Below, in pieces: positions 1 through 64,000 of a stretch of 64,000 nucleotides of DNA. This stretch comes from an uncultured Dehalococcoidia bacterium (GTDB lineage: Bacteria > Chloroflexota > Dehalococcoidia > Lucifugimonadales > UBA1127), in contig OX638292.1 in the NCBI GenBank assembly GCA_951812285.1, positions 230,774 to 294,773 on the forward strand, read 5' to 3'. The stretch's first letter is position 1, and every line of letters begins with the position of its first letter. The notes under the pieces are model-generated. The model worked only from the letters and a program-made list of their open reading frames with translations. It did not search any database and had not been told where the DNA came from. Made by a program: the position numbers and the translations under genes.

Positions 1-113
1 ATCTAGAGCAGTTCAAAGCCGTCCCGTCCGTTTGGCTTCCTGAATGGAACAGTGTGAACGGGCGGGACGTGTGCGCCGGAAAGGTGCGCATTAACTGAAG
101 ATGGAGGGACGTC

Positions 114-1223
114 ATGGCAGAGAAATCAGCGGCGGCAGTCATTATTGCGCCAAGGGAGTTCGAGATCCGGGAATTCGACCTGCCGGACATCCCGCCCGAC
201 GGCGGGCTCCTGCGCATCGAGCGCTGCGGCATTTGCGGCAGTGACGTCCACGGCTACGACCGCATGGGCGAGGGCGTGCGCATCATGGGCCACGAGAACC
301 TCGGCTGGGTCGCCAAGATCGGCTCGGAGGCGTCCAAGCGCTGGGGCGTGAAGGAAGGCGACCGGGTTGCGGTGGAAGAGTACGTGCCCTGCGGCTCCTG
401 TGAGCTGTGCCGCACAGGGTATCCGCGGTTCTGCCCCCAGACCAGCTCCTTCGGTCACACCGGCGAGAACCCGCGCCTCTGGTACGGCTCCACGCCCATC
501 GACGTGGAGCCCGCCCTCTGGGGCGGTTACAGCCAGTACATGTACATGCATCCGGGCGCCATGGTGCACAAGGTCCCGGACCATGTCGACGCCTCGGAGG
601 CCGCCTTCTTCCTGCCGTTCAGCAATGGCTACGAGTGGGCCGTCGAGTACGGTGGCGCCTCCATTGGCAAGACCGTCGTCGTGCAGGGGCCCGGCCAGCA
701 GGGCCTCGCCGCTGTCATCGCGGCGCGGGAGGCCGGCGCGTCCATGATCATCGTCAGCGGCATGGGCCGTGACGAGCACCGCCTCGAGATCGCCCGCCGC
801 ATGGGCGCTGACTACACAGTGGACGTAGAGGCCGAGGATCTCGTCGAGAAGGTTATGCACTACACCGGTGGCCACGGCGCGGACGTAGTCGTGAACGTGA
901 CCGGCGGTGGCCGCGAGACGGTCAAGGAAGGCATCGACATGGCCGCGTTCAACGCCGTGGTCTGCCTGCCCGCCGCCGGCAACGAGACCATCTCTGTAGG
1001 TGGCACCGGCCGCAAGAACCTCACCATGAAGTGGTGCCATGGCCACTCCTACCGGTCGGTGGAGCGCGCCATCAGCACCATTGCCTCCGGGCGCTACCCC
1101 ATCAAGGAGATCGTCACCCACCACTTTGGGCTGAAGGACCTCAAGTACGCCATCGACTCCGTCGGTGGCGTCGGCGCCCCCGGCGCCATCCACGTCAGCA
1201 TCGACCCATGGATGGACCTCTAG
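114..1223 (+). CDS. Zn-dependent alcohol dehydrogenase, MDR superfamily (threonine/sorbitol dehydrogenase-like)
   Basis: 369-aa ORF. Catalytic-Zn motifs CGICGSDVH and GHENLG. Structural-Zn cluster CGSCELCRTGYPRFC. Rossmann GPGQQG. GGAGGG 5 nt upstream of the ATG. Confidence 0.85.
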   Translation: MAEKSAAAVIIAPREFEIREFDLPDIPPDGGLLRIERCGICGSDVHGYDRMGEGVRIMGHENLGWVAKIGSEASKRWGVKEGDRVAVEEYVPCGSCELCRTGYPRFCPQTSSFGHTGENPRLWYGSTPIDVEPALWGGYSQYMYMHPGAMVHKVPDHVDASEAAFFLPFSNGYEWAVEYGGASIGKTVVVQGPGQQGLAAVIAAREAGASMIIVSGMGRDEHRLEIARRMGADYTVDVEAEDLVEKVMHYTGGHGADVVVNVTGGGRETVKEGIDMAAFNAVVCLPAAGNETISVGGTGRKNLTMKWCHGHSYRSVERAISTIASGRYPIKEIVTHHFGLKDLKYAIDSVGGVGAPGAIHVSIDPWMDL

Positions 1224-1242
1224 GGAACACTGGCGAGAATGT

Positions 1243-1278
1243 GAAGGGCCCCGCTCCAACGCCGGAGCGGGGCCCTTC
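1243..1278. terminator. Bidirectional intrinsic-terminator-like hairpin between convergent adh and secF
   Basis: Perfect 15-bp stem GAAGGGCCCCGCTCC / GGAGCGGGGCCCTTC with a 6-nt loop, in the 88-nt gap between two convergent genes. Confidence 0.6.
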
Positions 1279-1311
1279 AATATCAGGCGGGTCTTGGAGT
1301 CTCGAGGCGCG

Positions 1312-2253
1312 CTACCCCCTGGTCGTCGCCTCCGTCGGTGTACTGCGTCGGAATGGCAGCCAGCCCCGCTGCTCCCACACGAGCAGCAGCTGGCTCGCGA
1401 TGCCAATGGAGCTGTACGTCCCCACAATGACGCCGATGAGCAACGTGAAGAGCAGGCTCTGGATGGTGCCGCCGCCCATGAGCAGCAGTGCCAGTATCAC
1501 CGTCAGCGTCGTAATGCTGGTCGTCAGCGACCGCCCCAGCGTCTCCATGATGCTGACGTTGATGGTCGTCGCAAAGTCGCGTGAGATGCGGCGCGCCGTG
1601 TTCTCCCGGATGCGGTCGAACACCACAATAGTGTCATGCACGCTATAGCCCACCACGGTCAGGATGCCCGTGATGAACATGGCGTTCACCTCGAGGTCGA
1701 TCACCTTGCCGAGGATGGAGAACAGTCCAAGCGTGATGAGCACGTCATGGATGCCCGCAATGATCGCCGCGGCGCCCAGCCGCATCGAGTTTGGCATCAG
1801 CCGGAAGGCGAACGAGATGTAAAGCATGATGAATACCGACGCCACGCCCACGGCGATGCCCGCGTTGCGGATGGTCTCCTTGGCGACCACCTCGGACACA
1901 GCGGACAGCTCGGAAGTCTCGATTGCGCCGAACTCCAGTTGCAGGCGGTCCTCGATGTTCTCCCGCTCGGAGACGTCGGCCTCGGTCATGGGGCTCTGCA
2001 GCGTGCGTGTTCTGATGAGGACGCCCGTTTCGCCGACACGCTGCACTACGGCCTGTGGGTGGTCCAGTTCGGCCATGACCTCACGGATGCGGGCCTCGTC
2101 GATGGCCTCGGCAAAGGTGATGGAGAGGGCTGACCCGCCCTCAAACTCGATGCCCACCTGGAAGCGGGGCTGGATCGCCATACTGACGATGCCCACCAGA
2201 ATGATGATTGCGGAGAGCATGAAGAAGAACTTGCGCTTGCCTACAAAGTCCAT
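1312..2253 (-). CDS. secF: Protein translocase subunit SecF
   Basis: 313 aa. N-terminal TM, periplasmic loop, then a C-terminal 5-6 TM SecD/SecF domain. Starts 3 nt after the secD stop. Confidence 0.9.
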   Translation of the reverse strand: MDFVGKRKFFFMLSAIIILVGIVSMAIQPRFQVGIEFEGGSALSITFAEAIDEARIREVMAELDHPQAVVQRVGETGVLIRTRTLQSPMTEADVSERENIEDRLQLEFGAIETSELSAVSEVVAKETIRNAGIAVGVASVFIMLYISFAFRLMPNSMRLGAAAIIAGIHDVLITLGLFSILGKVIDLEVNAMFITGILTVVGYSVHDTIVVFDRIRENTARRISRDFATTINVSIMETLGRSLTTSITTLTVILALLLMGGGTIQSLLFTLLIGVIVGTYSSIGIASQLLLVWEQRGWLPFRRSTPTEATTRG

Positions 2254-2256
2254 GGC

Positions 2257-3627
2257 CTACCCCCTCCCTCCCTGGGCCTGGGATCGTCGGCCAGGACCCG
2301 TGACGGCCGCACGCCTGCCGGGCACCGGCGTAAAGAGGCCGGTGAACCGGGAGAGCGGAGTCATCGCAAGGATACGCAGTAGCGTTTGGCTGATGATGAC
2401 GGCGGTGAACATGCTCGTCGCAACGCCGATGAAGAGCGTGACCGCAAATCCGGTCACCGCGGACGCGCCAAACCGGGATCCGAACCAGAAGAGGATGGCG
2501 CACGTGATCATTGTCGCGACGTTGCTGTTGAGAATGGCCGGCCACGCTCGGCTGAAGCCCGTACTGATGGCCCCGAGCAGCGCCCGCCCCGTTCTGAGCT
2601 CCTCTTTGGTGCGTTCAGATATGAGGATATTGGCGTCCACCGCAACGCCGATGGACAGGATGAACCCCGCAATGCCCGCAAGCGTCAGCGTCACGGGCAC
2701 CAGCTTGACGATGAACATGACGAGGACGATGTAGCAGATAAGTGCAAGGCTCGCCATGATGCCCGGCACGCGGTAGTACAGGATCATGAAGAGCACTACG
2801 AGTGCAAAGCCGATGATGCCAGCCACCAGGCTTCGGTTAAGCGACTCCTCACCGAGCGTCGCATCCACGTTCTGCTCGGAGATGACCGCGATGGGGGTGT
2901 CTAGCCGCCCTTCCTCAAGCTGAATGGAGATGGTCCGAACCCGTTCGAAAGTGAAGTCCGGCCCTTCGATGAATGCCTGCCCGCCCAAGATCGGCTGCCG
3001 TGCAACCGGCGCGACGATCAACTCGTCGTCGAGGAAGATGGCTGTACGGTCATTGGTGCCGGAAATGCGTGAGGTCGATTCTGCGAAGAGCCGGGCGCCC
3101 TCTGCATTGAACTCAAGGTTGACGATAGGGTTGTTGGTTGTCGGGTGAGTGCCGGCGTAAGCGCGGGCAAGGAGCTCGCCGGTGAGGCCGATGTCCTGAT
3201 CAGAGAAGTCCGTGCATAGGGAGTCGGCGCAAATCCGCTCCTTGAACTCGAGCTTGCCTGTAGAGCCGATGAGCCGCTTGGCCTCCTCCACGTCCTCTAC
3301 GCCGGGGAGCTGGATGAGTACGCGGTTCTCACCGAGAAGCTGGATGGACGGCTCCGTAACGCCAAAGGCGTTGGTGCGCCTCTCGATCTTCTCCTGCACA
3401 CCCGCCATCTGCGACGCCGTGACGCCGTCCTCGACGGCCTCATAGATGAGCTGGACGCCGCCCTGCAGGTCCAGCCCGAGCGTCAGTCCCAGAGGGCCAT
3501 CATCGTCGCCTCGGGAGAAGTTAAACGTGAAGACGTTGATGTCGTAGGTCTGTACGGCGAGGCCCCACACCGCAACCGCGACGAGGATAACTATGAGGGC
3601 CAGCCTCCTAACGTCCTTGTTAACCAT
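2257..3627 (-). CDS. secD: Protein translocase subunit SecD
   Basis: 456 aa. N-terminal TM, large extracytoplasmic domain (LGLDLQGG motif), C-terminal multi-TM SecD/SecF domain. Immediately upstream of secF. Confidence 0.9.
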   Translation of the reverse strand: MVNKDVRRLALIVILVAVAVWGLAVQTYDINVFTFNFSRGDDDGPLGLTLGLDLQGGVQLIYEAVEDGVTASQMAGVQEKIERRTNAFGVTEPSIQLLGENRVLIQLPGVEDVEEAKRLIGSTGKLEFKERICADSLCTDFSDQDIGLTGELLARAYAGTHPTTNNPIVNLEFNAEGARLFAESTSRISGTNDRTAIFLDDELIVAPVARQPILGGQAFIEGPDFTFERVRTISIQLEEGRLDTPIAVISEQNVDATLGEESLNRSLVAGIIGFALVVLFMILYYRVPGIMASLALICYIVLVMFIVKLVPVTLTLAGIAGFILSIGVAVDANILISERTKEELRTGRALLGAISTGFSRAWPAILNSNVATMITCAILFWFGSRFGASAVTGFAVTLFIGVATSMFTAVIISQTLLRILAMTPLSRFTGLFTPVPGRRAAVTGPGRRSQAQGGRG

Positions 3628-5098
3628 GCCGCGCCTCCGCTTTGGCAGGCGCTCTTCCCAACACTTGGCTCACCAGGGTCACCGCCTCTTCTCGAGATTT
3701 CACCTCGCCCGCCGCGCTGGATTCCTGCACCATCTCAAGCAGAGGGCGCAGCTCCGGGCCGGAGGGCAAATTGAACAGCGTCATCAGGTCGTGGCCGGTC
3801 AGCAGCCGCTCGCGGCGCTGTGGTGTCTTTTGTGCGCTCCCCTCGTCCAGCGTGTAACGGATCCGCTCGCACTGCATGGCCCAGTTGTCCAACTCCAACT
3901 CTGGCCCACGGGCCGCCAGATAGTCGGCCAAACTGAGGTAGAGGGTGTCGACCGCCACGTCCTGTAGGTCGCGGTAGTACCTGTATACAGCGCGGGCAGT
4001 CGGCAAATCGCCCTTCTGGGCCAATTGGCTGGGGCGCAGGTGCTGCTCGACCATGATCGCGACCGCCTCGCGAGCCTTGCCGCTGGCCCTCAGACGGCGA
4101 AGCACGTTGCGGGCCGTCGTCGCGCCCTTAACCGGATGGCCCAGGAACCGCACGCGCCCGTTGGGCTGGACCGATTTGGTCTCGGGTTTGGCAACATCGT
4201 GAAGCAAACAGGCGAGCTTCAGGAACGTCGCCCGCGTGTGTCCGTCCGCGTACTCCTCCGCGAAGTAGTCGTCCGCCCAGTCGGGCCATGGGATATGCAT
4301 ACCTGCTGGGTCGCTGGCGCGGTACCCGGCGTCGAGCAACTTCTCCGCGAAATCTACGCAGTGCAACGTGTGGTGGAAAACATCCCAGTGGTGCTCCACC
4401 GGCTGCGCGACGCCCCGGGCGGGCGAGAGTTCAGGAAGCGCCACGTCCAGTAGGCCAAGATCGTCAAGTAACTCCAGCGAGCGACCCACGCTCGGCAAGG
4501 ACAGAATGGTGAGCAGCTCCTCGCGCACGCGCTCCACCGATACATTTGTCAGCAACGGAGCCTGCTCCATGACGGCGCTTGCTGTGTCCTCGTCAATGGC
4601 GAAGCCGGCTTGCGCCGCGATTCGCACGGCGCGCAGCAGCCGCAGGGGGTCGTCGGCGAAAACACCGGGACAGGTCATGCGAACCACGCCATCGCGCAGG
4701 TCCGCTATGCCTCCCGTAGGGTCGACGAGAGGCCATTCGTCTACAGGGCCGCCCGTGTCCGACAGCGGGACGGCAATGGCGTCAACGGTGAAGTCGCGGA
4801 GGCGCAGGTCGGCGGCAATGCCACCGCCCTGCAGGGTGGAAACGTCGACGCGCCAAGTTGCGCCGTCGGCCGGTACGCCGTCAACACGATGGATGCCGCG
4901 ATCGGTGTCTAGGGCCACCTGCGTGCCGCCGAGGGCCCGCGCAATGCTCGCCGCCAGCGCCTCAGCGCCCTCGTGCACGGCGAGGTCAACGTCGTGACAA
5001 GCGCGGCCCAGCAGGGCGTCGCGAACGTAACCGCCAATGAGGCACGGCTGTGCTCCGGTGGCGGCGCAATGCGCACGAAGACGCGGCAGCAGGTCCAA
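3620..5098 (-). CDS. cca: CCA-adding tRNA nucleotidyltransferase with C-terminal HD domain
   Basis: Pol-beta head motif GGYVRDALLGR..HDVDLAV and HD motif LLHDVAKP. The ORF extends to 5179 but would then overlap def by 53 nt. A TTG at 5098 sits 5 nt after AAAGGA and just downstream of the def stop, so it is the more likely start. Confidence 0.8.
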   Translation of the reverse strand: MDLLPRLRAHCAATGAQPCLIGGYVRDALLGRACHDVDLAVHEGAEALAASIARALGGTQVALDTDRGIHRVDGVPADGATWRVDVSTLQGGGIAADLRLRDFTVDAIAVPLSDTGGPVDEWPLVDPTGGIADLRDGVVRMTCPGVFADDPLRLLRAVRIAAQAGFAIDEDTASAVMEQAPLLTNVSVERVREELLTILSLPSVGRSLELLDDLGLLDVALPELSPARGVAQPVEHHWDVFHHTLHCVDFAEKLLDAGYRASDPAGMHIPWPDWADDYFAEEYADGHTRATFLKLACLLHDVAKPETKSVQPNGRVRFLGHPVKGATTARNVLRRLRASGKAREAVAIMVEQHLRPSQLAQKGDLPTARAVYRYYRDLQDVAVDTLYLSLADYLAARGPELELDNWAMQCERIRYTLDEGSAQKTPQRRERLLTGHDLMTLFNLPSGPELRPLLEMVQESSAAGEVKSREEAVTLVSQVLGRAPAKAEARHG

Positions 5099-5126
5099 GG
5101 AAATCCTTTCTCGACGGTATTGCAGA

Positions 5127-5696
5127 TTATTTCTCTGTTGATGGGCCGTCGTCCGGTGCCTCGTCATCGTCCGGCTCATCGGTGTGTTCTCGGGCGTACT
5201 GCGGCGGTGGCCCCTCGGACAGCTTCCAGATGGCGTCCCTTGCCACCAGGTGCTCCAGGTATAGATGGCCGTTCAGGTGGCCGATCTCGTGCTCTAGCGC
5301 CTGCGCCAGCAAGTTGTCCTTCGCCGTCAACCGGTGTTTGCGGCCTTGCAGGTCTTGGTAACGGACCTTCACTCGCTCCGAGCGGCTGACCAGCCCCTGA
5401 TACCCGGTGACGCTCAGGCAACCCTCGTATAGCTTGCGTTCGCCCTCGTGCGAGATCAGTTCCGGGTTCACGAATACGCGAACGTCCTCCTCCGGGATCT
5501 CGATAACGCAGAGCATGAGCGGCACGCCAATCTGGTTTGCCGCCAGGCCGACGCCGTTGGCGCCTCGCATAGCCTCGATCATCTCCTCAACCAGCGCGGG
5601 CAGCGATGCATCGAAAGTGGTCACCTTCAGAGTCTTCCGCGTCAGCACCGGCTCCGGAAACTGGCAGATGGGTCGAACGTCCAAGCCCGCCCTCAC
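5127..5696 (-). CDS. def: Peptide deformylase (with acidic C-terminal extension)
   Basis: 189 aa with the three PDF motifs: GVGLAANQIG, EGCLS, HEIGHLNG. Confidence 0.9.
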   Translation of the reverse strand: MRAGLDVRPICQFPEPVLTRKTLKVTTFDASLPALVEEMIEAMRGANGVGLAANQIGVPLMLCVIEIPEEDVRVFVNPELISHEGERKLYEGCLSVTGYQGLVSRSERVKVRYQDLQGRKHRLTAKDNLLAQALEHEIGHLNGHLYLEHLVARDAIWKLSEGPPPQYAREHTDEPDDDEAPDDGPSTEK

Positions 5697-5904
5697 GAGA
5701 GTGTGTCGATTACAACTAATCCATTATATGGACGGCCCTAGTCACAGTAAAGGAGCGCGGGTTGTCGCGGGGCGGTCGAGGTGGGGCTTTCCCCACCTGA
5801 CATGCCGCCTTGACTTTGATAGGGGGTGCTGCAAGACTTAGCCGACGTTCCGCCCCCTAGTCATAGGCATATATGCCAGCCGTTGAGAGAGGTATCGGCG
5901 CGCC

Positions 5905-6891
5905 ATGCCCCCGTTGCTGGAAGTCCGCGACCTGCACGCCCACTTCGTCACTCGCATGGGGACGGTGAAGGCTGTCAATGGTGTGAGTTTCACGCTGGAA
6001 GAAGGACAGGTCCTCGGCTTGGTGGGGGAGAGCGGGTCCGGCAAGAGCACCCTTGCGCTGTCGTTGGTGCGGCTCACGCCGTTCCCCGGCGAGGTCGTTG
6101 GCGGCGAAGTCCTGCTGAATGGCCGTGACCTGATGCAGATGACAGAGATCGAGTTGCAGCAGATCCGGGGCAGAGAGATCGGCATCGTGCTGCAGGATGC
6201 CAACGCCGCACTAAACCCCACGCTGCGCATCGACAATCAGATGGTCGAGGCCCTGGAAGGGCACTTTGCGATGGGCCGCAAGCAGGCTGAGCGCCTTGCT
6301 GTTGACCTCCTGCGCGACATGGGGCTGCCGGACGCCCGGGAGATGATGAAACGATACCCGTACCAGGTTAGCGGTGGGCAGGCACAACGCATCATGCTCG
6401 CCATGGCGCTCGCGCTCAACCCCAAGATCATCGTCGCCGACGAACCCACGGCCAACCTTGATGTCACCATTCAGGCGGAGATTCTGGCCAGGCTGCGGCG
6501 GCTGCAGAAACAGAACGGCGCCGCCATCCTCTACATCACGCACGACTTGGGCGTCGTGAGCCGTGTCGCCGACGAGATCGCCGTCATTTACGCGGGCTCC
6601 ATCATGGAGCGGGCGTCGGCGCGGAATCTTTTCGATCGGCCGACGAACCCATACTCACACGCGCTGCTCCAAAGCCTGCCGCGCATCGACGTCAAACAGC
6701 AACGGCTCGAATCGATTCAGGGACAGCCTCCGGACCTGATGGACCTTCCCGACGAGTGCCCGTTCCTGCCCCGGTGCGGCAAGGCGCTCGCCACTTGTCG
6801 CGTCAACCCCAAGCCGGAACTTGTGGAGATGTACGACAACCACTTCGTAGCCTGCTTCAACCCCATGGACCCGGCGGGCAATTTACGGTGA
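5905..6891 (+). CDS. ABC transporter ATP-binding protein, dipeptide/oligopeptide (DppD/OppD) type
   Basis: 328 aa. Walker A GESGSGKST, signature VSGGQAQR, Walker B IIVADEPT, and the oligopeptide-type C-terminal domain (NPYSHALLQSLP). No permease or SBP gene is adjacent. Confidence 0.85.
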   Translation: MPPLLEVRDLHAHFVTRMGTVKAVNGVSFTLEEGQVLGLVGESGSGKSTLALSLVRLTPFPGEVVGGEVLLNGRDLMQMTEIELQQIRGREIGIVLQDANAALNPTLRIDNQMVEALEGHFAMGRKQAERLAVDLLRDMGLPDAREMMKRYPYQVSGGQAQRIMLAMALALNPKIIVADEPTANLDVTIQAEILARLRRLQKQNGAAILYITHDLGVVSRVADEIAVIYAGSIMERASARNLFDRPTNPYSHALLQSLPRIDVKQQRLESIQGQPPDLMDLPDECPFLPRCGKALATCRVNPKPELVEMYDNHFVACFNPMDPAGNLR

Positions 6892-6908
6892 CGGTCAACC
6901 ATTCTGAA

Positions 6909-6949
6909 GCATAAGGAACGGGACGCTTCAAGCGTCCCGTTCCTTATGC
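6909..6949. terminator. Bidirectional terminator-like hairpin between the convergent ABC ATPase and hsp20
   Basis: Perfect 18-bp stem GCATAAGGAACGGGACGC / GCGTCCCGTTCCTTATGC with a 5-nt loop. Confidence 0.6.
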
Positions 6950-6968
6950 CGTGGGAATACTGCCGTGA

Positions 6969-7409
6969 TTAGCTGCCGGCGTTGACCGTGAGCTTGCGAG
7001 CCTTCTTCTCCTCAGACTTCGGCAGCGTGACAGTTAGCACGCCGAGCTCGTAGTTGGTGGCCGCCTCGTCCGCGTCGACCGACTCTGGCAGGCTGAGAGA
7101 GCGGTGGAATGCTCCGGTGCGTCGCTCCCTGACGATGAAACGCTCGTCTTCGTTCTCCTTGGCGAACTCTGCCTTGGCATGGATTGAGAGGACGTTGTCC
7201 TCGATGGTGACGTCAATGTCCTCCGGCTTGATGCCCGGGACAGATGCCGTCACGACGACTCCCTCCTCGCGCTCCGTAACGTCGAGCGGTAGGAGCCACT
7301 CGGCGGTGTCAGGATTCTCCGCCTGGCGGCTGAACCCACGCCAGCCGCAGTTGCGCTGGCTGTGAAACCTTCGCGGCTCCCGAAATAGATCGTAAAGCAA
7401 ACCGTACAT
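6969..7409 (-). CDS. Small heat-shock protein, Hsp20/alpha-crystallin family
   Basis: 146 aa. The alpha-crystallin domain pattern (..VTASVPGIKPEDIDVTIEDNVLSI...F.RS..LP..VD...A.Y..GVL.V.LPK) is readable directly. AAGGAGG RBS. Confidence 0.9.
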   Translation of the reverse strand: MYGLLYDLFREPRRFHSQRNCGWRGFSRQAENPDTAEWLLPLDVTEREEGVVVTASVPGIKPEDIDVTIEDNVLSIHAKAEFAKENEDERFIVRERRTGAFHRSLSLPESVDADEAATNYELGVLTVTLPKSEEKKARKLTVNAGS

Positions 7410-7511
7410 CGTGCACCTCCTTGTTCTTGCGCGTGGGCACTCATATGTACCATAGTGGCCGAGGCCCCAACACCTAATGTCTGGCTTGGGACTGGCATTG
7501 CCTCAAGGGAT

Positions 7512-7540
7512 AGCATACCACTGTTGTTTCCATTAGTCAA
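7512..7540 (-). promoter_or_regulatory. Candidate sigma70-type promoter for hsp20
   Basis: On the minus strand: TTGACT, 17 nt, TATGCT. It lies in an AT-rich divergent intergenic region, giving a leader of about 95 nt. Confidence 0.4.
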
Positions 7541-7569
7541 TAAGATTATTGAAACAAAATTCAAGTAAC

Positions 7570-7598
7570 TTGACATGATACGTGTCACAGTTTATAGT
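7570..7598 (+). promoter_or_regulatory. Candidate sigma70-type promoter of the dnaJ-hspR-clpB operon, with an embedded inverted repeat
   Basis: TTGACA (7570-7575), 17 nt, TATAGT (7593-7598). The inverted repeat TGACA-N7-TGTCA (7571-7587) occupies the spacer. Confidence 0.5.
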
Positions 7599-7618
7599 CT
7601 TGACTTGGAGAAGCAGAT

Positions 7619-8590
7619 ATGGCGTCCGACTACTACAATGTTCTTGGCATCGACCGGAACGCGGGTGAGAAGGAAGTGCGCGCAGCGTTCCGTAAGCTCG
7701 CGCGCAAGTACCACCCCGACATCAACCGCGGCGAGGCCAATGCCACCGAGCGCTTCAAGGAAATCAATGAGGCGCATGAGGTGCTCTCTAACCCCGACTC
7801 AAGGCGCCTCTATGACCGCTACGGGGACAACTGGCGCGATGCGCAGCGCGGCGGAGCGCCGTTCCAGGGTGGTCGCAGGTGGCGCACCGAGACCATCGAC
7901 CCCGAGGCATTCGAGGATTTCTTCAGTAGCGGGTCGGGTGGCTTCTTTGACTCCTTTTTCCGCACCGCCCGTGGTACTCGGCAGCGTGGTCCTTCTGCCC
8001 AGCGTCCTTTGGCGATCGAACAGCCTGTTGAACTGACGTTGGAGGAGGCTTTCCACGGTACTACCCGGGCTCTTCAGGTAGCCGGCCAAATGCCGTGCTC
8101 CGCCTGCAATGGCGTGGGCGTGATCAGCAGGCAGGCATGCCGGGCATGCCTGGGGCAGGGCTATTCCTACCAACCGGTTCGCGGTGAGGTCTCCATCCCG
8201 GCGGGCGTTGACAATGGTTCACGCGTGCGCGTGTCGCCCGGCGGGCAGCAGGTGGTGCTCGTCGTGACCGTGCAACCGCACCTGCGATTCGAACGCAAGG
8301 GAGAAGACCTCTCCACGGAGATTACGGTGCCTGTCTACGACGCCATCCTCGGCGCGGAGGCTGTCGTGCCGACACTGACGGGGCAGGTGGCGCTGAAGCT
8401 GCCCCCGGAGTCGCAGAACGGCCGCGTCTTCCGGTTGGGACGGCAGGGCATGCCCAAGCTTGGCGCTCCCTCGGAGCGGGGAAACCTCTTTGTGACGATC
8501 AGGACGGAGCTGCCGACGGACCTTTCAGACGAAGAGCGCGGGATGTTCGAACGGCTCAGGGAGATTCGCGGCAACTCGGGAGGCGAGTGA
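7619..8590 (+). CDS. dnaJ: DnaJ-class co-chaperone with a reduced (two-repeat) zinc-finger region
   Basis: 323 aa. J-domain with HPD (KYHPDIN) and a G/F-rich linker. Only two CxxCxGxG repeats (CSACNGVG, CRACLGQG) instead of four. DnaJ C-terminal substrate-binding domains present. Confidence 0.85.
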   Translation: MASDYYNVLGIDRNAGEKEVRAAFRKLARKYHPDINRGEANATERFKEINEAHEVLSNPDSRRLYDRYGDNWRDAQRGGAPFQGGRRWRTETIDPEAFEDFFSSGSGGFFDSFFRTARGTRQRGPSAQRPLAIEQPVELTLEEAFHGTTRALQVAGQMPCSACNGVGVISRQACRACLGQGYSYQPVRGEVSIPAGVDNGSRVRVSPGGQQVVLVVTVQPHLRFERKGEDLSTEITVPVYDAILGAEAVVPTLTGQVALKLPPESQNGRVFRLGRQGMPKLGAPSERGNLFVTIRTELPTDLSDEERGMFERLREIRGNSGGE

Positions 8591-8961
8591 TGACGACGAG
8601 AGAGCAGCCGGGCTGGGACGAACCCTGCTACGTGATAAGCGTGGTGTCCCGCATGGTGGGCGTTACGGCACAGTCCCTGCGCTATTTCGAGCGCATCGAA
8701 TTGGTGGAGCCCTCGCGGTCCGGCGGCAATATCCGCCTGTACTCGCCACGGGACATCGAGAGGCTTCGACGAATCAAGACACTAATTTACGACATGGGCG
8801 TCAACGCGGCGGGGGTTGAGGTCATCCTCCGCCTGACTGATCGCATCCAACAATTGGAGGGACATGTGGACTTCCTTCGCGACGAACTTGACCGAATGGT
8901 TGAGGAGGCCGAGAGAGACGCTGAGACGCAGACGGTCGAGGGTACCGTGCGCGAAGGCTAG
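8587..8961 (+). CDS. hspR: MerR-family heat-shock repressor HspR
   Basis: 124 aa. MerR wHTH (YVISVVSRMVGVTAQSLRYFERIELVEP). Start (GTG 8587 or ATG 8590) overlaps the dnaJ stop. Lies between dnaJ and clpB, as in known HspR regulons. Confidence 0.8.
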   Translation: MMTTREQPGWDEPCYVISVVSRMVGVTAQSLRYFERIELVEPSRSGGNIRLYSPRDIERLRRIKTLIYDMGVNAAGVEVILRLTDRIQQLEGHVDFLRDELDRMVEEAERDAETQTVEGTVREG

Positions 8962-8986
8962 TGCCGCTATATTCGGAGGCAGGCTC

Positions 8987-11458
8987 ATGACGATGAATCC
9001 CGAAAACTTTACACAATCGGCTGTACAGGCCATCAGGCACTCGCAGGAACTTGTGCGGCATTACCGGCATTCCCAGTGGGACGTGGAACATGTTCTGATG
9101 GCCTTGTTGGAGCAACAGGACGGCGTGCCGGTGCAGGTGTTACGCGAGATCGGCGTTGACACGGCGGCGCTCCGAGCGGACGTCGCCTCCTCGCTGCAGC
9201 GTTCCCCTAGGCTCGAATACGAGTCTCAACAGATCTACCCAACGCCGCGGGTGCAGCGCATCATGCACGATGCGTCCGTTGAAGCCGAGAGACTCCGGGA
9301 TGACTTCATTGGCACCGAGCATCTGCTCATCGCCATCAGCGATGAGCGGACGGGGGAATCGGCTGAAATACTACGCGCGCGCCGGGTCGACACGGAGACA
9401 ATCTATCAGGCTCTAAGTAAAGTGCGTGGCTCGCAGCGCGTTACGGACCCCCACGCGGACGACCGCTATCGCTCGCTGGAGAAGTTTAGCCGCGACCTCA
9501 CGCAGCTTGCACGTGAGGGCCGTTTGGACCCCGTCGTGGCGCGAGATAAAGTCGTGCAGCAGGCCGTCCAAACGCTCGCTCGGCGTACCAAGAACAATCC
9601 GGTCTTGCTCGGCGAAGCGGGAGTAGGAAAGACCGCCGTCGTCGAGGGGCTGGCGCAAGCCATCGCAGCGGGCGGAGTGCCGGACGCCATCAAGGGCAAG
9701 CGCGTCTTGTGGCTGGACATGCCGGGGCTCGTGGCAGGGTCCAAGTTTCGGGGCGAGTTTGAGGAGCGCCTGAAGGCCGTCATGGACGAAGTCCTCGCTG
9801 CTAGGGGTGAGGTCATCCTCTTCATAGACGAGATCCACACCGTCGTGGGTGCGGGCGGCGCGGAGGGCGCCATTGACGCCTCCAACATGATGAAGCCGAC
9901 ACTGGCTCGTGGTGAACTTCAGGTCATCGGCGCAACGACCCCCGACGAGTACCGCAGGTACATCGAGCGGGATTCAGCGCTGGAGCGACGCTTCCGGCCC
10001 GTGTGGGTTGAAGAGCCTTCTGAGGAGGACGCCATCCTCATGGTCAGGGCGCTTCGCCCTCGCTATGAAGCCCACCACAGTGTCACCATCGACGACAGTG
10101 CAGTCGAGGCCGCTGTGCGCCTCGGCAAGCGCTACGTAACGGAGCGCCACCTGCCGGACAAGGCAATCGACCTGATTGACGAGGCCGCGGCCAAGCTGCG
10201 GCTCCACATGTCCAGCATGCCGGAGGAGATCAAGGACCTGCAGCGCCGCGCATCTGAGTTGCAGGACGAGGAGGAAGCCGCAGCCAATCGCGCGGAATAC
10301 CAGCTCGCGTCAGAGCTGCGCGCTGAGCGAATCCAGGTGGAGCACGAGGCCGTCACCCAGCGTGACGCTTGGTTAGCAGATGAAAAGCTGGACATGACCG
10401 TCAGGGAGGGTGAGATTGCGACGTTGATAGCGGTGTGGACTGGCGTGCCCGTCAGTCGTTTGTTGCAATCGGAGGCGGACCGACTCGTGCATATGGAGGA
10501 GGAACTTCACGCGCGGGTCGTCGGCCAGGACGAGGCGGTCACGGTGATATCCGATGCTATCCGGCGTGCACGGGCGGGCCTGAAGGACCCAAAGCGGCCC
10601 ATCGGTGCCTTCATATTTCTTGGGCCTACTGGAGTCGGTAAGACCGAGTTGGCGCGGACTCTGGCGGAGTTCTTGTTTGATGACGAGGACGCGCTCATCC
10701 GCATCGACATGTCGGAGTACATGGAGTACCACACAGTCTCCCGGTTGGTTGGAGCACCCCCAGGTTATGTCGGCTACGACGAGGGCGGCCAGCTCACGGA
10801 GCAGGTGCGTCGTCGCCCGTTCCGTGTCGTGCTGTTCGACGAAATCGAGAAGGCACACCCGCAGGTGTTCAACATCCTGCTTCAGCTCCTGGAGGACGGC
10901 CGCTTGACTGACGGTCACGGAAACGCCGTCGACTTCCGCAATACAGTCATAATCTTGACGAGTAACTTGGGCACCGGAGACATAGGCCGCAGCAGCGCCA
11001 TCGGATTCCGCCGTGGCGACGCAACCTACGAAGCCCAGCGCCATCGCACGCGCGCGGCAATTGGAGACGCCCTGAAGCGCGAGTTTCGCCCGGAGTTCCT
11101 CAACCGGTTGGACGAGGCCATCATCTTCGACCCGCTGACCAGCGATGACCTGCACCGCATTGTCGAGTTGATGACGGACACTGTTCAGGCGCGGCTGGAA
11201 GAACAGGCCATCACGTTGCAGGTGTCCGATGCCGCGAAGGACTGGTTGGTGAAGGAGGGATATGATCCAGTGTACGGTGCGCGACCGCTGAGACGGGCCG
11301 TGCAACGCTACATCGAGAACCCGCTGGCCAACCGCATTCTGAACGGAGCCTTTGATCGCGCCGGTACGGTCCATGTGGACGTGGACGTGGACGCCGACGG
11401 CGAGGGCCTGTCGTTCGCTGCGACAGCCGCTACAGCGGAGTCCGTTGTGGCTGCCTAG
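8987..11458 (+). CDS. clpB: ATP-dependent disaggregase ClpB
   Basis: Clp N-domain repeats, two AAA+ modules (GEAGVGKT and GPTGVGKT Walker A) and a long coiled-coil middle domain. ATG at 8987 follows GGAGG. The ORF-track start at 8864 would overlap hspR and adds a non-conserved Arg-rich peptide. Confidence 0.95.
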
Positions 11459-11613
11459 AGTGAACCCCGAGTTCGTTGAGGCGAGGTGCAGGCAGTCGAG
11501 AAGCCGGTCCCGCCTCGATTTGCTTGCCCCGGTTGGGCCTCACGGGTATCCTTGCCCCTGCCGATGCATAGTGCAGCGGCCGATTCGTGCCTGTGGGCCA
11601 GTGAGGTGGAGCC

Positions 11614-12564
11614 ATGCCGGACCTGCCGACGCAAGATGAGGTGCTCGCCTACTTCGAGTCGTTGAGCAACTGGGGCCGCTGGGGCGACGACGACCAGCTA
11701 GGCACCATGAACCACATCACGCCGGAAACGCGCCGCCGCGCCGTGTCGTTGGTGCGGGAGGGCGTGACGATCTCGTGTTCCCGAACGCTGAACAACGCCC
11801 CCGGACCCGACGTCGTTGCACAGCCCGTGCACTACATGATCGAGTCCGGCGAGGGTTACGCACACGACGAGAAGGCGGGGCCGCCCCGGCCCTACCAGAC
11901 GTCATCGGACTTTATCGGTGTGGCCTTCCACGGGCACACCGTCACCCACGTCGACAGCTTGGCGCACTTCTTCTTCGACGGGAAAATGTACAACGGCAAA
12001 CCCTCCAGCCTCGTGTCCACCCGCTACGGCGCCACATGGGAATCGATCGAGGTGTTGCAGGGAGGTATCTTGGCCCGAGGTGTCCTGCTCGACATCCCGC
12101 GACTGCGCGGCGTCCCTTGGTTCAACCCCGGCGAGGGCATCCTCCGCGAGGATCTTGAAGCCGCCGAGGAGGCACAGGGCGTGCATGTGGAACCCGGCGA
12201 TGTCCTGTTGGTGCGCACCGGACAGCTGCGTCGCCGGGCCGAGTTGGGGCCGTGGAACATCGCGGCGGTGGGCGGGACCGGGACTCACGCCAACTGCCTC
12301 CCCTTTTACCACGAGCGCTCCATCGCCATGCTCGGCTCGGACACGGGCAACAGTCTGATTCACCCCGGGTTCGACCGTTTGGGGAACCCGGTTCACCAGG
12401 TCGGCATCGTAGCCATGGGTCTCTGGATCCTTGATAACGCTGACCTGGAAACGCTGGCCGAGGCCTGCCAGGAGCGTGGACGCTGGGAGTTCATGCTCAC
12501 CATCAATCCCCTGCGCATAGAGGGAGGTACCGGTTCCCCCGCAAACCCCGTAGCCGTCTTCTAG
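11614..12564 (+). CDS. Cyclase-family protein (kynurenine-formamidase-like metal hydrolase)
   Basis: 316 aa with an HxGTHxDxxxH-type motif (FHGHTVTHVDSLAHFF), typical of the putative cyclase family. Confidence 0.7.
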   Translation: MPDLPTQDEVLAYFESLSNWGRWGDDDQLGTMNHITPETRRRAVSLVREGVTISCSRTLNNAPGPDVVAQPVHYMIESGEGYAHDEKAGPPRPYQTSSDFIGVAFHGHTVTHVDSLAHFFFDGKMYNGKPSSLVSTRYGATWESIEVLQGGILARGVLLDIPRLRGVPWFNPGEGILREDLEAAEEAQGVHVEPGDVLLVRTGQLRRRAELGPWNIAAVGGTGTHANCLPFYHERSIAMLGSDTGNSLIHPGFDRLGNPVHQVGIVAMGLWILDNADLETLAEACQERGRWEFMLTINPLRIEGGTGSPANPVAVF

Positions 12565-12583
12565 ACAACTTGAGGAACAGGAC

Positions 12584-14263
12584 ATGACACGATTGTCACC
12601 CGGTCAGTCGGTGGTGGAGGCTCTGCGCGCGGAAGGCATCTCGTACGTCTTCGGCATAGTCGGCGGCACATTTCTCGAGATCCTCGACGCGCTCTATGAC
12701 GCCGAGGACATCAAGTTCGTCAGCACCCGCCACGAGCAGGGAGCAGCCTTGATGGCCGATGGCTTCGCCCGTGCGTCTGGGCAGCCGGCGGTCTGCATTG
12801 CAACCAACGGCCCAGGTGCGACAAACCTCATCACCGGCGTCTATGCCGCCCATACCGGCCATTCCCCAGTGATCGCCATCTCCGGCGCGCCGGCACGCGA
12901 CGTTGTATACCGTGACGCCTTCCAGGAGGCCGACCACGTCTCCCTCTTCAGGCCCGTCACCAAGCAGGCAGTAACCGTGAACACCTCCGAGCGCATTCCG
13001 GAGCTCTTCCGACACGCCTTTCGCATGGCCATGACCGGCAAAAAAGGCCCGGTCTTCATCGACATCCCTCGAGACCTTCTGGACGGCGCCCCCATTGAGC
13101 ACCCGGATGCTCCCCCGCCGTCGTACCGCGTCCACCAGCGGTTGCCTGCGGACCCCGAACTGGTGGCGCACGCCGCGTCTTTGCTGGCAGCGGCGGAGCG
13201 GCCGGTCATCGTAGCCGGCGGCGGCGTGATTCAGAGTGGCGCCTCGGAGACAGTTGTGCTGCTTGCGGAGCTCCTCTCGGCGCCGATGATAACCAGTTAC
13301 GGCCGCAACGACGCCGTCCCTAACGGCCACAAGCTCTACGTAGGCCCCCTCGGCCGCGCCGGAGCGGCGGAGGCCGGGCAGGTCTGCGCCCGAGCCGACG
13401 TCATCCTCGCCGCCGGGACCCGTCTCTCAAACTTCACCTCCTTCTATGACAACCGATACATCTCGGCGGGCGCAAAGATTATCCAAATTGAGATTGACGA
13501 GCGGGAGCTCGGCCGCAACTACCCTGTGGCCGTCGGCATCCAGGCTGACGCTGGCGCTGCACTGATGAGCATTTTGGAGGACCTGCAGTCCTTGGACACT
13601 CGACCCGATCGCGCGGCGTGGGCGGCCGAGGGCGCGGACCTGAGGGCCAAGCGCCGCGCAAGGCTTGACAACGAGTCAACGTGGTCAGGTACACCCATCA
13701 AGCCGCAGCGCGTCTACGGCGAGCTGCGAAAGGCGCTGCCGCCGGAGGCCATCATGGTCTTGGACGCCGGCGCCTGCCCAGCATTTGGCTACGACCGCCT
13801 CGACTTCCACCACCCCGGCACGCTCATAACCCCGCTTGATTTCGGTGGCCTTGGATTCGCCTTCCCGGAGGCCCTCGGCGCGAAGCTGGGTCGGCCCGAG
13901 GTCCCGGTGATCGCCATCCACGGCGACGGCGGCTTTCTCTTCAATGTTCAGGAGCTCGAAACCGCAGTTCGCGAAGGCATACCCGTGGTGACCATTGTGA
14001 TGAACAACAACGTCTGGGGCTCGGAGATGGCGTACCAGCAGGCGCTGTACCCCGGCCGCGAGATCGGCGCGCGCATAACCAACCCGCGTTTCGACAAGCT
14101 CGCTGAGCTCTTTGGCGCCCGCGGTTACTACGTAGAGCGAGCCGAGGACGTCCGCGACGTCGTGACGGAGGCCATCGAGTCCAACCAGCCGGCCGTCATC
14201 GAAATCCCTGTCGACCCAGACGAGCTTCCCCGGCCCGCGCGGCTCGTGGAATCGGGCCGCTAA
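12584..14263 (+). CDS. Thiamine-diphosphate-dependent enzyme (acetolactate synthase large-subunit-like)
   Basis: 559 aa with the three-domain ThDP architecture. N-terminal pyrimidine-binding region (GIVGGTFLEILDAL). C-terminal ThDP motif GDGGFLFN...NNN. Confidence 0.85.
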   Translation: MTRLSPGQSVVEALRAEGISYVFGIVGGTFLEILDALYDAEDIKFVSTRHEQGAALMADGFARASGQPAVCIATNGPGATNLITGVYAAHTGHSPVIAISGAPARDVVYRDAFQEADHVSLFRPVTKQAVTVNTSERIPELFRHAFRMAMTGKKGPVFIDIPRDLLDGAPIEHPDAPPPSYRVHQRLPADPELVAHAASLLAAAERPVIVAGGGVIQSGASETVVLLAELLSAPMITSYGRNDAVPNGHKLYVGPLGRAGAAEAGQVCARADVILAAGTRLSNFTSFYDNRYISAGAKIIQIEIDERELGRNYPVAVGIQADAGAALMSILEDLQSLDTRPDRAAWAAEGADLRAKRRARLDNESTWSGTPIKPQRVYGELRKALPPEAIMVLDAGACPAFGYDRLDFHHPGTLITPLDFGGLGFAFPEALGAKLGRPEVPVIAIHGDGGFLFNVQELETAVREGIPVVTIVMNNNVWGSEMAYQQALYPGREIGARITNPRFDKLAELFGARGYYVERAEDVRDVVTEAIESNQPAVIEIPVDPDELPRPARLVESGR

Positions 14264-14338
14264 GGCGTGTACGCTGACTCTAGGGGGATGACTGTCGTGT
14301 GTTCCTCGTCAAACTCATTCTTGCGGCACTCTGAGTGA

Positions 14339-14782
14339 TTACACAATGTCTTCAGGAAACTTCCACCCGTTGTCATATGTAAGCCACTTGACGAGCCACA
14401 CGTACTTGATCCCGCCTTTGTCCAACGAGACTAACTTGCACAAATACTTGTCGCCTTCTTCAAGGGCAATTGGAGAAGGACCATCGGAATTGAGGAAATC
14501 CAACGCCCGGAACATTTGTGTGTCTCTGGGGCCCTCAACTTGAATTGACCAATAGTCGAACCCTCCCTGGAAGCCCATACCGAAGAGGTTGTGAAGCTCT
14601 ACCCTGTACGTAAGGGGCCCGCTAAAGTAGGCATCGTTGGCAGCCTGCATGTCTGCTTCCGCCTTTTGCCTTTCCTCTTCTACGTCCCGGCCTTGTATTT
14701 GCATCCAATCCCCCATGGACAATCGGTCTAATGGGTTGGTTCGTTGCCAGTCAGCCCGGAGCAACACGGGGTCGACCACCAT
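14339..14782 (-). CDS. Hypothetical protein in an AT-richer patch; start uncertain (ATG at 14818, 14782, 14716 or 14704)
   Basis: Only the 3' 120-150 codons of the 281-aa ORF are outside the Rieske gene. Codon usage is visibly more A/T-rich than in neighbours. A terminator hairpin separates it from the upstream Rieske gene. I recognise no family. Confidence 0.45.
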   Translation of the reverse strand: MVVDPVLLRADWQRTNPLDRLSMGDWMQIQGRDVEEERQKAEADMQAANDAYFSGPLTYRVELHNLFGMGFQGGFDYWSIQVEGPRDTQMFRALDFLNSDGPSPIALEEGDKYLCKLVSLDKGGIKYVWLVKWLTYDNGWKFPEDIV

Positions 14783-14874
14783 GATGTCGGCACGGCACCT
14801 ATGCAGCCACGGCTGCATTGCCCCGCACCGGAGGCAAACCCTTGAATGGAGTCTCACAGCTTCCTCCAAACAGA

Positions 14875-14900
14875 ACGGGGGCCTCAAAGGAGGCCCCCGT
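14875..14900 (-). terminator. Terminator-like hairpin after the Rieske oxygenase gene
   Basis: 11-bp stem ACGGGGGCCTC / GAGGCCCCCGT with a 4-nt loop, 25 nt past the stop. On the minus strand it is followed by TCTGTTTGG. Confidence 0.55.
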
Positions 14901-14924
14901 CTCTCTATGCCTGGTAGAAATTTC

Positions 14925-16262
14925 CTACCGGTTCGGGCCGCGATCTGCTCCCTCGAGCTCGGGGCGGTCGACAAACGCCTTCCGCAGCTCGCGCGTCGCC
15001 TCGAACCAGCCCTGCCCCTTGGGCAAGATGGTGCCGCCGGAACGCTCCTGGTACAGCTCGGGGCGGTCCACTGTGGCAGGAACCATGCCCTCCTGTAGGT
15101 TGATGGAGGCGCTGATGATGCGCCGCCGAGTCTTGATGACCATGGAGTCGCTTGAGCCCAAGTGCTCCTTGGTGCGGTCCGCAATGGCGCCCATCTGCTC
15201 CGTCACCGACTGGTCCTGCAGGTGGATGCCGCTGATGCCCGTAAAGATCTTGTTCGTCTTCTGTGCCTCTCGGTCGATTAGGTAGTCGTTCTCCGCGCGG
15301 GAGGCCAGGCGCCAGCGCCCGAGGAAGCCAGTGCCCTGCGGAAGGAATTCGGGAAGCAGGCTGGCGCCCGGAACGTTGTTCCCCCGACCGGCGCTGCCGA
15401 TGCCGCGAGCGAAGGGGTTGGGGCCGGAGATGTTCCAGAACATCGTGTGTTCGTCGTCTATTGGCACCCACGCCCGAACCAAGATCTGCCAGCCCAGCAC
15501 GCTGGTGGGAATCATGGTGTAAAAGGGCAGCAGGAAGTGAGCGACGCGCCAATAGATGGAGTCCTCCTCCGCCGGGCGCCAAGCCCCATACGAGGTGCCG
15601 TAGTCCGTGTCGACCACGTCATAACCGAGGGGTGCACGGTCCCTCACCGTGTAGAAGTCGTAGGAGCCGGGCGACAGCTTGTCAGCCGTCACGCTGCCAA
15701 GGTGCAGGAAGCCCAAGTGCGACGTGTCGATGTCGCCCTCGAGGGCCTGCACGAAGTTGCAGTCACGCATGGCGGTCCAGACAGACTGCTCGGCGTCGTC
15801 GGGCAGCATATTTGGCTCGATGTCCGGCAGCGGCGGGAGTTCACTGCGTGGGCCCATGTAAGTCCAGACGATGCCGTTCCGCTCCTGGCAGGGGTACGCC
15901 TTAATCTTGACCTTGTCCCTGAAGTTGGACTCCGCCGGCTCTGATGGCATGTCGACGCAGTCACCGTTTACGTCGAACTTCCATCCGTGGTAAACGCAGC
16001 GCAGTCCGCACTCCTCGTTGCGGCCGAAGAACAGGCTCGCCCGGCGATGCGGGCAGAAACTGTCGATGAGCCCGACGTTGCCGTTCGTGTCGCGGAAAGC
16101 GACGAGGTCCTCGCTGAGCAGCCGCACGCGGACGGGGTCGCTGTCCGGATTAGGCAGCTCCCTCGACATGATGGCAGGGATCCAGTGTTGTCGAATCATC
16201 TCGCCGGTGGGTGTTCCTGGCCCCACCTGACACATGAGTGCATTGTCGCTGGCGGATAGCAT
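14925..16262 (-). CDS. Rieske [2Fe-2S] non-heme-iron oxygenase alpha subunit, phthalate (class IA-like) family, paralog R0
   Basis: Rieske ligands CPHRRASLFFGRNEECGLRCVYHGWKF (CxH-x16-CxxH). Mononuclear Fe motif EGDIDTSHLGFLH. Start at 16262 (MLSASDNALM..) matches the N-termini of the four paralogs and follows GGGGGAGAG. Confidence 0.9.
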   Translation of the reverse strand: MLSASDNALMCQVGPGTPTGEMIRQHWIPAIMSRELPNPDSDPVRVRLLSEDLVAFRDTNGNVGLIDSFCPHRRASLFFGRNEECGLRCVYHGWKFDVNGDCVDMPSEPAESNFRDKVKIKAYPCQERNGIVWTYMGPRSELPPLPDIEPNMLPDDAEQSVWTAMRDCNFVQALEGDIDTSHLGFLHLGSVTADKLSPGSYDFYTVRDRAPLGYDVVDTDYGTSYGAWRPAEEDSIYWRVAHFLLPFYTMIPTSVLGWQILVRAWVPIDDEHTMFWNISGPNPFARGIGSAGRGNNVPGASLLPEFLPQGTGFLGRWRLASRAENDYLIDREAQKTNKIFTGISGIHLQDQSVTEQMGAIADRTKEHLGSSDSMVIKTRRRIISASINLQEGMVPATVDRPELYQERSGGTILPKGQGWFEATRELRKAFVDRPELEGADRGPNR

Positions 16263-16302
16263 GCTTCTCTCCCCCCAATTGAGAATGTATAGGCTAGAGC
16301 GG

Positions 16303-16331
16303 AGTGTAGTATTGGGGGGATTCCGCGTCAA
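16303..16331 (-). promoter_or_regulatory. Candidate promoter of Rieske paralog R0, overlapping an 8-bp inverted repeat
   Basis: On the minus strand: TTGACG, 17 nt, TACACT. The -35 lies inside the inverted repeat GCGTCAAT-N8-ATTGACGC (16325-16348). Confidence 0.4.
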
Positions 16332-16478
16332 TGCTTGGCGATTGACGCAAAGGACGGAATTCAGCGCCAGGGTGCGAAAGGGCAGGACGAGGGAGACGAC
16401 GTGCGCGAGCGGAAAACGAAGCAGTCTGTCGGCTTGGGGGTTGATGAGGCACGAGCCGCCGGTTGGGGGCCTGACCGC

Positions 16479-17381
16479 CTAGTTTGGGTTGTCTAGGCGC
16501 TGGCTCATGTCCGCGAGGAAGCTCTGGATGTCCGCCGGAAGATCAGACGCGGCTTCTTCTTCGGCTGACCGTTCCTCCGCCGAGTTGGGGTGGCGCGAGT
16601 CGTAGTAGGATTCCAGTCGCTTAACCAACTCCTGCGCCGCCGGATTGTTCTTAATCTCGGAGTCGAGCTCCGCGTACTGTTTGCGTCCAGCCTCGGTCTG
16701 CGGGAGATCCGCCGGCATGCTGTAGACCGTGGCGAGGATTTCCAGCAACCGCGCTGTGCCAGCGTAGTCGTGCTCCAGCTGCGCGTACTGAGGCAATCTC
16801 ACCATAAAGCTGACGTCCTCTACGCCGATCTTTGGCAGCTCCTGCGAGAGGAGGTTCATGATTGACGTAGGGCCCTCGTAATTGCTGCGACGTCGCGAGA
16901 CGAGGCCCCGTAGGCCCGTCATAGGCTCGCCGTTGAGAGTGCCTGTGACCTGAAGCGGTCGCGTGTGTGGCGCGGCGTCGTACATCGCCCCGATGCGGCT
17001 GTACCGCTTGACCTGCAACGCTTTCAACACCTCGAGGATGGAGGCGATGTAGTCCTCGGCGTTGGCGTGTGGTTCACGTACCTGCATCAAGACAATGGGT
17101 GGGTCCGTGTGGCCTGTCAGCTGGCTGACGCGAGTATTGGGGACACGCTGCACGCGCTGCCCATTGCGGAACCGCGTAGTCGGGCGGTAGCGCGTGAAAT
17201 CGAAGAACGCTCCCGGCTTCTCCAACCGGCCCAGCTCCTGGGAGCCGAAGTAACGCTCAAGACGGCGCAGGGTGAGTGTGCCCACGCTGCCGGCATCGAG
17301 CCAAGGGTAGAGCATGGCGATGACATGAGGCTCTTCAAGGTGGGGGATGGGTTCATTGAACTCGAACGCGCCAATCTTCAT
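16479..17381 (-). CDS. PAC2 (proteasome-assembly-chaperone-like) family protein
   Basis: The N-terminus from MKIGAFEFNEP..PHVIAMLYPWLDAGSVG resembles bacterial PAC2-family proteins. The ORF-track start at 17522 adds 47 unconvincing residues. Confidence 0.55.
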   Translation of the reverse strand: MKIGAFEFNEPIPHLEEPHVIAMLYPWLDAGSVGTLTLRRLERYFGSQELGRLEKPGAFFDFTRYRPTTRFRNGQRVQRVPNTRVSQLTGHTDPPIVLMQVREPHANAEDYIASILEVLKALQVKRYSRIGAMYDAAPHTRPLQVTGTLNGEPMTGLRGLVSRRRSNYEGPTSIMNLLSQELPKIGVEDVSFMVRLPQYAQLEHDYAGTARLLEILATVYSMPADLPQTEAGRKQYAELDSEIKNNPAAQELVKRLESYYDSRHPNSAEERSAEEEAASDLPADIQSFLADMSQRLDNPN

Positions 17382-17582
17382 GGCCGAATGGTGCCAGAAA
17401 ACTCCCGAATTTGCAACCCACGTCCCTTGGTCGCAGCCTCCATTCTGCTTGCGCCTAATTGATACCACATATCTAACCCCTTCGGCCCTTTCACGTTTTA
17501 CAATAAGTTGGTGGTTGCCCATATCACGAACCCTCGCCAGCCCCCTAGGGCGTCGGACCTGGAATCAAGACGACGGAGTACC

Positions 17583-19436
17583 ATGGTGAATTCAACTAAG
17601 GCGAAGCTGTTCTTCTTGGCGGCGCTGGTGGCGCTTGCTGGCGCATTCTTGCTTTCGGCTTGTACAGACGAGCCCGAACCGGAGCCGGTCGCAACGGTCC
17701 AGCCGACACCGGTGCCCACTGCGGCGCCTACTGCTGAGCCTACGGCCGAGCCTACACCGAGGCCACCCACGCCCACACCGAAGCCGCAGCCCACACCCAC
17801 GCCCACCTTCGTGGCACCGCCACCCTCGACGCCTACACCAGTGCCTCCAACGCCCACACCCGAGCCAACAGCTGAGCCAGTCGAAGTTCTGGCGACCTTC
17901 GAGAGCGAGGCCTTTGACTTCTCCTTCGAATATCCGGAGAGTTGGCGCCTTAGGGAGGAAGGCCGGGAGATTACCGGCAACGTGCCGGGCACCTCCGCGA
18001 ACGTTGGCGTCAGTATCCACATACTCACGTCGCCGCAGACAGTTCATGAGTACACGGAAGTCGTGATTGAGTCCCTGGAGGAGGAATATCCGTCGTTCTC
18101 AGTCCGTTCTACGGCCGGCCGCCAGGTGGGCGAGGTCCCCGGCTTGGTGAATCGCGCGCAGTCAACATCAGACGGCGGCACGGTGACTTACTTCAAGATA
18201 TACACCGCCGCCATCGGCCGGGTGGGAGTCACCTTTGTCCTGCGCGGAGATGAGGATGACGTTCGGAACGCCGAAGAACGGTTTGACGCCCTTGCTGACA
18301 GCTCCCGTTTCCCCAGCGGGTCGTTGGAAATTCCGGAGGCCACGATCGAGAAACAGGCTGTGGGCACAGGGTTCTCCAGGGGTCTTGGCATAGTCATCGG
18401 CGAGAACACCGTCTTCAAGCGTGACACCGAAGCCCTTTACGCCGTCGTGCAATTCGACTTGCCGCGTGTGGACAGTCAGGTTGAATTTGTTTGGGTGAGA
18501 GTCGACCGCTTTGCCAGGGTCGAAGGCTTGCTGAGCCCTACCTCATCGGAGTTCGAAGGCGACGTCCACTGGTCAACGTATGCGCCGGACGACGGTTTGG
18601 ACTTGGGCTTCTACTTGGTGGCCATCTTCGTGGACGACGCATTCGCGGCCTACATGCCTTACACGGTGATAATCGAAGAAGGAGCGGAGTTTGAGGACGC
18701 AGTGTCGTATGAAGACTGGGCCGCATTCATGCTGAGTGTTGGTGACTTCGACCGTGCGGTCTACGCAGCGACCAAGTCCATTGAACTGAATCCCGAGGAG
18801 GCCCAGTCCTACATTTGGCGCGCTGAGGCCTATGAAGAGCAGTGCAAGATCCGTCCTGCTATAGAAGATCACTCCCAGGCCGTCAGGCTGCTGCCGGACA
18901 ACCCCGTCACTGTGGCGACAAGAGGACACGCTTACTGGTACGCCTTTGATTACCAATTGGCGCTGGCAGACTACCATACGGCCCTGGCGCTCTTGGAAGC
19001 GCGGCCCCGCGAGACCGCGCGAGAACAGCGGTATTATGACCTCCGTAAGCCCATTTACCACAACTTGCGTGCACTGATTTATGCTGGCTTGGGGCAAATA
19101 GGCGAAGCTCTTGACGACGCGAACATTGCGGTGGAGTTGGAACCTGATGAGCATCACCACCTCGACACCCGCGCCTACATTTACTACAAGGGAGGCAGGT
19201 ATGCCGAGGCAAAGGCCGACTACGAGCTTGCCTTGGATTTGGGCTTTGAGAACCTCTACGCTTACCTCGGCTACGGCCTGACGCAAATCGCGTTGGGAGA
19301 ACGGGACGAAGGCCGCGCCAACCTTGAGCGTGGCCTCGAACTCTTCGAGGAATTCGATGGGCGAGACTGCTCGGACCCGCAGTTGGGTGATCTAGTCCAC
19401 ACCGCCCGCACCATACTCCAGACCCTTCCCGGCTAG
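17583..19436 (+). CDS. TPR-repeat lipoprotein with a Pro/Thr-rich linker
   Basis: Signal peptide plus lipobox (LLSAC), about 75 aa of PT/PE-rich linker, two globular domains, then a C-terminal array of TPR-like repeats (..AYxxRAxAY..). Confidence 0.8.
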   Translation: MVNSTKAKLFFLAALVALAGAFLLSACTDEPEPEPVATVQPTPVPTAAPTAEPTAEPTPRPPTPTPKPQPTPTPTFVAPPPSTPTPVPPTPTPEPTAEPVEVLATFESEAFDFSFEYPESWRLREEGREITGNVPGTSANVGVSIHILTSPQTVHEYTEVVIESLEEEYPSFSVRSTAGRQVGEVPGLVNRAQSTSDGGTVTYFKIYTAAIGRVGVTFVLRGDEDDVRNAEERFDALADSSRFPSGSLEIPEATIEKQAVGTGFSRGLGIVIGENTVFKRDTEALYAVVQFDLPRVDSQVEFVWVRVDRFARVEGLLSPTSSEFEGDVHWSTYAPDDGLDLGFYLVAIFVDDAFAAYMPYTVIIEEGAEFEDAVSYEDWAAFMLSVGDFDRAVYAATKSIELNPEEAQSYIWRAEAYEEQCKIRPAIEDHSQAVRLLPDNPVTVATRGHAYWYAFDYQLALADYHTALALLEARPRETAREQRYYDLRKPIYHNLRALIYAGLGQIGEALDDANIAVELEPDEHHHLDTRAYIYYKGGRYAEAKADYELALDLGFENLYAYLGYGLTQIALGERDEGRANLERGLELFEEFDGRDCSDPQLGDLVHTARTILQTLPG

Positions 19437-19455
19437 GCTAATCTTAGGCTGCACA

Positions 19456-19489
19456 AGGGCCTTTCGGCGCACCTTGGCCGAGAGGCCCT
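19456..19489 (+). terminator. Terminator-like hairpin after the TPR lipoprotein gene
   Basis: 13-bp stem AGGGCCTTTCGGC / GCCGAGAGGCCCT (one G-U pair) with an 8-nt loop, starting 20 nt after the stop. Confidence 0.55.
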
Positions 19490-19565
19490 CGTTGTGATTG
19501 CAGCATTCGCCAGTCATGAGAGCGCCAGATACAGCACTCGTCATAAGAACAGGGCAATCTAGCGC

Positions 19566-19593
19566 TTGACACTGATGGAAACCGAACTATACT
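19566..19593 (+). promoter_or_regulatory. Candidate promoter of SBP-A1
   Basis: TTGACA, 16 nt, TATACT. Hexamers and spacing are identical to the SBP-A2 promoter at 21653-21680. Confidence 0.5.
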
Positions 19594-19736
19594 CCCCTTA
19601 TTCACAAAGGGAGCTGCGGGCCTTACTTCCTCTCCCTTTCTTATCTGCTTCACCTCCAGTGCCTGGGAAGCCTGGCAGATGCCGCTCCTGAAGACTGCCG
19701 GTTAGGGTGCGGCACGAATCGGGTAAGGAGGGAAGT

Positions 19737-21536
19737 ATGTCTAGAGACCTGCTTGGAAGACGCCTGCTCCTTGTGTTAGCCGCTCTTGTCGCAGCGAGCA
19801 TATTTGTTGCCTGCGGCAGCGGCGATGAGGAGGCCACTGGCACGACTGCCGACTCCGTCGCCGCCGTGCCCACGCCTGCCCCAGTCCAGTTTCCCGATGC
19901 CAACCTCACGTCCCCCGCCACTCCTGCGCCGTCTGCCGCAGACACTTCGCCCGCCCCGGCGGACGACGCCATGATGGACAAGGGCCCCAAAACTACACGG
20001 GTGGTGTTGGGTCTGATTCCGGCACGAGCATTGAGCAACTCGCTGCGAAGCCTTGGCTCGACGTCGGCCTTCCAGCTGAAGCCAATGTATGAGTACCTGA
20101 TGGACACCCACCCGGAGACCCGTCAGCTCATACCCGGCCTGGCAAAGAGCTGGGAAGTTGAGCCAAACGGCGCTGGCTTACGCTTCTTCTTGGAGGAGGG
20201 AATCCCCTTCCACGACACTGACGGTAATGAAGCTGGCGTCATGACCGCCGACGATGTGGCATGGACGCGTGAGGATATCGTTGCCGAGGATTCAACCAAC
20301 AGTATTCGCGGCCTCATGCGCGCCGCCGAAGTGGAAATCGTAAGCGATCACGAAATCGTCTTTCGTTGGGAAAAGCCGGACGCTGACGCACTTGACTTCA
20401 TTGGCAACCAGGTCGGCGGCATGGAGATCAACAGCCGCGCAGATGCCGACACGCTAGATGTAGGCGTCCTGAAGGACAGGCCCATTAACGGTACGGGCCC
20501 TTACACCTTCGTCTCCCGTGCACAGGAACAGGACATCGTCTACAAGAAACTTCCTACGCCGCACTGGCGGCTGGATGCCGACTTTGAGGAAATCCAGATC
20601 CGCTGGATCCCGGAGAGTTCTACTCGGCTGGCGGCCCTGCTTGCCAGAGAGGTTCACATCACGAACGTTCCATTTGAGCAGGAGCCCACTGCCTTGGCTG
20701 ATGGCATGAAGATCATCACCGGCAAGGTCAACACCATGCGCACCTTCTTTCAAATGCAGGGCGTCTACCTCAACGACCCCGGCGACGCCAGCTCTGGGTA
20801 CAAATTCCCTGACACTCCGCTGCTCAGCAGGAACGTTCGCGGTGCCCTCAATAGGGCCATCAATCGCGACGCACTGAACGAGGCATTCTTCTTCAGTCTT
20901 GGCCAGCCTATGCACGCCATCCACGTGGCGGAGACGCATGGCGCATTTAGCCAGCGCTGGAAGGATGAATTCGATGAGAGGTACGGTTACAACCCAACGG
21001 CGGCCAGAGATATGCTCCGTGCCGCAGGCTACGACAGCAACAATCCCGTCGAGACTAACCTGTTCGTCTTGGGAGTCACGCAATACTCGGGTGGCGAGGA
21101 CGTCATTGAATCGGTCGCCCAGATGTGGTCCGACGTAGGGGTAAAGGTCAACCTCTTGACATGGGACAACGCGCAGCGGTCGGCTAGGTCGCGCGCGCTT
21201 GAACTGAATAACCACATCACGCTGAGCGTGCTGATTGCGCCGCCAATCTTGGCGCTTCGCCTCGGCCACCATACTTCACCTCCGCGCGGCGGCGGCGTGG
21301 AGGACTTTGTCGTGGAAGAGGTCTTCGAGAAGGCTCGCCGGTCCTTGGACTTGGACGTACAGAACCAATGGCTCCAGGCGGCAACAAACCGGATCTACGA
21401 TGAATACATGTCGATTCCTCTCTTCTGGGTCCCCGTCCATGCCACAGTCGACCCGGAGGTGGTAGAAGACTGGGTATTCCCCGGCACGGTGTCGGGTACA
21501 TGGACCCACTTCTGGAACATCCGCGGCACCCGCTAG
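19737..21536 (+). CDS. ABC-type substrate-binding lipoprotein, family 5 (peptide/opine/nickel class), SBP-A1
   Basis: Lipobox IFVACGSG and a low-complexity linker. Family-5 core (PGLAKSWEVEPNGAGLRFFLEEGIPFHD...). ATG at 19737 follows AAGGAGGG. Confidence 0.9.
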   Translation: MSRDLLGRRLLLVLAALVAASIFVACGSGDEEATGTTADSVAAVPTPAPVQFPDANLTSPATPAPSAADTSPAPADDAMMDKGPKTTRVVLGLIPARALSNSLRSLGSTSAFQLKPMYEYLMDTHPETRQLIPGLAKSWEVEPNGAGLRFFLEEGIPFHDTDGNEAGVMTADDVAWTREDIVAEDSTNSIRGLMRAAEVEIVSDHEIVFRWEKPDADALDFIGNQVGGMEINSRADADTLDVGVLKDRPINGTGPYTFVSRAQEQDIVYKKLPTPHWRLDADFEEIQIRWIPESSTRLAALLAREVHITNVPFEQEPTALADGMKIITGKVNTMRTFFQMQGVYLNDPGDASSGYKFPDTPLLSRNVRGALNRAINRDALNEAFFFSLGQPMHAIHVAETHGAFSQRWKDEFDERYGYNPTAARDMLRAAGYDSNNPVETNLFVLGVTQYSGGEDVIESVAQMWSDVGVKVNLLTWDNAQRSARSRALELNNHITLSVLIAPPILALRLGHHTSPPRGGGVEDFVVEEVFEKARRSLDLDVQNQWLQAATNRIYDEYMSIPLFWVPVHATVDPEVVEDWVFPGTVSGTWTHFWNIRGTR

Positions 21537-21566
21537 GGTGAGCCGGGCGACAACCGTTGTCTGAAG

Positions 21567-21602
21567 GAGGGAACCCCAAGCCAAGGCGCTGGGGGTTCCC
21601 TC
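21567..21602 (+). terminator. Terminator-like hairpin after SBP-A1
   Basis: 11-bp stem GAGGGAACCCC / GGGGTTCCCTC, followed by TTCTGT. Confidence 0.6.
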
Positions 21603-21652
21603 TTCTGTATGGGTGAGGAACCCCATGATGCTCATTCACCATGCCAATATCC

Positions 21653-21680
21653 TTGACAGCTACGGATTTCCCTATATACT
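21653..21680 (+). promoter_or_regulatory. Candidate promoter of SBP-A2
   Basis: TTGACA, 16 nt, TATACT. Confidence 0.5.
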
Positions 21681-21822
21681 GCCACCATTCGCTAAGGGAG
21701 CGGCGCCAGTTCAGGTTCCCTGACATACCTAAAGGACATCATCACTCCTGGTACTGGGAATCTGGCGGGGTGGCTCTCTGCTTGTGCTGCGCAGAGCGAA
21801 GCACAATATGAGGGAGGGAAGT

Positions 21823-23628
21823 ATGTCACAAGGCTTACTCTGGAGACGCCTACTCCTTGTGTTCGCCGCATTGACTGCAGTCGCCCTGGTGGTGGCATGC
21901 GGCAACGGTGACGACGAGGACACTGGCGCCACTGCGGACTCCGTGGCCGCTGTGCCGACTCCGGCGCCGGTGCAATTCCCCGACGCCAACCTGACGTCGC
22001 CGGCAACTCCGGCGCCGGCAGCGGCGGACCCCGCTCCGTCTTCGGACGACGCTATGATGGACAAGGAAGGTCCCAAGACCACCCGGGTGGTCCTGGGCCT
22101 CATTCCGCCGTCGGCATTGACCAACGCCCCGCGCCACATGGGCTCCACTTCCGCATTCCAGTTGAAGCCCATGTATGAGTACCTGATGGACACCCACGCG
22201 GAGACCCGTCAGCTCATCCCGGGCCTGGCCAGGAGTTGGGAGGTTGAGCCGAACGGCGCGGGACTCCGTTTCTTCCTGGAGGAGGGCATCGCCTTCCACG
22301 ACGTGGACGGTAATGAGGCCGGTGTGATGACGGCGGATGACGTTGCGTGGACGCGCGAGGACCTCATTCACGAGTCCTCTACCAGCAGTATCCGCTCCTT
22401 GATGCGAAGAGCCGATTTTGAGATTGTCAGCGACCACGAGGTGGTATTCCGGTGGGAAGAGCCTGACGCCGACGCCTTGGACTTCATCGCCAACCAGGTG
22501 GGCGGCATGGAGATCAGCAGCCGCGCCGACCTCAACACCTTCCCCGATGACGACAAGGACAATCGGATTTCACGGCCCATCAATGGAACTGGCCCGTACA
22601 CCTTTGTCTCCCGTGAACAGGACCAGAACATCGTCTACAAGAAACTCCCCCAACCGCACTGGCGGCTGGACGCGGACTTTGAAGAGATTGAGGTTCGCTG
22701 GATCACGGAAAACTCCACCCGCCTGGCGGGCCTGCTCAGCAACGAGATCCACATCACTAACATCCCCTTTGAGCAGGAACCCTCCGCTATCGAGCGGGGC
22801 TACAAGGTAATTACGGGCAGGGTCAACACCATGCGGACGTTCTTCCAGATGCAGGGCGTCTACCTGAATGAACCTGATAACCCGAGCGCCGGTTACAAGT
22901 TCGACACCCCGTTGTTGAACAGGGACGTCCGGGCGGCCCTCAACCGCGCAATCAACCGTGACGCCCTGAACGATGCCTTCTTCTTCAACCTCGGACAAAA
23001 GATGCACGCCATCCACGTAGCCGAGACACACGGCGCCTTTAACCAGCGGTGGAAGGACGAGTTTGACGAGAAGTACGGCTACGACCCGGTGGCTGCTCGT
23101 AACCACCTTCGCGCGGCCGGCTACGACTCCAACAACCCGCTGGAGACCAACATGTTCATCCTGGAGATGCAGCAGTACTCCGGCGGACCGGACGTGATCG
23201 AGTCGGTTGCCCAGATGTGGACTGACGTCGGCGTCAAGGTCAATCTGCTGACCGTCGACCGTGCCCAGCGCCTCAACCGCGGCCGCGCGTTGGACTACGA
23301 CAACCACATCACCCTTGGTGTGCTGATTGCACCACCGATCTTGGCGTTGCGCCTCGGTCACCACACTTCACCGCCTCGCGGCGGCGGCGCCGAGGACTTC
23401 ATCGTGGAAGAGGTCTTCCAGAAGGCCCGCACGTCACTGGACTTGGACGTTCAGAACCAGTTCATCCAGGCGGCGACTAACCGCATCTACGATGAATACT
23501 TGGCAATGCCGCTTTTCTGGGTGCCCGTACACGCAACTGTCAATCCAGAGGTGGTGGAGGACTGGGTCTTCCCGGGCACCGTTTCCGGCACCTGGACTCA
23601 CTTCTGGAACATCCGGGGCACCCGATAA
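21823..23628 (+). CDS. ABC-type substrate-binding lipoprotein, family 5, SBP-A2 (tandem paralog of SBP-A1)
   Basis: Lipobox LVVACGNG. Collinear with SBP-A1 throughout. ATG at 21823 follows GAGGGAGGG. Confidence 0.9.
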   Translation: MSQGLLWRRLLLVFAALTAVALVVACGNGDDEDTGATADSVAAVPTPAPVQFPDANLTSPATPAPAAADPAPSSDDAMMDKEGPKTTRVVLGLIPPSALTNAPRHMGSTSAFQLKPMYEYLMDTHAETRQLIPGLARSWEVEPNGAGLRFFLEEGIAFHDVDGNEAGVMTADDVAWTREDLIHESSTSSIRSLMRRADFEIVSDHEVVFRWEEPDADALDFIANQVGGMEISSRADLNTFPDDDKDNRISRPINGTGPYTFVSREQDQNIVYKKLPQPHWRLDADFEEIEVRWITENSTRLAGLLSNEIHITNIPFEQEPSAIERGYKVITGRVNTMRTFFQMQGVYLNEPDNPSAGYKFDTPLLNRDVRAALNRAINRDALNDAFFFNLGQKMHAIHVAETHGAFNQRWKDEFDEKYGYDPVAARNHLRAAGYDSNNPLETNMFILEMQQYSGGPDVIESVAQMWTDVGVKVNLLTVDRAQRLNRGRALDYDNHITLGVLIAPPILALRLGHHTSPPRGGGAEDFIVEEVFQKARTSLDLDVQNQFIQAATNRIYDEYLAMPLFWVPVHATVNPEVVEDWVFPGTVSGTWTHFWNIRGTR

Positions 23629-23666
23629 CCCAGGAGCCACCTGCGTCAACACGACCTGACGTGAAG

Positions 23667-23696
23667 GAAGCCCCCCGGCCTCGGTCGGGGGGCTTC
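23667..23696 (+). terminator. Terminator-like hairpin after SBP-A2
   Basis: 11-bp stem GAAGCCCCCCG / CGGGGGGCTTC with an 8-nt loop, followed by TCTGTTGG. Confidence 0.6.
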
Positions 23697-23797
23697 TCTG
23701 TTGGCAAGTGTCCGATCTGGCTGCGACCTCGAGACAGTTGCGTGCAGCGACTTTGGGCGTATAGTGACGGTACCCCACAGCTGAAGGGTGACGGCCT

Positions 23798-25096
23798 GTG
23801 CTCAACCTCATTCTGAGGCGGTTTCCGCTCCTGACCGCGTTGGTGCACCGGGACTTCCGGTTGTACTGGAGTGGTCATGCGGTCGCCGTGGCCGGCCAGC
23901 AGATGGCCATCGTCACCCAGATGTGGCTCATCTTCGACCTGACTGGGTCGGCGCTTCAATTGGGGTTGCTTGGTCTTGCCCGGGCCGTGCCCGGTGTCAT
24001 CATGAATCTGGTGGGCGGCGTGCTAGCCGACAAGCTGGACCAGCGCAAGCTGCTCATCGGGGCCTCGACGCTCACCGCCGCTCTCTTCGCCACGCTCGCG
24101 ACGCTCACCTTCAGTGGCACCGTCGAGGTGTGGCACGTGCTGGCCGTGGTCTTCGGCACGGGAGCGTGCGAAGCGTTCATGCAGCCTTCTCGGCAGGCCC
24201 TCTTCCCCAATCTCATCGACAGGCAACATATGATGAGCGCCGTGGGCCTCAACTCCGCCGTTCACCCTGGGACGCGGATGTTCGCTCCTATCATTGCCGG
24301 GGTCCTCATCGACCGGGTCGGCATGGGGATGGAAGGTGCGGCAACCGCGCTATACGTCATGTCGGGGCTCACGCTCGTCTTCACCTTCGCCCTGCTCTTT
24401 GTGCGGGTGCCTCTCATCCGCCGCGCAGCCGCGGGTGGAGGGTTGCAGAGCCTTGTGGAGGGACTGAGCTATGTGGGGAACAACCGCATCTTCCTGCTCA
24501 TCATTCTGACGAGTTTCTCCAATGCCTTCTTCGGTGGAGGACACATGATCCTCCTCCCCGTATTCGCCGACAAGCTCCTCGGTGAGGCTACGGGCGTCTC
24601 GCTGGCGGTGCTTTCGTCGGCGGGCGGCGTCGGCGGACTGACGGGGGCAGTTGTCGGCGGCTCGCTCGGGCGCTTTCGACGGCACGGTTGGCTCATCGTG
24701 GGAGGTGCCTGGAGCTTTGGGTGCGCATTGATCGTGTTCGCGCTTGCGCCGTGGTTCTGGCTGCTCGTCATGATGGAGTGGGTGGCCTCCGCGAGCAACC
24801 AGCTGTTTAACGTCACCACCCAGGCGACGTTGCATGCCCTGGTGCCGGATGAGTTCCGCGGCAGGGTGATGGGCCTGAGGAGCATGATGCACTCCGTGGC
24901 GCAGCCAATGGGCGGCCTGCAGATGGGAAGCGTGGCGAACGCCATTGGTGTTACCGCTGCCGTCGTCATCAGCGCGAGTTGCCTTCTTGTCGTGACCACG
25001 CTGGGCATAGCCAGGGACGGACGGGTTAGGAACCTGAGCGGCGCGTTCGGCAGGAGTGCGCAAGTGCCGGCGCTCGTTGCAGAGCCCGGGGGCTAG
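23798..25096 (+). CDS. MFS transporter (EntS/MFS_3-like), MFS-A
   Basis: 432 aa, about 12 predicted TM helices. N-terminal HRDFRLYWSG motif. Paralog of 56180-57457, with long shared blocks (LTGSALQLGLLGLARA, SAVGLNSA.HPG). Confidence 0.85.
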   Translation: MLNLILRRFPLLTALVHRDFRLYWSGHAVAVAGQQMAIVTQMWLIFDLTGSALQLGLLGLARAVPGVIMNLVGGVLADKLDQRKLLIGASTLTAALFATLATLTFSGTVEVWHVLAVVFGTGACEAFMQPSRQALFPNLIDRQHMMSAVGLNSAVHPGTRMFAPIIAGVLIDRVGMGMEGAATALYVMSGLTLVFTFALLFVRVPLIRRAAAGGGLQSLVEGLSYVGNNRIFLLIILTSFSNAFFGGGHMILLPVFADKLLGEATGVSLAVLSSAGGVGGLTGAVVGGSLGRFRRHGWLIVGGAWSFGCALIVFALAPWFWLLVMMEWVASASNQLFNVTTQATLHALVPDEFRGRVMGLRSMMHSVAQPMGGLQMGSVANAIGVTAAVVISASCLLVVTTLGIARDGRVRNLSGAFGRSAQVPALVAEPGG

Positions 25097-25195
25097 CGTC
25101 CACTGTTTCGTGTACAATCGCGGCACAACCCGCCGGTGACGGTCGACGACCGCCCCGCCGCCCGTTCGTCAGAACACAAAGGGAGGAACACCGCC

Positions 25196-26086
25196 ATGGC
25201 AACGCAGTCAGGACTTCGCTACGACCCCTTGGCGACGTACTCGGTCACGGAGAAGGACGTCGTCTACCTGAGCACGGATGGCGCTGTGCGCTACGCACGC
25301 GTGTACCAGCCTGACGGCCCGGGTCCGTTCCCGGTCCTCGTCAGCGTCCACGGCGGCGCGTGGAGCGGCGGCGACCACACCAACAACACCGTTACCAGCG
25401 GCCCCATCGCGGCCAGTGGCGTGGTCGTGATGACCATCGGCCTGCGCGTCGCTCCTGAGTTCCCCTACCCTGCGCAGGTGCAGGACGCCAACCTCGCCAT
25501 TCGCTGGGCACGGATGCATGCCGAGAAGTACAACGGCGACCCGGGCGCGGTGGGCGGCATCGGCTACTCCAGCGGCGGGCACACGCTTCCCCTCGCCGGC
25601 ATGCGCCCCGACGATTCCCGCTACTCCGCCCACGAGCTCGTCGACCCGAAGTACGCCGATCTGGCCATGCCGATCCCATCGACCACGCCCGCCAAGCTCG
25701 ACTGGATGATCGTCTGTTGGCCCGTTATAGACTCCCACGCGCGGTACGAGGTCGCCAGGGTCAACAACAGTGAGCGCCTTGTCACCAATACTGAGGGCTA
25801 TTTCCTCACCGAGGCAGCCATGCACGAGGGCAACCCGCAGGAGCTGCTGGACCGGGGCGACATCGTGGCCATGCCCCCAACCCTTGTCATCCATGGCACC
25901 GCCGACGAGAACGTTCCCGTCGAACATGCCGAGCGCTTCGCGTCATCGTACGCGTCGGCCGGCGGTAGTGTGCGCCTCGAGAAGTTCGAGGGTGAGCCAC
26001 ACGGTTTCGCCAACGAGCCGGGCCCGGCGGCGGACCGCATGATTGAAGTGGTAAAGCAGTTTATCGCCGAGCAGATCAAGAGCTAG
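25196..26086 (+). CDS. Alpha/beta-hydrolase fold esterase/lipase (HGG-type oxyanion motif)
   Basis: HGGAW oxyanion motif, nucleophile elbow GYSSGG, and C-terminal HG.ADE..P. ATG at 25196 follows AAAGGGAGGAA. Confidence 0.85.
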   Translation: MATQSGLRYDPLATYSVTEKDVVYLSTDGAVRYARVYQPDGPGPFPVLVSVHGGAWSGGDHTNNTVTSGPIAASGVVVMTIGLRVAPEFPYPAQVQDANLAIRWARMHAEKYNGDPGAVGGIGYSSGGHTLPLAGMRPDDSRYSAHELVDPKYADLAMPIPSTTPAKLDWMIVCWPVIDSHARYEVARVNNSERLVTNTEGYFLTEAAMHEGNPQELLDRGDIVAMPPTLVIHGTADENVPVEHAERFASSYASAGGSVRLEKFEGEPHGFANEPGPAADRMIEVVKQFIAEQIKS

Positions 26087-26129
26087 GGAAACGCCGCTCA
26101 GGGGTCCAGACACCGCAAGGAGAAGCAAC

Positions 26130-27128
26130 ATGGAGCACAGGAAGCTGGGATCAACGGACCTCATGCCCTCTGTCATCGGACTGGGCGGCTATCCATTCGG
26201 CCCACCCTTGTGCGATCAGGAGATGACCGCTCGGGTGCTGGACCAGGCACGTGAACTCGGAGTCAACTACATCGATACTGCGGACATGTACGCGCAAGGC
26301 GAGAGCGAGACGAACATCGGTGCCTACTTGGCGGACCACCGTGACGACTTCATCCTCGCGACCAAGTTCAACCTCTCCAACCTCGGCGACGAGACGCCCC
26401 GGCAGCGCATCATGCGCAAGATCGACGAGAGTCTGACCAAGCTCCGCACGGACTACATCGACCTCTACCAAATCCACCACGTGAACCCGGACGTGCCTGC
26501 TGAGTACATACTGGAGCCTCTGGACGAACTGGTGAAGGCGGGCAAGGTCCGCTACGTCGGCAATTGCAACTATGCGTCGTGGAGACAGATGGAGGCGCTG
26601 CAGGTTGCGGAGGCCAACGACCTCTCATGGTTTGTGTCCACCCAGAACCACTACAACATGCTGTACCGGCACGTTGAGCTGGAGATCCTGCCCTTCTGCC
26701 GCAAGTATGACACGGCCTTCATCCCCTACTTCCCGCTTGCCGGCGGTTTCCTGACGGGCACGTACCGGCCCGGGCAGCCGCCGCCTCAGGGATCTCGTGC
26801 CGACCTGGTGCCGACGGGAATGACGGCCAACGTGCGCAACGAGCGCACGGAGCACATGCTGCTGAGGCTGGAAGCCTTCGCGCAGGAACACGGTCACACC
26901 GTGTCGGAGCTTGCTTTGGCGTGGCTGCTCTCCCACCCTGAGATTCCCGTCATCATCAACGGCTGCGACAGGCCAGAGCACATCATCGCTAACGTGAAGG
27001 CGTCCGAGTGGGTGCTCTCCGCGGAGGAGCGCACCGAGGTGGACGCCATAACCTCGTGGTGGGACGGCTCCGCAGCTGCCGTTGACACTACAGGTGGCGC
27101 CCCTCGCGCAGGGACGGGCCAACGGTAG
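26130..27128 (+). CDS. Aldo/keto reductase
   Basis: 332 aa. Typical AKR N-terminus (MEHRKLGSTDLMPSVIGLG), D..Y catalytic region (IDTADMYAQGESE) and LYQIH motif. Confidence 0.9.
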   Translation: MEHRKLGSTDLMPSVIGLGGYPFGPPLCDQEMTARVLDQARELGVNYIDTADMYAQGESETNIGAYLADHRDDFILATKFNLSNLGDETPRQRIMRKIDESLTKLRTDYIDLYQIHHVNPDVPAEYILEPLDELVKAGKVRYVGNCNYASWRQMEALQVAEANDLSWFVSTQNHYNMLYRHVELEILPFCRKYDTAFIPYFPLAGGFLTGTYRPGQPPPQGSRADLVPTGMTANVRNERTEHMLLRLEAFAQEHGHTVSELALAWLLSHPEIPVIINGCDRPEHIIANVKASEWVLSAEERTEVDAITSWWDGSAAAVDTTGGAPRAGTGQR

Positions 27129-27510
27129 CTGAAGGGTGTCGAATGGGCCACATGCCGGGGACAAAGGTGGGGCGCCGTCAAGGTATGGCAGCACCCTGAC
27201 ATCACTACGTTGCCCAACGCCGTAGACCCCTCTATCCTCTACCCATGGACTGCGCACACCGGGACAGACTACACCCAGGCAACGCCCCCGCTTGCCCTAC
27301 CTCCGCTGAGTGCGCCCAATGCTACCGTCCAGGGGTGTTGGGACTTGTGCAGAGGAGATTCGCAGAAGCCCAGTTACTGGCTGAGTCCGATTTGAATTGG
27401 AAATTCAAATCGTATCTGCAGTGAGCGGCTCTAAATCTGATTTGTTTTCCCAAATCGCATGTGAACGCAAAGATACGTATCGAAAGGGGCCTACTCACGC
27501 CGCCCAGCCG

Positions 27511-28533
27511 CTAACGGCGAGTAGCCGCTCCAGCGCGCCCGGCTGGTTGACAGACTTCCGCCACGAAGTACTCCAGTGCCACGCGTTCCGGCAACGCGCC
27601 CGTCTTGATGGAGACGTCCGTGTCGAGCAGTCCTCGGTGCAGGCGCTGAAGGGCACTTGCCGAGAACCGCCGCGCCATCTCCAGCGTTTTCCTTAGCGGG
27701 TACGCTGACGTGATGCCCAGGCGGGTCCCAAGCTCGCCCTGCGGAACCTGTTTCGCCAGTAAGTCCTTGGCTAGCACCGTGAGGCGTACTTGGCGTGCCA
27801 GCATCGCGAATAGGTAAGCGACTGTCGCTTCGCCCTCCAGCAGCCGCGTCAGACTGCTCATGGCGACGGTCCGGTTGCCCTCCAGCACGGCGTCGACCAT
27901 TGCAAATACGCTTACTTCCCTGGCGGAAACCACCAGCTCCTCCACGTCCTCGGCCGTTACAGCTTTGCCCGCGGCGTAGAGGGTGAGTTTCTCCACCTCT
28001 CCAGCGAGCGCCCAGAGGTCTGACCCGACCAGGTCCACAAGAAGATGAACCGCCTGCGTGGTCATGCTGCCCCCGCCCGCCATGACTCGGTTCTGCACCC
28101 AGCCTCGCAGTTCATTGGCGTTCAGCGGCAGGAACTCCCGGACCTCCGCGACGGCTCCCAGGTCGCGCAACAGAGGGTGGTTGGGCCGGAGCGGGCCATC
28201 GACGAAGGCCAGGTCCGTCGTGGGCGGCAGCGTCTCCCCAAAGGTTGCGATGCGCTCACCCCACTCCGTCATTCGTTGACCGCCGCCGCGCCCTCGTCCG
28301 GCGCGCCCCTCGCCCGTCAGCGAGCCCAACAGCCCCTCGACGATGACGAGTCGGCGCTCAGCGAGGAAGGGCATTGCTTGGCACATGTTGACCAGCGCGT
28401 CCGGCACCACCTCGGCCGCCATGAGCGTTGTGATGTTGGCGTCCCGCACGTCCGGCATGCCTACAGCGTCGCGCAGCGTGTCGAGAAACATCCGCAGCGA
28501 GTAGGTGTCCTGTCCGTGTAGCAGGTAGATCAC
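27511..28533 (-). CDS. holA: DNA polymerase III subunit delta
   Basis: 340 aa. Typical N-terminus MIYLLHGQDTYS and delta-subunit domain order. Confidence 0.8.
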   Translation of the reverse strand: MIYLLHGQDTYSLRMFLDTLRDAVGMPDVRDANITTLMAAEVVPDALVNMCQAMPFLAERRLVIVEGLLGSLTGEGRAGRGRGGGQRMTEWGERIATFGETLPPTTDLAFVDGPLRPNHPLLRDLGAVAEVREFLPLNANELRGWVQNRVMAGGGSMTTQAVHLLVDLVGSDLWALAGEVEKLTLYAAGKAVTAEDVEELVVSAREVSVFAMVDAVLEGNRTVAMSSLTRLLEGEATVAYLFAMLARQVRLTVLAKDLLAKQVPQGELGTRLGITSAYPLRKTLEMARRFSASALQRLHRGLLDTDVSIKTGALPERVALEYFVAEVCQPAGRAGAATRR

Positions 28534-28661
28534 GGATTGGAAGCCTCCGGGAGCATGTTCATGTGAACGCCGCTCCCAAGCTATAATGGGTTTGTGCTGA
28601 GTATGAAGAAATGTCCCGGCATTGCCAAGGACGCACTACAACAACTTCCAGACGAGTTGCC

Positions 28662-29729
28662 ATGGATCTCCTGATTATTGGCTTCGCCCAGAGTGGGAAG
28701 ACCTCGTTGTTCAACGCACTTACACACCGGCAGGCTGCGCCGGGCGGGAGGATAGGCGGTAGTATCGGCGTCGCCAAGGTCCCGGATGCTCGGCTGGGCC
28801 CGCTGGCGGAGATGTTCAACCCCCAGCGTGTAGTGCCTGCGGAAATCCAGTACATCGACACCCCGGCGATGGGTGGGGGTCGCAGCCGGGGTGCCGGTTT
28901 GAGCGGCGAGCTCCTGAACCTTATGCAGAGAGCCGACGCCTTCGTGCACGTGGTCCGCGCCTTCGACGACGGAGGATCGCCGCCGGAAGACGCGGTCATT
29001 TCGATGGACCTCGAACTCGCTATGATTGACCTCGGCATCCTTGAGCGGCGCCTTGAGCGGCTCCAATCGTCACTTAAGGGTGCAAGAACAGCGGATCGCG
29101 GTGCCATCGAGTACGAGTCGTCGATGGTCGAGCGGGTGAAGAGCGGTCTGGAACAGGAGATTCCTGTCTATAGACAGGAGCTCGCGCCGGAGGACAGGTC
29201 GGCCTTGGCAAACTTCAATCTGACGACGGCCAAGCCCATGATGGTAGTGTTCAATGTCGCCGAGGAAGATGTGGCCGAAGTTCAGGTTCTGGAGGCCGAA
29301 TGGCGGTCCAGGATCTCACAGGGAAGTCGTGAAGTCGTCGCGCTGTGCGCCAGCCTGGAGGAGGAACTCGCCCAATTGCCTGAGGATGACGAGGCGGAGT
29401 TCCGCGCCTCGCTTGGCGCGGGTCAGCCTGGACGCGACCGTGTGGCTGAGGCGTCATACGCGTTGCTGGGGCTGGTGTCCTTCCTGACAGTTGGCCCAGA
29501 CGAGGTGCGCGCGTGGACCATTGCCCGCGAGACGCCGGCGCGGCGTGCGGCGGGCAAGGTGCATTCGGACATTGAGCGGGGGTTCATCCGCGCGGAAGTC
29601 GTAACCTACGAAGACCTGATGACGGCGGGAGGGCTGGCGGCAGCCCGCAAAGCGGGGCACCTGCGGTCCGAAGGCAAGACCTACCCGGTTCAGGATGGCG
29701 ACGTCGTCAACTTCCTCTTCAGCGTATAG
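28662..29729 (+). CDS. ychF: Redox-regulated ATPase YchF (Obg-family P-loop protein)
   Basis: G1 motif GFAQSGKTSLFNALT. C-terminal YchF/TGS domain (VRAWTI..ETPARRAAGKVHSDIERGFIRAEV). Confidence 0.85.
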   Translation: MDLLIIGFAQSGKTSLFNALTHRQAAPGGRIGGSIGVAKVPDARLGPLAEMFNPQRVVPAEIQYIDTPAMGGGRSRGAGLSGELLNLMQRADAFVHVVRAFDDGGSPPEDAVISMDLELAMIDLGILERRLERLQSSLKGARTADRGAIEYESSMVERVKSGLEQEIPVYRQELAPEDRSALANFNLTTAKPMMVVFNVAEEDVAEVQVLEAEWRSRISQGSREVVALCASLEEELAQLPEDDEAEFRASLGAGQPGRDRVAEASYALLGLVSFLTVGPDEVRAWTIARETPARRAAGKVHSDIERGFIRAEVVTYEDLMTAGGLAAARKAGHLRSEGKTYPVQDGDVVNFLFSV

Positions 29730-29741
29730 GCTGCTAACACC

Positions 29742-30989
29742 ATGAATGTGCAACCACTCGCTCATCCCGACGTCAGCGAGACCGCGCGCAGTCTGAGCGG
29801 CGGAATCGGGCTCTACGTCCACATCCCCTTCTGCGAGACTAAGTGCCCGTACTGTGACTTCAACACCTATGCGGGCATCAATCATTTGCTCCCGCCTTAC
29901 CTCACCGCACTGGATCGTGAGATACAGGTGTGGGGGGCTACTCTCGGACACCCAACGGTCAACTCGGTCTTCTTGGGTGGCGGTACGCCGTCGATGCTTT
30001 CACCAGCGCAGATTGCCACCTTACTGTCGACTATACGAGAGACTTTCACCATCGCCGTCGGTGCCGAGGTTACAGCGGAGGTGAACCCGGACGACGCATC
30101 AGTTGAGCGCTTGTCGGCGTTCCGGGAAGCGGGTGTGAACCGCATCAGCCTGGGTGTGCAGTCACTTGACGACGGCGAGCTGCAAAAACTGGGCCGGCGG
30201 CACGGTGCGGCCGAGGCGCTGGAGGCACTCGCAGCCATATGGGATGCGGGCTACACTAACTTCAGTGCCGACCTGATGTACGGACTTCCGCACCAGGGCA
30301 TGGACACTTGGAGGAGCACCGTAGAACGCGTCATCGCGGCGGGACCGCCGCACGTCTCGGCGTACGCGCTAACGATGGAAGAAGGAACTCCTTTCGGCAA
30401 GCAGGCAGCCGACGGGCAGCTGCCAGAGCAAGACACCGACCTCGCGGCCGACATGTACTGGTGGGCGGATGATGCCTTCGCCAGGGCCGGCCTCAGGAAC
30501 TATGAGATTTCCAACTGGGCGAGGCAAGGCATGGCAAGCCGTCACAACACAACGTATTGGCACAACGTGCCATACCTCGGCGTTGGTCCAGGGGCGCACT
30601 CCTTCATTGGGGGCTACCGGTTTGCGAACATGAAGTCGCCAGTGGGATACATGACCAAGGTACGACTATGGGAGGCGCTGGATGGTGTCGTCGACGTGTT
30701 GCTCCGCGAGTATCCAGGGCCAGTGGCAGATATTGACCCCATGAACGCGCGCACGGAAATGGCGGACAGCGTCATCCTGGGCTTGCGGCTTGCTGAGGGA
30801 GTCTCGGATCTGACCTTCCGTAAGCGCTTTGGCGTCGGCCTGAACGAAGCCTATGGTGAGGTCATCGCTCAGAACGTGGCGCTCGGTCTCTTGCGTTTCA
30901 ACGGCGACGGGCCGGATGCTGTGCTGAGGCTCACAGATCTGGGCAGGTTCCTCGCCAACGAGGCCTTTGTCAGATTCCTCGCAGCTTAG
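29742..30989 (+). CDS. hemW: Radical-SAM heme chaperone HemW (oxygen-independent coproporphyrinogen oxidase-like)
   Basis: LYVHIPFCETKCPYCDFNT (CxxxCxxC radical-SAM cluster), then the HemN-like core and C-terminal HemN_C region. Confidence 0.85.
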   Translation: MNVQPLAHPDVSETARSLSGGIGLYVHIPFCETKCPYCDFNTYAGINHLLPPYLTALDREIQVWGATLGHPTVNSVFLGGGTPSMLSPAQIATLLSTIRETFTIAVGAEVTAEVNPDDASVERLSAFREAGVNRISLGVQSLDDGELQKLGRRHGAAEALEALAAIWDAGYTNFSADLMYGLPHQGMDTWRSTVERVIAAGPPHVSAYALTMEEGTPFGKQAADGQLPEQDTDLAADMYWWADDAFARAGLRNYEISNWARQGMASRHNTTYWHNVPYLGVGPGAHSFIGGYRFANMKSPVGYMTKVRLWEALDGVVDVLLREYPGPVADIDPMNARTEMADSVILGLRLAEGVSDLTFRKRFGVGLNEAYGEVIAQNVALGLLRFNGDGPDAVLRLTDLGRFLANEAFVRFLAA

Positions 30990-30992
30990 GGC

Positions 30993-32183
30993 CTACTCGG
31001 AAGCGAGGCTCTGGCTCGCGGCGGCAACGCCCGCTCCGGATGCCACTTCGTACCCGAACTGCGGCAGCAGCGCTTCCAGCGATGAAAGAAGGATGAGCAC
31101 GTTGCTGGACGTTGAAGACTCGCCCATGAGCCCAATGCGCCACATCTTGCTCGCGAACTGTCCCAACCCGCCACCGATCTCGATGTTGTACTCGGTGAGT
31201 AGGCGTCGGCGCAGGCCCGCGTCATCGACGCCCTCAGGCACGTGGACGCTGGTGAGTTGGTATGTGCAGAATTCTTCGGGCACCAACAGCTCGAGGCCGA
31301 GGGCCGAAAGCCCGGCTCGCAGGGCACGGCCGTTGCGTCGGTGTCGAGCAATTCGGTTGTCTAGCCCCTCCTGAAGCACGAGCCGCAGAGCCTCGCGTAG
31401 GGCGTAGATCATGCTCATTGGCGCTGTATGGTGGTACACGCGGGTTCCCCCCGCCCAGTACTGAAGCAGCAAGCCCAAGTCCAGATACCAACTACGGGCC
31501 TTTTCCGTCCGGTTGCGGATGGCGTCGAGACCCCTGGGGCTGACGGCTACGGGTGACATTCCGGGAGGTGCGCCCAGGCACTTCTGCGTCGCGCTGTAAG
31601 CAAAGTCGATGTCAATCTCGTCAAAGTCCACGCGGGCGCCGCCAAGAGAGGTCACGGCGTCCACAAGGAAGAGGGCATCATATTCATGGGCCAGCTGGGC
31701 AAGCTTGTCGAGGGGCTGAAGGACGCCTGTCGACGTCTCGGCGTGTACTGCCCCAAGCAGCTTCACCTTCGGCTGTTGCTTGAGTACCGCTTCGACCGCG
31801 TCCGGATCGGCAGTCTTGCCCCACTCGACGGGAACTGGGACAACCGTTGCGCCCTGCCGCGAGGCGATCTCTTCCAGGCGCAGACCAAAGAAGCCATTCT
31901 CAACGACGACTGCTACGTCTCCGGGCTCGAGCAAGTTGGCGAGAGCTGCCTCCATGCCGGCTGAGCCAGTACCGGAGACAGGCAAGGTGAATGCCTCTTC
32001 GGTGCCAAAGACTTCGCGCAGCATCTGCGAGACGCCGTCCATAATCTTGATGAACTCCGGGTCCAAGTAACCCAAGATGGGAGCAGACATGGCACGGAGC
32101 ACGCGCGGGTCCACATCGCTGGGGCCTGGACCCAGGAGGGTACGTCGCGGCGGATTGAGCTCCTCAACGGGGCCGGAGGGCAT
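30993..32183 (-). CDS. Class-V aminotransferase (serine-pyruvate / alanine-glyoxylate aminotransferase-like)
   Basis: GPGPS N-terminal motif, SGTGSAGMEAA, and PLP-lysine motif SATQKCLGAPPG. ATG at 32183 follows GAGGTG. An alternative ATG lies at 32195. Confidence 0.85.
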   Translation of the reverse strand: MPSGPVEELNPPRRTLLGPGPSDVDPRVLRAMSAPILGYLDPEFIKIMDGVSQMLREVFGTEEAFTLPVSGTGSAGMEAALANLLEPGDVAVVVENGFFGLRLEEIASRQGATVVPVPVEWGKTADPDAVEAVLKQQPKVKLLGAVHAETSTGVLQPLDKLAQLAHEYDALFLVDAVTSLGGARVDFDEIDIDFAYSATQKCLGAPPGMSPVAVSPRGLDAIRNRTEKARSWYLDLGLLLQYWAGGTRVYHHTAPMSMIYALREALRLVLQEGLDNRIARHRRNGRALRAGLSALGLELLVPEEFCTYQLTSVHVPEGVDDAGLRRRLLTEYNIEIGGGLGQFASKMWRIGLMGESSTSSNVLILLSSLEALLPQFGYEVASGAGVAAASQSLASE

Positions 32184-32391
32184 GGCACACCTCATTGCGG
32201 GTAAGTCTTGGGAAATGCATCACAAGTGAACAAAGGGTAGCAACCGCACCCACGGCCGTCAATGCAATTCATCTTTGGCAGCACAAACTAGGAAACAACA
32301 TAACGCATTTCAGTGGATTCTGCCGGTACATGGATTGGGAATGGATTCGTTGGAAAGGTGGTTCGAAGCAGGCAGTGCCGAATAATCACGC

Positions 32392-34830
32392 CTATGGTTT
32401 CGGAACGCAGTAGCCAACGCCATGCTCCGTGAAAATGTACTTTGGGTTGCGAGCATCGTCGCCCAGTTTCTGCCTAAGGGATTTGACGTAGGCGCGGAGC
32501 AGTTGGGACTCTCCGGAGTACTCGGGTCCCCAAACGCGCTGGAGCAGTTCGTTTTGAGTTAATACTCGCCCGGCGCTAGTACTGAGTTCGCTCAACAGTT
32601 TGAATTCCGTGGGGGTCAGCTTGACAGGGTTCCCTTGAACAATTACCGAACGCGCGGCGAAGTCAACGTTGAGGCCGTCAACTTGATAGGACTCTAGGTA
32701 TTCAGCTCTGTGCGGGTTGCCTCGCTTTCGAAGCGAGGCCTTGATTCTTGCTACTAGCTCAGATGGAGAGAACGGCTTCACGATGTAGTCGGCGGCTCCC
32801 ATCTCAAAGGCGCGAACTATGTGGTCGTCGGAGTCCTGGCGCGAAAGCACAACAACAGGGATGCCGTATTCTGTCGAGACTCGTCTCATCAGATCGTAGC
32901 CCCGAACACCCGCCGTCGATAGGTCCAAGAGAAGGACATCCGGTCGGTCAACGTTCAAGAGTCGTTCTACGTCGTCCAAATCAAATGTAGAGATCGGAGT
33001 GTAGCCGGCCCCGAATAGTGAGTTGCGAACTGACCTCAGGGCGGCAGCATCGTCGACTGCTACAAGTACGCGGATTCGCTCTTTCGACGGAGATGAAAAA
33101 GGGGCACCGGACAGAAACGAGTCGTTTGAAGTGAGGGTGGCGGGTTCATCTGCAACTGGGATGGTGAAGGTGAAGGACATCCCGCGTCCGCCCGCGCCAA
33201 ACCCTGCCCAGATGCGGCCACCGTGGGCCTCCACTATGCCCTTGCAAATGGCCAGATCCAGTCCGTCGCCGTTGAAGGCCTGCCGAGTGAAGTCCGGTCC
33301 TGAAGGGGACAGTCTCCTGAAGAGATAGGAGAGGCCGGTCCCAGGAACGCCAAAGCCATTGGTTGAAATGCTAATTGCGACGAAGATGTCATCCCTCGAT
33401 GCAGATATCCGGATGGCTGTTGTGTCCGTGCAATATCGGTGAGCGTGGTTGAGCAAGTTCTGAACGACCTGATTCAGGCGTTCTTTGTCCGCCATGATCT
33501 GCGGCAACGCTGCGGGGATGGCCCGCTCGATGGCGAACCTGCCCTTTAAGCCTTGATGCTGGTCTATTGCCTCATCTACCAGTGCAGCGACGTTCACACT
33601 CTTCGTTTGCACGGCAAGTAACCCGGCTTCGATTTGGGTGAGTTCGATCAAGCCGTTCAATTGGGAGCGCATGAGGTCTGCTTGGTCGTCAATGATGTGC
33701 AGGAGGTAGCTCGACTCTGTTGGATTGAGTGGGGCTATCGGATCCAAGAGCGACGCAACGGAACCCTTGATCGCGCTTAGGGGAGTGCGGAGTTCATTGC
33801 CGATGGTTACGAGGAATTGGGCGCGCAATCGATCCAGATCCTCTAGTGGGGCCATGTCCTGCAGAGTCACCACAACAGAGGTGACTTCGCCGCCATCCGA
33901 GCGAATGGGAACGGCGTTAACGAGCGCGGACACTGTGGAGCCATCCGGCAGAGTCAAAGTCATCTCCTCCGCGCGGACCGTTTCGCCACTCTTCAATTGC
34001 TCTAATAGACTTGGGAGGTCTAAGGAAAACTCCTGACCACTTGCTCGTCGAATTGTAAATCTGCCAATTATCTGCCGAAGATCCCGATCCTGCGGGCTGA
34101 AATCACCAACCAACTTCTTGGCTTCCTGGTTGAGGGATACAAGTTCCGCGTTGAGGGCGTCGAAGACTAGCACCCCTACTGGGGAAATGTTGATGAGCGC
34201 TTCTAGGTCGGCCTTAGCACGCTGTTCCTCCTCGTATCGCCTGGCATTGGCGATTGCGGCTGCGGCCTGCGACGCGAAGGTAACCAGAGTCTCTTCGTCC
34301 GAAGGGGTAAATTTCCGCTCGCCTTCCTTATCGGCCAGATAGATGCTTCCCACACGTGAGCCGCGAAACTCTACGGGCATTCCCAGAAAGGTGCATACTG
34401 ACAAGTGTTCCCCGGGAAATCCCAGTGAGGATGCGTAACCTGGAAAGTCAGCTAGTCTAAGGGGAGCAGTTAGGCCGTTTAGGTGAGAGTAAAACTCGCG
34501 CATCTTGGGAAGCGACTTCCACGAGTCCTTTAAGTCCAGTGAAATGCCTACCGTTACGGCATGTTCCGTTACTCCTGCGTCATTGACCGAAACGATGGCT
34601 CCGTGCTGAGCGCCAGTGAGCGTGCAGGCCGCCTGAAGGCAATTCTCCAGAACGGTCGTCAGATCTAGACTTTGCGTAGCGTAGAGACTCGCCTCGGTGA
34701 ACTTTGAAAGTCGTTCCCGGAGTTCAGCGTTCTCCTGTGCAAGATCCAGTTCAGCGCTACCCCCGCGAGAGGAGGACTCGGGCGACTCAATGTGAGTTCG
34801 TTCCATGCGGCCACTGTACCAGCTAGGCAC
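32392..34830 (-). CDS. Fused GAF-PAS-histidine-kinase-like (degenerate H/N/G1/G2 boxes)-REC-OmpR-type wHTH regulator
   Basis: 812 aa. The GAF C-terminus (..QAAAAIANARRYEE), PAS, DHp/CA-like region, REC (VAVDD, LLLDL, VVVLS, KPF) and Trans_reg_C (..LTPTEFKLLSEL...YIFTEHGVGY) are all readable. The H-box reads GNELRTPL. Start is GTG 34830 or ATG 34806. Confidence 0.85.
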   Translation of the reverse strand: MPSWYSGRMERTHIESPESSSRGGSAELDLAQENAELRERLSKFTEASLYATQSLDLTTVLENCLQAACTLTGAQHGAIVSVNDAGVTEHAVTVGISLDLKDSWKSLPKMREFYSHLNGLTAPLRLADFPGYASSLGFPGEHLSVCTFLGMPVEFRGSRVGSIYLADKEGERKFTPSDEETLVTFASQAAAAIANARRYEEEQRAKADLEALINISPVGVLVFDALNAELVSLNQEAKKLVGDFSPQDRDLRQIIGRFTIRRASGQEFSLDLPSLLEQLKSGETVRAEEMTLTLPDGSTVSALVNAVPIRSDGGEVTSVVVTLQDMAPLEDLDRLRAQFLVTIGNELRTPLSAIKGSVASLLDPIAPLNPTESSYLLHIIDDQADLMRSQLNGLIELTQIEAGLLAVQTKSVNVAALVDEAIDQHQGLKGRFAIERAIPAALPQIMADKERLNQVVQNLLNHAHRYCTDTTAIRISASRDDIFVAISISTNGFGVPGTGLSYLFRRLSPSGPDFTRQAFNGDGLDLAICKGIVEAHGGRIWAGFGAGGRGMSFTFTIPVADEPATLTSNDSFLSGAPFSSPSKERIRVLVAVDDAAALRSVRNSLFGAGYTPISTFDLDDVERLLNVDRPDVLLLDLSTAGVRGYDLMRRVSTEYGIPVVVLSRQDSDDHIVRAFEMGAADYIVKPFSPSELVARIKASLRKRGNPHRAEYLESYQVDGLNVDFAARSVIVQGNPVKLTPTEFKLLSELSTSAGRVLTQNELLQRVWGPEYSGESQLLRAYVKSLRQKLGDDARNPKYIFTEHGVGYCVPKP

Positions 34831-35093
34831 GTTTCTTCACAATATGCACATACTCTGCATCATTTCCTATCCAGAGCAACCGAACTAACAACAAGGATTC
34901 TTTAGTCTTGCAGGTACAAGATGAGGGCGCACGGATTTGAGTCAATTCCTAGGTCAAATGAGACATAAGAAGATGTCGGGGTGGAGTTCTTCACAATATT
35001 TTCATAGAATCGCGCCATTATTCATGCACATCTCATATTCTCAGTGTACATTGTTACCCGATATGGCCAACTAGGTGGGGAAGAGGTGGTTGA

Positions 35094-35573
35094 GTGGTGG
35101 CAAGAACGGAGAGGATCGGCAAGGAACTCGAGGACAGCTATACCGACTTGGGGATGTCGGTTGTAAGTCTTGTAAATGTTGTATCGAAGGGCACGGCCGA
35201 GCTAGTTGCATCACAGAACCTGGCTCCGTTGGAATTCGCGATACTACGCGGCTTTCTGGGTAACGAAGAATGGACTATCTCCGAAATGGCGCTGGCCCTT
35301 GGAGTGAGCCCTTCTCGTGTCAGCAGAGTCGTGTCGCGGCTGGTTGGGCTAGGAATGTTGCGCCGCCGAAGGCTTCGGAGCGACCGGCGAGTAGTTCGGT
35401 TGACTTTGACTGCACAGGGCCGTGAACTAGCTAACGACATTCAGCAGCGCGCACAGGTATATGACGCTCAACTGTATCAGGGCATTAGCGACACGGAGCG
35501 CGCTTGCTTCGTGTCGACAGCGGCTAAGATCTTGTCCAATTTCGCCGCCTTGGAGGGTCCAAGGGGTAGCTAA
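35094..35573 (+). CDS. MarR-family transcriptional regulator
   Basis: 159 aa with a winged-helix core (ISEMALALGVSPSRVSRVVSRLVGLGMLRRRRLRSDRRVVRLTLT.QG). GTG start follows GAAGAGGTGG. Confidence 0.85.
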   Translation: MVARTERIGKELEDSYTDLGMSVVSLVNVVSKGTAELVASQNLAPLEFAILRGFLGNEEWTISEMALALGVSPSRVSRVVSRLVGLGMLRRRRLRSDRRVVRLTLTAQGRELANDIQQRAQVYDAQLYQGISDTERACFVSTAAKILSNFAALEGPRGS

Positions 35574-35946
35574 GACGACAGTCCCAGATCCTAGAGCATT
35601 TGAAAAGCTTCCCCCAGTTGAAACATATTTCTAGCAAGCCCACTTACAAAGGCGCAACACTTCTGTCTAAGCGGTGTTTGATGCGAGTGGGCAGTTCGCA
35701 GATTCAGCCCTCGTTGGGCACTGTGTGTTCCATGGGGTATGAGCTTCCTCGTCGAACTGAAATGGACTGGCTCGACTACTGTGCAGGCTTTGTTGCATCT
35801 AGATCGAGTCCGTTGAGCCAATCAATGAAACTGCTAGCTTGTTCCGATTCCACTCTTGTTGAGTCACCGAGGGCTCGCCAGAGTTAGGAAAATCTAGTCT
35901 TGCCCTCCTCCACTCTCCTTGAGGAGGTGACTGAAGGCCTTCTTTG

Positions 35947-35975
35947 TTGACACTCCTTGGAGCGCCCCATATTAT
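35947..35975 (+). promoter_or_regulatory. Candidate promoter driving the cobalamin riboswitch and btu operon
   Basis: TTGACA, 17 nt, TATTAT, about 30 nt upstream of the first riboswitch helix. Confidence 0.5.
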
Positions 35976-36004
35976 CGGAGCCATCGTTCACATATGTTCA
36001 CAGC

Positions 36005-36270
36005 CCGTTCAGGTGCCCACTCGGGAGAATAGGGAAGGCGGTGTAAGTCCGCCGCGGTAGCGCCACTGTAAGCGGGAACGGGGCCGGTGCCCACTGTCGC
36101 AGTCGCGATGGGAAGGGCCCCGGCAGCCAAATAGTCTGCCCGCGAGCCAGGAGACCTGCCTGATCGGGAGGTGACCACTCTCCGCACCAGAGAGGGTCCC
36201 TGGCACGCCGCGCGCTTGGACACATTGAGCGCGACGAACCGACCTCCAGCGGAGAGTTGCTGGAGGTCTT
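36005..36270 (+). promoter_or_regulatory. Cobalamin (B12) riboswitch with an SD-sequestering expression platform
   Basis: Conserved core AATAGGGAAGGCGGTGTAAGTCCGCC, GCCACTG (36062-36068) and B12-box AGCCAGGAGACCTGCC (36145-36160). Downstream is a perfect 10-bp helix GACCTCCAGC / GCTGGAGGTC (36241-36268) that buries GGAGG (36262-36266) and the start region of the permease gene. Confidence 0.85.
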
Positions 36271-37351
36271 CTTGTTGCGTGTCGCGGCCTTGTCAAGGAT
36301 CGAGGTTTATCGTCGGGCCGGAGTGAGTGTTCGGCTCGTGCTCGGGGGCGGCGTACTCTCCTTGCTGATTCTCGCCTGTGCGCTGGTTTCACTCAGTCTC
36401 GGCCCCGTTGGCATTCCCGTCAGCCATGTTGCGTCCGTCATTCTGGCGCTCTTGGGCATTGACGGCGGTGAGTTTTCTCGCACTGAGCAGCTTGTTATCG
36501 AGCAGATCCGTTTGCCCCGAATCGTCGTAGGCGCGGCGGTCGGCATGGCGCTTGGGGTTTCTGGGGCCACGATGCAAGGGTTATTCCGCAACCCCATGGC
36601 GGACCCGGGCATCATTGGCGTTTCCGCAGGTGGCGCCGTTGGCGCGGTAGCCGCAATCGCGTTGGGCGCGACAGGGCTCTTCTTCCTTGCGCTGCCCACC
36701 TTTGCGTTTGTGGGCGCCATTTCGGCGACCTTCCTCGTGTATGGTATTGCAGCAGTAGGCGGACACTTCTCGATGGCCACGCTGTTGCTGGCGGGCGTTG
36801 CTGTAAACGCGTTCCTCGGAGCCATCGTCTCCGCCATTATCATCCTGCTGCCCGACAACGAGGCCCTTAGGGAGATTCTATTCTGGCTTGCCGGTGGCCT
36901 CGATTCCCGTTCGTGGGAACATGTACGAATCTCGGTGCCGCTTATCTTCGGAGGCGCCGCTGTGATTACCCTCATGGCGCGCGACCTTAACCTGCTGACG
37001 TTAGGCGACGACGAGGCGCGTTCGATGGGCGTGCGTGTGGGATACATGCGAACCGTCCTGATGACGGCGGCAGCGTTGGCGACGGGCGCTGCAGTTGCGG
37101 TCAGCGGGACCATTGCATTCGTGGGGTTGGTGACTCCGCACATCTTGCGGCTCGTGCTTGGTCCGGACCACCGTGTACTCATTCCCATGAGTGCCATCGG
37201 TGGCGCCATCTTCGTCGTTGTCGCCGACACCTTCGCCCGCACAGTCATTCAACCTGCCGAGTTTCGCGTCGGCGTGCTGACTGCCTTTGTCGGCGCACCC
37301 TTCTTTATCCTGCTGCTCATAAAGAACAAGCGGCAGGCGTATTCGCTTTAG
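36257..37351 (+). CDS. btuC: FecCD/BtuC-family ABC permease (cobalamin/siderophore type)
   Basis: About 9-10 TM helices with typical FecCD blocks (QGLFRNPMADPGIIGVS, TGAAVAVSGTIAFVGLVTPH). First gene after the B12 riboswitch. TTG 36272 (5 nt after GGAGG) is a better-spaced start than TTG 36257. Confidence 0.85.
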   Translation: MLEVFLLRVAALSRIEVYRRAGVSVRLVLGGGVLSLLILACALVSLSLGPVGIPVSHVASVILALLGIDGGEFSRTEQLVIEQIRLPRIVVGAAVGMALGVSGATMQGLFRNPMADPGIIGVSAGGAVGAVAAIALGATGLFFLALPTFAFVGAISATFLVYGIAAVGGHFSMATLLLAGVAVNAFLGAIVSAIIILLPDNEALREILFWLAGGLDSRSWEHVRISVPLIFGGAAVITLMARDLNLLTLGDDEARSMGVRVGYMRTVLMTAAALATGAAVAVSGTIAFVGLVTPHILRLVLGPDHRVLIPMSAIGGAIFVVVADTFARTVIQPAEFRVGVLTAFVGAPFFILLLIKNKRQAYSL

Positions 37352-37373
37352 TCCGCGAGCACCGAAAGGAGAC

Positions 37374-38540
37374 ATGATGATCAAACGTGGGTTTTGCTGC
37401 CTGTTCCTACCCATAATCTTGCTGCTTGCGATTCCTATCGCGGCATGCTCGACAGGCGAACCTGCGGCTGTCCCCGTACCCGACCCGACACCGGTTGTCG
37501 TTACACCTGAACCCGCTAAAGTCCCAGACTTGACCGCCGAACCACCGGTACATGCGCCAACCCAATTACCGTCTGCCACGCCGACGCCAATGCCGGCACC
37601 GACGCCAACGCCCATGTCGTCGTTGATGGGTGTGCGCGGGATCGTGGACCCGACCAACTTTAGCTGGCCCCGAGAGGTAGAAGGACTCAATGGTTTCGTG
37701 ACTATCCCGGCAAAGCCGGAGCGCATCATCACGGCCTCCGTTGGCCACGACGAATCCGTACTAGCCCTGGTCCCGGCGGAACGTCTGGTAGCCGTTGGGG
37801 CTTTCACGAAGGATGAGACATTCTCAAACATTGCCGAGTTTGTGAAGGACAGGCCAGAGATTACCCGGGATCCTGAAACAATCATTGCGCAATCTCCTGA
37901 CGTTGTGGTAACCAGCCCGTTCTTCACAGCGGATGGCATCGACGCGCTGACGAGGGTCGGCATCCCCGTCGTGCAGACGGAGTTGAAGCACGATCCGGAG
38001 GCGCGAATCAACAACATCCTCTTCATCGGCTATATCCTCGGCGAGGAGGAGAGGGCTCTTCAGTTTGCCATGGAAGTGCGTGAACGGTATGAGTCCCTGG
38101 TAGGGGTGACCAGCAAAGCCGCGCCACAGCCGCGGGTGCTTGCCGTTACGCAGTACTCCGATAAGCTTTGGGTCGCGGGCAGTAACTCGACTGAAGGTGG
38201 GGTAATCGTCGCTGCAGGCGGCGTCAACGCCGCCGATGAGGCCGGGATTGAGGGCAACCAGACAACGAGCCTCGAGGGAGTCATCGCGATGGCGCCCGAG
38301 GTGATCATTATCCCTCAGCCTGTAGCTTTTGGAGCAAATGAGTTCCGTGAGAGCCTCTTGAACAACGAGACCTTGGCAGAAGTTCCAGCCATCAAGAGCG
38401 GCAGGGTCTTTGTGGTGGAGAGCAAACACTTTACTACGCTGTCTTACTGGAACATTCGCGGTGCGGAAGACCTTGCTAGGATGCTGTGGCCGGATGACTT
38501 TTCGGCTAATCCATCGCCTGCATTCAGCCTTGCGGAGTAG
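37374..38540 (+). CDS. btuF: Periplasmic-binding-protein type-8 lipoprotein (cobalamin/siderophore SBP)
   Basis: Lipobox IAACSTG and a Pro/Thr linker. PBP core (PERIITASVGHDESVLALVP..RLVAV...PDVVV). Lies between the FecCD permease and the ATPase. Confidence 0.8.
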   Translation: MMIKRGFCCLFLPIILLLAIPIAACSTGEPAAVPVPDPTPVVVTPEPAKVPDLTAEPPVHAPTQLPSATPTPMPAPTPTPMSSLMGVRGIVDPTNFSWPREVEGLNGFVTIPAKPERIITASVGHDESVLALVPAERLVAVGAFTKDETFSNIAEFVKDRPEITRDPETIIAQSPDVVVTSPFFTADGIDALTRVGIPVVQTELKHDPEARINNILFIGYILGEEERALQFAMEVRERYESLVGVTSKAAPQPRVLAVTQYSDKLWVAGSNSTEGGVIVAAGGVNAADEAGIEGNQTTSLEGVIAMAPEVIIIPQPVAFGANEFRESLLNNETLAEVPAIKSGRVFVVESKHFTTLSYWNIRGAEDLARMLWPDDFSANPSPAFSLAE

Positions 38541-38546
38541 CAGTTT

Positions 38547-39383
38547 ATGCAAAACCGACGGCCACCAGCGATAGATGCACAGGAACTCTTCTTCAAGGTG
38601 GAAGCCAAGACACTGTTGGATGGCGTTGACCTGCACGCGGACCATGGGCGGATGGTGGGCCTCATTGGACCTAACGGTGCTGGCAAGTCCACGTTCCTGC
38701 GGGCAATTTCAGGCGTGCTTCGATTGCAGGGTGGGAGCATCCACCTTGACGGCAGAGACATGCAGTCCTTGACGTCTAGGGAAGTGGCCGCGGACATGGC
38801 AATTGTGCCGCAGATACTGCCGTACACGCACGGATTCACGGTGATGGAGTTGGTGCTCATGGGGCGGTACCCCCATTTAGGCCGCTTCCAGATCGAGGGT
38901 AAGGAGGACGCTCGCATTGCCTGGGACGCAATGCGGTTGACTGAGACTGAGCAGTTTTCGGATCGGAGACTCGACACGCTGTCCGGAGGCGAACGGCAGC
39001 GCGTGATTGTTTCGCGTGCCTTGGCGCAGCTACCCCGAATCCTATTGCTCGACGAACCTACGGCCAACTTGGACGTGTTGCAACAGCTGAAGGTTCTGGG
39101 CCTTGTTCGAGAGCTGGTGGATGAAGGGCTCACAGCCATCGCGGCCATTCACGATTTGACCTTGGCGGCGCGCTTCTGCGATCGCCTTGTGCTGCTGAGC
39201 GAGGGCCGGGTGCTGGCAGCGGGGCAGCCGAATGAGATCCTGACGACCGATAGGATTGCCGCTGCATTCGGCGTCGAAGCTGCCGTCTATCGCGACCCCA
39301 ATACAGGATCGTTGGCAATCAGCCTCATTGGCCCCGCGGAAGCGCACAAACCCAAGGCAAACGGGCGCAGCGCTTGCGTCTAG
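38547..39383 (+). CDS. btuD: ABC transporter ATP-binding protein (BtuD/FecE type)
   Basis: Walker A GPNGAGKST, signature LSGGERQR, Walker B LLLDEPT. Confidence 0.9.
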   Translation: MQNRRPPAIDAQELFFKVEAKTLLDGVDLHADHGRMVGLIGPNGAGKSTFLRAISGVLRLQGGSIHLDGRDMQSLTSREVAADMAIVPQILPYTHGFTVMELVLMGRYPHLGRFQIEGKEDARIAWDAMRLTETEQFSDRRLDTLSGGERQRVIVSRALAQLPRILLLDEPTANLDVLQQLKVLGLVRELVDEGLTAIAAIHDLTLAARFCDRLVLLSEGRVLAAGQPNEILTTDRIAAAFGVEAAVYRDPNTGSLAISLIGPAEAHKPKANGRSACV

Positions 39384-39464
39384 ACTGCGTCGCCCCCACC
39401 AATACCAAGCGTATAGCACCATCAGTACAAGCGGGTTAACACTGGGGGATTCACACGGGAAAGC

Positions 39465-40997
39465 CTATTTGCCCCATAGCCCCGCCGAGCGGTAAACAAG
39501 GTCCATGTCTACATGCTCGCAAACGAAGGCGGCCAACTTGTCGAATTCCTCGTCTTGGTCCGCATCCGTTGATTGCTGCGTAAGCGTGATGCCCTTTCGA
39601 TTCGCCACACACGCCAAAATGGACTGGCGCGCGGCTCGATTGTGGAACAGACCGTGCATGTACGTCCCGAGCGTCAGCCCTTCGGCATCCAAGGCACCGT
39701 CTGGCTGGTTGACGCGCTCACCTGAGCGTGTTTCCAGTACAAGAGGATGAGTTAGACCCGCGCCAGAGGTCACACCCAAGTGGATTTCGTAGCCGGTGAG
39801 CTCTGCGCCAGAGCAGCCGCTGAGCAGTCCGCGTTCCTCAGTAACTCTGGCCCGAACCTGATGCGTGACCTTTGCGGTCAGAAACGTAGTGGAACAGGGC
39901 AACAATCCTAACCCGGGCGTCCGCAGCCGTGGCGATTCCACACTGTCGGGGTCTAGGAGTTCCATTCCTAGCATCTGGTAACCTGCACAAATGCCTACGA
40001 TTGGTGTGCCCCTGGCGCGGGCATCAAGAAGGAGGCCGGCCAATCCACGCCCTCGCAACCAGTCAAGGTCCGCTGCAGTGGTCTTGCTGCCCGGAATGAC
40101 AACTAAGTCCGGCTCACCAAATTCTTCCGCCCGGGTGACGTAGTGTACCCGCACGCCGGGTTCGCGGTGCAATGGATCAAAATCGTCGAAGTTGGCGATG
40201 TGAGGGAGGCGCAAGACGGCGACGTCGATATCAGGGCCGTCTTCTCGTGCTGCGCCCTCTGGCAGGCCCAGCACATCCTCTTCCGGGATGTGGATGTCGA
40301 AGTAATACGGCAGCACACCCGCGACCGAAACGCCAGTGCGCTCTCGCAGCACGTCGATGCCGGGCGCGAGCAGCGTGGAGTCCCCGCGGAACTTGTTGAT
40401 GACAAAACCCTTGACCAACTCCCGCTCCTCGGGCTCTAACAAGGCCATAGTGCCGACAAGCTGCGCGAAGACGCCCCCACGCTCAATGTCCCCAACAAGG
40501 AGCACCGGGGAGTTGGCGTAGCGGGCCACAGCCATGTTGACGATATCGACGTGCCTTAGGTTTATCTCCGCTGGACTGCCTGCCCCCTCGATGACAACGA
40601 CGTCAAATTCCCGGCGCAAGGCATCCAGCGAGGCCGTTACGGTACGCCAGAGTTCCTCCTTTCGGTCGTAGTAGTCGCGAGCGGCAAGTGCCCTCTGCGG
40701 ACGGCCAAGCACCACCACCTGGGATAGGTTGTCGGACTCGGGCTTGAGGAGCACTGGGTTCATTTCGACGCGCGGCGTCGTCATGGCTGCAGCCGCCTGC
40801 ACAGCCTGTGAGCGGCCGATCTCTCCACCGTCGGGGGTGGCGAAGGAGTTGAGCGACATGTTCTGTGCCTTGAACGGGGCGACTGAGTAACCGGCTCGCG
40901 CGAAAATGCGGCAAAGTGCGGCGGCGAACACTGACTTGCCCGCGTGGGACGACGTTCCCTGCACCATAATTACTCTTGAGAGTTTACCGTTTGACAT
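39465..40997 (-). CDS. cobQ: Cobyric acid synthase
   Basis: N-terminal CobQ/CobB/MinD-type ATPase (MVQGTSSHAGKS) plus a C-terminal GATase domain (GICAGYQMLG). ATG at 40997 follows AAGGAGG. Confidence 0.9.
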   Translation of the reverse strand: MSNGKLSRVIMVQGTSSHAGKSVFAAALCRIFARAGYSVAPFKAQNMSLNSFATPDGGEIGRSQAVQAAAAMTTPRVEMNPVLLKPESDNLSQVVVLGRPQRALAARDYYDRKEELWRTVTASLDALRREFDVVVIEGAGSPAEINLRHVDIVNMAVARYANSPVLLVGDIERGGVFAQLVGTMALLEPEERELVKGFVINKFRGDSTLLAPGIDVLRERTGVSVAGVLPYYFDIHIPEEDVLGLPEGAAREDGPDIDVAVLRLPHIANFDDFDPLHREPGVRVHYVTRAEEFGEPDLVVIPGSKTTAADLDWLRGRGLAGLLLDARARGTPIVGICAGYQMLGMELLDPDSVESPRLRTPGLGLLPCSTTFLTAKVTHQVRARVTEERGLLSGCSGAELTGYEIHLGVTSGAGLTHPLVLETRSGERVNQPDGALDAEGLTLGTYMHGLFHNRAARQSILACVANRKGITLTQQSTDADQDEEFDKLAAFVCEHVDMDLVYRSAGLWGK

Positions 40998-41141
40998 CCG
41001 TGGTCGCCTCCTTGCAGTCAACTATTCCGGAACCATCGCGGGAGATGGCGCGGATGCGAATGAAAAGTGAACGTTCCTGGGAAATAGCGATTGTAGGTTG
41101 CAGGCGGGGGAAATGTGACGTCACTTCACTAGAGGCAATAG

Positions 41142-41215
41142 TGGCTGCCGAGCCTGGATTCGAACCAGGGTTACGTGGTCCAGAGCCACGCGTGCTACCG
41201 CTGCACCACTCGGCA
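41142..41215 (-). tRNA. tRNA-Gln (anticodon CUG), CCA encoded
   Basis: Hand-folded cloverleaf. Acceptor TGCCGAG/CTCGGCA (U1-A72, G73, typical of bacterial tRNA-Gln). D stem GTGC/GCAC. Anticodon stem CGTGG/CCACG with loop CTCTGGA. T arm CCTGG-TTCGAAT-CCAGG. Confidence 0.9.
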
Positions 41216-41225
41216 AAGGGTATCC

Positions 41226-41803
41226 TCAGTTTATCGCCGCTCGAAGTGGGGGGTCAAGGCGAGGTACTTGCGCCCGCCAATCGCGCACCTGCTTGGGCGA
41301 TCGCGGGTCGAACACCTTGGCGTGACGGGCGTCCTCTGCAATAGCGCCGCCGACATGTCGATGGTGCGCACGCCAGTGCGTGATGCACCATAGAAGAATG
41401 GAATCGCGGCTCATGAATCCCTAGCGAAGGGTCTCGCGATTGGTGCCCCATATCAGCCCCCAGTGAATGAACGGCGAAGCGTGCGCCAAAGCAGCCGCCA
41501 GAACACGATTCGGAAGAGTAGCCGCAGCCAGAGGATAGTGTCAGCCCGCGCCATAACCAAATCGCATACAACGCTGGCGTAGTTGCCGGTGCAGACCCAT
41601 CTGCCCGGACGGGCGTCTAGGCAGTCGACGACATCGGCGCGGAATTGGCCCCGAGTGTTCCCCCGCCACCCAGGGATTCAATGCGGGACGTCCAGGTCAA
41701 TGTGTGAAAGGCCCAACCGGTGCGCGGCTTCAGTTCCGAGGCTGGGTTTCCCGCATCCCGTCGGCACGGACACGCCTATGCGTTTCCCGATGAACGACTC
41801 CAT
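41226..41803 (-). pseudogene. Decayed adenylate-kinase-like P-loop NTPase (topology-modulation / AAA-family ATPase type)
   Basis: ATG 6 nt after the sbcC stop. P-loop is degenerate (PTGCGKPS). In-frame TGA at 41681-41683, where homologs usually have Trp (..H*IPGW). Family blocks WVCTGNY and ADTILWL are still readable. A frame change occurs near 41455, and there is an in-frame TAG before ..SRDSILLW. Confidence 0.55.
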
Positions 41804-41808
41804 TTCCT

Positions 41809-44400
41809 TCACGCCCACACGACCTGCAGCGATGAGCCACTTTCGTCTTTGCTGACGTCGATCCGCACTGGGAAGGCTTCTTTCATCTCCTCGATGTGCG
41901 TGACCACTAGGATTAGGTCAAACTCATCCTGTATGGTCTGGATGGCTTCCACAAGCCGCTCGCGTCCACCGGGGTCCTGCGTGCCGAAACCTTCGTCAAG
42001 AAAGAGGGTACGTAGGGGTGCGCCCGTGCGCGAGGCCAGCAGCTTTGCCAGTGCCACCCGCAACGCGAAGTCAATTCGGAAGGCTTCGCCCCCGCTGAAC
42101 AGCTCGTAGCTGCGCGTGCCGAGCTCGTCGGCGATGCGGATCTCCAGCGTCTCTGAGACGTTACCGCTTCGGTTCTGCCGCTGTGTCTCCAGAGAGAGCG
42201 TCATGCGATGGTCTGTGAGTCTCGCAAGCAGGTCGTTGGCCTGCGATTCCAACTCCGGGAGTGCAGCCTCGATTAGCAGCGCTTGGATTCCACCCCTGCC
42301 AAATGCGTCCACAAGTACGCTGTACGACGTCCGCATGGCCTGCAACTCATCATGCTCTTGCTGGAACTCGGCGAGCTCAGCCTCTCTAGTAGCCAACTGC
42401 TCGATTCGCATCGAATGCAGCCGCTCCTCACCCTGCAGCTTCGCGACCCGCGACTCCAGTGACTGCCGCTCATCTCTCCTAGCTTGCAGTTCGGTGCGGA
42501 GGACAGATTCTCCTTCCAGCTGTGTTGCGAACTCTGAGAGTCTCTGACTCGCCTCCTCCGCTTCGCTTCGCGTAGCAAGCGCCAACGAGGTAAATTCCGC
42601 TAGGGCCTTACGCTCTTGCGGCAACCGCACCTCTGCATCCCGCAGGTCCCGGGCAAGATCGGCAAAGCGTTCAAACTCCCGGACAGTTTGCCGCACCTCG
42701 GTGTGGTAGTCGGCGTCATAGGCTACTGCCGACCTACGCGCCTCAACTGCGGCCAGTTTCTGCCTCTCCTCTTGGGCAAAGCTATCCGCGTCGATGCGCC
42801 TCGTGATTGCTTCAATCTCCTTCGTAACCGAGGCAAGTTCTGCCTCCGCGGCCGCACCCTCCTTTACCTCGCGTTGCAGCTCGGCGAGGCGCGCGGCGTG
42901 GCGTTTCTGGGTCTCTTCAAGGCCGGCCTCCGCCTTCGAGAGCTTGGCCTCATCTTGCGCTTGCTTGGGCACTAGGAGTGCCAGCTGCTGGACGTTGCGA
43001 TCAAACTGAGAACGCCGCTCGCGGCCCTTCTGCTCTAGTTCTTCTCGCAGGTGCGTAAGTCCGTCGGCGCCGAGGCGAGTTCCGCATAGAGGGCAGTGTG
43101 TTTCGCCCTCCCGAAGCATTCGGTAGTTGCTGCGCAGTTCAGCCAATTCGGCGTCCAGCTGTTGATTGGCGGCCTCCATCTGCGCAATGGCGCGACGCGT
43201 GCCGTCGAGATCGACACGCAGTGCCTGAATCGCGTCGCGTTGCTCGTCCACGACGGATTCTTTAGTTGTGGCGTTTGCCAGGACTGCCTCAGCCGACTGG
43301 CCCCGTTCGACGCGCGGTCGCAACTCGCGTTCCGCGCGGCCTCGCAGCTGCTCGGCTTCGGCAGCCAACCGAGCAGCCGCTTGCGCGATCGCGTGTTCCA
43401 ACTCCATGGCCTGCCGTTCCAGAAGGGTGTCCCGTTGCTGCTCGTTGTCCAGTTCCTGCAACTGCTCCTTTGCATCCGTGAGCAAGGAGATCCCGTGGTG
43501 AACCTCTTCTCGTCGGGCCTGCGCGGCCTCGAGCCGTTCAATACGAGCGAGTGCCTGCTCGGCCTGTGCCTCTAGTCGCCCGGCCTCCTCGAGGCGTTTG
43601 TCCGTGGAACCTCGCAATCGGTCAGCCTCTTCCTGCACCCTGTCCAGCGCCATGACACGAGTCTCCAATGCCGCCTCTTCGGCCCTGGCGGCGACTAGCA
43701 GCGGGGCATGTCCCTCGAGCATTCTAAGGGCCTCATTCAGCGCCTGCTCAGTTGTGGAACGGGAAGCGAGGTCTTGCTCTGCCCGTTCGCGGTCTAACTG
43801 GTTACGCAGCAGTAACGCATCTTGCTCCCGCACGCGCTCTCGGGCTCGGTCCTGGAGCCGTTCGTAGAGCGAGAGTCCAAGAATCTCCGCGAGCGTCTCC
43901 TTCCTCTGGGCAGGCGTTCTCGTGGTGAACCTGTCTGCCTCGCCCTGCAGTAAGAAAGCGCTATTGACGAAAGTGTTGTAGCTCATTCGGAGCAGGCGTT
44001 GCACATGCGCCTCTGTTTCGGCAACCGAGCCCTCCGTCAACGACCGGAAGCCGTCGCCAGCAGCGACCTGAAGGTCGACCATACGCGCGGCGCCGCGCCG
44101 TCCGCCGCCCTTCGAATGTTTACGCACCATGCGGTACGTGGCCTCTGCCGCTGCAAATGTGAGGGCCACCTCCATGTCCGATTGTCCCTGGTATACCAGT
44201 TCGTCGGGAGAAGCACCGCCCGTGCCGAACTTGCGTCCGCGGGCCCATCCCCAAAGCGACCAGGTGACCGCGTCCAGCAGTGCCGACTTGCCGTTTCCGT
44301 TGTCTCCAGAAAGGCAACAAACGTGAATGTCCCGCAGGTCAAGCTCCGTCTCTCCACGGTAGCTGAGGAAGTTGTACAGTCGAAGATGTAGCGGGACCAT
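41809..44400 (-). CDS. sbcC: SbcC/Rad50-family DNA repair ATPase
   Basis: 863 aa. N-terminal Walker A (GDNGNGKSALLDA), very long coiled coil with zinc hook CPLCG, C-terminal signature and Walker B (LSGGEAFR...LFLDEGFG). No sbcD is adjacent. Confidence 0.85.
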   Translation of the reverse strand: MVPLHLRLYNFLSYRGETELDLRDIHVCCLSGDNGNGKSALLDAVTWSLWGWARGRKFGTGGASPDELVYQGQSDMEVALTFAAAEATYRMVRKHSKGGGRRGAARMVDLQVAAGDGFRSLTEGSVAETEAHVQRLLRMSYNTFVNSAFLLQGEADRFTTRTPAQRKETLAEILGLSLYERLQDRARERVREQDALLLRNQLDRERAEQDLASRSTTEQALNEALRMLEGHAPLLVAARAEEAALETRVMALDRVQEEADRLRGSTDKRLEEAGRLEAQAEQALARIERLEAAQARREEVHHGISLLTDAKEQLQELDNEQQRDTLLERQAMELEHAIAQAAARLAAEAEQLRGRAERELRPRVERGQSAEAVLANATTKESVVDEQRDAIQALRVDLDGTRRAIAQMEAANQQLDAELAELRSNYRMLREGETHCPLCGTRLGADGLTHLREELEQKGRERRSQFDRNVQQLALLVPKQAQDEAKLSKAEAGLEETQKRHAARLAELQREVKEGAAAEAELASVTKEIEAITRRIDADSFAQEERQKLAAVEARRSAVAYDADYHTEVRQTVREFERFADLARDLRDAEVRLPQERKALAEFTSLALATRSEAEEASQRLSEFATQLEGESVLRTELQARRDERQSLESRVAKLQGEERLHSMRIEQLATREAELAEFQQEHDELQAMRTSYSVLVDAFGRGGIQALLIEAALPELESQANDLLARLTDHRMTLSLETQRQNRSGNVSETLEIRIADELGTRSYELFSGGEAFRIDFALRVALAKLLASRTGAPLRTLFLDEGFGTQDPGGRERLVEAIQTIQDEFDLILVVTHIEEMKEAFPVRIDVSKDESGSSLQVVWA

Positions 44401-44531
44401 CGGTAGGGACCTCCGGGGTGGTGGGAGAATCGTAGCACAGCGAGAGCCATCAGGGTCGCCGCTGAATCCTCACTTGGAGTCCTGTTTACCGCGCGTCTGC
44501 TGCACCCCTACAATGACCGTGGAGGAAACGT

Positions 44532-45869
44532 ATGTTTGACGCACTTGGCGAAAAGCTATCCACCTTGTTTCAGCGGCTTGGGGGCAAGGGCCGTTTGACT
44601 GAAAGAGACATCGACGAAGCGCTTAAGGAAGTGCGTGTCGCATTGCTGGAAGCTGATGTCAACTTTCGAGTCGCGAGGGAATTTGTCGCGAGGGTCAAGG
44701 CGCGCTGCCTCGACGTCGACCTGCTTCAGGGGCTCAACCCCGGGCAGCAAGTAGTCAAAGTGGTCAACGAGGAACTGACGGCCATCCTCAGCGCTGGTGA
44801 CCATCGCCTCCACCACGGCACCAATGCAACTGCCGTCCTTATGCTTGTGGGTTTGCAGGGCTCCGGCAAGACAACCACTGCGGCGAAGCTCGCACTAAAT
44901 CTCGCTACAGGTAGTCGCGCCAAGCCGATGCTCGTCGCGGCCGACCTCCGCCGCCCCGCAGCCATCGAGCAGATTACCGCCCTCGGCAGACAGCTCGATG
45001 TGCCTGTCTATTCCGAACCCCGGACGTCTTCGACGGCGGTCCTCACCGCAAGAAATGGCGCGGCTGAAGCGGCACGGCAGGGTTGCCCTTGGGCCATCAT
45101 CGACACTGGCGGCCGCCTACAGATAGATGACGAGCTCATGGAGGAACTCGCCGAGACCAAGAAGGCCCTCAATCCGGAGGAGGTAGTCCTGGTCGTCGAC
45201 GCTATGACTGGCCAGGAGGCCGTCAACGCCGCGACCGCTTTCAACGAGCAGGTCGGTCTGACGGGACTCATTCTCACCAAGATGGACGGCGATGCCCGCG
45301 GTGGCGCGGCCCTCTCCATCAGTGCGGTGACCGGCGTTCCCATAAAATTTATGGGAGTGGGCGAGAAGATCGACGCACTTGAGCCCTTCTACCCGGACCG
45401 CCTCGCCTCCCGCATCTTGGGAATGGGCGACATCCTCACCCTGATCGAGAAGGCTCAAGAGGTGGTGGACACCAGGCAGGCCGAGGAGATGGAGCGGAAG
45501 CTTCGCAAGGCCACGTTCGACTTGCAGGACTTTCTCGACCAGCTGCGGGCCGTGCAGAAGATGGGACCATTGGGACAGGTTCTGGAGATGGTTCCCGGGA
45601 TGAAGGGTCGGATAAAGGCCGATGACGTTGATGACGACCACTTGAAGAGTGTCGAGGCAATCGTACTTTCAATGACACCTCGGGAGCGGCGTGAACCCAA
45701 TGTGCTCAACGCCTCCCGGCGCCGCCGAATCGCACTGGGCAGCGGAACAAGCGTGCAGGAGGTCAACCAGCTTCTGAATCAATTCAAGCAGATGCAACGA
45801 ATGATGAAGCAATTCTCCGGTGGGAAGATCAAGCGGATGGGCGCCTTGCAGCAATTAATGCGTCAGTAA
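44532..45869 (+). CDS. ffh: Signal recognition particle protein Ffh
   Basis: N domain, SRP54 GTPase (GLQGSGKTTT, DTGGR, TKMDGD) and a Met-rich M domain. Confidence 0.95.
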   Translation: MFDALGEKLSTLFQRLGGKGRLTERDIDEALKEVRVALLEADVNFRVAREFVARVKARCLDVDLLQGLNPGQQVVKVVNEELTAILSAGDHRLHHGTNATAVLMLVGLQGSGKTTTAAKLALNLATGSRAKPMLVAADLRRPAAIEQITALGRQLDVPVYSEPRTSSTAVLTARNGAAEAARQGCPWAIIDTGGRLQIDDELMEELAETKKALNPEEVVLVVDAMTGQEAVNAATAFNEQVGLTGLILTKMDGDARGGAALSISAVTGVPIKFMGVGEKIDALEPFYPDRLASRILGMGDILTLIEKAQEVVDTRQAEEMERKLRKATFDLQDFLDQLRAVQKMGPLGQVLEMVPGMKGRIKADDVDDDHLKSVEAIVLSMTPRERREPNVLNASRRRRIALGSGTSVQEVNQLLNQFKQMQRMMKQFSGGKIKRMGALQQLMRQ

Positions 45870-45881
45870 TCCTACAGTTCA

Positions 45882-45910
45882 TTGAAGGTAGACGCCGCCG
45901 CTGCTATACT
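45882..45910 (+). promoter_or_regulatory. Candidate promoter of tRNA-Pro
   Basis: TTGAAG, 17 nt, TATACT, ending 11 nt before the mature tRNA 5' end. Confidence 0.45.
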
Positions 45911-45921
45911 GGAGTGACCGT

Positions 45922-45998
45922 CGGGGCGTGGCGCAGACCGGTAGCGCACCTGCATGGGGTGCAGGGGGTCGTTGGTTCAAATCCAATCGCCCCGACCA
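45922..45998 (+). tRNA. tRNA-Pro (anticodon GGG), CCA encoded
   Basis: Acceptor CGGGGCG/CGCCCCG. D stem GCGC/GCGC. Anticodon stem CCTGC/GCAGG with loop ATGGGGT. T arm GTTGG-TTCAAAT-CCAAT. A73, CCA. Confidence 0.9.
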
Positions 45999-46016
45999 AC
46001 AAGAATGCTTCTCTAG

Positions 46017-46045
46017 GCCGTCTCATTGAGGCGGCTCTTTCTTTG
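46017..46045 (+). terminator. Intrinsic terminator after tRNA-Pro
   Basis: 8-bp stem GCCGTCTC / GAGGCGGC (one G-U pair) with a 3-nt loop, followed by TCTTTCTTTG. Confidence 0.5.
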
Positions 46046-46232
46046 TAGAAGCCTGCTGCATACCGTCTCCTGGTGCTCCAATTGCAGTCCTCGTTCAAGT
46101 AAGCTCAGAACTCCTTGACAATAGGCGTTGATTGGCTCATGGTGCAGACTGGCACAGTATGCGCAATAGGTTGATGTCCGGCAGGTTTGTGGTGCCTTCC
46201 TGCCACAGTGGCAACCAGCAGGAGGAAAAGGA

Positions 46233-47522
46233 ATGCTCACGAGGGAAGAAAACGAACAGGTAACGAAGGTAACTCCCAGCACGCCCATGGGTGAAGCGCT
46301 TCGTCGCTACTGGCTCCCGGCGCTACTCGGGCGCGAACTGCCAGAACCGGACTGCACCCCCGTCCGTCTGCGATTACTCGGCGAGGACTTGGTGGCCTTC
46401 AGGGACACCAACGGCGAGATTGGCATTTTGGACGAGCAGTGTCCCCACCGACTCGCCTCTCTGTGGCTGGGCCGCAACGAGGAAGCTGGCCTGCGCTGTG
46501 TCTATCACGGCTGGAAATTCGACGTCCATGGCAACTGCGTGGAGCAGATGAACGAGCCGGTTGACTTCAAAGACAAGATAAAGGTCAAGTCATACCCGGC
46601 CGTGGAGATGGGCGAAGTAATCTGGGTCTACATGGGCCCCGCCGACAAAAGGCCCCCGTTGCCTAACTTTGAGTACACGCGGGTGCCCGAGACACACCGC
46701 GGCGTCACCAAGGTAGTCCAAGAGTGCAACTGGCTGCAGGCGCTGGAAGGGGGCATCGACTCGTCCCACGCGCCCATCCTGCACCGCCAGCTCAAGGAGA
46801 ACGCAAGCGCAGAGGGCATCCAACCCTCCACGCCCTTTGTCCGCGGCGGTGCGCCCACCCTGGAGGTGGACGTGACCGACTACGGCTATCGCTACACCGG
46901 CATTCGCCCGCTGGGTGAGGACGAGCAGTACGTCCGCGGCTACCATTTCATCATGCCCTTCACGCAGCTTCGTCCGCAGCAAATCGGCCGCGCCGGCGCC
47001 CCTGACCGAGAGATGGTCGCCGGCCACCACTGGGTGCCCATCGACGACAACAACGTAATGGTCTGGAACTTCCACTACAGCTTCGGAAACGAGGCGATGT
47101 CGGAGAAGGAACGGACCATGGAGGGCTCTGCAAACGGCTGGCCCAACGTGGACCAGGTTACCTTCCGAGCGGCGGGCAATATCCGCAACAACTGGCTGAT
47201 CGACCGCGCCGTCCAGAAGACCGAGACCTTCACCGGGATTACGGGCATCAACGCGCAGGACAGGGCGGTGCAGGAGAGCATGGGCCCCATAGTCGACAGG
47301 TCGCGCGAGCACCTCGGTCCCGCCGACGCCGCCGTCATCGCCATGCGCAAGCTGGTCATGGAGGCCGCTCGCAACGTAGCCGAGGGCGAAGACCCGAGGG
47401 GCGCCCGTACGACAACCTACCACGCCGCCCGCGCCATCGAGAAGGTCTTCGACGCAAAGCGGCCCTGGCGCGAGGTGCTGCTGCCTGAGATGTATCCGGA
47501 GGACGTTCCAACGGCGGGCTAG
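46233..47522 (+). CDS. Rieske non-heme-iron oxygenase alpha subunit, paralog R1
   Basis: CPHRLASLWLGRNEEAGLRCVYHGWKF and EGGIDSSHAPILH. RBS GGAGGAAAAGG. Confidence 0.9.
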   Translation: MLTREENEQVTKVTPSTPMGEALRRYWLPALLGRELPEPDCTPVRLRLLGEDLVAFRDTNGEIGILDEQCPHRLASLWLGRNEEAGLRCVYHGWKFDVHGNCVEQMNEPVDFKDKIKVKSYPAVEMGEVIWVYMGPADKRPPLPNFEYTRVPETHRGVTKVVQECNWLQALEGGIDSSHAPILHRQLKENASAEGIQPSTPFVRGGAPTLEVDVTDYGYRYTGIRPLGEDEQYVRGYHFIMPFTQLRPQQIGRAGAPDREMVAGHHWVPIDDNNVMVWNFHYSFGNEAMSEKERTMEGSANGWPNVDQVTFRAAGNIRNNWLIDRAVQKTETFTGITGINAQDRAVQESMGPIVDRSREHLGPADAAVIAMRKLVMEAARNVAEGEDPRGARTTTYHAARAIEKVFDAKRPWREVLLPEMYPEDVPTAG

Positions 47523-47546
47523 TCTCAACGTTGAAGGAGTAGGCTC

Positions 47547-48797
47547 ATGCTGAGTCAGCAGGACAATGTGCTCATCACCCAGACCGGCCCAGGTACGCCG
47601 ATGGGCGAGTATCTCAGGCGCTTCTGGATACCTGCTCTCTTGACCCGGGAACTTCCTGGACCCGATTGCCCTCCCGTGCGCGTCAAGATCATGTCCGAGG
47701 AACTCGTGGCATTCCGCGACACTAACGGCGACGTTGGCCTCGTCGACAACTATTGCCCGCACCGCCGTGCCAGCCTGTTCTTCGGCCGCACCGAGGAATG
47801 CGGCATCCGCTGCGTGTACCATGGTTGGAAATTCGACGTAAACGGGGACTGCGTCGACATGCCCTCGGAACCGGTGGAGTCCAACTTCAAGGTCAAAGTG
47901 AAGATCAAGGCATACCCCGCTCGCGACTGGGGCGGCTTCATCTGGACTTACATGGGCCCGGCGGAACTTATGCCTGAGCTGCCTGAGGTTGGATTCGCGC
48001 TTGTGGAGGAGGAAAACCGGAGAGTGTCCCGCCGTCTGCAGGAGAGCAACTTTGTGCAAGGCATTGAGGGCGGAATTGATTCCAGCCACATCTCCTACCT
48101 CCACTTCGGGCTTACACCTACCAGACGTGACGACCCGGAAAACCAGAGCCTTTCCAATCGGGACGGCGCGCCCCATTTCACGGTGAAGACCACGGACTAC
48201 GGGTTCGTCTACGGCGCCAACCGTGAGGCGGAAGACGACAAGTATTATTGGCGACTGACGCCCTTCATGCTGCCATTCTTCACGATCATCCCCGGCGGCA
48301 CGGGCAACCCGGATGAGCGCACCTACAGCGGCCATGGCTGGGTTCCCTCAGACGACGAGAACTGCTGGATGTTCACCTACAGCTGGAACGCTAGCAGGCC
48401 GCTGCGGGAAGACGAGGGCCATAGCGCCAGCTTCCTCGAGCTGGACCCGCGTACCATGCGTTCCGTCGTGAACAAGGACAACGATTACGGCATCGACCGC
48501 GAGGTTCAGCGCACGCAGACCTTCACGGGGATTAAAGACATCTCTGTCCAGGACGCCAGTATCCAGGAGAGCATGGGCCCGATTTGCGATCGCACCAAAG
48601 AGCACCTAGGCACGACGGACGCTCCCATCATCGCCATGCGTCGCATATTCCTAGAGGCCTGTCGAGACCTCATGGAGGGCGTCGAACCCGATGTACCCAG
48701 AGATGGGGCCACGTTTAGGGTTCGCTCGGTTGCGGAGGTGCTGGACAAGAGCGTCTCGTTCGACGAGACCACAGAGAGAGTGCCTGTAGGCGCCTAG
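47547..48797 (+). CDS. Rieske non-heme-iron oxygenase alpha subunit, paralog R2
   Basis: CPHRRASLFFGRTEECGIRCVYHGWKF and EGGIDSSHISYLH. Lies 24 nt after R1. RBS GAAGGAG. Confidence 0.9.
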   Translation: MLSQQDNVLITQTGPGTPMGEYLRRFWIPALLTRELPGPDCPPVRVKIMSEELVAFRDTNGDVGLVDNYCPHRRASLFFGRTEECGIRCVYHGWKFDVNGDCVDMPSEPVESNFKVKVKIKAYPARDWGGFIWTYMGPAELMPELPEVGFALVEEENRRVSRRLQESNFVQGIEGGIDSSHISYLHFGLTPTRRDDPENQSLSNRDGAPHFTVKTTDYGFVYGANREAEDDKYYWRLTPFMLPFFTIIPGGTGNPDERTYSGHGWVPSDDENCWMFTYSWNASRPLREDEGHSASFLELDPRTMRSVVNKDNDYGIDREVQRTQTFTGIKDISVQDASIQESMGPICDRTKEHLGTTDAPIIAMRRIFLEACRDLMEGVEPDVPRDGATFRVRSVAEVLDKSVSFDETTERVPVGA

Positions 48798-48840
48798 GTT
48801 CATTGGCCAGAGCCGGGGGGCAGCTAAGGAGGGCGGGGAA

Positions 48841-50169
48841 ATGCTGAGCAAGGAAGAGAATGAACTACTGACCAGGGTAGGCCCCGGAACGCCTATGGGA
48901 GATCTCATGCGGGAATACTGGATGCCCGCGATGATGTCGGAGGAGTTACCCGCCCCAGATTGCGAACAGGTTCGGCTCAAGTTGCTCGGCGAGGACCTCA
49001 TCGCCTTCCGCGCAACCAACGGCGTTGTGGGCGTCATCGCCAACTCTTGCCCGCACCGAGGAGCATCGCTCTTCTATGGTCGGAACGAAGAAGGCGGCAT
49101 TCGCTGTGTCTACCACGGCTGGAAGTTCGACAATGAGGGCAACTGCGTCGAAATGCCGTCCGAGCCGCCTGAGAGCCGCTTCATCGACAAAGTCAGGGCA
49201 ACCACGTACCGGACGACGGAACGTGGAGGCTTTGTGTGGGTCTACATGGGCCCGCGTGAAATTCCTCCCCCGCTTCCCTCGTTGGTGGCTAACTTGCAAC
49301 CTGAAGGCGCCTACACAATCAACGCCTACTATACGGAGTGCAACTGGATGCAGTCCCTGGAGGGCGACTACGATACGAGCCATGTCAGCTTTCTCCATGC
49401 TGGCGCTCGCAAGCCTGAGGACATAGAGGAACCGGACGTCACCTTTGAGAAGTACGCCCTTAAGACCCGCTGGGCCCGCCACTTCGTCAAGGACACGGAA
49501 TTTGGCTGCACTTCAGGCAATAACCGGCCCGCTGAAGAGGATAGCACCTACTGGCGCGTCGCCCACTTCCTCTTCCCCTTCTACGCCATGATCCCCGCCA
49601 GCTTCCGCGAGAAGTCCTTCATCGCCGTGGTCCCAATGGACGACGAGAATTCCATGCGATGGCACGTCAGTTGCCGCGATCGCAGCGAGCCTCCGCGACC
49701 CGGCTTCGGAGGGCCGACCGAAGTCGATGGGCTGCCGACGTCCTTCCACCGCGACGCTTCCCGCAACGGCACCGGGTGGTACGATCGCTTTAAGATCGCC
49801 GGCAACGCCCGCAACGATTACCTGATCGACCGTGAGGCCCAGCGTCGACGCCAAGGTGGCCTTGGCTTCAGCGGTCTCCCCGGTCGCGGACAGGACAACG
49901 GCATGACGGAGAGCATGGGCGTCATCTACAAGCGCGACCAAGAGCATCTGGGTGTAACTGACGCAGGCATCATCCGCATGCGCCGCCGCCTCGCCCGGGC
50001 AGCCATGGCGCTTCGGGAAGACGGCACACCGCCACCCGGTGTGGACCAGCCTGAGCTGTACATGGTGCAGTCCATCTCTACACTGCTGCCCAACGACGTT
50101 AACGGCATTGAGGCCACGCTGGACCACCAGTGGGCCAACCTTCGCGGGGTGGAGATGGCCGGAGGATAA
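48841..50169 (+). CDS. Rieske non-heme-iron oxygenase alpha subunit, paralog R3
   Basis: CPHRGASLFYGRNEEGGIRCVYHGWKF and EGDYDTSHVSFLH. Lies 43 nt after R2. RBS AAGGAGGG. Confidence 0.9.
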   Translation: MLSKEENELLTRVGPGTPMGDLMREYWMPAMMSEELPAPDCEQVRLKLLGEDLIAFRATNGVVGVIANSCPHRGASLFYGRNEEGGIRCVYHGWKFDNEGNCVEMPSEPPESRFIDKVRATTYRTTERGGFVWVYMGPREIPPPLPSLVANLQPEGAYTINAYYTECNWMQSLEGDYDTSHVSFLHAGARKPEDIEEPDVTFEKYALKTRWARHFVKDTEFGCTSGNNRPAEEDSTYWRVAHFLFPFYAMIPASFREKSFIAVVPMDDENSMRWHVSCRDRSEPPRPGFGGPTEVDGLPTSFHRDASRNGTGWYDRFKIAGNARNDYLIDREAQRRRQGGLGFSGLPGRGQDNGMTESMGVIYKRDQEHLGVTDAGIIRMRRRLARAAMALREDGTPPPGVDQPELYMVQSISTLLPNDVNGIEATLDHQWANLRGVEMAGG

Positions 50170-50270
50170 GCGAGATTGGTGGCGCGCCCAACCTTGACGT
50201 GCGAGGCTTTGCGTTCTGGAACGACCGTTATGCCTAGAAGTGAACCAATTCCATGACCTGGAGACCGCAT

Positions 50271-50456
50271 ATGGCGGAAGAGACCAAGATTGAGGTAATC
50301 GCTGGGCCCAACGGAGAGGCCGAGATTTACGAGCTATACGAGGACTACCAGCCCCTCTTCTACAATATCCATTTCAAGGGGCAGGTATCAGAGACCTTTA
50401 AGACCCTTGGCGAGGCGTACCTGGAGGCGGGAAGGCTGGCAGGCGTGAAGACATAG
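50271..50456 (+). CDS. Hypothetical small protein (61 aa)
   Basis: ATG at 50271 lies 7 nt after GGAG. Non-repetitive, balanced composition (MAEETKIEVIAGPNGEAEIYELYEDYQPLFYNIHFKGQ..). Sits between the Rieske operon and SBP-B1. No family recognised. Confidence 0.4.
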   Translation: MAEETKIEVIAGPNGEAEIYELYEDYQPLFYNIHFKGQVSETFKTLGEAYLEAGRLAGVKT

Positions 50457-50544
50457 GATAGAGTTGGGGGTTTCCGGGTCCTTTACTGGGGGGCCGAGAT
50501 TGAGACGCCAAATGGCGGTACATCTTGGAAGGGAGGACAGTCTA

Positions 50545-52341
50545 GTGAGGTTCAGTGCACTGTTACGGTTCGCGGCGTTCATGGTGGTCTTGGTCCTAAC
50601 ACTCTCCGCCTTTGTGGCGTGCGGCAGCGATGACGAGGAGACGACCACGTCCTCGGGGTCGACGACTACGACGACCACTGACACGTCGTCTAGCAGCTCG
50701 ACTGCGGCTGCGCCGGAGCCTACCGCGGCGGCCTCAACGACCACCGACGCCATGCCGGCAGACGACGCGATGATGGAGCCCGTCGTCGACGTGGTCGTCA
50801 TCGGCGCGATTCCACCCTCCATGATTTCCAACAACGTCGGCCGAGGTCTTGGCGTTCAGCAACACATCCAGATCAAGCCGATGTACGAGTACATGATCGG
50901 AACGGATCCGGTGTCCGGCGCCCTTGTTCCGCAACTCGCCGAGTCGTGGAGCATCGAGCCCAACGGACAGGACTTCCGAATCAAACTGCGGGAGGGCATC
51001 CCCTTCCACAACGGCAATGGCACCGTATCCTACCGCGACGTCGAGTTCACGGTCGCTGAGTTCGGCAATGAGGAAGCCGTCCACCCCCACTCGCGCAACT
51101 ACCGCACCGTGGAGATTGAGCCAATCTCCGACGTTGAGTTCATTTGGAAGCTTCCCCGCCCTCTTGCCGAGCAGGAGCGTCGGATGTCGGAGCACATCGG
51201 CGGCATGGAGATCATGAGCGTCGCCGATTACGAGGCGCTCGGTGAGGAGAATGTCGTCTCACGGCCGCTCGCCGGCACCAACGGCTACCAGTTCGAGAGC
51301 CGTGAGCAGGAGAGCTACATCCGCTTTGACCGCATACCCGGCGAGCACTGGCGCCACACCCCCGATTTCGCTGGCCTTGAGTATCGGTGGATGAATGAGG
51401 AGTCGACGCGCCTCGCAGCGATACTTACGGGAGAAATCCACATCACGCAGCTCGGCGCCGACTCGACGGAGCTTGCCCAAAGCGATGGCTTCCGCGTACA
51501 GCAGGGCGGGCTCCCCGGCCAACGCATCTTCGGCGCCTTCAAGGGTGGTTATCTCGACACGACGGACCCGCGCTATGAGGCACAGGGGACCCCCTGCGGC
51601 TATGTCCATTGCGATTCGCCCTACCTGAATCCCAACGTGCGTAAAGCCATGAACAAGGCCGTCGACAAGGATGCCCTTAACGACGCCTTCTTCCGCGGCG
51701 CAGGCATGAACATGGTCATGTCGGGCATCCCGGAGGACAGCCCAGCCTTCAACCCGGACTGGCTTGCAGCCTATCCTGCCGAGTACGGCTACGACCCGGA
51801 TGCAGCCCGAGGCCTGCTTTCCGACGCGGGCTACGGCCCGAACAATCCGCTGGAAATCACCGTGCAGGTGATCCCGGTGGCCGGTTACCCACAGGCTCCG
51901 GACGTGATGGAAGCAATGGCTGGCTATTGGAACGACATCGGCATCTCGACGACCATCGAGCAGAGGCCGGCGTCTACGCTGCGCGCTTTGCAGCTGGCAC
52001 TGGAGTTTAAGAACTGGATTGGCCTCTTTAGCGGTGCGCCCATCAACATCCAGAGTTTCCGCGTACACAACAGCAACATCGCCCCGCGGGGCGGAGGCTT
52101 CGAGTACATGGAGATATCGGACCTGATTCACCAGGTGCAGGCGACGATGGGTGAGGAGGCTCAGGACGTCATCCTGCGGCAGATTGGCGACATCGCCTTC
52201 CCAGCGCATATCGCGGTCAACCTGTTCTACATCCCGCCGCAGCTCGTCCTGAACCCTGAGGTCGTTGAGAGTTGGAATTGGCCGGGCAACATCGCCGGCC
52301 TGTGGAGCCACTTCGATCAGATACGCGCGGTAAAGAAATAG
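50545..52341 (+). CDS. ABC-type substrate-binding lipoprotein, family 5, SBP-B1
   Basis: GTG 50545 lies 7 nt after GGGAGGA. Signal peptide plus lipobox FVACGSD and an S/T-rich linker. Family-5 core (PQLAESWSIEPNGQDFRIKLREGIPFHNG). Confidence 0.85.
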   Translation: MRFSALLRFAAFMVVLVLTLSAFVACGSDDEETTTSSGSTTTTTTDTSSSSSTAAAPEPTAAASTTTDAMPADDAMMEPVVDVVVIGAIPPSMISNNVGRGLGVQQHIQIKPMYEYMIGTDPVSGALVPQLAESWSIEPNGQDFRIKLREGIPFHNGNGTVSYRDVEFTVAEFGNEEAVHPHSRNYRTVEIEPISDVEFIWKLPRPLAEQERRMSEHIGGMEIMSVADYEALGEENVVSRPLAGTNGYQFESREQESYIRFDRIPGEHWRHTPDFAGLEYRWMNEESTRLAAILTGEIHITQLGADSTELAQSDGFRVQQGGLPGQRIFGAFKGGYLDTTDPRYEAQGTPCGYVHCDSPYLNPNVRKAMNKAVDKDALNDAFFRGAGMNMVMSGIPEDSPAFNPDWLAAYPAEYGYDPDAARGLLSDAGYGPNNPLEITVQVIPVAGYPQAPDVMEAMAGYWNDIGISTTIEQRPASTLRALQLALEFKNWIGLFSGAPINIQSFRVHNSNIAPRGGGFEYMEISDLIHQVQATMGEEAQDVILRQIGDIAFPAHIAVNLFYIPPQLVLNPEVVESWNWPGNIAGLWSHFDQIRAVKK

Positions 52342-52429
52342 GCGATTTGGGAGTTTAGGCGCAGTCGAGAGCTCAAAATGCCGTCGGAAAGCGCAGGTCC
52401 TTTGCACCAGAAATGAGAAGGGGGCGACG

Positions 52430-54214
52430 TTGAAACAGCGTAGTTCGGTCACATTCTTGGTTAGGCCATTGGCCGTCATAATGGTGTTTGCGCTCTTCAT
52501 GGCTGTGGCAGTGGCCTGTGGCGATGATGACGATGACGGCAGTGGCGCGGCGGCATCGACAACTTCGACGTCGACCGACACGGGATCTGCGGCACCCGAT
52601 CCGACAGCCGAAGCCATGGCGACTGAAGACGACTCCGCGATGATGCCAAGGATCGCGCGGGTGGTTGTCGGCACACAAACGCCAAGCCTGCTCTCCAACA
52701 ACGTGGGCAGGGGGCTCTCCCCTCAGTCACAGATTCAGCTTGTGGCAATGTACGAGTACCTTATCGGCACAGAAGCTCAGACTGGCGCACTCGTACCGCA
52801 GCTGGCGACCGAGTGGTCGGTCGAACCCAATGGGCAGGACTTTCGCATCAAGCTGCGCGAGGGCATCCCATTCCATGGCGACAACGGCACCGTCTCTTGG
52901 CGCGACGTTGAGCGGACCGTTATGGAACTGGGCGCCGAGGACTCGGAGCACGCACACGCCAGGTTCTACCGCCCCGTCACCATCGAAGCGGTGAGTGAGC
53001 TCGAGTTCATATGGAAGCTGCCGAACCCACTGGCAGAGCAAGTGCGGAGGTTCTCAGAGCAGGTCGGCGGTCTTGAGATCATGAGCGCAACCGACTATGA
53101 CACCGACGGGGCGCCGGACTTCGAGACTGGACCCACGGCGGGCACTGGTGGGTACGAGTTTCTCGAACGCGAACAGACTCGAGGCGTCACCTTCAAGGCA
53201 GTGGAATATGACCACTGGCGCCACAACCCGGACTTCCCCGAGTTGGAGATCCGATGGATGGACGAGGAGTCCACTCGTTTGGCCGGGCTGCTGACGGATG
53301 AGATTCACGTTACTCAGCTCGGAGCCGACAGCACCGAGCAGGCGGCCAATGAGGGAATGAAGGTCGAGACTGGAACCCTACCGGGCGCCCGCATCTTCGG
53401 CGCCTTCCAGGGCGGCTATTTGGACATTGGCGACAGCAACTATGAGGCGCAGGGTACTCCGTGCGAATACGTGCATTGCGACTCGCCGTTCCTGGATCCT
53501 CGCGTCCGAAAGGCCATGAACAAGGCCATTGACAAGGATGCCCTCAATGTCGCCTTCTTCCGCAGCGCTGCACAGGAGATGATCATCCAGGCCATTCCGG
53601 AAACAAGCCCGGCCTTCAACCCCGCATGGCGGGAAGCATTTGACGAGGAGTATGGGTACGACCCCGCTGCGGCGCACACGTTGCTGGAGATGGCCGGCTA
53701 CGGCCAAGACAACCCACTGGAAATCAACGTCAACATGGGTGTCGTTGCCGCTTACCCGCAGGCCCGTGACGTCAAGGAGTCTATGGCGGGCATGTGGAAC
53801 GACATCGGCATCAAGACCAATCTGGAGACTGTCGACGCCGCCGTGATGCGGCCGCGTTCCAGGGCGCTTGAGTTGACCAATTGGGTCAACCTGACCGCCA
53901 CCGCCTCCTTTGATGTCCAGAGCTGGCGCGTCCACCACGCGGCAATTTCTCCGAGAGGGGGCGGTTTCGAGTTGTTGGAGATCCGCGACCTGATCACGGA
54001 TCTCCAGGGGACGATGGACACGGGCAGGCAAGACGAGTTGCTGCGGGAAATCGGTGATATCGCCCACCCAAGGCATGTGGCAATCAACCTCTTCTGGGTG
54101 CCGCCGCAGATCGTGCTGAACCCGGAGTTCGTCGAAAGCTGGGCGTGGCCAGGCAACGTCTCAGGATTGTGGAGCCACTTCGACCTCATCCGGGCGTCAA
54201 AGGTCAAGCTGTAG
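52430..54214 (+). CDS. ABC-type substrate-binding lipoprotein, family 5, SBP-B2 (tandem paralog of SBP-B1)
   Basis: TTG start after AAGGGGG. Lipobox AVACGDD. Collinear with SBP-B1 (PQLATEWSVEPNGQDFRIKLREGIPFHGD). Confidence 0.85.
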   Translation: MKQRSSVTFLVRPLAVIMVFALFMAVAVACGDDDDDGSGAAASTTSTSTDTGSAAPDPTAEAMATEDDSAMMPRIARVVVGTQTPSLLSNNVGRGLSPQSQIQLVAMYEYLIGTEAQTGALVPQLATEWSVEPNGQDFRIKLREGIPFHGDNGTVSWRDVERTVMELGAEDSEHAHARFYRPVTIEAVSELEFIWKLPNPLAEQVRRFSEQVGGLEIMSATDYDTDGAPDFETGPTAGTGGYEFLEREQTRGVTFKAVEYDHWRHNPDFPELEIRWMDEESTRLAGLLTDEIHVTQLGADSTEQAANEGMKVETGTLPGARIFGAFQGGYLDIGDSNYEAQGTPCEYVHCDSPFLDPRVRKAMNKAIDKDALNVAFFRSAAQEMIIQAIPETSPAFNPAWREAFDEEYGYDPAAAHTLLEMAGYGQDNPLEINVNMGVVAAYPQARDVKESMAGMWNDIGIKTNLETVDAAVMRPRSRALELTNWVNLTATASFDVQSWRVHHAAISPRGGGFELLEIRDLITDLQGTMDTGRQDELLREIGDIAHPRHVAINLFWVPPQIVLNPEFVESWAWPGNVSGLWSHFDLIRASKVKL

Positions 54215-54275
54215 GAGTACACTTGCGGTGAGAGTGGTGTAGGATAGGGCCAATCGGCCCGTAAGGAGAGCGAAG

Positions 54276-55568
54276 ATGCTGACTCAACACGACAACGATT
54301 TGATCTGCCGAACAGGCCCGGGAACGCCAATGGGTGAGTACCTGCGGCGATTCTGGATTCCTGCCGTGCTTTCCCGTGAGATCCCGGAACCCGACTGCCC
54401 GCCCGTGCGCGTGAAGATCATGTCGGAGGAGTTGGTGGCCTTCCGCGACACCAACGGCGACGTGGGCATCCTCGACAACTACTGCCCGCACCGCCGTGCG
54501 AGCCTCTTCTTTGGGCGAAACGAGGAGTGCGGCCTCCGCTGTGTGTACCACGGCTGGAAGTTCGACGTAAACGGTGACTGCGTCGACATGCCCTCTGAGC
54601 CCGCCGAGAGCAACTTTAAGGACAAGGTCAAGATCAAGTCATACCCGGCGGCGGACTGGGGCGGCTACATCTGGGTCTACATGGGCCCGACCGAATTGAA
54701 GCCCGAGCTACCCGAGGTCGGCTGGGCAATGGTGCCCGAGGACCACCGCGTGGTCTCCCGCCGCGTGCAAGAGAACAACTACGTGCAGGGCATCGAGGGG
54801 GGCATCGACTCCAGCCACGTCTCCTTCCTGCACTCGGGGCTGACGCCCTACCAGCGCGACAACCCAGACGCGCCGCGGCGCCGCAACAGTGGCGTTCAGC
54901 CGTCGGCGATGGTAAACGACAGCTCGCCCCGCTTCATCGTCAAGGAAACCGAGTACGGCTTCGTGTACGGCGCACAGCGCAACTCTGGCGACGATGAGTA
55001 CTACTGGCGCATTACGCCATTCATGATGCCGTTCTTCACCATCATTCCGGGCGGCATCGGCAACCAGGACGAGCTGACCTACAGCGGCCACGGCTGGGTG
55101 CCCATGGACGACGACAACTGCTGGATGTTCACCTACAGCTGGAACGCGAGCCGACCGCTGCGCCCGGGAGAGAACCACCCGGCTAGCGACCTGAAGCTGG
55201 ACCCGCGCACCAAGCGCGCCACAGTCAACAAGGACAACGACTACGGCATTGACCGGGAGATGCAGAAGTACTTCAACTTCACCGGCATCGAAAACGGCTC
55301 CGTGCAGGACGCTGGCATTCAGGAGAGCATGGGCGCAATCTGCGATCGCACGAAGGAGCACCTTGGCACCTCCGATGCGGCTATCATCAACCTGCGCAAG
55401 GTCTTCCTCCGCGGCGCGAGAGAAATCATGGAGGGCTCTGAGCCTTTCGTGCCAAGGGAAGGCTCCGTCTACCGGCTCCGCTCGGTCTCGCTAATCCAGG
55501 ACCGTAGCATCACCTTTGACGAAACGGTGCCCAGGGTCAAGAACCCGGGCCACCCAACTCTGGTGTAA
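54276..55568 (+). CDS. Rieske non-heme-iron oxygenase alpha subunit, paralog R4 (closest to R2)
   Basis: CPHRRASLFFGRNEECGLRCVYHGWKF and EGGIDSSHVSFLH. The N-terminal 150 aa are nearly collinear with R2. Confidence 0.9.
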   Translation: MLTQHDNDLICRTGPGTPMGEYLRRFWIPAVLSREIPEPDCPPVRVKIMSEELVAFRDTNGDVGILDNYCPHRRASLFFGRNEECGLRCVYHGWKFDVNGDCVDMPSEPAESNFKDKVKIKSYPAADWGGYIWVYMGPTELKPELPEVGWAMVPEDHRVVSRRVQENNYVQGIEGGIDSSHVSFLHSGLTPYQRDNPDAPRRRNSGVQPSAMVNDSSPRFIVKETEYGFVYGAQRNSGDDEYYWRITPFMMPFFTIIPGGIGNQDELTYSGHGWVPMDDDNCWMFTYSWNASRPLRPGENHPASDLKLDPRTKRATVNKDNDYGIDREMQKYFNFTGIENGSVQDAGIQESMGAICDRTKEHLGTSDAAIINLRKVFLRGAREIMEGSEPFVPREGSVYRLRSVSLIQDRSITFDETVPRVKNPGHPTLV

Positions 55569-55673
55569 GGCAACCCTTGGTTTCTTTCGTAACCTTGTAG
55601 ACGGGTCGTTCGTCCAACGGTTTCCGGGGATGAGCGGCCCATTTACTTGTCTAAAGCATGGTGGAGAGTCGAT

Positions 55674-56048
55674 ATGTGCGTCGTTGTCCTGATTAAGGGA
55701 ACTGTGGACAGTGAGGCAGGCGCCTTGCCCTCCAAGGAGCTCATTATGGCCATGGCCGCCTACAACGATGAGCTGGCAAACGCGGGCATCATGATTGATG
55801 GCGGCGGCTTCAAGCCGACGTCACAGGGCGTCCGCGTCACCTTCGACGGCGACAGCCGCACAGTCGTCGACGACCCTTTCGGCAACCCCAACGAGCTCGT
55901 AGCTGGCTACTGGATCTGGCAGGTCAACGACATGGACGAGGCCATCGAGTGGTTGAAGGGGGCACCCAACCCAATGCCCGGTCCCAGCATGGTCGAGATC
56001 CGGCCGCTTTATGAAACAGAGGACTTCGCCTCGGTATTTGCGGAGTAG
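55674..56048 (+). CDS. YciI/YCII-related (DGPF-domain) family protein
   Basis: About 124 aa. Pattern M..VVLIKG....AG..PS.EL..AM..YN.EL..AG....G.GL.P...G.RV......V.DGPF is typical of YCII-related proteins. ATG at 55674 follows GGTGGAGAG. Confidence 0.75.
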   Translation: MCVVVLIKGTVDSEAGALPSKELIMAMAAYNDELANAGIMIDGGGFKPTSQGVRVTFDGDSRTVVDDPFGNPNELVAGYWIWQVNDMDEAIEWLKGAPNPMPGPSMVEIRPLYETEDFASVFAE

Positions 56049-56179
56049 CTCCAGGACTGGAATCCCAAGTGCCAGTCCAGTTGAGGCGCCGATAGCCGTC
56101 GGTACATGGACGGATTCGCCCAAAGAGAGTAGGATTCTCGCCACTCAGGGGAGGCCTAGCGGAGTAACAATACCCGCAC

Positions 56180-57457
56180 ATGAACGTCAACACCATCGCC
56201 GAAAAGCTGGCCGTCATCCATGCGCTCCAGCATCGGGATTTTCGCCTCTACTGGACCGGCAACTTCATGTCGGTCATCGGCCAGCAGATTTCTATCACGG
56301 TGCAGGCATGGCTCATCTTCGAGCTGACCGGCTCGGCGCTGCAGTTGGGCCTGCTTGGCCTTGCAAGGGCGGCGCCTGCCGTAGTGCTGGGACTCCTCGG
56401 GGGCATCGCGGCGGACAAGTTCAGTCAGCGCAAGCTACTGACCATAACCATTGCCATCGTCGGCATCATCTGGACCATCTTTGCCACGCTTACGTACTCC
56501 GGCAGCATCCAGGTGTGGCAGGTGCTGGCGCTGGTGTTTGCCGTCGGCGCGGTGCAGTCATTCCAGCAGGCGTCCCGGCAGGCCATCTTCCCAAGCCTCA
56601 TAGACCATCGCCACATGTCGAGCGCAGTGGGTTTAAACTCCGCCATCCATCCCGGTGCGCGCATCTTCGCACCCGTGTTGGCGGGCTACCTCATTGACTA
56701 CCTTGGAGTTCCTATGGAGGGCGCGGGCATTGCCATGTACCTCGTGGCAGTCGGCAGCTTCATCTACTGCTTCATGGTGTTTCTGACCAAGCCGCGCGAC
56801 ATCAAGCGAGCGCAGGGCGCCAACGGGCTCCAAGACCTCATGGATGGCCTGCGGTATGTGCGAAGCCACCGGATCTTCTTCCTCATCATCGGAACCAGCA
56901 TGGCCAACGCATTTTTCGCGGGATCCCATGTCATTCTGGCCCCTGTCTTCGCCGATAAGCTCTTTGGCGAGGCGTCCGGGTCGGCTATCGGCTACATCTT
57001 CGCGGCGGGTGGAGTTGGCGGCATGACTGGCGCGCTCCTCGGCGGATCGCTGGGCACCATTCGGAATAAGGGAGGCGTGCTGGTCGGCAGCGCGCTCACC
57101 TTCGGCGGCGCCGTCGTCGCATTCGCCCTGTCCCCATGGTACGCACTATTGTTGGCGATGGAGTTCCTGTCGGCTGCCGGCAACGAGCTCTTCGTCGTGG
57201 TAGGGCAGAGCATCCTTCACCTGGAAGTGCCCAACGAGTACCGCGGCCGCGTCATGGGCATCTGGGGCATGACGTACACGCTGGCGCAGCCCATGGGGTC
57301 AATGCAGGTTGGTTTCCTGGCGAGCGCCATTACGGCGCCCCTTGCCGTTGCTATCAGCGGAGGTGTCGCATGTGCAATCTCACTCCTCGGCGTTGGTCGC
57401 GACCCGCAGATCCGCGCTATCGGCAAGGAGCCTCGCGTAGTCGAGAGTCGACCATAG
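56180..57457 (+). CDS. MFS transporter (EntS/MFS_3-like), MFS-B, paralog of MFS-A
   Basis: 425 aa, about 12 TM helices. HRDFRLYWTG motif and long blocks shared with 23798-25096. Confidence 0.85.
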   Translation: MNVNTIAEKLAVIHALQHRDFRLYWTGNFMSVIGQQISITVQAWLIFELTGSALQLGLLGLARAAPAVVLGLLGGIAADKFSQRKLLTITIAIVGIIWTIFATLTYSGSIQVWQVLALVFAVGAVQSFQQASRQAIFPSLIDHRHMSSAVGLNSAIHPGARIFAPVLAGYLIDYLGVPMEGAGIAMYLVAVGSFIYCFMVFLTKPRDIKRAQGANGLQDLMDGLRYVRSHRIFFLIIGTSMANAFFAGSHVILAPVFADKLFGEASGSAIGYIFAAGGVGGMTGALLGGSLGTIRNKGGVLVGSALTFGGAVVAFALSPWYALLLAMEFLSAAGNELFVVVGQSILHLEVPNEYRGRVMGIWGMTYTLAQPMGSMQVGFLASAITAPLAVAISGGVACAISLLGVGRDPQIRAIGKEPRVVESRP

Positions 57458-57639
57458 CAGAGCAAGCAGCGAGGGAAACGCCACTCGGCCGGGGCAAGTC
57501 GTATACTCACTATCCGCTCCCAGGTCTTGACCCCCTACGCTGCTTTGGGTAGCATCGCCTTAATTCGGAACGCATTCAGCCGTGGTGTCTCTATCGGCTG
57601 CCCGGCTGCACGGCGAAGTTACAGAAGAGGAGATGCAAC

Positions 57640-58431
57640 ATGGCAACGCAGGAACGATTGGCAGCGGCAGGCGCCTACACCAAGGCGCTGGCGACCGGAG
57701 ACCGCGCGGCGGCGGACGCGGCGGCCCCGCACCTCGCCCAGGACATCGTGGTGCAGGTGGGCAACCGCACGTTCGATGGCTACGATGAGGCGCTCGAGCA
57801 CATCACCGGCATTTGGCCCCTGACCCCCGTGTACCGCAAGGGCACCTGGGCCGACCCCGCCGAGGAAAACGGCGGCGTGGTCGTCCGCGGCACGATGGCG
57901 CCCGTTGGCGCAGGCCCAGCGCAGGTTAACCTCACCTTCGCCTTCAACGACGACGACCAGATCAGCCGGGTTGACCAAGAGAACGTCATTGGCACCGAGT
58001 TGTTCGAGGTCAACGAGCTCCCAGGCTTCGTCTGCGACGCGGTCAACAACGCCCTGTTCAACGACACCCCGCTCTCCGTGAGCTACGTGGACGCGGATGG
58101 AAAGCCGAAGCTCTCCCTGCGCGGCAGCGTGCGGGCCTACGGCGACCAGGCGCTGAGCATCTGGGCACGGAAGGAGTCCGGCTTGGCCGACGCCATCAAG
58201 GCCAACCCCAACATGTCGCTGCTCTACCGCGACAACCCGACGCGCTCGACGCTGATCTTCACCGGCAAGGCGCGAATCGAGGAGGACGACGGCGAGCGCA
58301 AGCGCATCTTCGATGAGACGCCCGAGGTTGAGCGCAACCACGAGTCATGGACCTCCGGCGCGGCGGTCATTATCGATTTGGACACCGCGGACGGCGCCAC
58401 ACCCGACGGCCGAGTGCGCTTCCGCCGGTAG
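57640..58431 (+). CDS. Two-domain protein: N-terminal SnoaL/NTF2-like region fused to a pyridoxamine-5'-phosphate-oxidase-like FMN-binding split barrel
   Basis: 263 aa. The C-terminal ~145 aa (..PLSVSYVDADGKPKLSLRGS...LLYRD......L.F.G.A....D...R..IF) resemble PNPOx-like proteins. The N-terminal ~115 aa look NTF2-like. The assignment is made by eye only. Confidence 0.55.
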   Translation: MATQERLAAAGAYTKALATGDRAAADAAAPHLAQDIVVQVGNRTFDGYDEALEHITGIWPLTPVYRKGTWADPAEENGGVVVRGTMAPVGAGPAQVNLTFAFNDDDQISRVDQENVIGTELFEVNELPGFVCDAVNNALFNDTPLSVSYVDADGKPKLSLRGSVRAYGDQALSIWARKESGLADAIKANPNMSLLYRDNPTRSTLIFTGKARIEEDDGERKRIFDETPEVERNHESWTSGAAVIIDLDTADGATPDGRVRFRR

Positions 58432-58523
58432 TCTCTCCTTCGCAACCATGCAAAGCCGCCCTGTCCGGCACACAGCCGCGGGGCGGCTTTGATTTCACTC
58501 AATACTGCAGTATGGAGGCCGTG

Positions 58524-59591
58524 ATGAAGACACCCGCAGCCATCTACCTGGAGGCTGGCAAGCCCATGGTCATCGACGACATCGACCTGCCGGACCCGGG
58601 CCCTACACACGTCATTGTTAAGCAGTACGCCACGGGCGTGTGCCACTCGCAACTGCACGAACTCGACCGACCGAACGCCAATGTGCCATTGGTGCTGGGC
58701 CATGAGTCCACCGGGGTCGTGACAGCGGTGGGCAGTGACGTCACGCACGTCAAAGAGGGCGACAACGTCATGGTAACGTGGGTGCCGCGGGGCGCATCTC
58801 CCCTGATTCCGCCTCCTACGCCTGCCGCGATCACCTACAAGGGTACACAGCTCAACTACGGCGCGCCAGCAGCAACTGGCACATTCACGTGGGCCGAGAC
58901 GGTGGCGGTGGACGAGCAGATGGTGGTGAAACTCGAGTCTGACGTTGCGACCGATGTGACGTCGGTCATCGGCTGCGCGGTGATGACAGGCTGCGGCGCC
59001 GCCGTCAACGCGGCGATGGTGCGACCGAACTCTTCCTGCGCCATCATCGGCGCAGGCGGCGTGGGCCTGAGCATCATCCAGGCGTGCGCCAATTTGGGGG
59101 CGTACCCCATCATCGCGGTGGACCTGACGGCGGAGAAGCTGGCCTTCGCCAAGCAGTTTGGCGCGACGCACGGCGTGCTTGCGTCTGAGACTGACGCCGT
59201 GGCCGAGGTGGCCGCGATGACGAGCGGCGGCGTCGAGTTTGCCTTTGACGCCATCGGCATCGGCAAGACCATCGAACAGGCGCTGCTGATGGCGCGTCCC
59301 CGCCGGCTCGGCGAGCGCGAGGGCGGCACGGCGGTGCTTGTCGGCGTGCCTCACGGCGCGGCGCCGCAGATATCGCCCTTCCACCTCTTCCGCGGCAACG
59401 TCTACCGGGGCGCGCCGGGCGGGTGCAGCGTTCCCGACCGGGACTTCCCCATGCTGGTCCGGTGGTACCAGGAGGGGAAGCTTCCGCTGGACCTGATGGT
59501 GACGCAGCGGTACCGGTTGGAGCAGATCAACGAGGCGTGCGATGCGCTGCGCAACGGCGAGATCGCGGGCAGGGCCATTGTAGAGTTCTAG
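58524..59591 (+). CDS. Zn-dependent alcohol dehydrogenase (MDR, class-III-like)
   Basis: GVCHSQLHE and GHESTGVV Zn ligands. Rossmann IIGAGGVG. ATG at 58524 lies 5 nt after GGAGG. The ORF-track start at 58347 adds an Arg-rich non-protein-like extension. Confidence 0.85.
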   Translation: MKTPAAIYLEAGKPMVIDDIDLPDPGPTHVIVKQYATGVCHSQLHELDRPNANVPLVLGHESTGVVTAVGSDVTHVKEGDNVMVTWVPRGASPLIPPPTPAAITYKGTQLNYGAPAATGTFTWAETVAVDEQMVVKLESDVATDVTSVIGCAVMTGCGAAVNAAMVRPNSSCAIIGAGGVGLSIIQACANLGAYPIIAVDLTAEKLAFAKQFGATHGVLASETDAVAEVAAMTSGGVEFAFDAIGIGKTIEQALLMARPRRLGEREGGTAVLVGVPHGAAPQISPFHLFRGNVYRGAPGGCSVPDRDFPMLVRWYQEGKLPLDLMVTQRYRLEQINEACDALRNGEIAGRAIVEF

Positions 59592-59612
59592 GGGCGTTTA
59601 GGGCCCCCTTCC

Positions 59613-60506
59613 CTATAGCGCGGCCCTGAGCGCCCTAATGTGCTCTGGGCCGGTGCCGCAGCACCCGCCGATGATGCTGATGCCCATCTGCGCCAACTCC
59701 GCAAATTGCGGAGCCATGTACTCCGGCGACTCCGGGTAGACGATATCCGCGTCCTTTATGGAGGGGATGCCGGCGTTGGAGTGGATGATGGTGTAGGCGC
59801 TGGATGCGCTCTGGATCTCCCTCGCAACGGCCACCATGTCTTCAATGCCGTTGCCGCAGTTTGCCCCGACGACGTCCGCGCCCGCCTGCTGCAGCGCCTC
59901 CATGGCCTGTGCGGGCGAGACTCCCATGATGGTGATGAAGCCGTCAACGCTCCGGTCGAAAACCATGCTGGCCATGACCGGCAGGTCTGTGTGCTCCTTC
60001 GCAGCCTTGATCGCGATGACCGCTTCCTCGATGACCCGAAGCGTTTCGAACAGGAGGGCGTCTGCGCCACCCTCAGCGAGCGCCTTCACCTGCTCGACGT
60101 ATGCGGCGCGCATGTCGTCCTGATGCACGCGACCAAGGGGCAGCGGGAACTCGCCGAGGGGGCCCACGGAGCCGACGACGTAACGACCCGGTCCCGCCTG
60201 AGACTTCGCGAGGAGAACCGCCTCCCGGTTGAACTCGGTCACCCTGTCACCGAGGTCGTACTTGGCGAGGCTGTAGCGGTTGCCTCCGAAGGTGTTGGTC
60301 AGCACCATCTCCGCGCCGGCGTCAAAGTAGGCTGAGGCCATGCCCTTCACAACGTCGCCGTTGGTGACGTTAAACTCCTCCGCGCATTGCCAGGACTCCA
60401 GGCCGTGCTGCTGCAGGTAGGTCCACGTGGCGCCGTCCGACACCATGACGCGGCCCGTCGCGAGACGCTCCATGAGGGACTGGGCCTTTGCAGATCCGCT
60501 CATCAT
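59613..60506 (-). CDS. Homocysteine S-methyltransferase-domain protein (stand-alone Hcy-binding domain; MmuM/BHMT/MetH-N-like)
   Basis: 297 aa. DGATWTYL N-terminal motif, NTFGGN, and Zn-binding cysteines in GANCG and GGCCGTGPEHI. Confidence 0.85.
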   Translation of the reverse strand: MMSGSAKAQSLMERLATGRVMVSDGATWTYLQQHGLESWQCAEEFNVTNGDVVKGMASAYFDAGAEMVLTNTFGGNRYSLAKYDLGDRVTEFNREAVLLAKSQAGPGRYVVGSVGPLGEFPLPLGRVHQDDMRAAYVEQVKALAEGGADALLFETLRVIEEAVIAIKAAKEHTDLPVMASMVFDRSVDGFITIMGVSPAQAMEALQQAGADVVGANCGNGIEDMVAVAREIQSASSAYTIIHSNAGIPSIKDADIVYPESPEYMAPQFAELAQMGISIIGGCCGTGPEHIRALRAAL

Positions 60507-61654
60507 GACACCGCCTCCGTGGGGGTCCTTGAAATCAGGAAGGACTCGTCGGTGAACCAGAGGCCGTTGTACTTGTGCAGCACGGACTGCGTCACATCCA
60601 GGTAGTCACCCCGGGTCATGGCATCGCGGAGGCGGTCGTCGTCTGTCTGCGCGACGTAGGTGGCGGCGTTCCAAGCGGCCAGCAGGGCTGAAGTGCCGAT
60701 GTTGCTCGCGACCTCCTCCGGTTGGAGCTGGAGTTCGTAGCGGAACTCGGCACGGGAGTCCGGATAGCTGAGGAAGCGAAGGTCCGGGTTGGACTCGCCA
60801 AGCTGGGCGCGCAACTCACGGAGCAGGTCGAAACGCGGAGTTTGGAAAGGGTCCTCGTCGGGCCAGAGGGTGCGAATGATCTCCATGCCGGGGTCCTTGC
60901 CCGTTGACTGCACGATGACCATGTTGCCCCCGGGCGCCAGGGCCTTGGCCAGCGGAGCCAGGACCGTCCTAACCTTGGCGGTAGCCGGTTGCGTTGCGCG
61001 AAAGGGCTGCGCTGCGAGCATGAGGTCGTAGGCGAGATTGCCCCGGCCGCGGACGGGAATGACGGGCGCAAGGGGCCACTGCTGGTCCTTGCGGTAGATG
61101 ACGAGGACCGAGGGGGCGGCGTAGACCGGGTTGCCGGTGCGCTCGCTGGGCTTGGTCTGCCACCACTCTCTTACTAGCGGGAGGAGGTCGCGTATCTGCT
61201 CGTCGAAGTCGTACGCGGTGTTGCCTTCGAAGGCGAATTCCCGCCAATTCAGCTTCGCCTGCTTCTCCTCCGTCGAGGGCCAGAGATAGGGGGCTTCGGT
61301 GTAGAGCATGTTGGTGACGACAATGACGGTCTGGGGGTGCTCGCTCAGGCGGTCGCCCATGCGCTCGAGGCTGAGGCGCACATCCTCGTGGCTGATCTCC
61401 TTGCCGACGATGAGTAAGGGCACAGTGGGGAAGCGCTGGTGGAGGTGACGCATGAGCCGCGTGATGACGGTGGCGTCGCCCATGCCGGCGTCGAAAACGC
61501 GGAGGGCGGGTTGGACGGGCTGGAGGTGGCGGATGTCCATGGCGACGCGGCGGGCGATGAGCTGCTTCTCGTTGCAGGTGGAGACGAACTGCAGGTACTT
61601 TTCGCGGTTGTCGAAGAAGCGGAGCGATGGGGCCTGGTTTTCCATTGCAGCCAA
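60503..61654 (-). CDS. Hypothetical protein with class-I SAM-methyltransferase-like motifs
   Basis: 383 aa. Motif-I-like VFDAGMGDATV and a later LAPGGNMVIV, separated by an unusually long insert. Its stop overlaps the downstream start by 4 nt (ATGA). It starts 20 nt after the metF stop. Confidence 0.6.
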   Translation of the reverse strand: MAAMENQAPSLRFFDNREKYLQFVSTCNEKQLIARRVAMDIRHLQPVQPALRVFDAGMGDATVITRLMRHLHQRFPTVPLLIVGKEISHEDVRLSLERMGDRLSEHPQTVIVVTNMLYTEAPYLWPSTEEKQAKLNWREFAFEGNTAYDFDEQIRDLLPLVREWWQTKPSERTGNPVYAAPSVLVIYRKDQQWPLAPVIPVRGRGNLAYDLMLAAQPFRATQPATAKVRTVLAPLAKALAPGGNMVIVQSTGKDPGMEIIRTLWPDEDPFQTPRFDLLRELRAQLGESNPDLRFLSYPDSRAEFRYELQLQPEEVASNIGTSALLAAWNAATYVAQTDDDRLRDAMTRGDYLDVTQSVLHKYNGLWFTDESFLISRTPTEAVS

Positions 61655-61674
61655 TGTCCTCCCTCTCCTCCCCG

Positions 61675-62553
61675 TTAGAGGCCCGCTTCCTCCAGCACCT
61701 GGGGCAGCCTGGATTCCCAGCCTGCCGCGATGAGGTGCACGCCCTGGGCCATGCCCTGCAATCCCCGTATGGTGCGGGCCGCGATCTGGATGCTGACGGC
61801 GGACCGCTCCTCGGCGGTGGTGGCTTTCTCCATGTCATTGATGAGGGCTTCCGGGACGGTGATGCCGGGCACCTTCTCGTTCAGGAAGCGGGCCATGTCC
61901 GCCGACTTTAGCATGATGATGCTGGGTAGCATGGGGACGCCCATGGACGCCGTGGCCTCGGCATAGCGCTCGTAGTCGGCCGGGTCATAGACGGCCTGGG
62001 TCTGGAAGAACTGGGCGCCGGCGTCCACCTTCATCTGCACGCGGCCGAGCTCGAAGTCGAGGTCGTCGGCGCCGGGGTTGGCGACTGCGCCGGCGAAGAA
62101 CTCGGGCGTGCCGCGCAGGGCGTTGCCGTTGATGTCGTGGCCTTCCGTGAGCGCCTTGACGGCGCCGAGAAGTCCGACGGCATCGAAGTCGAAGACGGGC
62201 TTGGCCTCGGGGTGGTCGCCGATGGTGGGCGGGTCACCGCCCATGCACACGACGTTGCCAATGCCGAGGGCGGCGGCGCCAAGGAGGTCGCCCTGCAGCG
62301 CGATGCGATTGCGGTCACGGCAGGTGAGCTGCAGGATGCTCTCGACCCCGCGGTCGAGGAGGAGCCTGGCCGCGGCGAGGGGGACCATGGCCATCTTGGC
62401 GGTGTAGGAGTCCGTGAGGTTGAACGCGTTGACCTTGTCCTTGAGCAGGTCCGCCTTCTCATAGAGGGAGTCAAGGTTGGTGCCCTTGGGAGGGCTCAAC
62501 TCCGCGGTAACGGCGAAGCGCCCGTTGGCCAGCGTTTCCTTAAGATTGCTCAT
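61675..62553 (-). CDS. metF: 5,10-methylenetetrahydrofolate reductase
   Basis: MetF-family blocks (FAVTAELSPPKG, NLTDS, LTCRDRNR, NVVCMGGDPP, FFQTQAVYD). ATG at 62553 follows GAGGGGGAG. Confidence 0.85.
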   Translation of the reverse strand: MSNLKETLANGRFAVTAELSPPKGTNLDSLYEKADLLKDKVNAFNLTDSYTAKMAMVPLAAARLLLDRGVESILQLTCRDRNRIALQGDLLGAAALGIGNVVCMGGDPPTIGDHPEAKPVFDFDAVGLLGAVKALTEGHDINGNALRGTPEFFAGAVANPGADDLDFELGRVQMKVDAGAQFFQTQAVYDPADYERYAEATASMGVPMLPSIIMLKSADMARFLNEKVPGITVPEALINDMEKATTAEERSAVSIQIAARTIRGLQGMAQGVHLIAAGWESRLPQVLEEAGL

Positions 62554-62807
62554 GCGCTCCCCCTCGTTTAGCATGATTTTGCGACGCGGGCCGCGCCTGC
62601 GCCGCCTTTACGAGGGCATTGTAACATCTTCAAATCGGAATGATAGCAAAATCTTACTGCCGGATTTACGAATAATGACTGAGGCCATATCATGGGGCCT
62701 GCTTGCACCCTCGTCAAGAGGGATTTGGCAGTAAACCTGAGCATAGGCCTTACATAGGGCACCAAGTTCGCGCGTGGCAGCGTTTGCCACCGAGATGGAG
62801 GAGTTGC

Positions 62808-64000
62808 ATGAAGCCGATCGCGGAAATCGCCGAGGGGCTGGGGCTGGACACGGCCGCCATCATCCCGCAGGGACACTACAAGGCGAAGATCCCGCTGGAC
62901 GCCATCCGCGAGGACGGGCCTCGGGGCAAGCTGGTGGTGGTCACGGGCATCACGCCGACGCCGGCGGGCGAGGGGAAGACCACGACGACCGTCGGATTGA
63001 CGCAGGCGATGGGCCGGCTGGGCAAGAACGTGGTCGCGACGCTGCGTGAGCCGTCGCTGGGGCCGATCTTCGGCATCAAGGGCGGCGGGACCGGCGGAGG
63101 GCTCTCGCTGGTGGAGCCGCAGGACGAGGTGAACATCCACTTCACCGGCGACGCACACGCGGTGGGCTCGGCGAACAACCTGCTGGCGGCGTTGACGGAC
63201 AACGCGGCGCAACGGGGGCAGGTGCCCGGCTTCCGCCCCGAGCGCATCACGTGGAGGCGGGTCACCGACGTGGAGGACCGCGCGCTGCGGAGCATCGTCA
63301 CGGGGCTGGGAGGTTCGGCCAACGCTCCCCTGCGCGAGACGGGCGTCGACATTGTGACTGCGTCCGAGATCATGGCGATTCTGGCGCTGGCCCGCGACCT
63401 GGATAACCTTCGCGAGCGGCTCGGCCGCATCGTAGTCGGGTACACGGATGAGAACGCGCCGGTGACGGCAGAGGACGTGAACGCCGTTGGCTCCATGATG
63501 TCGTTGCTGCGCCATGCCATCCTCCCCAATCTTGTTCAGACCACCGAGGGGCAGCCGGTCATCGTACACGCGGGGCCCTTCGGCAACATCGCGCACGGGT
63601 GCAGCTCGGTGGTCGGCGACCGGCTGGCGCTGGGGTACGCGGACTTCGTGCTGTCCGAGGCGGGCTTCGGGGCCGACCTGGGCTTCGAGAAGTTCATGCA
63701 CATCAAGGCGCGCTTCAACGGGCTGGAGCCGAGCGCGGCGGTGCTCGTCGCGACGGTGCGCGCGGTGAAGTACCACGGCGGCGTGGCGGTCCGCGAGCTG
63801 GCGACGCCGGACGAGGACGCGGTGCGCCGGGGCATGGAGAACCTGACCCACCTCATCGGCGTGGTGAAGGCGACGGGGCTGCCGGTGGTGGTGGCGGTCA
63901 ACCACTTCCCGACGGACACGCAGGCCGAGATGGACATCGTCAAGCGCGGCTGCGAGGACGCCGGGGCGTTTGCGGCCGTCGAGAGCCGGGTGTTCGCCGA
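62808..64000 (+). CDS. fhs: Formate--tetrahydrofolate ligase (3' end beyond the window)
   Basis: Absent from the ORF track because no stop is reached. Hand translation from ATG 62808 gives MKPIAEIAEGLGLD...VVTGITPTPAGEGKTTTTVGL..LREPSLGPIFGIKGGGTGGG, the FTHFS signature. RBS GGAGGAG. Confidence 0.9.
   Translation, partial: MKPIAEIAEGLGLDTAAIIPQGHYKAKIPLDAIREDGPRGKLVVVTGITPTPAGEGKTTTTVGLTQAMGRLGKNVVATLREPSLGPIFGIKGGGTGGGLSLVEPQDEVNIHFTGDAHAVGSANNLLAALTDNAAQRGQVPGFRPERITWRRVTDVEDRALRSIVTGLGGSANAPLRETGVDIVTASEIMAILALARDLDNLRERLGRIVVGYTDENAPVTAEDVNAVGSMMSLLRHAILPNLVQTTEGQPVIVHAGPFGNIAHGCSSVVGDRLALGYADFVLSEAGFGADLGFEKFMHIKARFNGLEPSAAVLVATVRAVKYHGGVAVRELATPDEDAVRRGMENLTHLIGVVKATGLPVVVAVNHFPTDTQAEMDIVKRGCEDAGAFAAVESRVFA

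Follow-up and report, generated by a model that had tools for sequence, protein, structure and literature searches.

A single-chain GAF-PAS-HisKA-receiver-winged-helix protein with a predicted dead kinase core and a complete receiver

To our knowledge, pseudo-histidine kinases have been studied in a few cases only (DivL, PsmA and RetS-like proteins), and proteins joining kinase, regulator and DNA-binding domain in a single chain almost only in Bacteroides. In the mycobacterial sensors DosS and DosT the kinase is of the HisKA_3 type, and its target is DosR, a separate regulator of the NarL type. In DosS, His149 is the heme ligand and Tyr171 the distal residue (PMC4082495). DivL retains dimerisation and regulator docking, while kinase activity is absent (PMC4211667). 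In the single-chain proteins the constitutive kinase dimer unites the fused DNA-binding domains, and control must therefore be exerted through interdomain conformation (PMC11253607).

A pseudo-histidine kinase and a single-chain two-component system are each already known; here they are joined in one protein, encoded in a 64-kb stretch of DNA (the window). The literature was searched for this single-chain architecture and no description of the family was found.

Gene, domain architecture and kinase core

The open reading frame (32392..34830, minus strand) comprises 812 aa, with a GTG at 34830 as upstream limit, and residue numbers refer to this frame throughout. The true product is probably 804 aa long, starting at the ATG at 34804-34806, since ATGG is invariant at this start in an alignment of six orthologous upstream regions and homologues have lengths of 804-805 aa. 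All six domains of the original prediction (GAF, PAS, a DHp/CA-like core, a receiver and an OmpR-type winged helix) were recovered by Pfam, each above its gathering score, as GAF_2, PAS, HisKA, HATPase_c, Response_reg and Trans_reg_C (Table 1). The whole protein is soluble, without a hydrophobic segment (maximum 19-residue Kyte-Doolittle mean 1.52). In an AF2 monomer model of moderate confidence (pLDDT 70.9, pTM 0.39) every domain is predicted to fold, with a PAS-like beta-sheet visible and a disordered linker. The best PDB matches are kinases and OmpR-family regulators, and the Foldseek matches include HK853, WalK and ZraS.

Table 1. Coordinates of the regulator gene, its domains and replaced kinase sites, and of neighbouring features in the window
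Feature	Position	Strand	Basis or detail
Kinase-dead (predicted) GAF-PAS-DHp-CA-REC-wHTH protein, CDS	32392..34806	-	804 aa from ATG 34804-34806
GAF, aa 55-194	34249..34668	-	Pfam GAF_2 43.5 bits
PAS, aa 208-326	33853..34209	-	Pfam PAS 41.4 bits, PAS_9 37.8 bits
DHp (HisKA), aa 336-403	33622..33825	-	Pfam HisKA 39.7 bits
Asn345 at HK853 H260 (phospho-acceptor)	33796-33798 (AAT codon)	-	H-box GNELRTPL
CA (HATPase_c), aa 448-560	33151..33489	-	Pfam HATPase_c 62.8 bits, model positions 2-110 of 111
His462 at HK853 N380 (N-box Mg ligand)	33445-33447	-	HK853 alignment
Thr490 at HK853 D411 (G1 adenine contact)	33361-33363	-	HK853 alignment
Asp525 at HK853 G445 (second G2 Gly)	33256-33258	-	HK853 alignment
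Receiver, aa 588-697	32740..33069	-	Pfam Response_reg 65 bits
OmpR/PhoB-type winged helix, aa 733-808	32407..32634	-	Pfam Trans_reg_C 80.9 bits, model positions 1-76 of 77
Putative divergent promoter/operator region, regulator gene to marR	34807..35093	.	~42% GC; phylogenetic footprint, six orthologous spacers
Gene-proximal ATTGTGAAGAA copy, candidate binding site	34833..34843	-	Conserved in spacer alignment
marR-proximal cluster, three same-strand repeats	34987..35026	-	Spacer alignment
Repeats TGTGAA; TATGAA; CATGAA	34990-34995; 35001-35006; 35021-35026	-	Start-to-start 11 and 20 bp
MarR-family regulator	35094..35573	+	Pfam MarR_2 and MarR
Class-V aminotransferase, ~196 bp downstream, same strand	30993..32195	-	Pfam Aminotran_5

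The kinase sites were mapped by residue-level alignment to HK853 (3dge). The DHp four-helix bundle and the Bergerat-fold CA domain are retained, as seen from the HisKA and HATPase_c matches and the agreeing AF2 secondary structure; the CA fold is predicted intact in the model, with a low-confidence ATP lid. As had been predicted, every catalytic box (H, N, G1 and G2) deviates, all four key residues being replaced relative to HK853. The G2 box reads G-D-G-L-D-L against the canonical GxGLGL at the ATP-lid hinge, and the H-box keeps the H+1 Glu and the H+4 Thr beside Asn345. All four losses are common to the nine members of the orthologous clade. The Asn345 position is Asn in every one of them, and the other dead sites drift (N-box H/L/Y, G1 T/A/S, G2 D/E/N). 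Of the features to be checked among homologues, the Asn (within the clade) and the fusion are conserved, and the G1 Thr is not. Lacking the acceptor His, the Mg-binding Asn and the adenine-binding Asp, and with the G2 lid hinge broken, the kinase of this clade would be unable to bind ATP or to autophosphorylate.

An active kinase that uses unconventional residues, another His or another mode of nucleotide binding is very improbable. The overall DHp and CA folds would allow it, as would the glycines of G1, kept across the clade, and of G2, which are largely retained together with those of G1. However, four independent essential sites are replaced, and the replacements differ between orthologues, which makes a new catalytic solution unlikely. 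Nor does a different His take the phospho-acceptor position: H260 of HK853 aligns with Asn345, and a search of the DHp domain among homologues for an alternative conserved His found none.

Conservation in the orthologous clade and in the wider family

Eight orthologues with 57-99% identity were found in independent assemblies. They share a conserved synteny, in the order marR, regulator gene, aminotransferase, HemN-like, YchF and holA; the aminotransferase is a neighbour in every orthologous locus and is 90-94% identical across those genomes. The observation that the acceptor codon is AAT, one base from CAT, was correct, and it raised the question of a sequencing error. This was rejected, as AAT or AAC is found in seven loci from independent assemblies, the window included. 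The segment is also AT-richer than its surroundings and lies beside a divergent MarR gene, as originally described: GC content is 0.56 in the gene, 0.51 in marR and the spacer, and 0.62 elsewhere. Recent horizontal acquisition was considered as the cause and discarded. All five orthologous loci, which also keep the synteny, show the same dip of 6-10 points, and it is therefore no sign of recent transfer; low GC is a property of the marR-regulator pair. That the gene is an artefact, or a pseudogene decaying on newly acquired AT-rich DNA, has some appeal from the single-base difference and the low GC, but has a negligible probability given the Asn codons in seven independent loci, the shared synteny and GC dip, and intact reading frames with a dN/dS of ~0.07-0.15.

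Purifying selection was shown to act on DHp and CA, as on every other domain. With dS saturated (1.0-2.5) and values hence approximate, dN/dS is 0.047-0.09 for DHp, 0.056-0.09 for CA and 0.026-0.06 for the receiver; DHp and CA lie below GAF or PAS, the wHTH has the lowest value in the protein (0.019), and the linker between CA and receiver reaches ~0.5. At matched divergence, CA conservation is 0.54-0.63 in the pseudokinase clade versus 0.60-0.67 in canonical relatives, and the receiver is more conserved in the clade (0.67-0.70 versus 0.59-0.64). Judged by its sequence, the core is a histidine pseudokinase: it lacks the acceptor His and the catalytic motifs and is conserved by selection. The annotation "histidine kinase" is unsuitable; a name in accord with the data would be, for example, "response regulator with a degenerate kinase-like domain".

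By homology the GAF domain belongs to the DosS/DosT heme type. It matches the heme-binding GAF-A of DevS (PDB 2y79/2w3d, E 2e-16) and of DosT (1.9e-14), and the GAF of one canonical family member matches DosS/DosT GAF-A with an E value of 2.4e-34. H142 (codon 34405-34407) aligns with the heme ligand His149 of DosS, and Y164 with the distal Tyr171. At the heme-His position the nine clade members have H H K Q I V H H Q, the His being lost in five, and at the distal position Y Y Y Y Y Y H H F; the heme-ligating His is kept in 93 of 98 canonical near relatives. The kinase-like module had been proposed as a signal-dependent dimerisation or scaffold domain. Its retention for a non-catalytic role is supported, with dN/dS of DHp and CA as low as in the receiver, while the signal input is uncertain, as the heme His varies in orthologues.

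The fusion had been called uncommon. This did not hold: the same six-domain architecture is present in all of the best 120 homologues and in 115 of 148 further representatives of 50%-identity clusters. The family is large and found mostly in uncultured marine and sponge-associated bacteria, of Chloroflexota and other phyla; among the matches listed from the genome collection are relatives of 28-48% identity, mainly from Dehalococcoidia and other MAGs of marine or sponge origin. Near relatives have, for the most part, canonical catalytic residues. Among full-length representatives ~45% are kinase-degenerate, mostly with a degenerate receiver as well (41 of the 52 kinase-degenerate representatives), and ~18 state changes are inferred on the family tree. 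Kinase loss has occurred many times in the family, mainly alongside receiver decay.

Receiver, DNA-binding output and the marR spacer

Receiver and winged helix are intact, as had been predicted. In an alignment to MtrA and KdpE the phospho-acceptor pocket is complete, with the acidic pair (D593, D594), the phospho-acceptor Asp (D636, 32923-32925), the Ser/Thr (S663), the switch Tyr (Y682) and the Lys (K685) all present, and the Trans_reg_C model is covered almost from end to end. All six pocket residues are invariant in the nine clade members. Since the receiver usually decays together with the kinase and is kept here, its retention beside a dead kinase, a minority state in the family, suggests that it is still used. 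The invariance of the six residues among nine related sequences could also reflect structural constraint instead of phosphorylation.

Our preferred reading, to which we give an even chance, is a soluble dimeric transcription regulator with a dead kinase, whose core acts as a scaffold and whose receiver is phosphorylated from outside. The ancestor would have been a single-chain two-component system with a DosS-type GAF, a PAS domain, a HisKA kinase, a receiver and an OmpR-type wHTH. In the present protein the DHp-CA core would be a structural dimerisation bundle that joins GAF and PAS to the regulator and holds the two wHTH domains together, the dead module setting conformation and not phosphate flux. 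Because its pocket is complete, the receiver may be regarded as a working acceptor, with another kinase, or a small phosphodonor such as acetyl phosphate, as its source. The wHTH would most likely bind the promoter region shared by the regulator gene and marR, through conserved TGTGAA-type direct repeats as candidate sites. That the core is a scaffold, that the repeats are the DNA sites and that the phosphodonor is external are all inferences.

A regulator independent of phosphorylation and resembling a one-component protein is possible, though doubtful. Any GAF/PAS signal would then pass conformationally through the DHp bundle, and the receiver pocket would serve folding or be a site for a metal or ligand. 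Coordinated loss of kinase and receiver is frequent, as shown by the 41 doubly degenerate representatives, which therefore evidently function without phosphotransfer, and the ~18 state changes on the tree also speak for this reading. No kinase gene is nearby: a search for a partner kinase or other two-component gene with the family HMM, on all six-frame ORFs of the 64-kb window, found only the gene itself. Fused dimers must also control DNA binding by interdomain contacts in any case (PMC11253607). However, receiver residues drift in lineages that have lost phosphorylation, while here all six have stayed fixed over a divergence that has altered both the heme ligand and the dead positions of the kinase.

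It is rather unlikely that the dead core serves as a dedicated phosphatase acting on its own phosphorylated receiver, or senses that form in the manner of DivL; the receiver would dock at the DHp domain and have its state reset or read there. In favour of this, conservation within the core is highest in DHp helix 1, where regulators dock, Asn345 is invariant while other dead sites drift, and the H+1 Glu is invariant, with the H+4 Thr of the HisKA phosphatase motif present in seven of nine members. DivL binds DivK~P via its DHp docking surface (PMC4211667), and DrBphP is a signal-gated phosphatase that is inactive as a kinase (PMC8292422). On the other hand, two clade members have Ala at H+4, and canonical family members frequently carry A, V, I or S there, so that this residue is not strictly selected; the motif was for this reason abandoned as a discriminator, canonical members often having no Thr. 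Moreover, the phosphatase activity of DrBphP needed ATP (PMC8292422) and the nucleotide pocket is broken here, and DivL has no phosphatase activity (PMC4211667). The specificity residues of DHp helix 1 and receiver helix 1 are alike in the pseudokinase and canonical groups. In DHp helix 2 several core positions are different and place the clade beside a second degenerate lineage; taken together, these residues speak neither for nor against cross-phosphorylation by paralogues.

For the scaffold reading, the spacer to marR offers the candidate DNA sites (Table 1). The 64-kb window contains only two exact copies of ATTGTGAAGAA; both are in this spacer, well beyond chance (0.27 matches expected at <=1 mismatch), and in L001 and L002 the two copies are separated by 152-160 bp. 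The gene-proximal copy has a TGTGCA half-site 9 bp upstream and ends ~30 nt before the ATG, at the -35 position if the leader is very short. A scan of the region for sigma-70 promoters and terminators gave nothing better than shuffled sequence, and a -35/-10 reading of this repeat, below the scan threshold, is speculation. All six orthologous spacers retain, unchanged, the CATGA and ATGA cores of the marR-proximal cluster. The layout of this cluster resembles operators of the OmpR/PhoB family, and it may function as one; MarR, instead of the wHTH, could bind there. The marR gene adjoins all six orthologues (tblastn, 55-88% identity) and also a few other family members (L053, L025, L041 and L047).

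More tentatively, the clade may mark an intermediate on a repeated route. Tethering in a constitutive dimer would make phosphotransfer dispensable, followed by stepwise loss of the ATP pocket, the acceptor His, the heme ligand and the receiver pocket, in that order. In the clade the receiver would have been rewired to an external phosphodonor, so that in sponge-associated bacteria marR-linked transcription would respond to cellular acetyl phosphate or to a paralogous kinase that senses oxygen or NO.

Comparison with known systems

In the family, nature has repeated the loss of the kinase dozens of times, in some cases with loss of the receiver and in others without. The role of a two-component core after loss of phosphotransfer, and the order in which its parts are abandoned, can therefore be tested. 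At the level of the family, the DosS-type heme GAF and the abundance in uncultured marine and sponge Chloroflexota and other phyla point to an uncharacterised gas- or redox-sensing system in these bacteria.

The mycobacterial DosS/DevS and DosT (PMC4082495; PDB 2w3d, 2vzw) have a homologous N-terminal GAF, and our protein has a His and a Tyr at the proximal and distal positions. DosS and DosT possess two GAF domains, however, and in our protein the HPPM motif at the His has decayed to HLSV. The C-terminal 225 residues form a complete REC-wHTH like that of MtrA, KdpE and PhoB (MtrA E 4.5e-38, KdpE 2.1e-36). Those regulators are free-standing, whereas here REC-wHTH is tethered by a poorly conserved linker of ~27 residues to a presumed dead kinase dimer.

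The Bacteroides HTCS (PMC11253607) likewise combine a sensor, a HisKA/HATPase kinase, a receiver and a DNA-binding domain in a single polypeptide. They reside in the membrane, sense glycans in the periplasm, bind DNA through an AraC-type domain and have an active kinase, in contrast to the soluble protein described here with its GAF/PAS input, OmpR/PhoB wHTH (Trans_reg_C) and predicted dead kinase; the demonstrated kinship extends to the shared two-component domains. Caulobacter DivL (PMC4211667) also has a HisKA-type core without the acceptor His (Tyr in DivL, Asn here) and PAS domains upstream. In DivL ATP is bound poorly or not at all, as predicted here from the motifs, and the core is kept for dimerisation and receiver docking, as it may be in our protein. 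DivL differs in being a separate membrane-anchored protein that senses free DivK~P and controls the kinase CckA, and it retains more ATP-binding motifs; here the pseudokinase carries a receiver and a DNA-binding output in its own chain. Streptomyces PsmA (PMC12963549), finally, is a hybrid kinase-like protein without the H-box His and with degenerate ATP-binding motifs, conserved in stable synteny, and the residue at its His position varies between species. PsmA is without the HisKA phosphatase motif (PMC12963549), whereas the protein described here keeps E-x-x-T and ends in a wHTH.

Domain architecture and catalytic residues

The regulator gene encodes, as in the original prediction, a single-chain protein of six domains (812 aa), and Pfam placed all six above gathering score (see table). 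Homologue lengths of 804-805 aa, together with an ATG that is invariant in an alignment of six orthologous upstream regions, suggest that the true product probably comprises 804 aa; residue positions follow the 812-aa numbering everywhere. Named kinases and OmpR-family regulators of NCBIfam were matched sub-threshold only, and the protein is thus not an equivalog of any named system. Its sequence is free of hydrophobic segments, and the protein is therefore soluble. Over their full length the C-terminal 225 residues aligned with MtrA (E 4.5e-38) and KdpE (E 2.1e-36), and D636 occupies the phospho-acceptor Asp position. An AlphaFold2 monomer model of limited overall confidence (pLDDT 70.9, pTM 0.39) contained all six predicted domains. 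After the sensor domains, the DHp was modelled as two long helices and the CA as an alpha/beta domain whose lid had low confidence; the CA-REC linker was disordered, the receiver had a (beta-alpha)5 fold, and a wHTH came last. Foldseek matched WalK, VicK, YF1, bacteriophytochromes, HK853, ZraS, KdpE and MtrA.

Coordinates of features in the window, the regulator protein (aa) and related loci
Feature	Position	Strand	Remark
Regulator gene	32392-34830	-	
Invariant ATG	34804-34806		
Codon 345 (Asn)	33796-33798		AAT
GAF_2	aa 55-194		
PAS	aa 208-326		
HisKA (DHp)	aa 336-403		
HATPase_c (CA)	aa 448-560		
Response_reg (REC)	aa 588-697		
Trans_reg_C (wHTH)	aa 733-808		
ATTGTGAAGAA, gene-proximal copy	34833-34843		
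ATTGTGAAGAA, marR-proximal copy	34987-34997		
marR	35094-35573	+	
marR-regulator pair	32392-35573		
Cobalamin riboswitch	35994-36177	+	RF00174, 105.7 bits
FecCD / Peripla_BP_2 / ABC_tran transporter	36257-37351, 37374-38540, 38547-39383	+	3' of riboswitch
CobQ/CobB-like amidotransferase	39465-41021	-	convergent to transporter
tRNA gene	41145-41215	-	Rfam scan
tRNA gene	45922-45995	+	Rfam scan
MarR homologue, L053	5330-5737		
MarR homologue, L025	9510-9977		
MarR homologue, L047	3461-3871		
MarR homologue, L041	2527-2934		
Giant PKS, L083	1-6787		
Giant PKS, L084	1-3082		

Catalytic positions were assigned by residue-level alignment with Thermotoga HK853 (3dge; chain index + 231 = residue number). 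HK853 H260, N376, N380 (Mg-ATP ligand) and D411 (G1 adenine contact) correspond to N345, N458, H462 and T490, respectively. G413 and G415 are both retained, and G441-T-G-L-G445-L reads G521-D-G-L-D525-L. The deviations originally noted in the H, N, G1 and G2 boxes are thereby all correct. A search of 5.8 billion proteins yielded eight close relatives (P0001-P0008, 57-99% identity) with the same losses, which form the query clade together with the window protein. Across these nine sequences the H-box acceptor position is N in 9/9, the N-box Mg ligand position reads H H H H L L H H Y, the G1 Asp position T T T T T A S S S and the second Gly of G2 D D E D D D N D E. Within the clade the fusion and the Asn are kept, and the G1 Thr is not (T/A/S). 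All six receiver pocket residues are invariant in the clade. A sequencing error at codon 345 was rejected, as AAT or AAC (Asn) occurs in seven loci from independent assemblies, the window counted. We regard the kinase as very probably dead.

Pairwise comparison of the window gene with that of P0002 (Nei-Gojobori) gave dN/dS values of 0.019 for the wHTH, 0.026 for REC, 0.047 for DHp, 0.056 for CA, 0.067 for PAS, 0.097 for GAF and 0.52 for the CA-REC linker; dS is saturated (1.0-2.5) and the ratios are rough, the dN ranking across domains being nonetheless clear. At matched overall divergence, CA identity in the query clade (0.54-0.63) is slightly below that of canonical relatives (0.60-0.67), and REC identity (0.67-0.70) is above theirs (0.59-0.64). 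The low dN/dS and the near-canonical CA conservation indicate that selection maintains the kinase-like core even as its catalytic positions drift. It is likely that this core functions as a non-enzyme. One of the two main rival explanations holds that it acts instead as a phosphatase, or a sensor, of its own phosphorylated receiver (REC~P). An activity of this kind fits the retention of the E-x-x-T motif, the strong conservation of DHp helix 1 and the invariance of Asn345; against it, the H+4 position is Ala in two orthologues, and DrBphP, the one comparable phosphatase examined, is ATP-dependent (PMC8292422).

The single-chain family and its sensor domain

The original prediction held the fusion to be uncommon, which turned out to be wrong: the best 120 homologues, most of about 800 aa with a few of 980-1180, all share the six-domain architecture, and the canonical motifs MVSHELRTPL, NLxSNAxKY, DxGxG and GxGLGLAI are present in about 100. 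A scan of one genome per GTDB species detected at least 80 loci at 28-48% identity; full-length fusions are present in about 60 of the 80 listed, nearly all catalytically canonical. The fusion is a large, uncharacterised family of self-contained two-component regulators, and a literature search for a GAF-PAS-HK-REC-wHTH single-chain family found no paper describing it. Most of the listed loci are from MAGs labelled Dehalococcoidia, the others from MAGs labelled Caldilineaceae, Acidimicrobiia, Latescibacterota, Gemmatimonadota, Acidobacteriota and Spongiisociaceae. Judged by name alone, many isolates or bins look like products of marine-sponge metagenome projects, and identities of 40-48% across phyla suggest horizontal spread of the family within that habitat. 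Several genomes among these loci carry two family copies. In one near-tandem pair (L021 and L028, contig CBDBDT010000002.1, ~2 kb apart) one copy has the normal receiver Asp and the other Asn; a second such genome holds L010 and L035 (contig CBDCOH010000002.1). In L010 and L028 the kinase is canonical and the acceptor position of the fused receiver is occupied by Asn.

The GAF domain is homologous to the heme-binding GAF-A of M. tuberculosis DevS/DosS and DosT (E 2e-16), and that of the canonical member P0013 more strongly so (E 2.4e-34). In DosS, His149 is the proximal iron ligand, an H149A mutant having no His-ligated heme spectrum, and Tyr171 is the distal residue (PMC4082495); they align with H142 and Y164. 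The DosS-like HPPM motif is found in 93/98 canonical near relatives; in canonical members the proximal His lies within it and the distal Tyr is present. The motif is degraded in the query clade (HLSV, KLPV, QLPV, ILQT, VLQI and similar), where the proximal position reads H H K Q I V H H Q and the distal position Y Y Y Y Y Y H H F. Canonical members may sense oxygen, NO, CO or redox state and pass the signal straight to an OmpR-type output; a literature search for experimental work on them found none. The regulator protein itself may bind heme, and heme ligation appears not to be a conserved function among its orthologues. The signal-dependent gating originally envisaged is plausible.

When 1.84 billion 50%-identity representatives were searched exhaustively with a profile, the query clade collapsed to one cluster (P0005, 1497 bits; next match 957); it is small and tight. 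Motif states were scored in 117 full-architecture representatives. Kinase and receiver are both intact in 61, both degenerate in 41, and only the kinase is degenerate in 11 and only the receiver in 4; the degenerate fraction is inflated by the profile, which was built from the dead query clade, and by the 50% clustering, in which fast-evolving lineages are over-represented. Loss of the kinase and loss of the receiver are strongly correlated despite this sampling bias, and the receiver pocket kept by the query clade is a minority outcome. The many members with both modules degenerate favour the other main rival, a one-component-like regulator that is fully independent of phosphorylation.

Parsimony on a crude neighbour-joining tree points to about 18 kinase-state changes in the family; the tree places the query clade within a clade of 14 tips whose kinases are all dead. 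A second degenerate group (P0010, 14, 16, 22, 75, 96, 104, 109) meets the query clade at one deep node in a tree built from the best 120 homologues. Both groups are devoid of the G1 Asp and the second G2 Gly and share derived residues in DHp helix 2 (L377, L386, Q390, I395, E396). The His or the N-box Asn survives in part of the second group, and this suggests that ATP binding was the first function lost. Within the lineage P0022, P0104 and P0109, the His is kept and the N-box Asn, the G1 Asp, the receiver acidic pair (K-E) and the Lys are absent. Long forms of ~1000 aa (P0009, P0012, P0028, P0081, P0102) have Y or H for the N-box Asn and, in all but P0102 (4/5), Asn for the receiver Asp. We consider the family-level result the most interesting: a large, unstudied family with a DosS-type GAF has repeatedly undergone coordinated loss of its phosphorylation chemistry, and the query clade would be an intermediate that keeps the receiver.

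The marR-regulator pair and its spacer

Five orthologous loci were fetched, and all have the neighbourhood of the window: the divergent marR, the regulator gene and, ~200 bp downstream on the same strand, a class-V aminotransferase gene, followed by a HemN-like radical-SAM gene, ychF, holA and genes for an aldo-keto reductase, an esterase and an MFS transporter. marR was detected by tblastn even at loci without a called gene. The AT-richer segment of the original prediction corresponds to a GC content of the marR-regulator pair 6-10 points below its flanks, seen at every orthologous locus (L001, L002, L083, L084, L086). The pair evolves much faster than its neighbours, synonymous divergence included. 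In the same genome pairs, amino acid identity is 53-84% for the regulator (pS 0.61-0.78) and 55-88% for MarR, versus 77-95% for the aminotransferase, HemN-like protein and YchF (pS 0.33-0.65). Recent transfer as the source of the low GC was rejected because the dip recurs at every orthologous locus; together with the fast evolution this marks it as a stable property of the regulatory pair. Possible causes are weaker codon constraint and allelic replacement by recombination. MarR homologues (42-46% identity to the window MarR) adjoin a few other family members, including the canonical L053 in the same divergent layout, so that the pairing may be older than kinase death.

The cobalamin block, whose transporter probably serves B12 uptake, adjoins marR in three loci; in two others a giant PKS takes its place, and the block is thus outside the conserved unit. 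Its binding protein has a lipobox-like Cys followed by a long Pro/Thr/Ala-rich linker, as in lipoproteins of single-membrane bacteria. The giant single-module PKS (~3400 aa; KS-AT-DH-MT and further domains) is accompanied by an ACP and a phosphopantetheinyl transferase, and presumably resembles the type reported from sponge symbionts.

The spacer between the two genes is 287 bp long and AT-rich. The 64-kb window contains two perfect matches to the 11-mer ATTGTGAAGAA and no more, both in this spacer and in the orientation of the regulator gene. With one mismatch allowed there are five matches (0.27 expected), a number reached in 0/100 shuffles. L001 and L002 carry the same pair, 152-160 bp apart. 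The core of ATTGTGAAGAA is conserved in six aligned orthologous spacers, the remaining spacer sequence poorly so. Exact TTGTGAAGAA is present in the spacers of the window, L001 and L002 only, and that of P0002 has one-base variants; elsewhere, the few exact matches fall outside the equivalent upstream region. Three repeats on one strand (TGTGAA, TATGAA, CATGAA), of which the marR-proximal copy is the first, have start-to-start spacings of 11 and 20 bp, a layout typical of OmpR/PhoB-family operators (pho boxes). The gene-proximal copy ends ~30 nt 5' of the ATG and would be at the -35 position if the leader were very short, a promoter scan giving this no statistical support. MarR could equally be the protein that binds the repeats.

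Proposed mode of action

We propose that the regulator is a kinase-dead, constitutively dimeric protein, in which DHp-CA would serve as a dimerisation and transmission scaffold linking GAF/PAS to REC-wHTH, and that the wHTH would bind the direct repeats, as candidate sites, in the marR spacer. The receiver would still be a phospho-acceptor, supplied externally by another kinase or acetyl phosphate; we give such an external donor an even chance. The observation behind the original prediction stands, and its interpretation is partly supported. A precedent for the proposed model is the Bacteroides HTCS, in which the kinase dimer keeps the DNA-binding domains together, so that regulation must be conformational (PMC11253607). 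The regulator is a new combination of two known kinds, the histidine pseudokinase and the single-chain two-component system.
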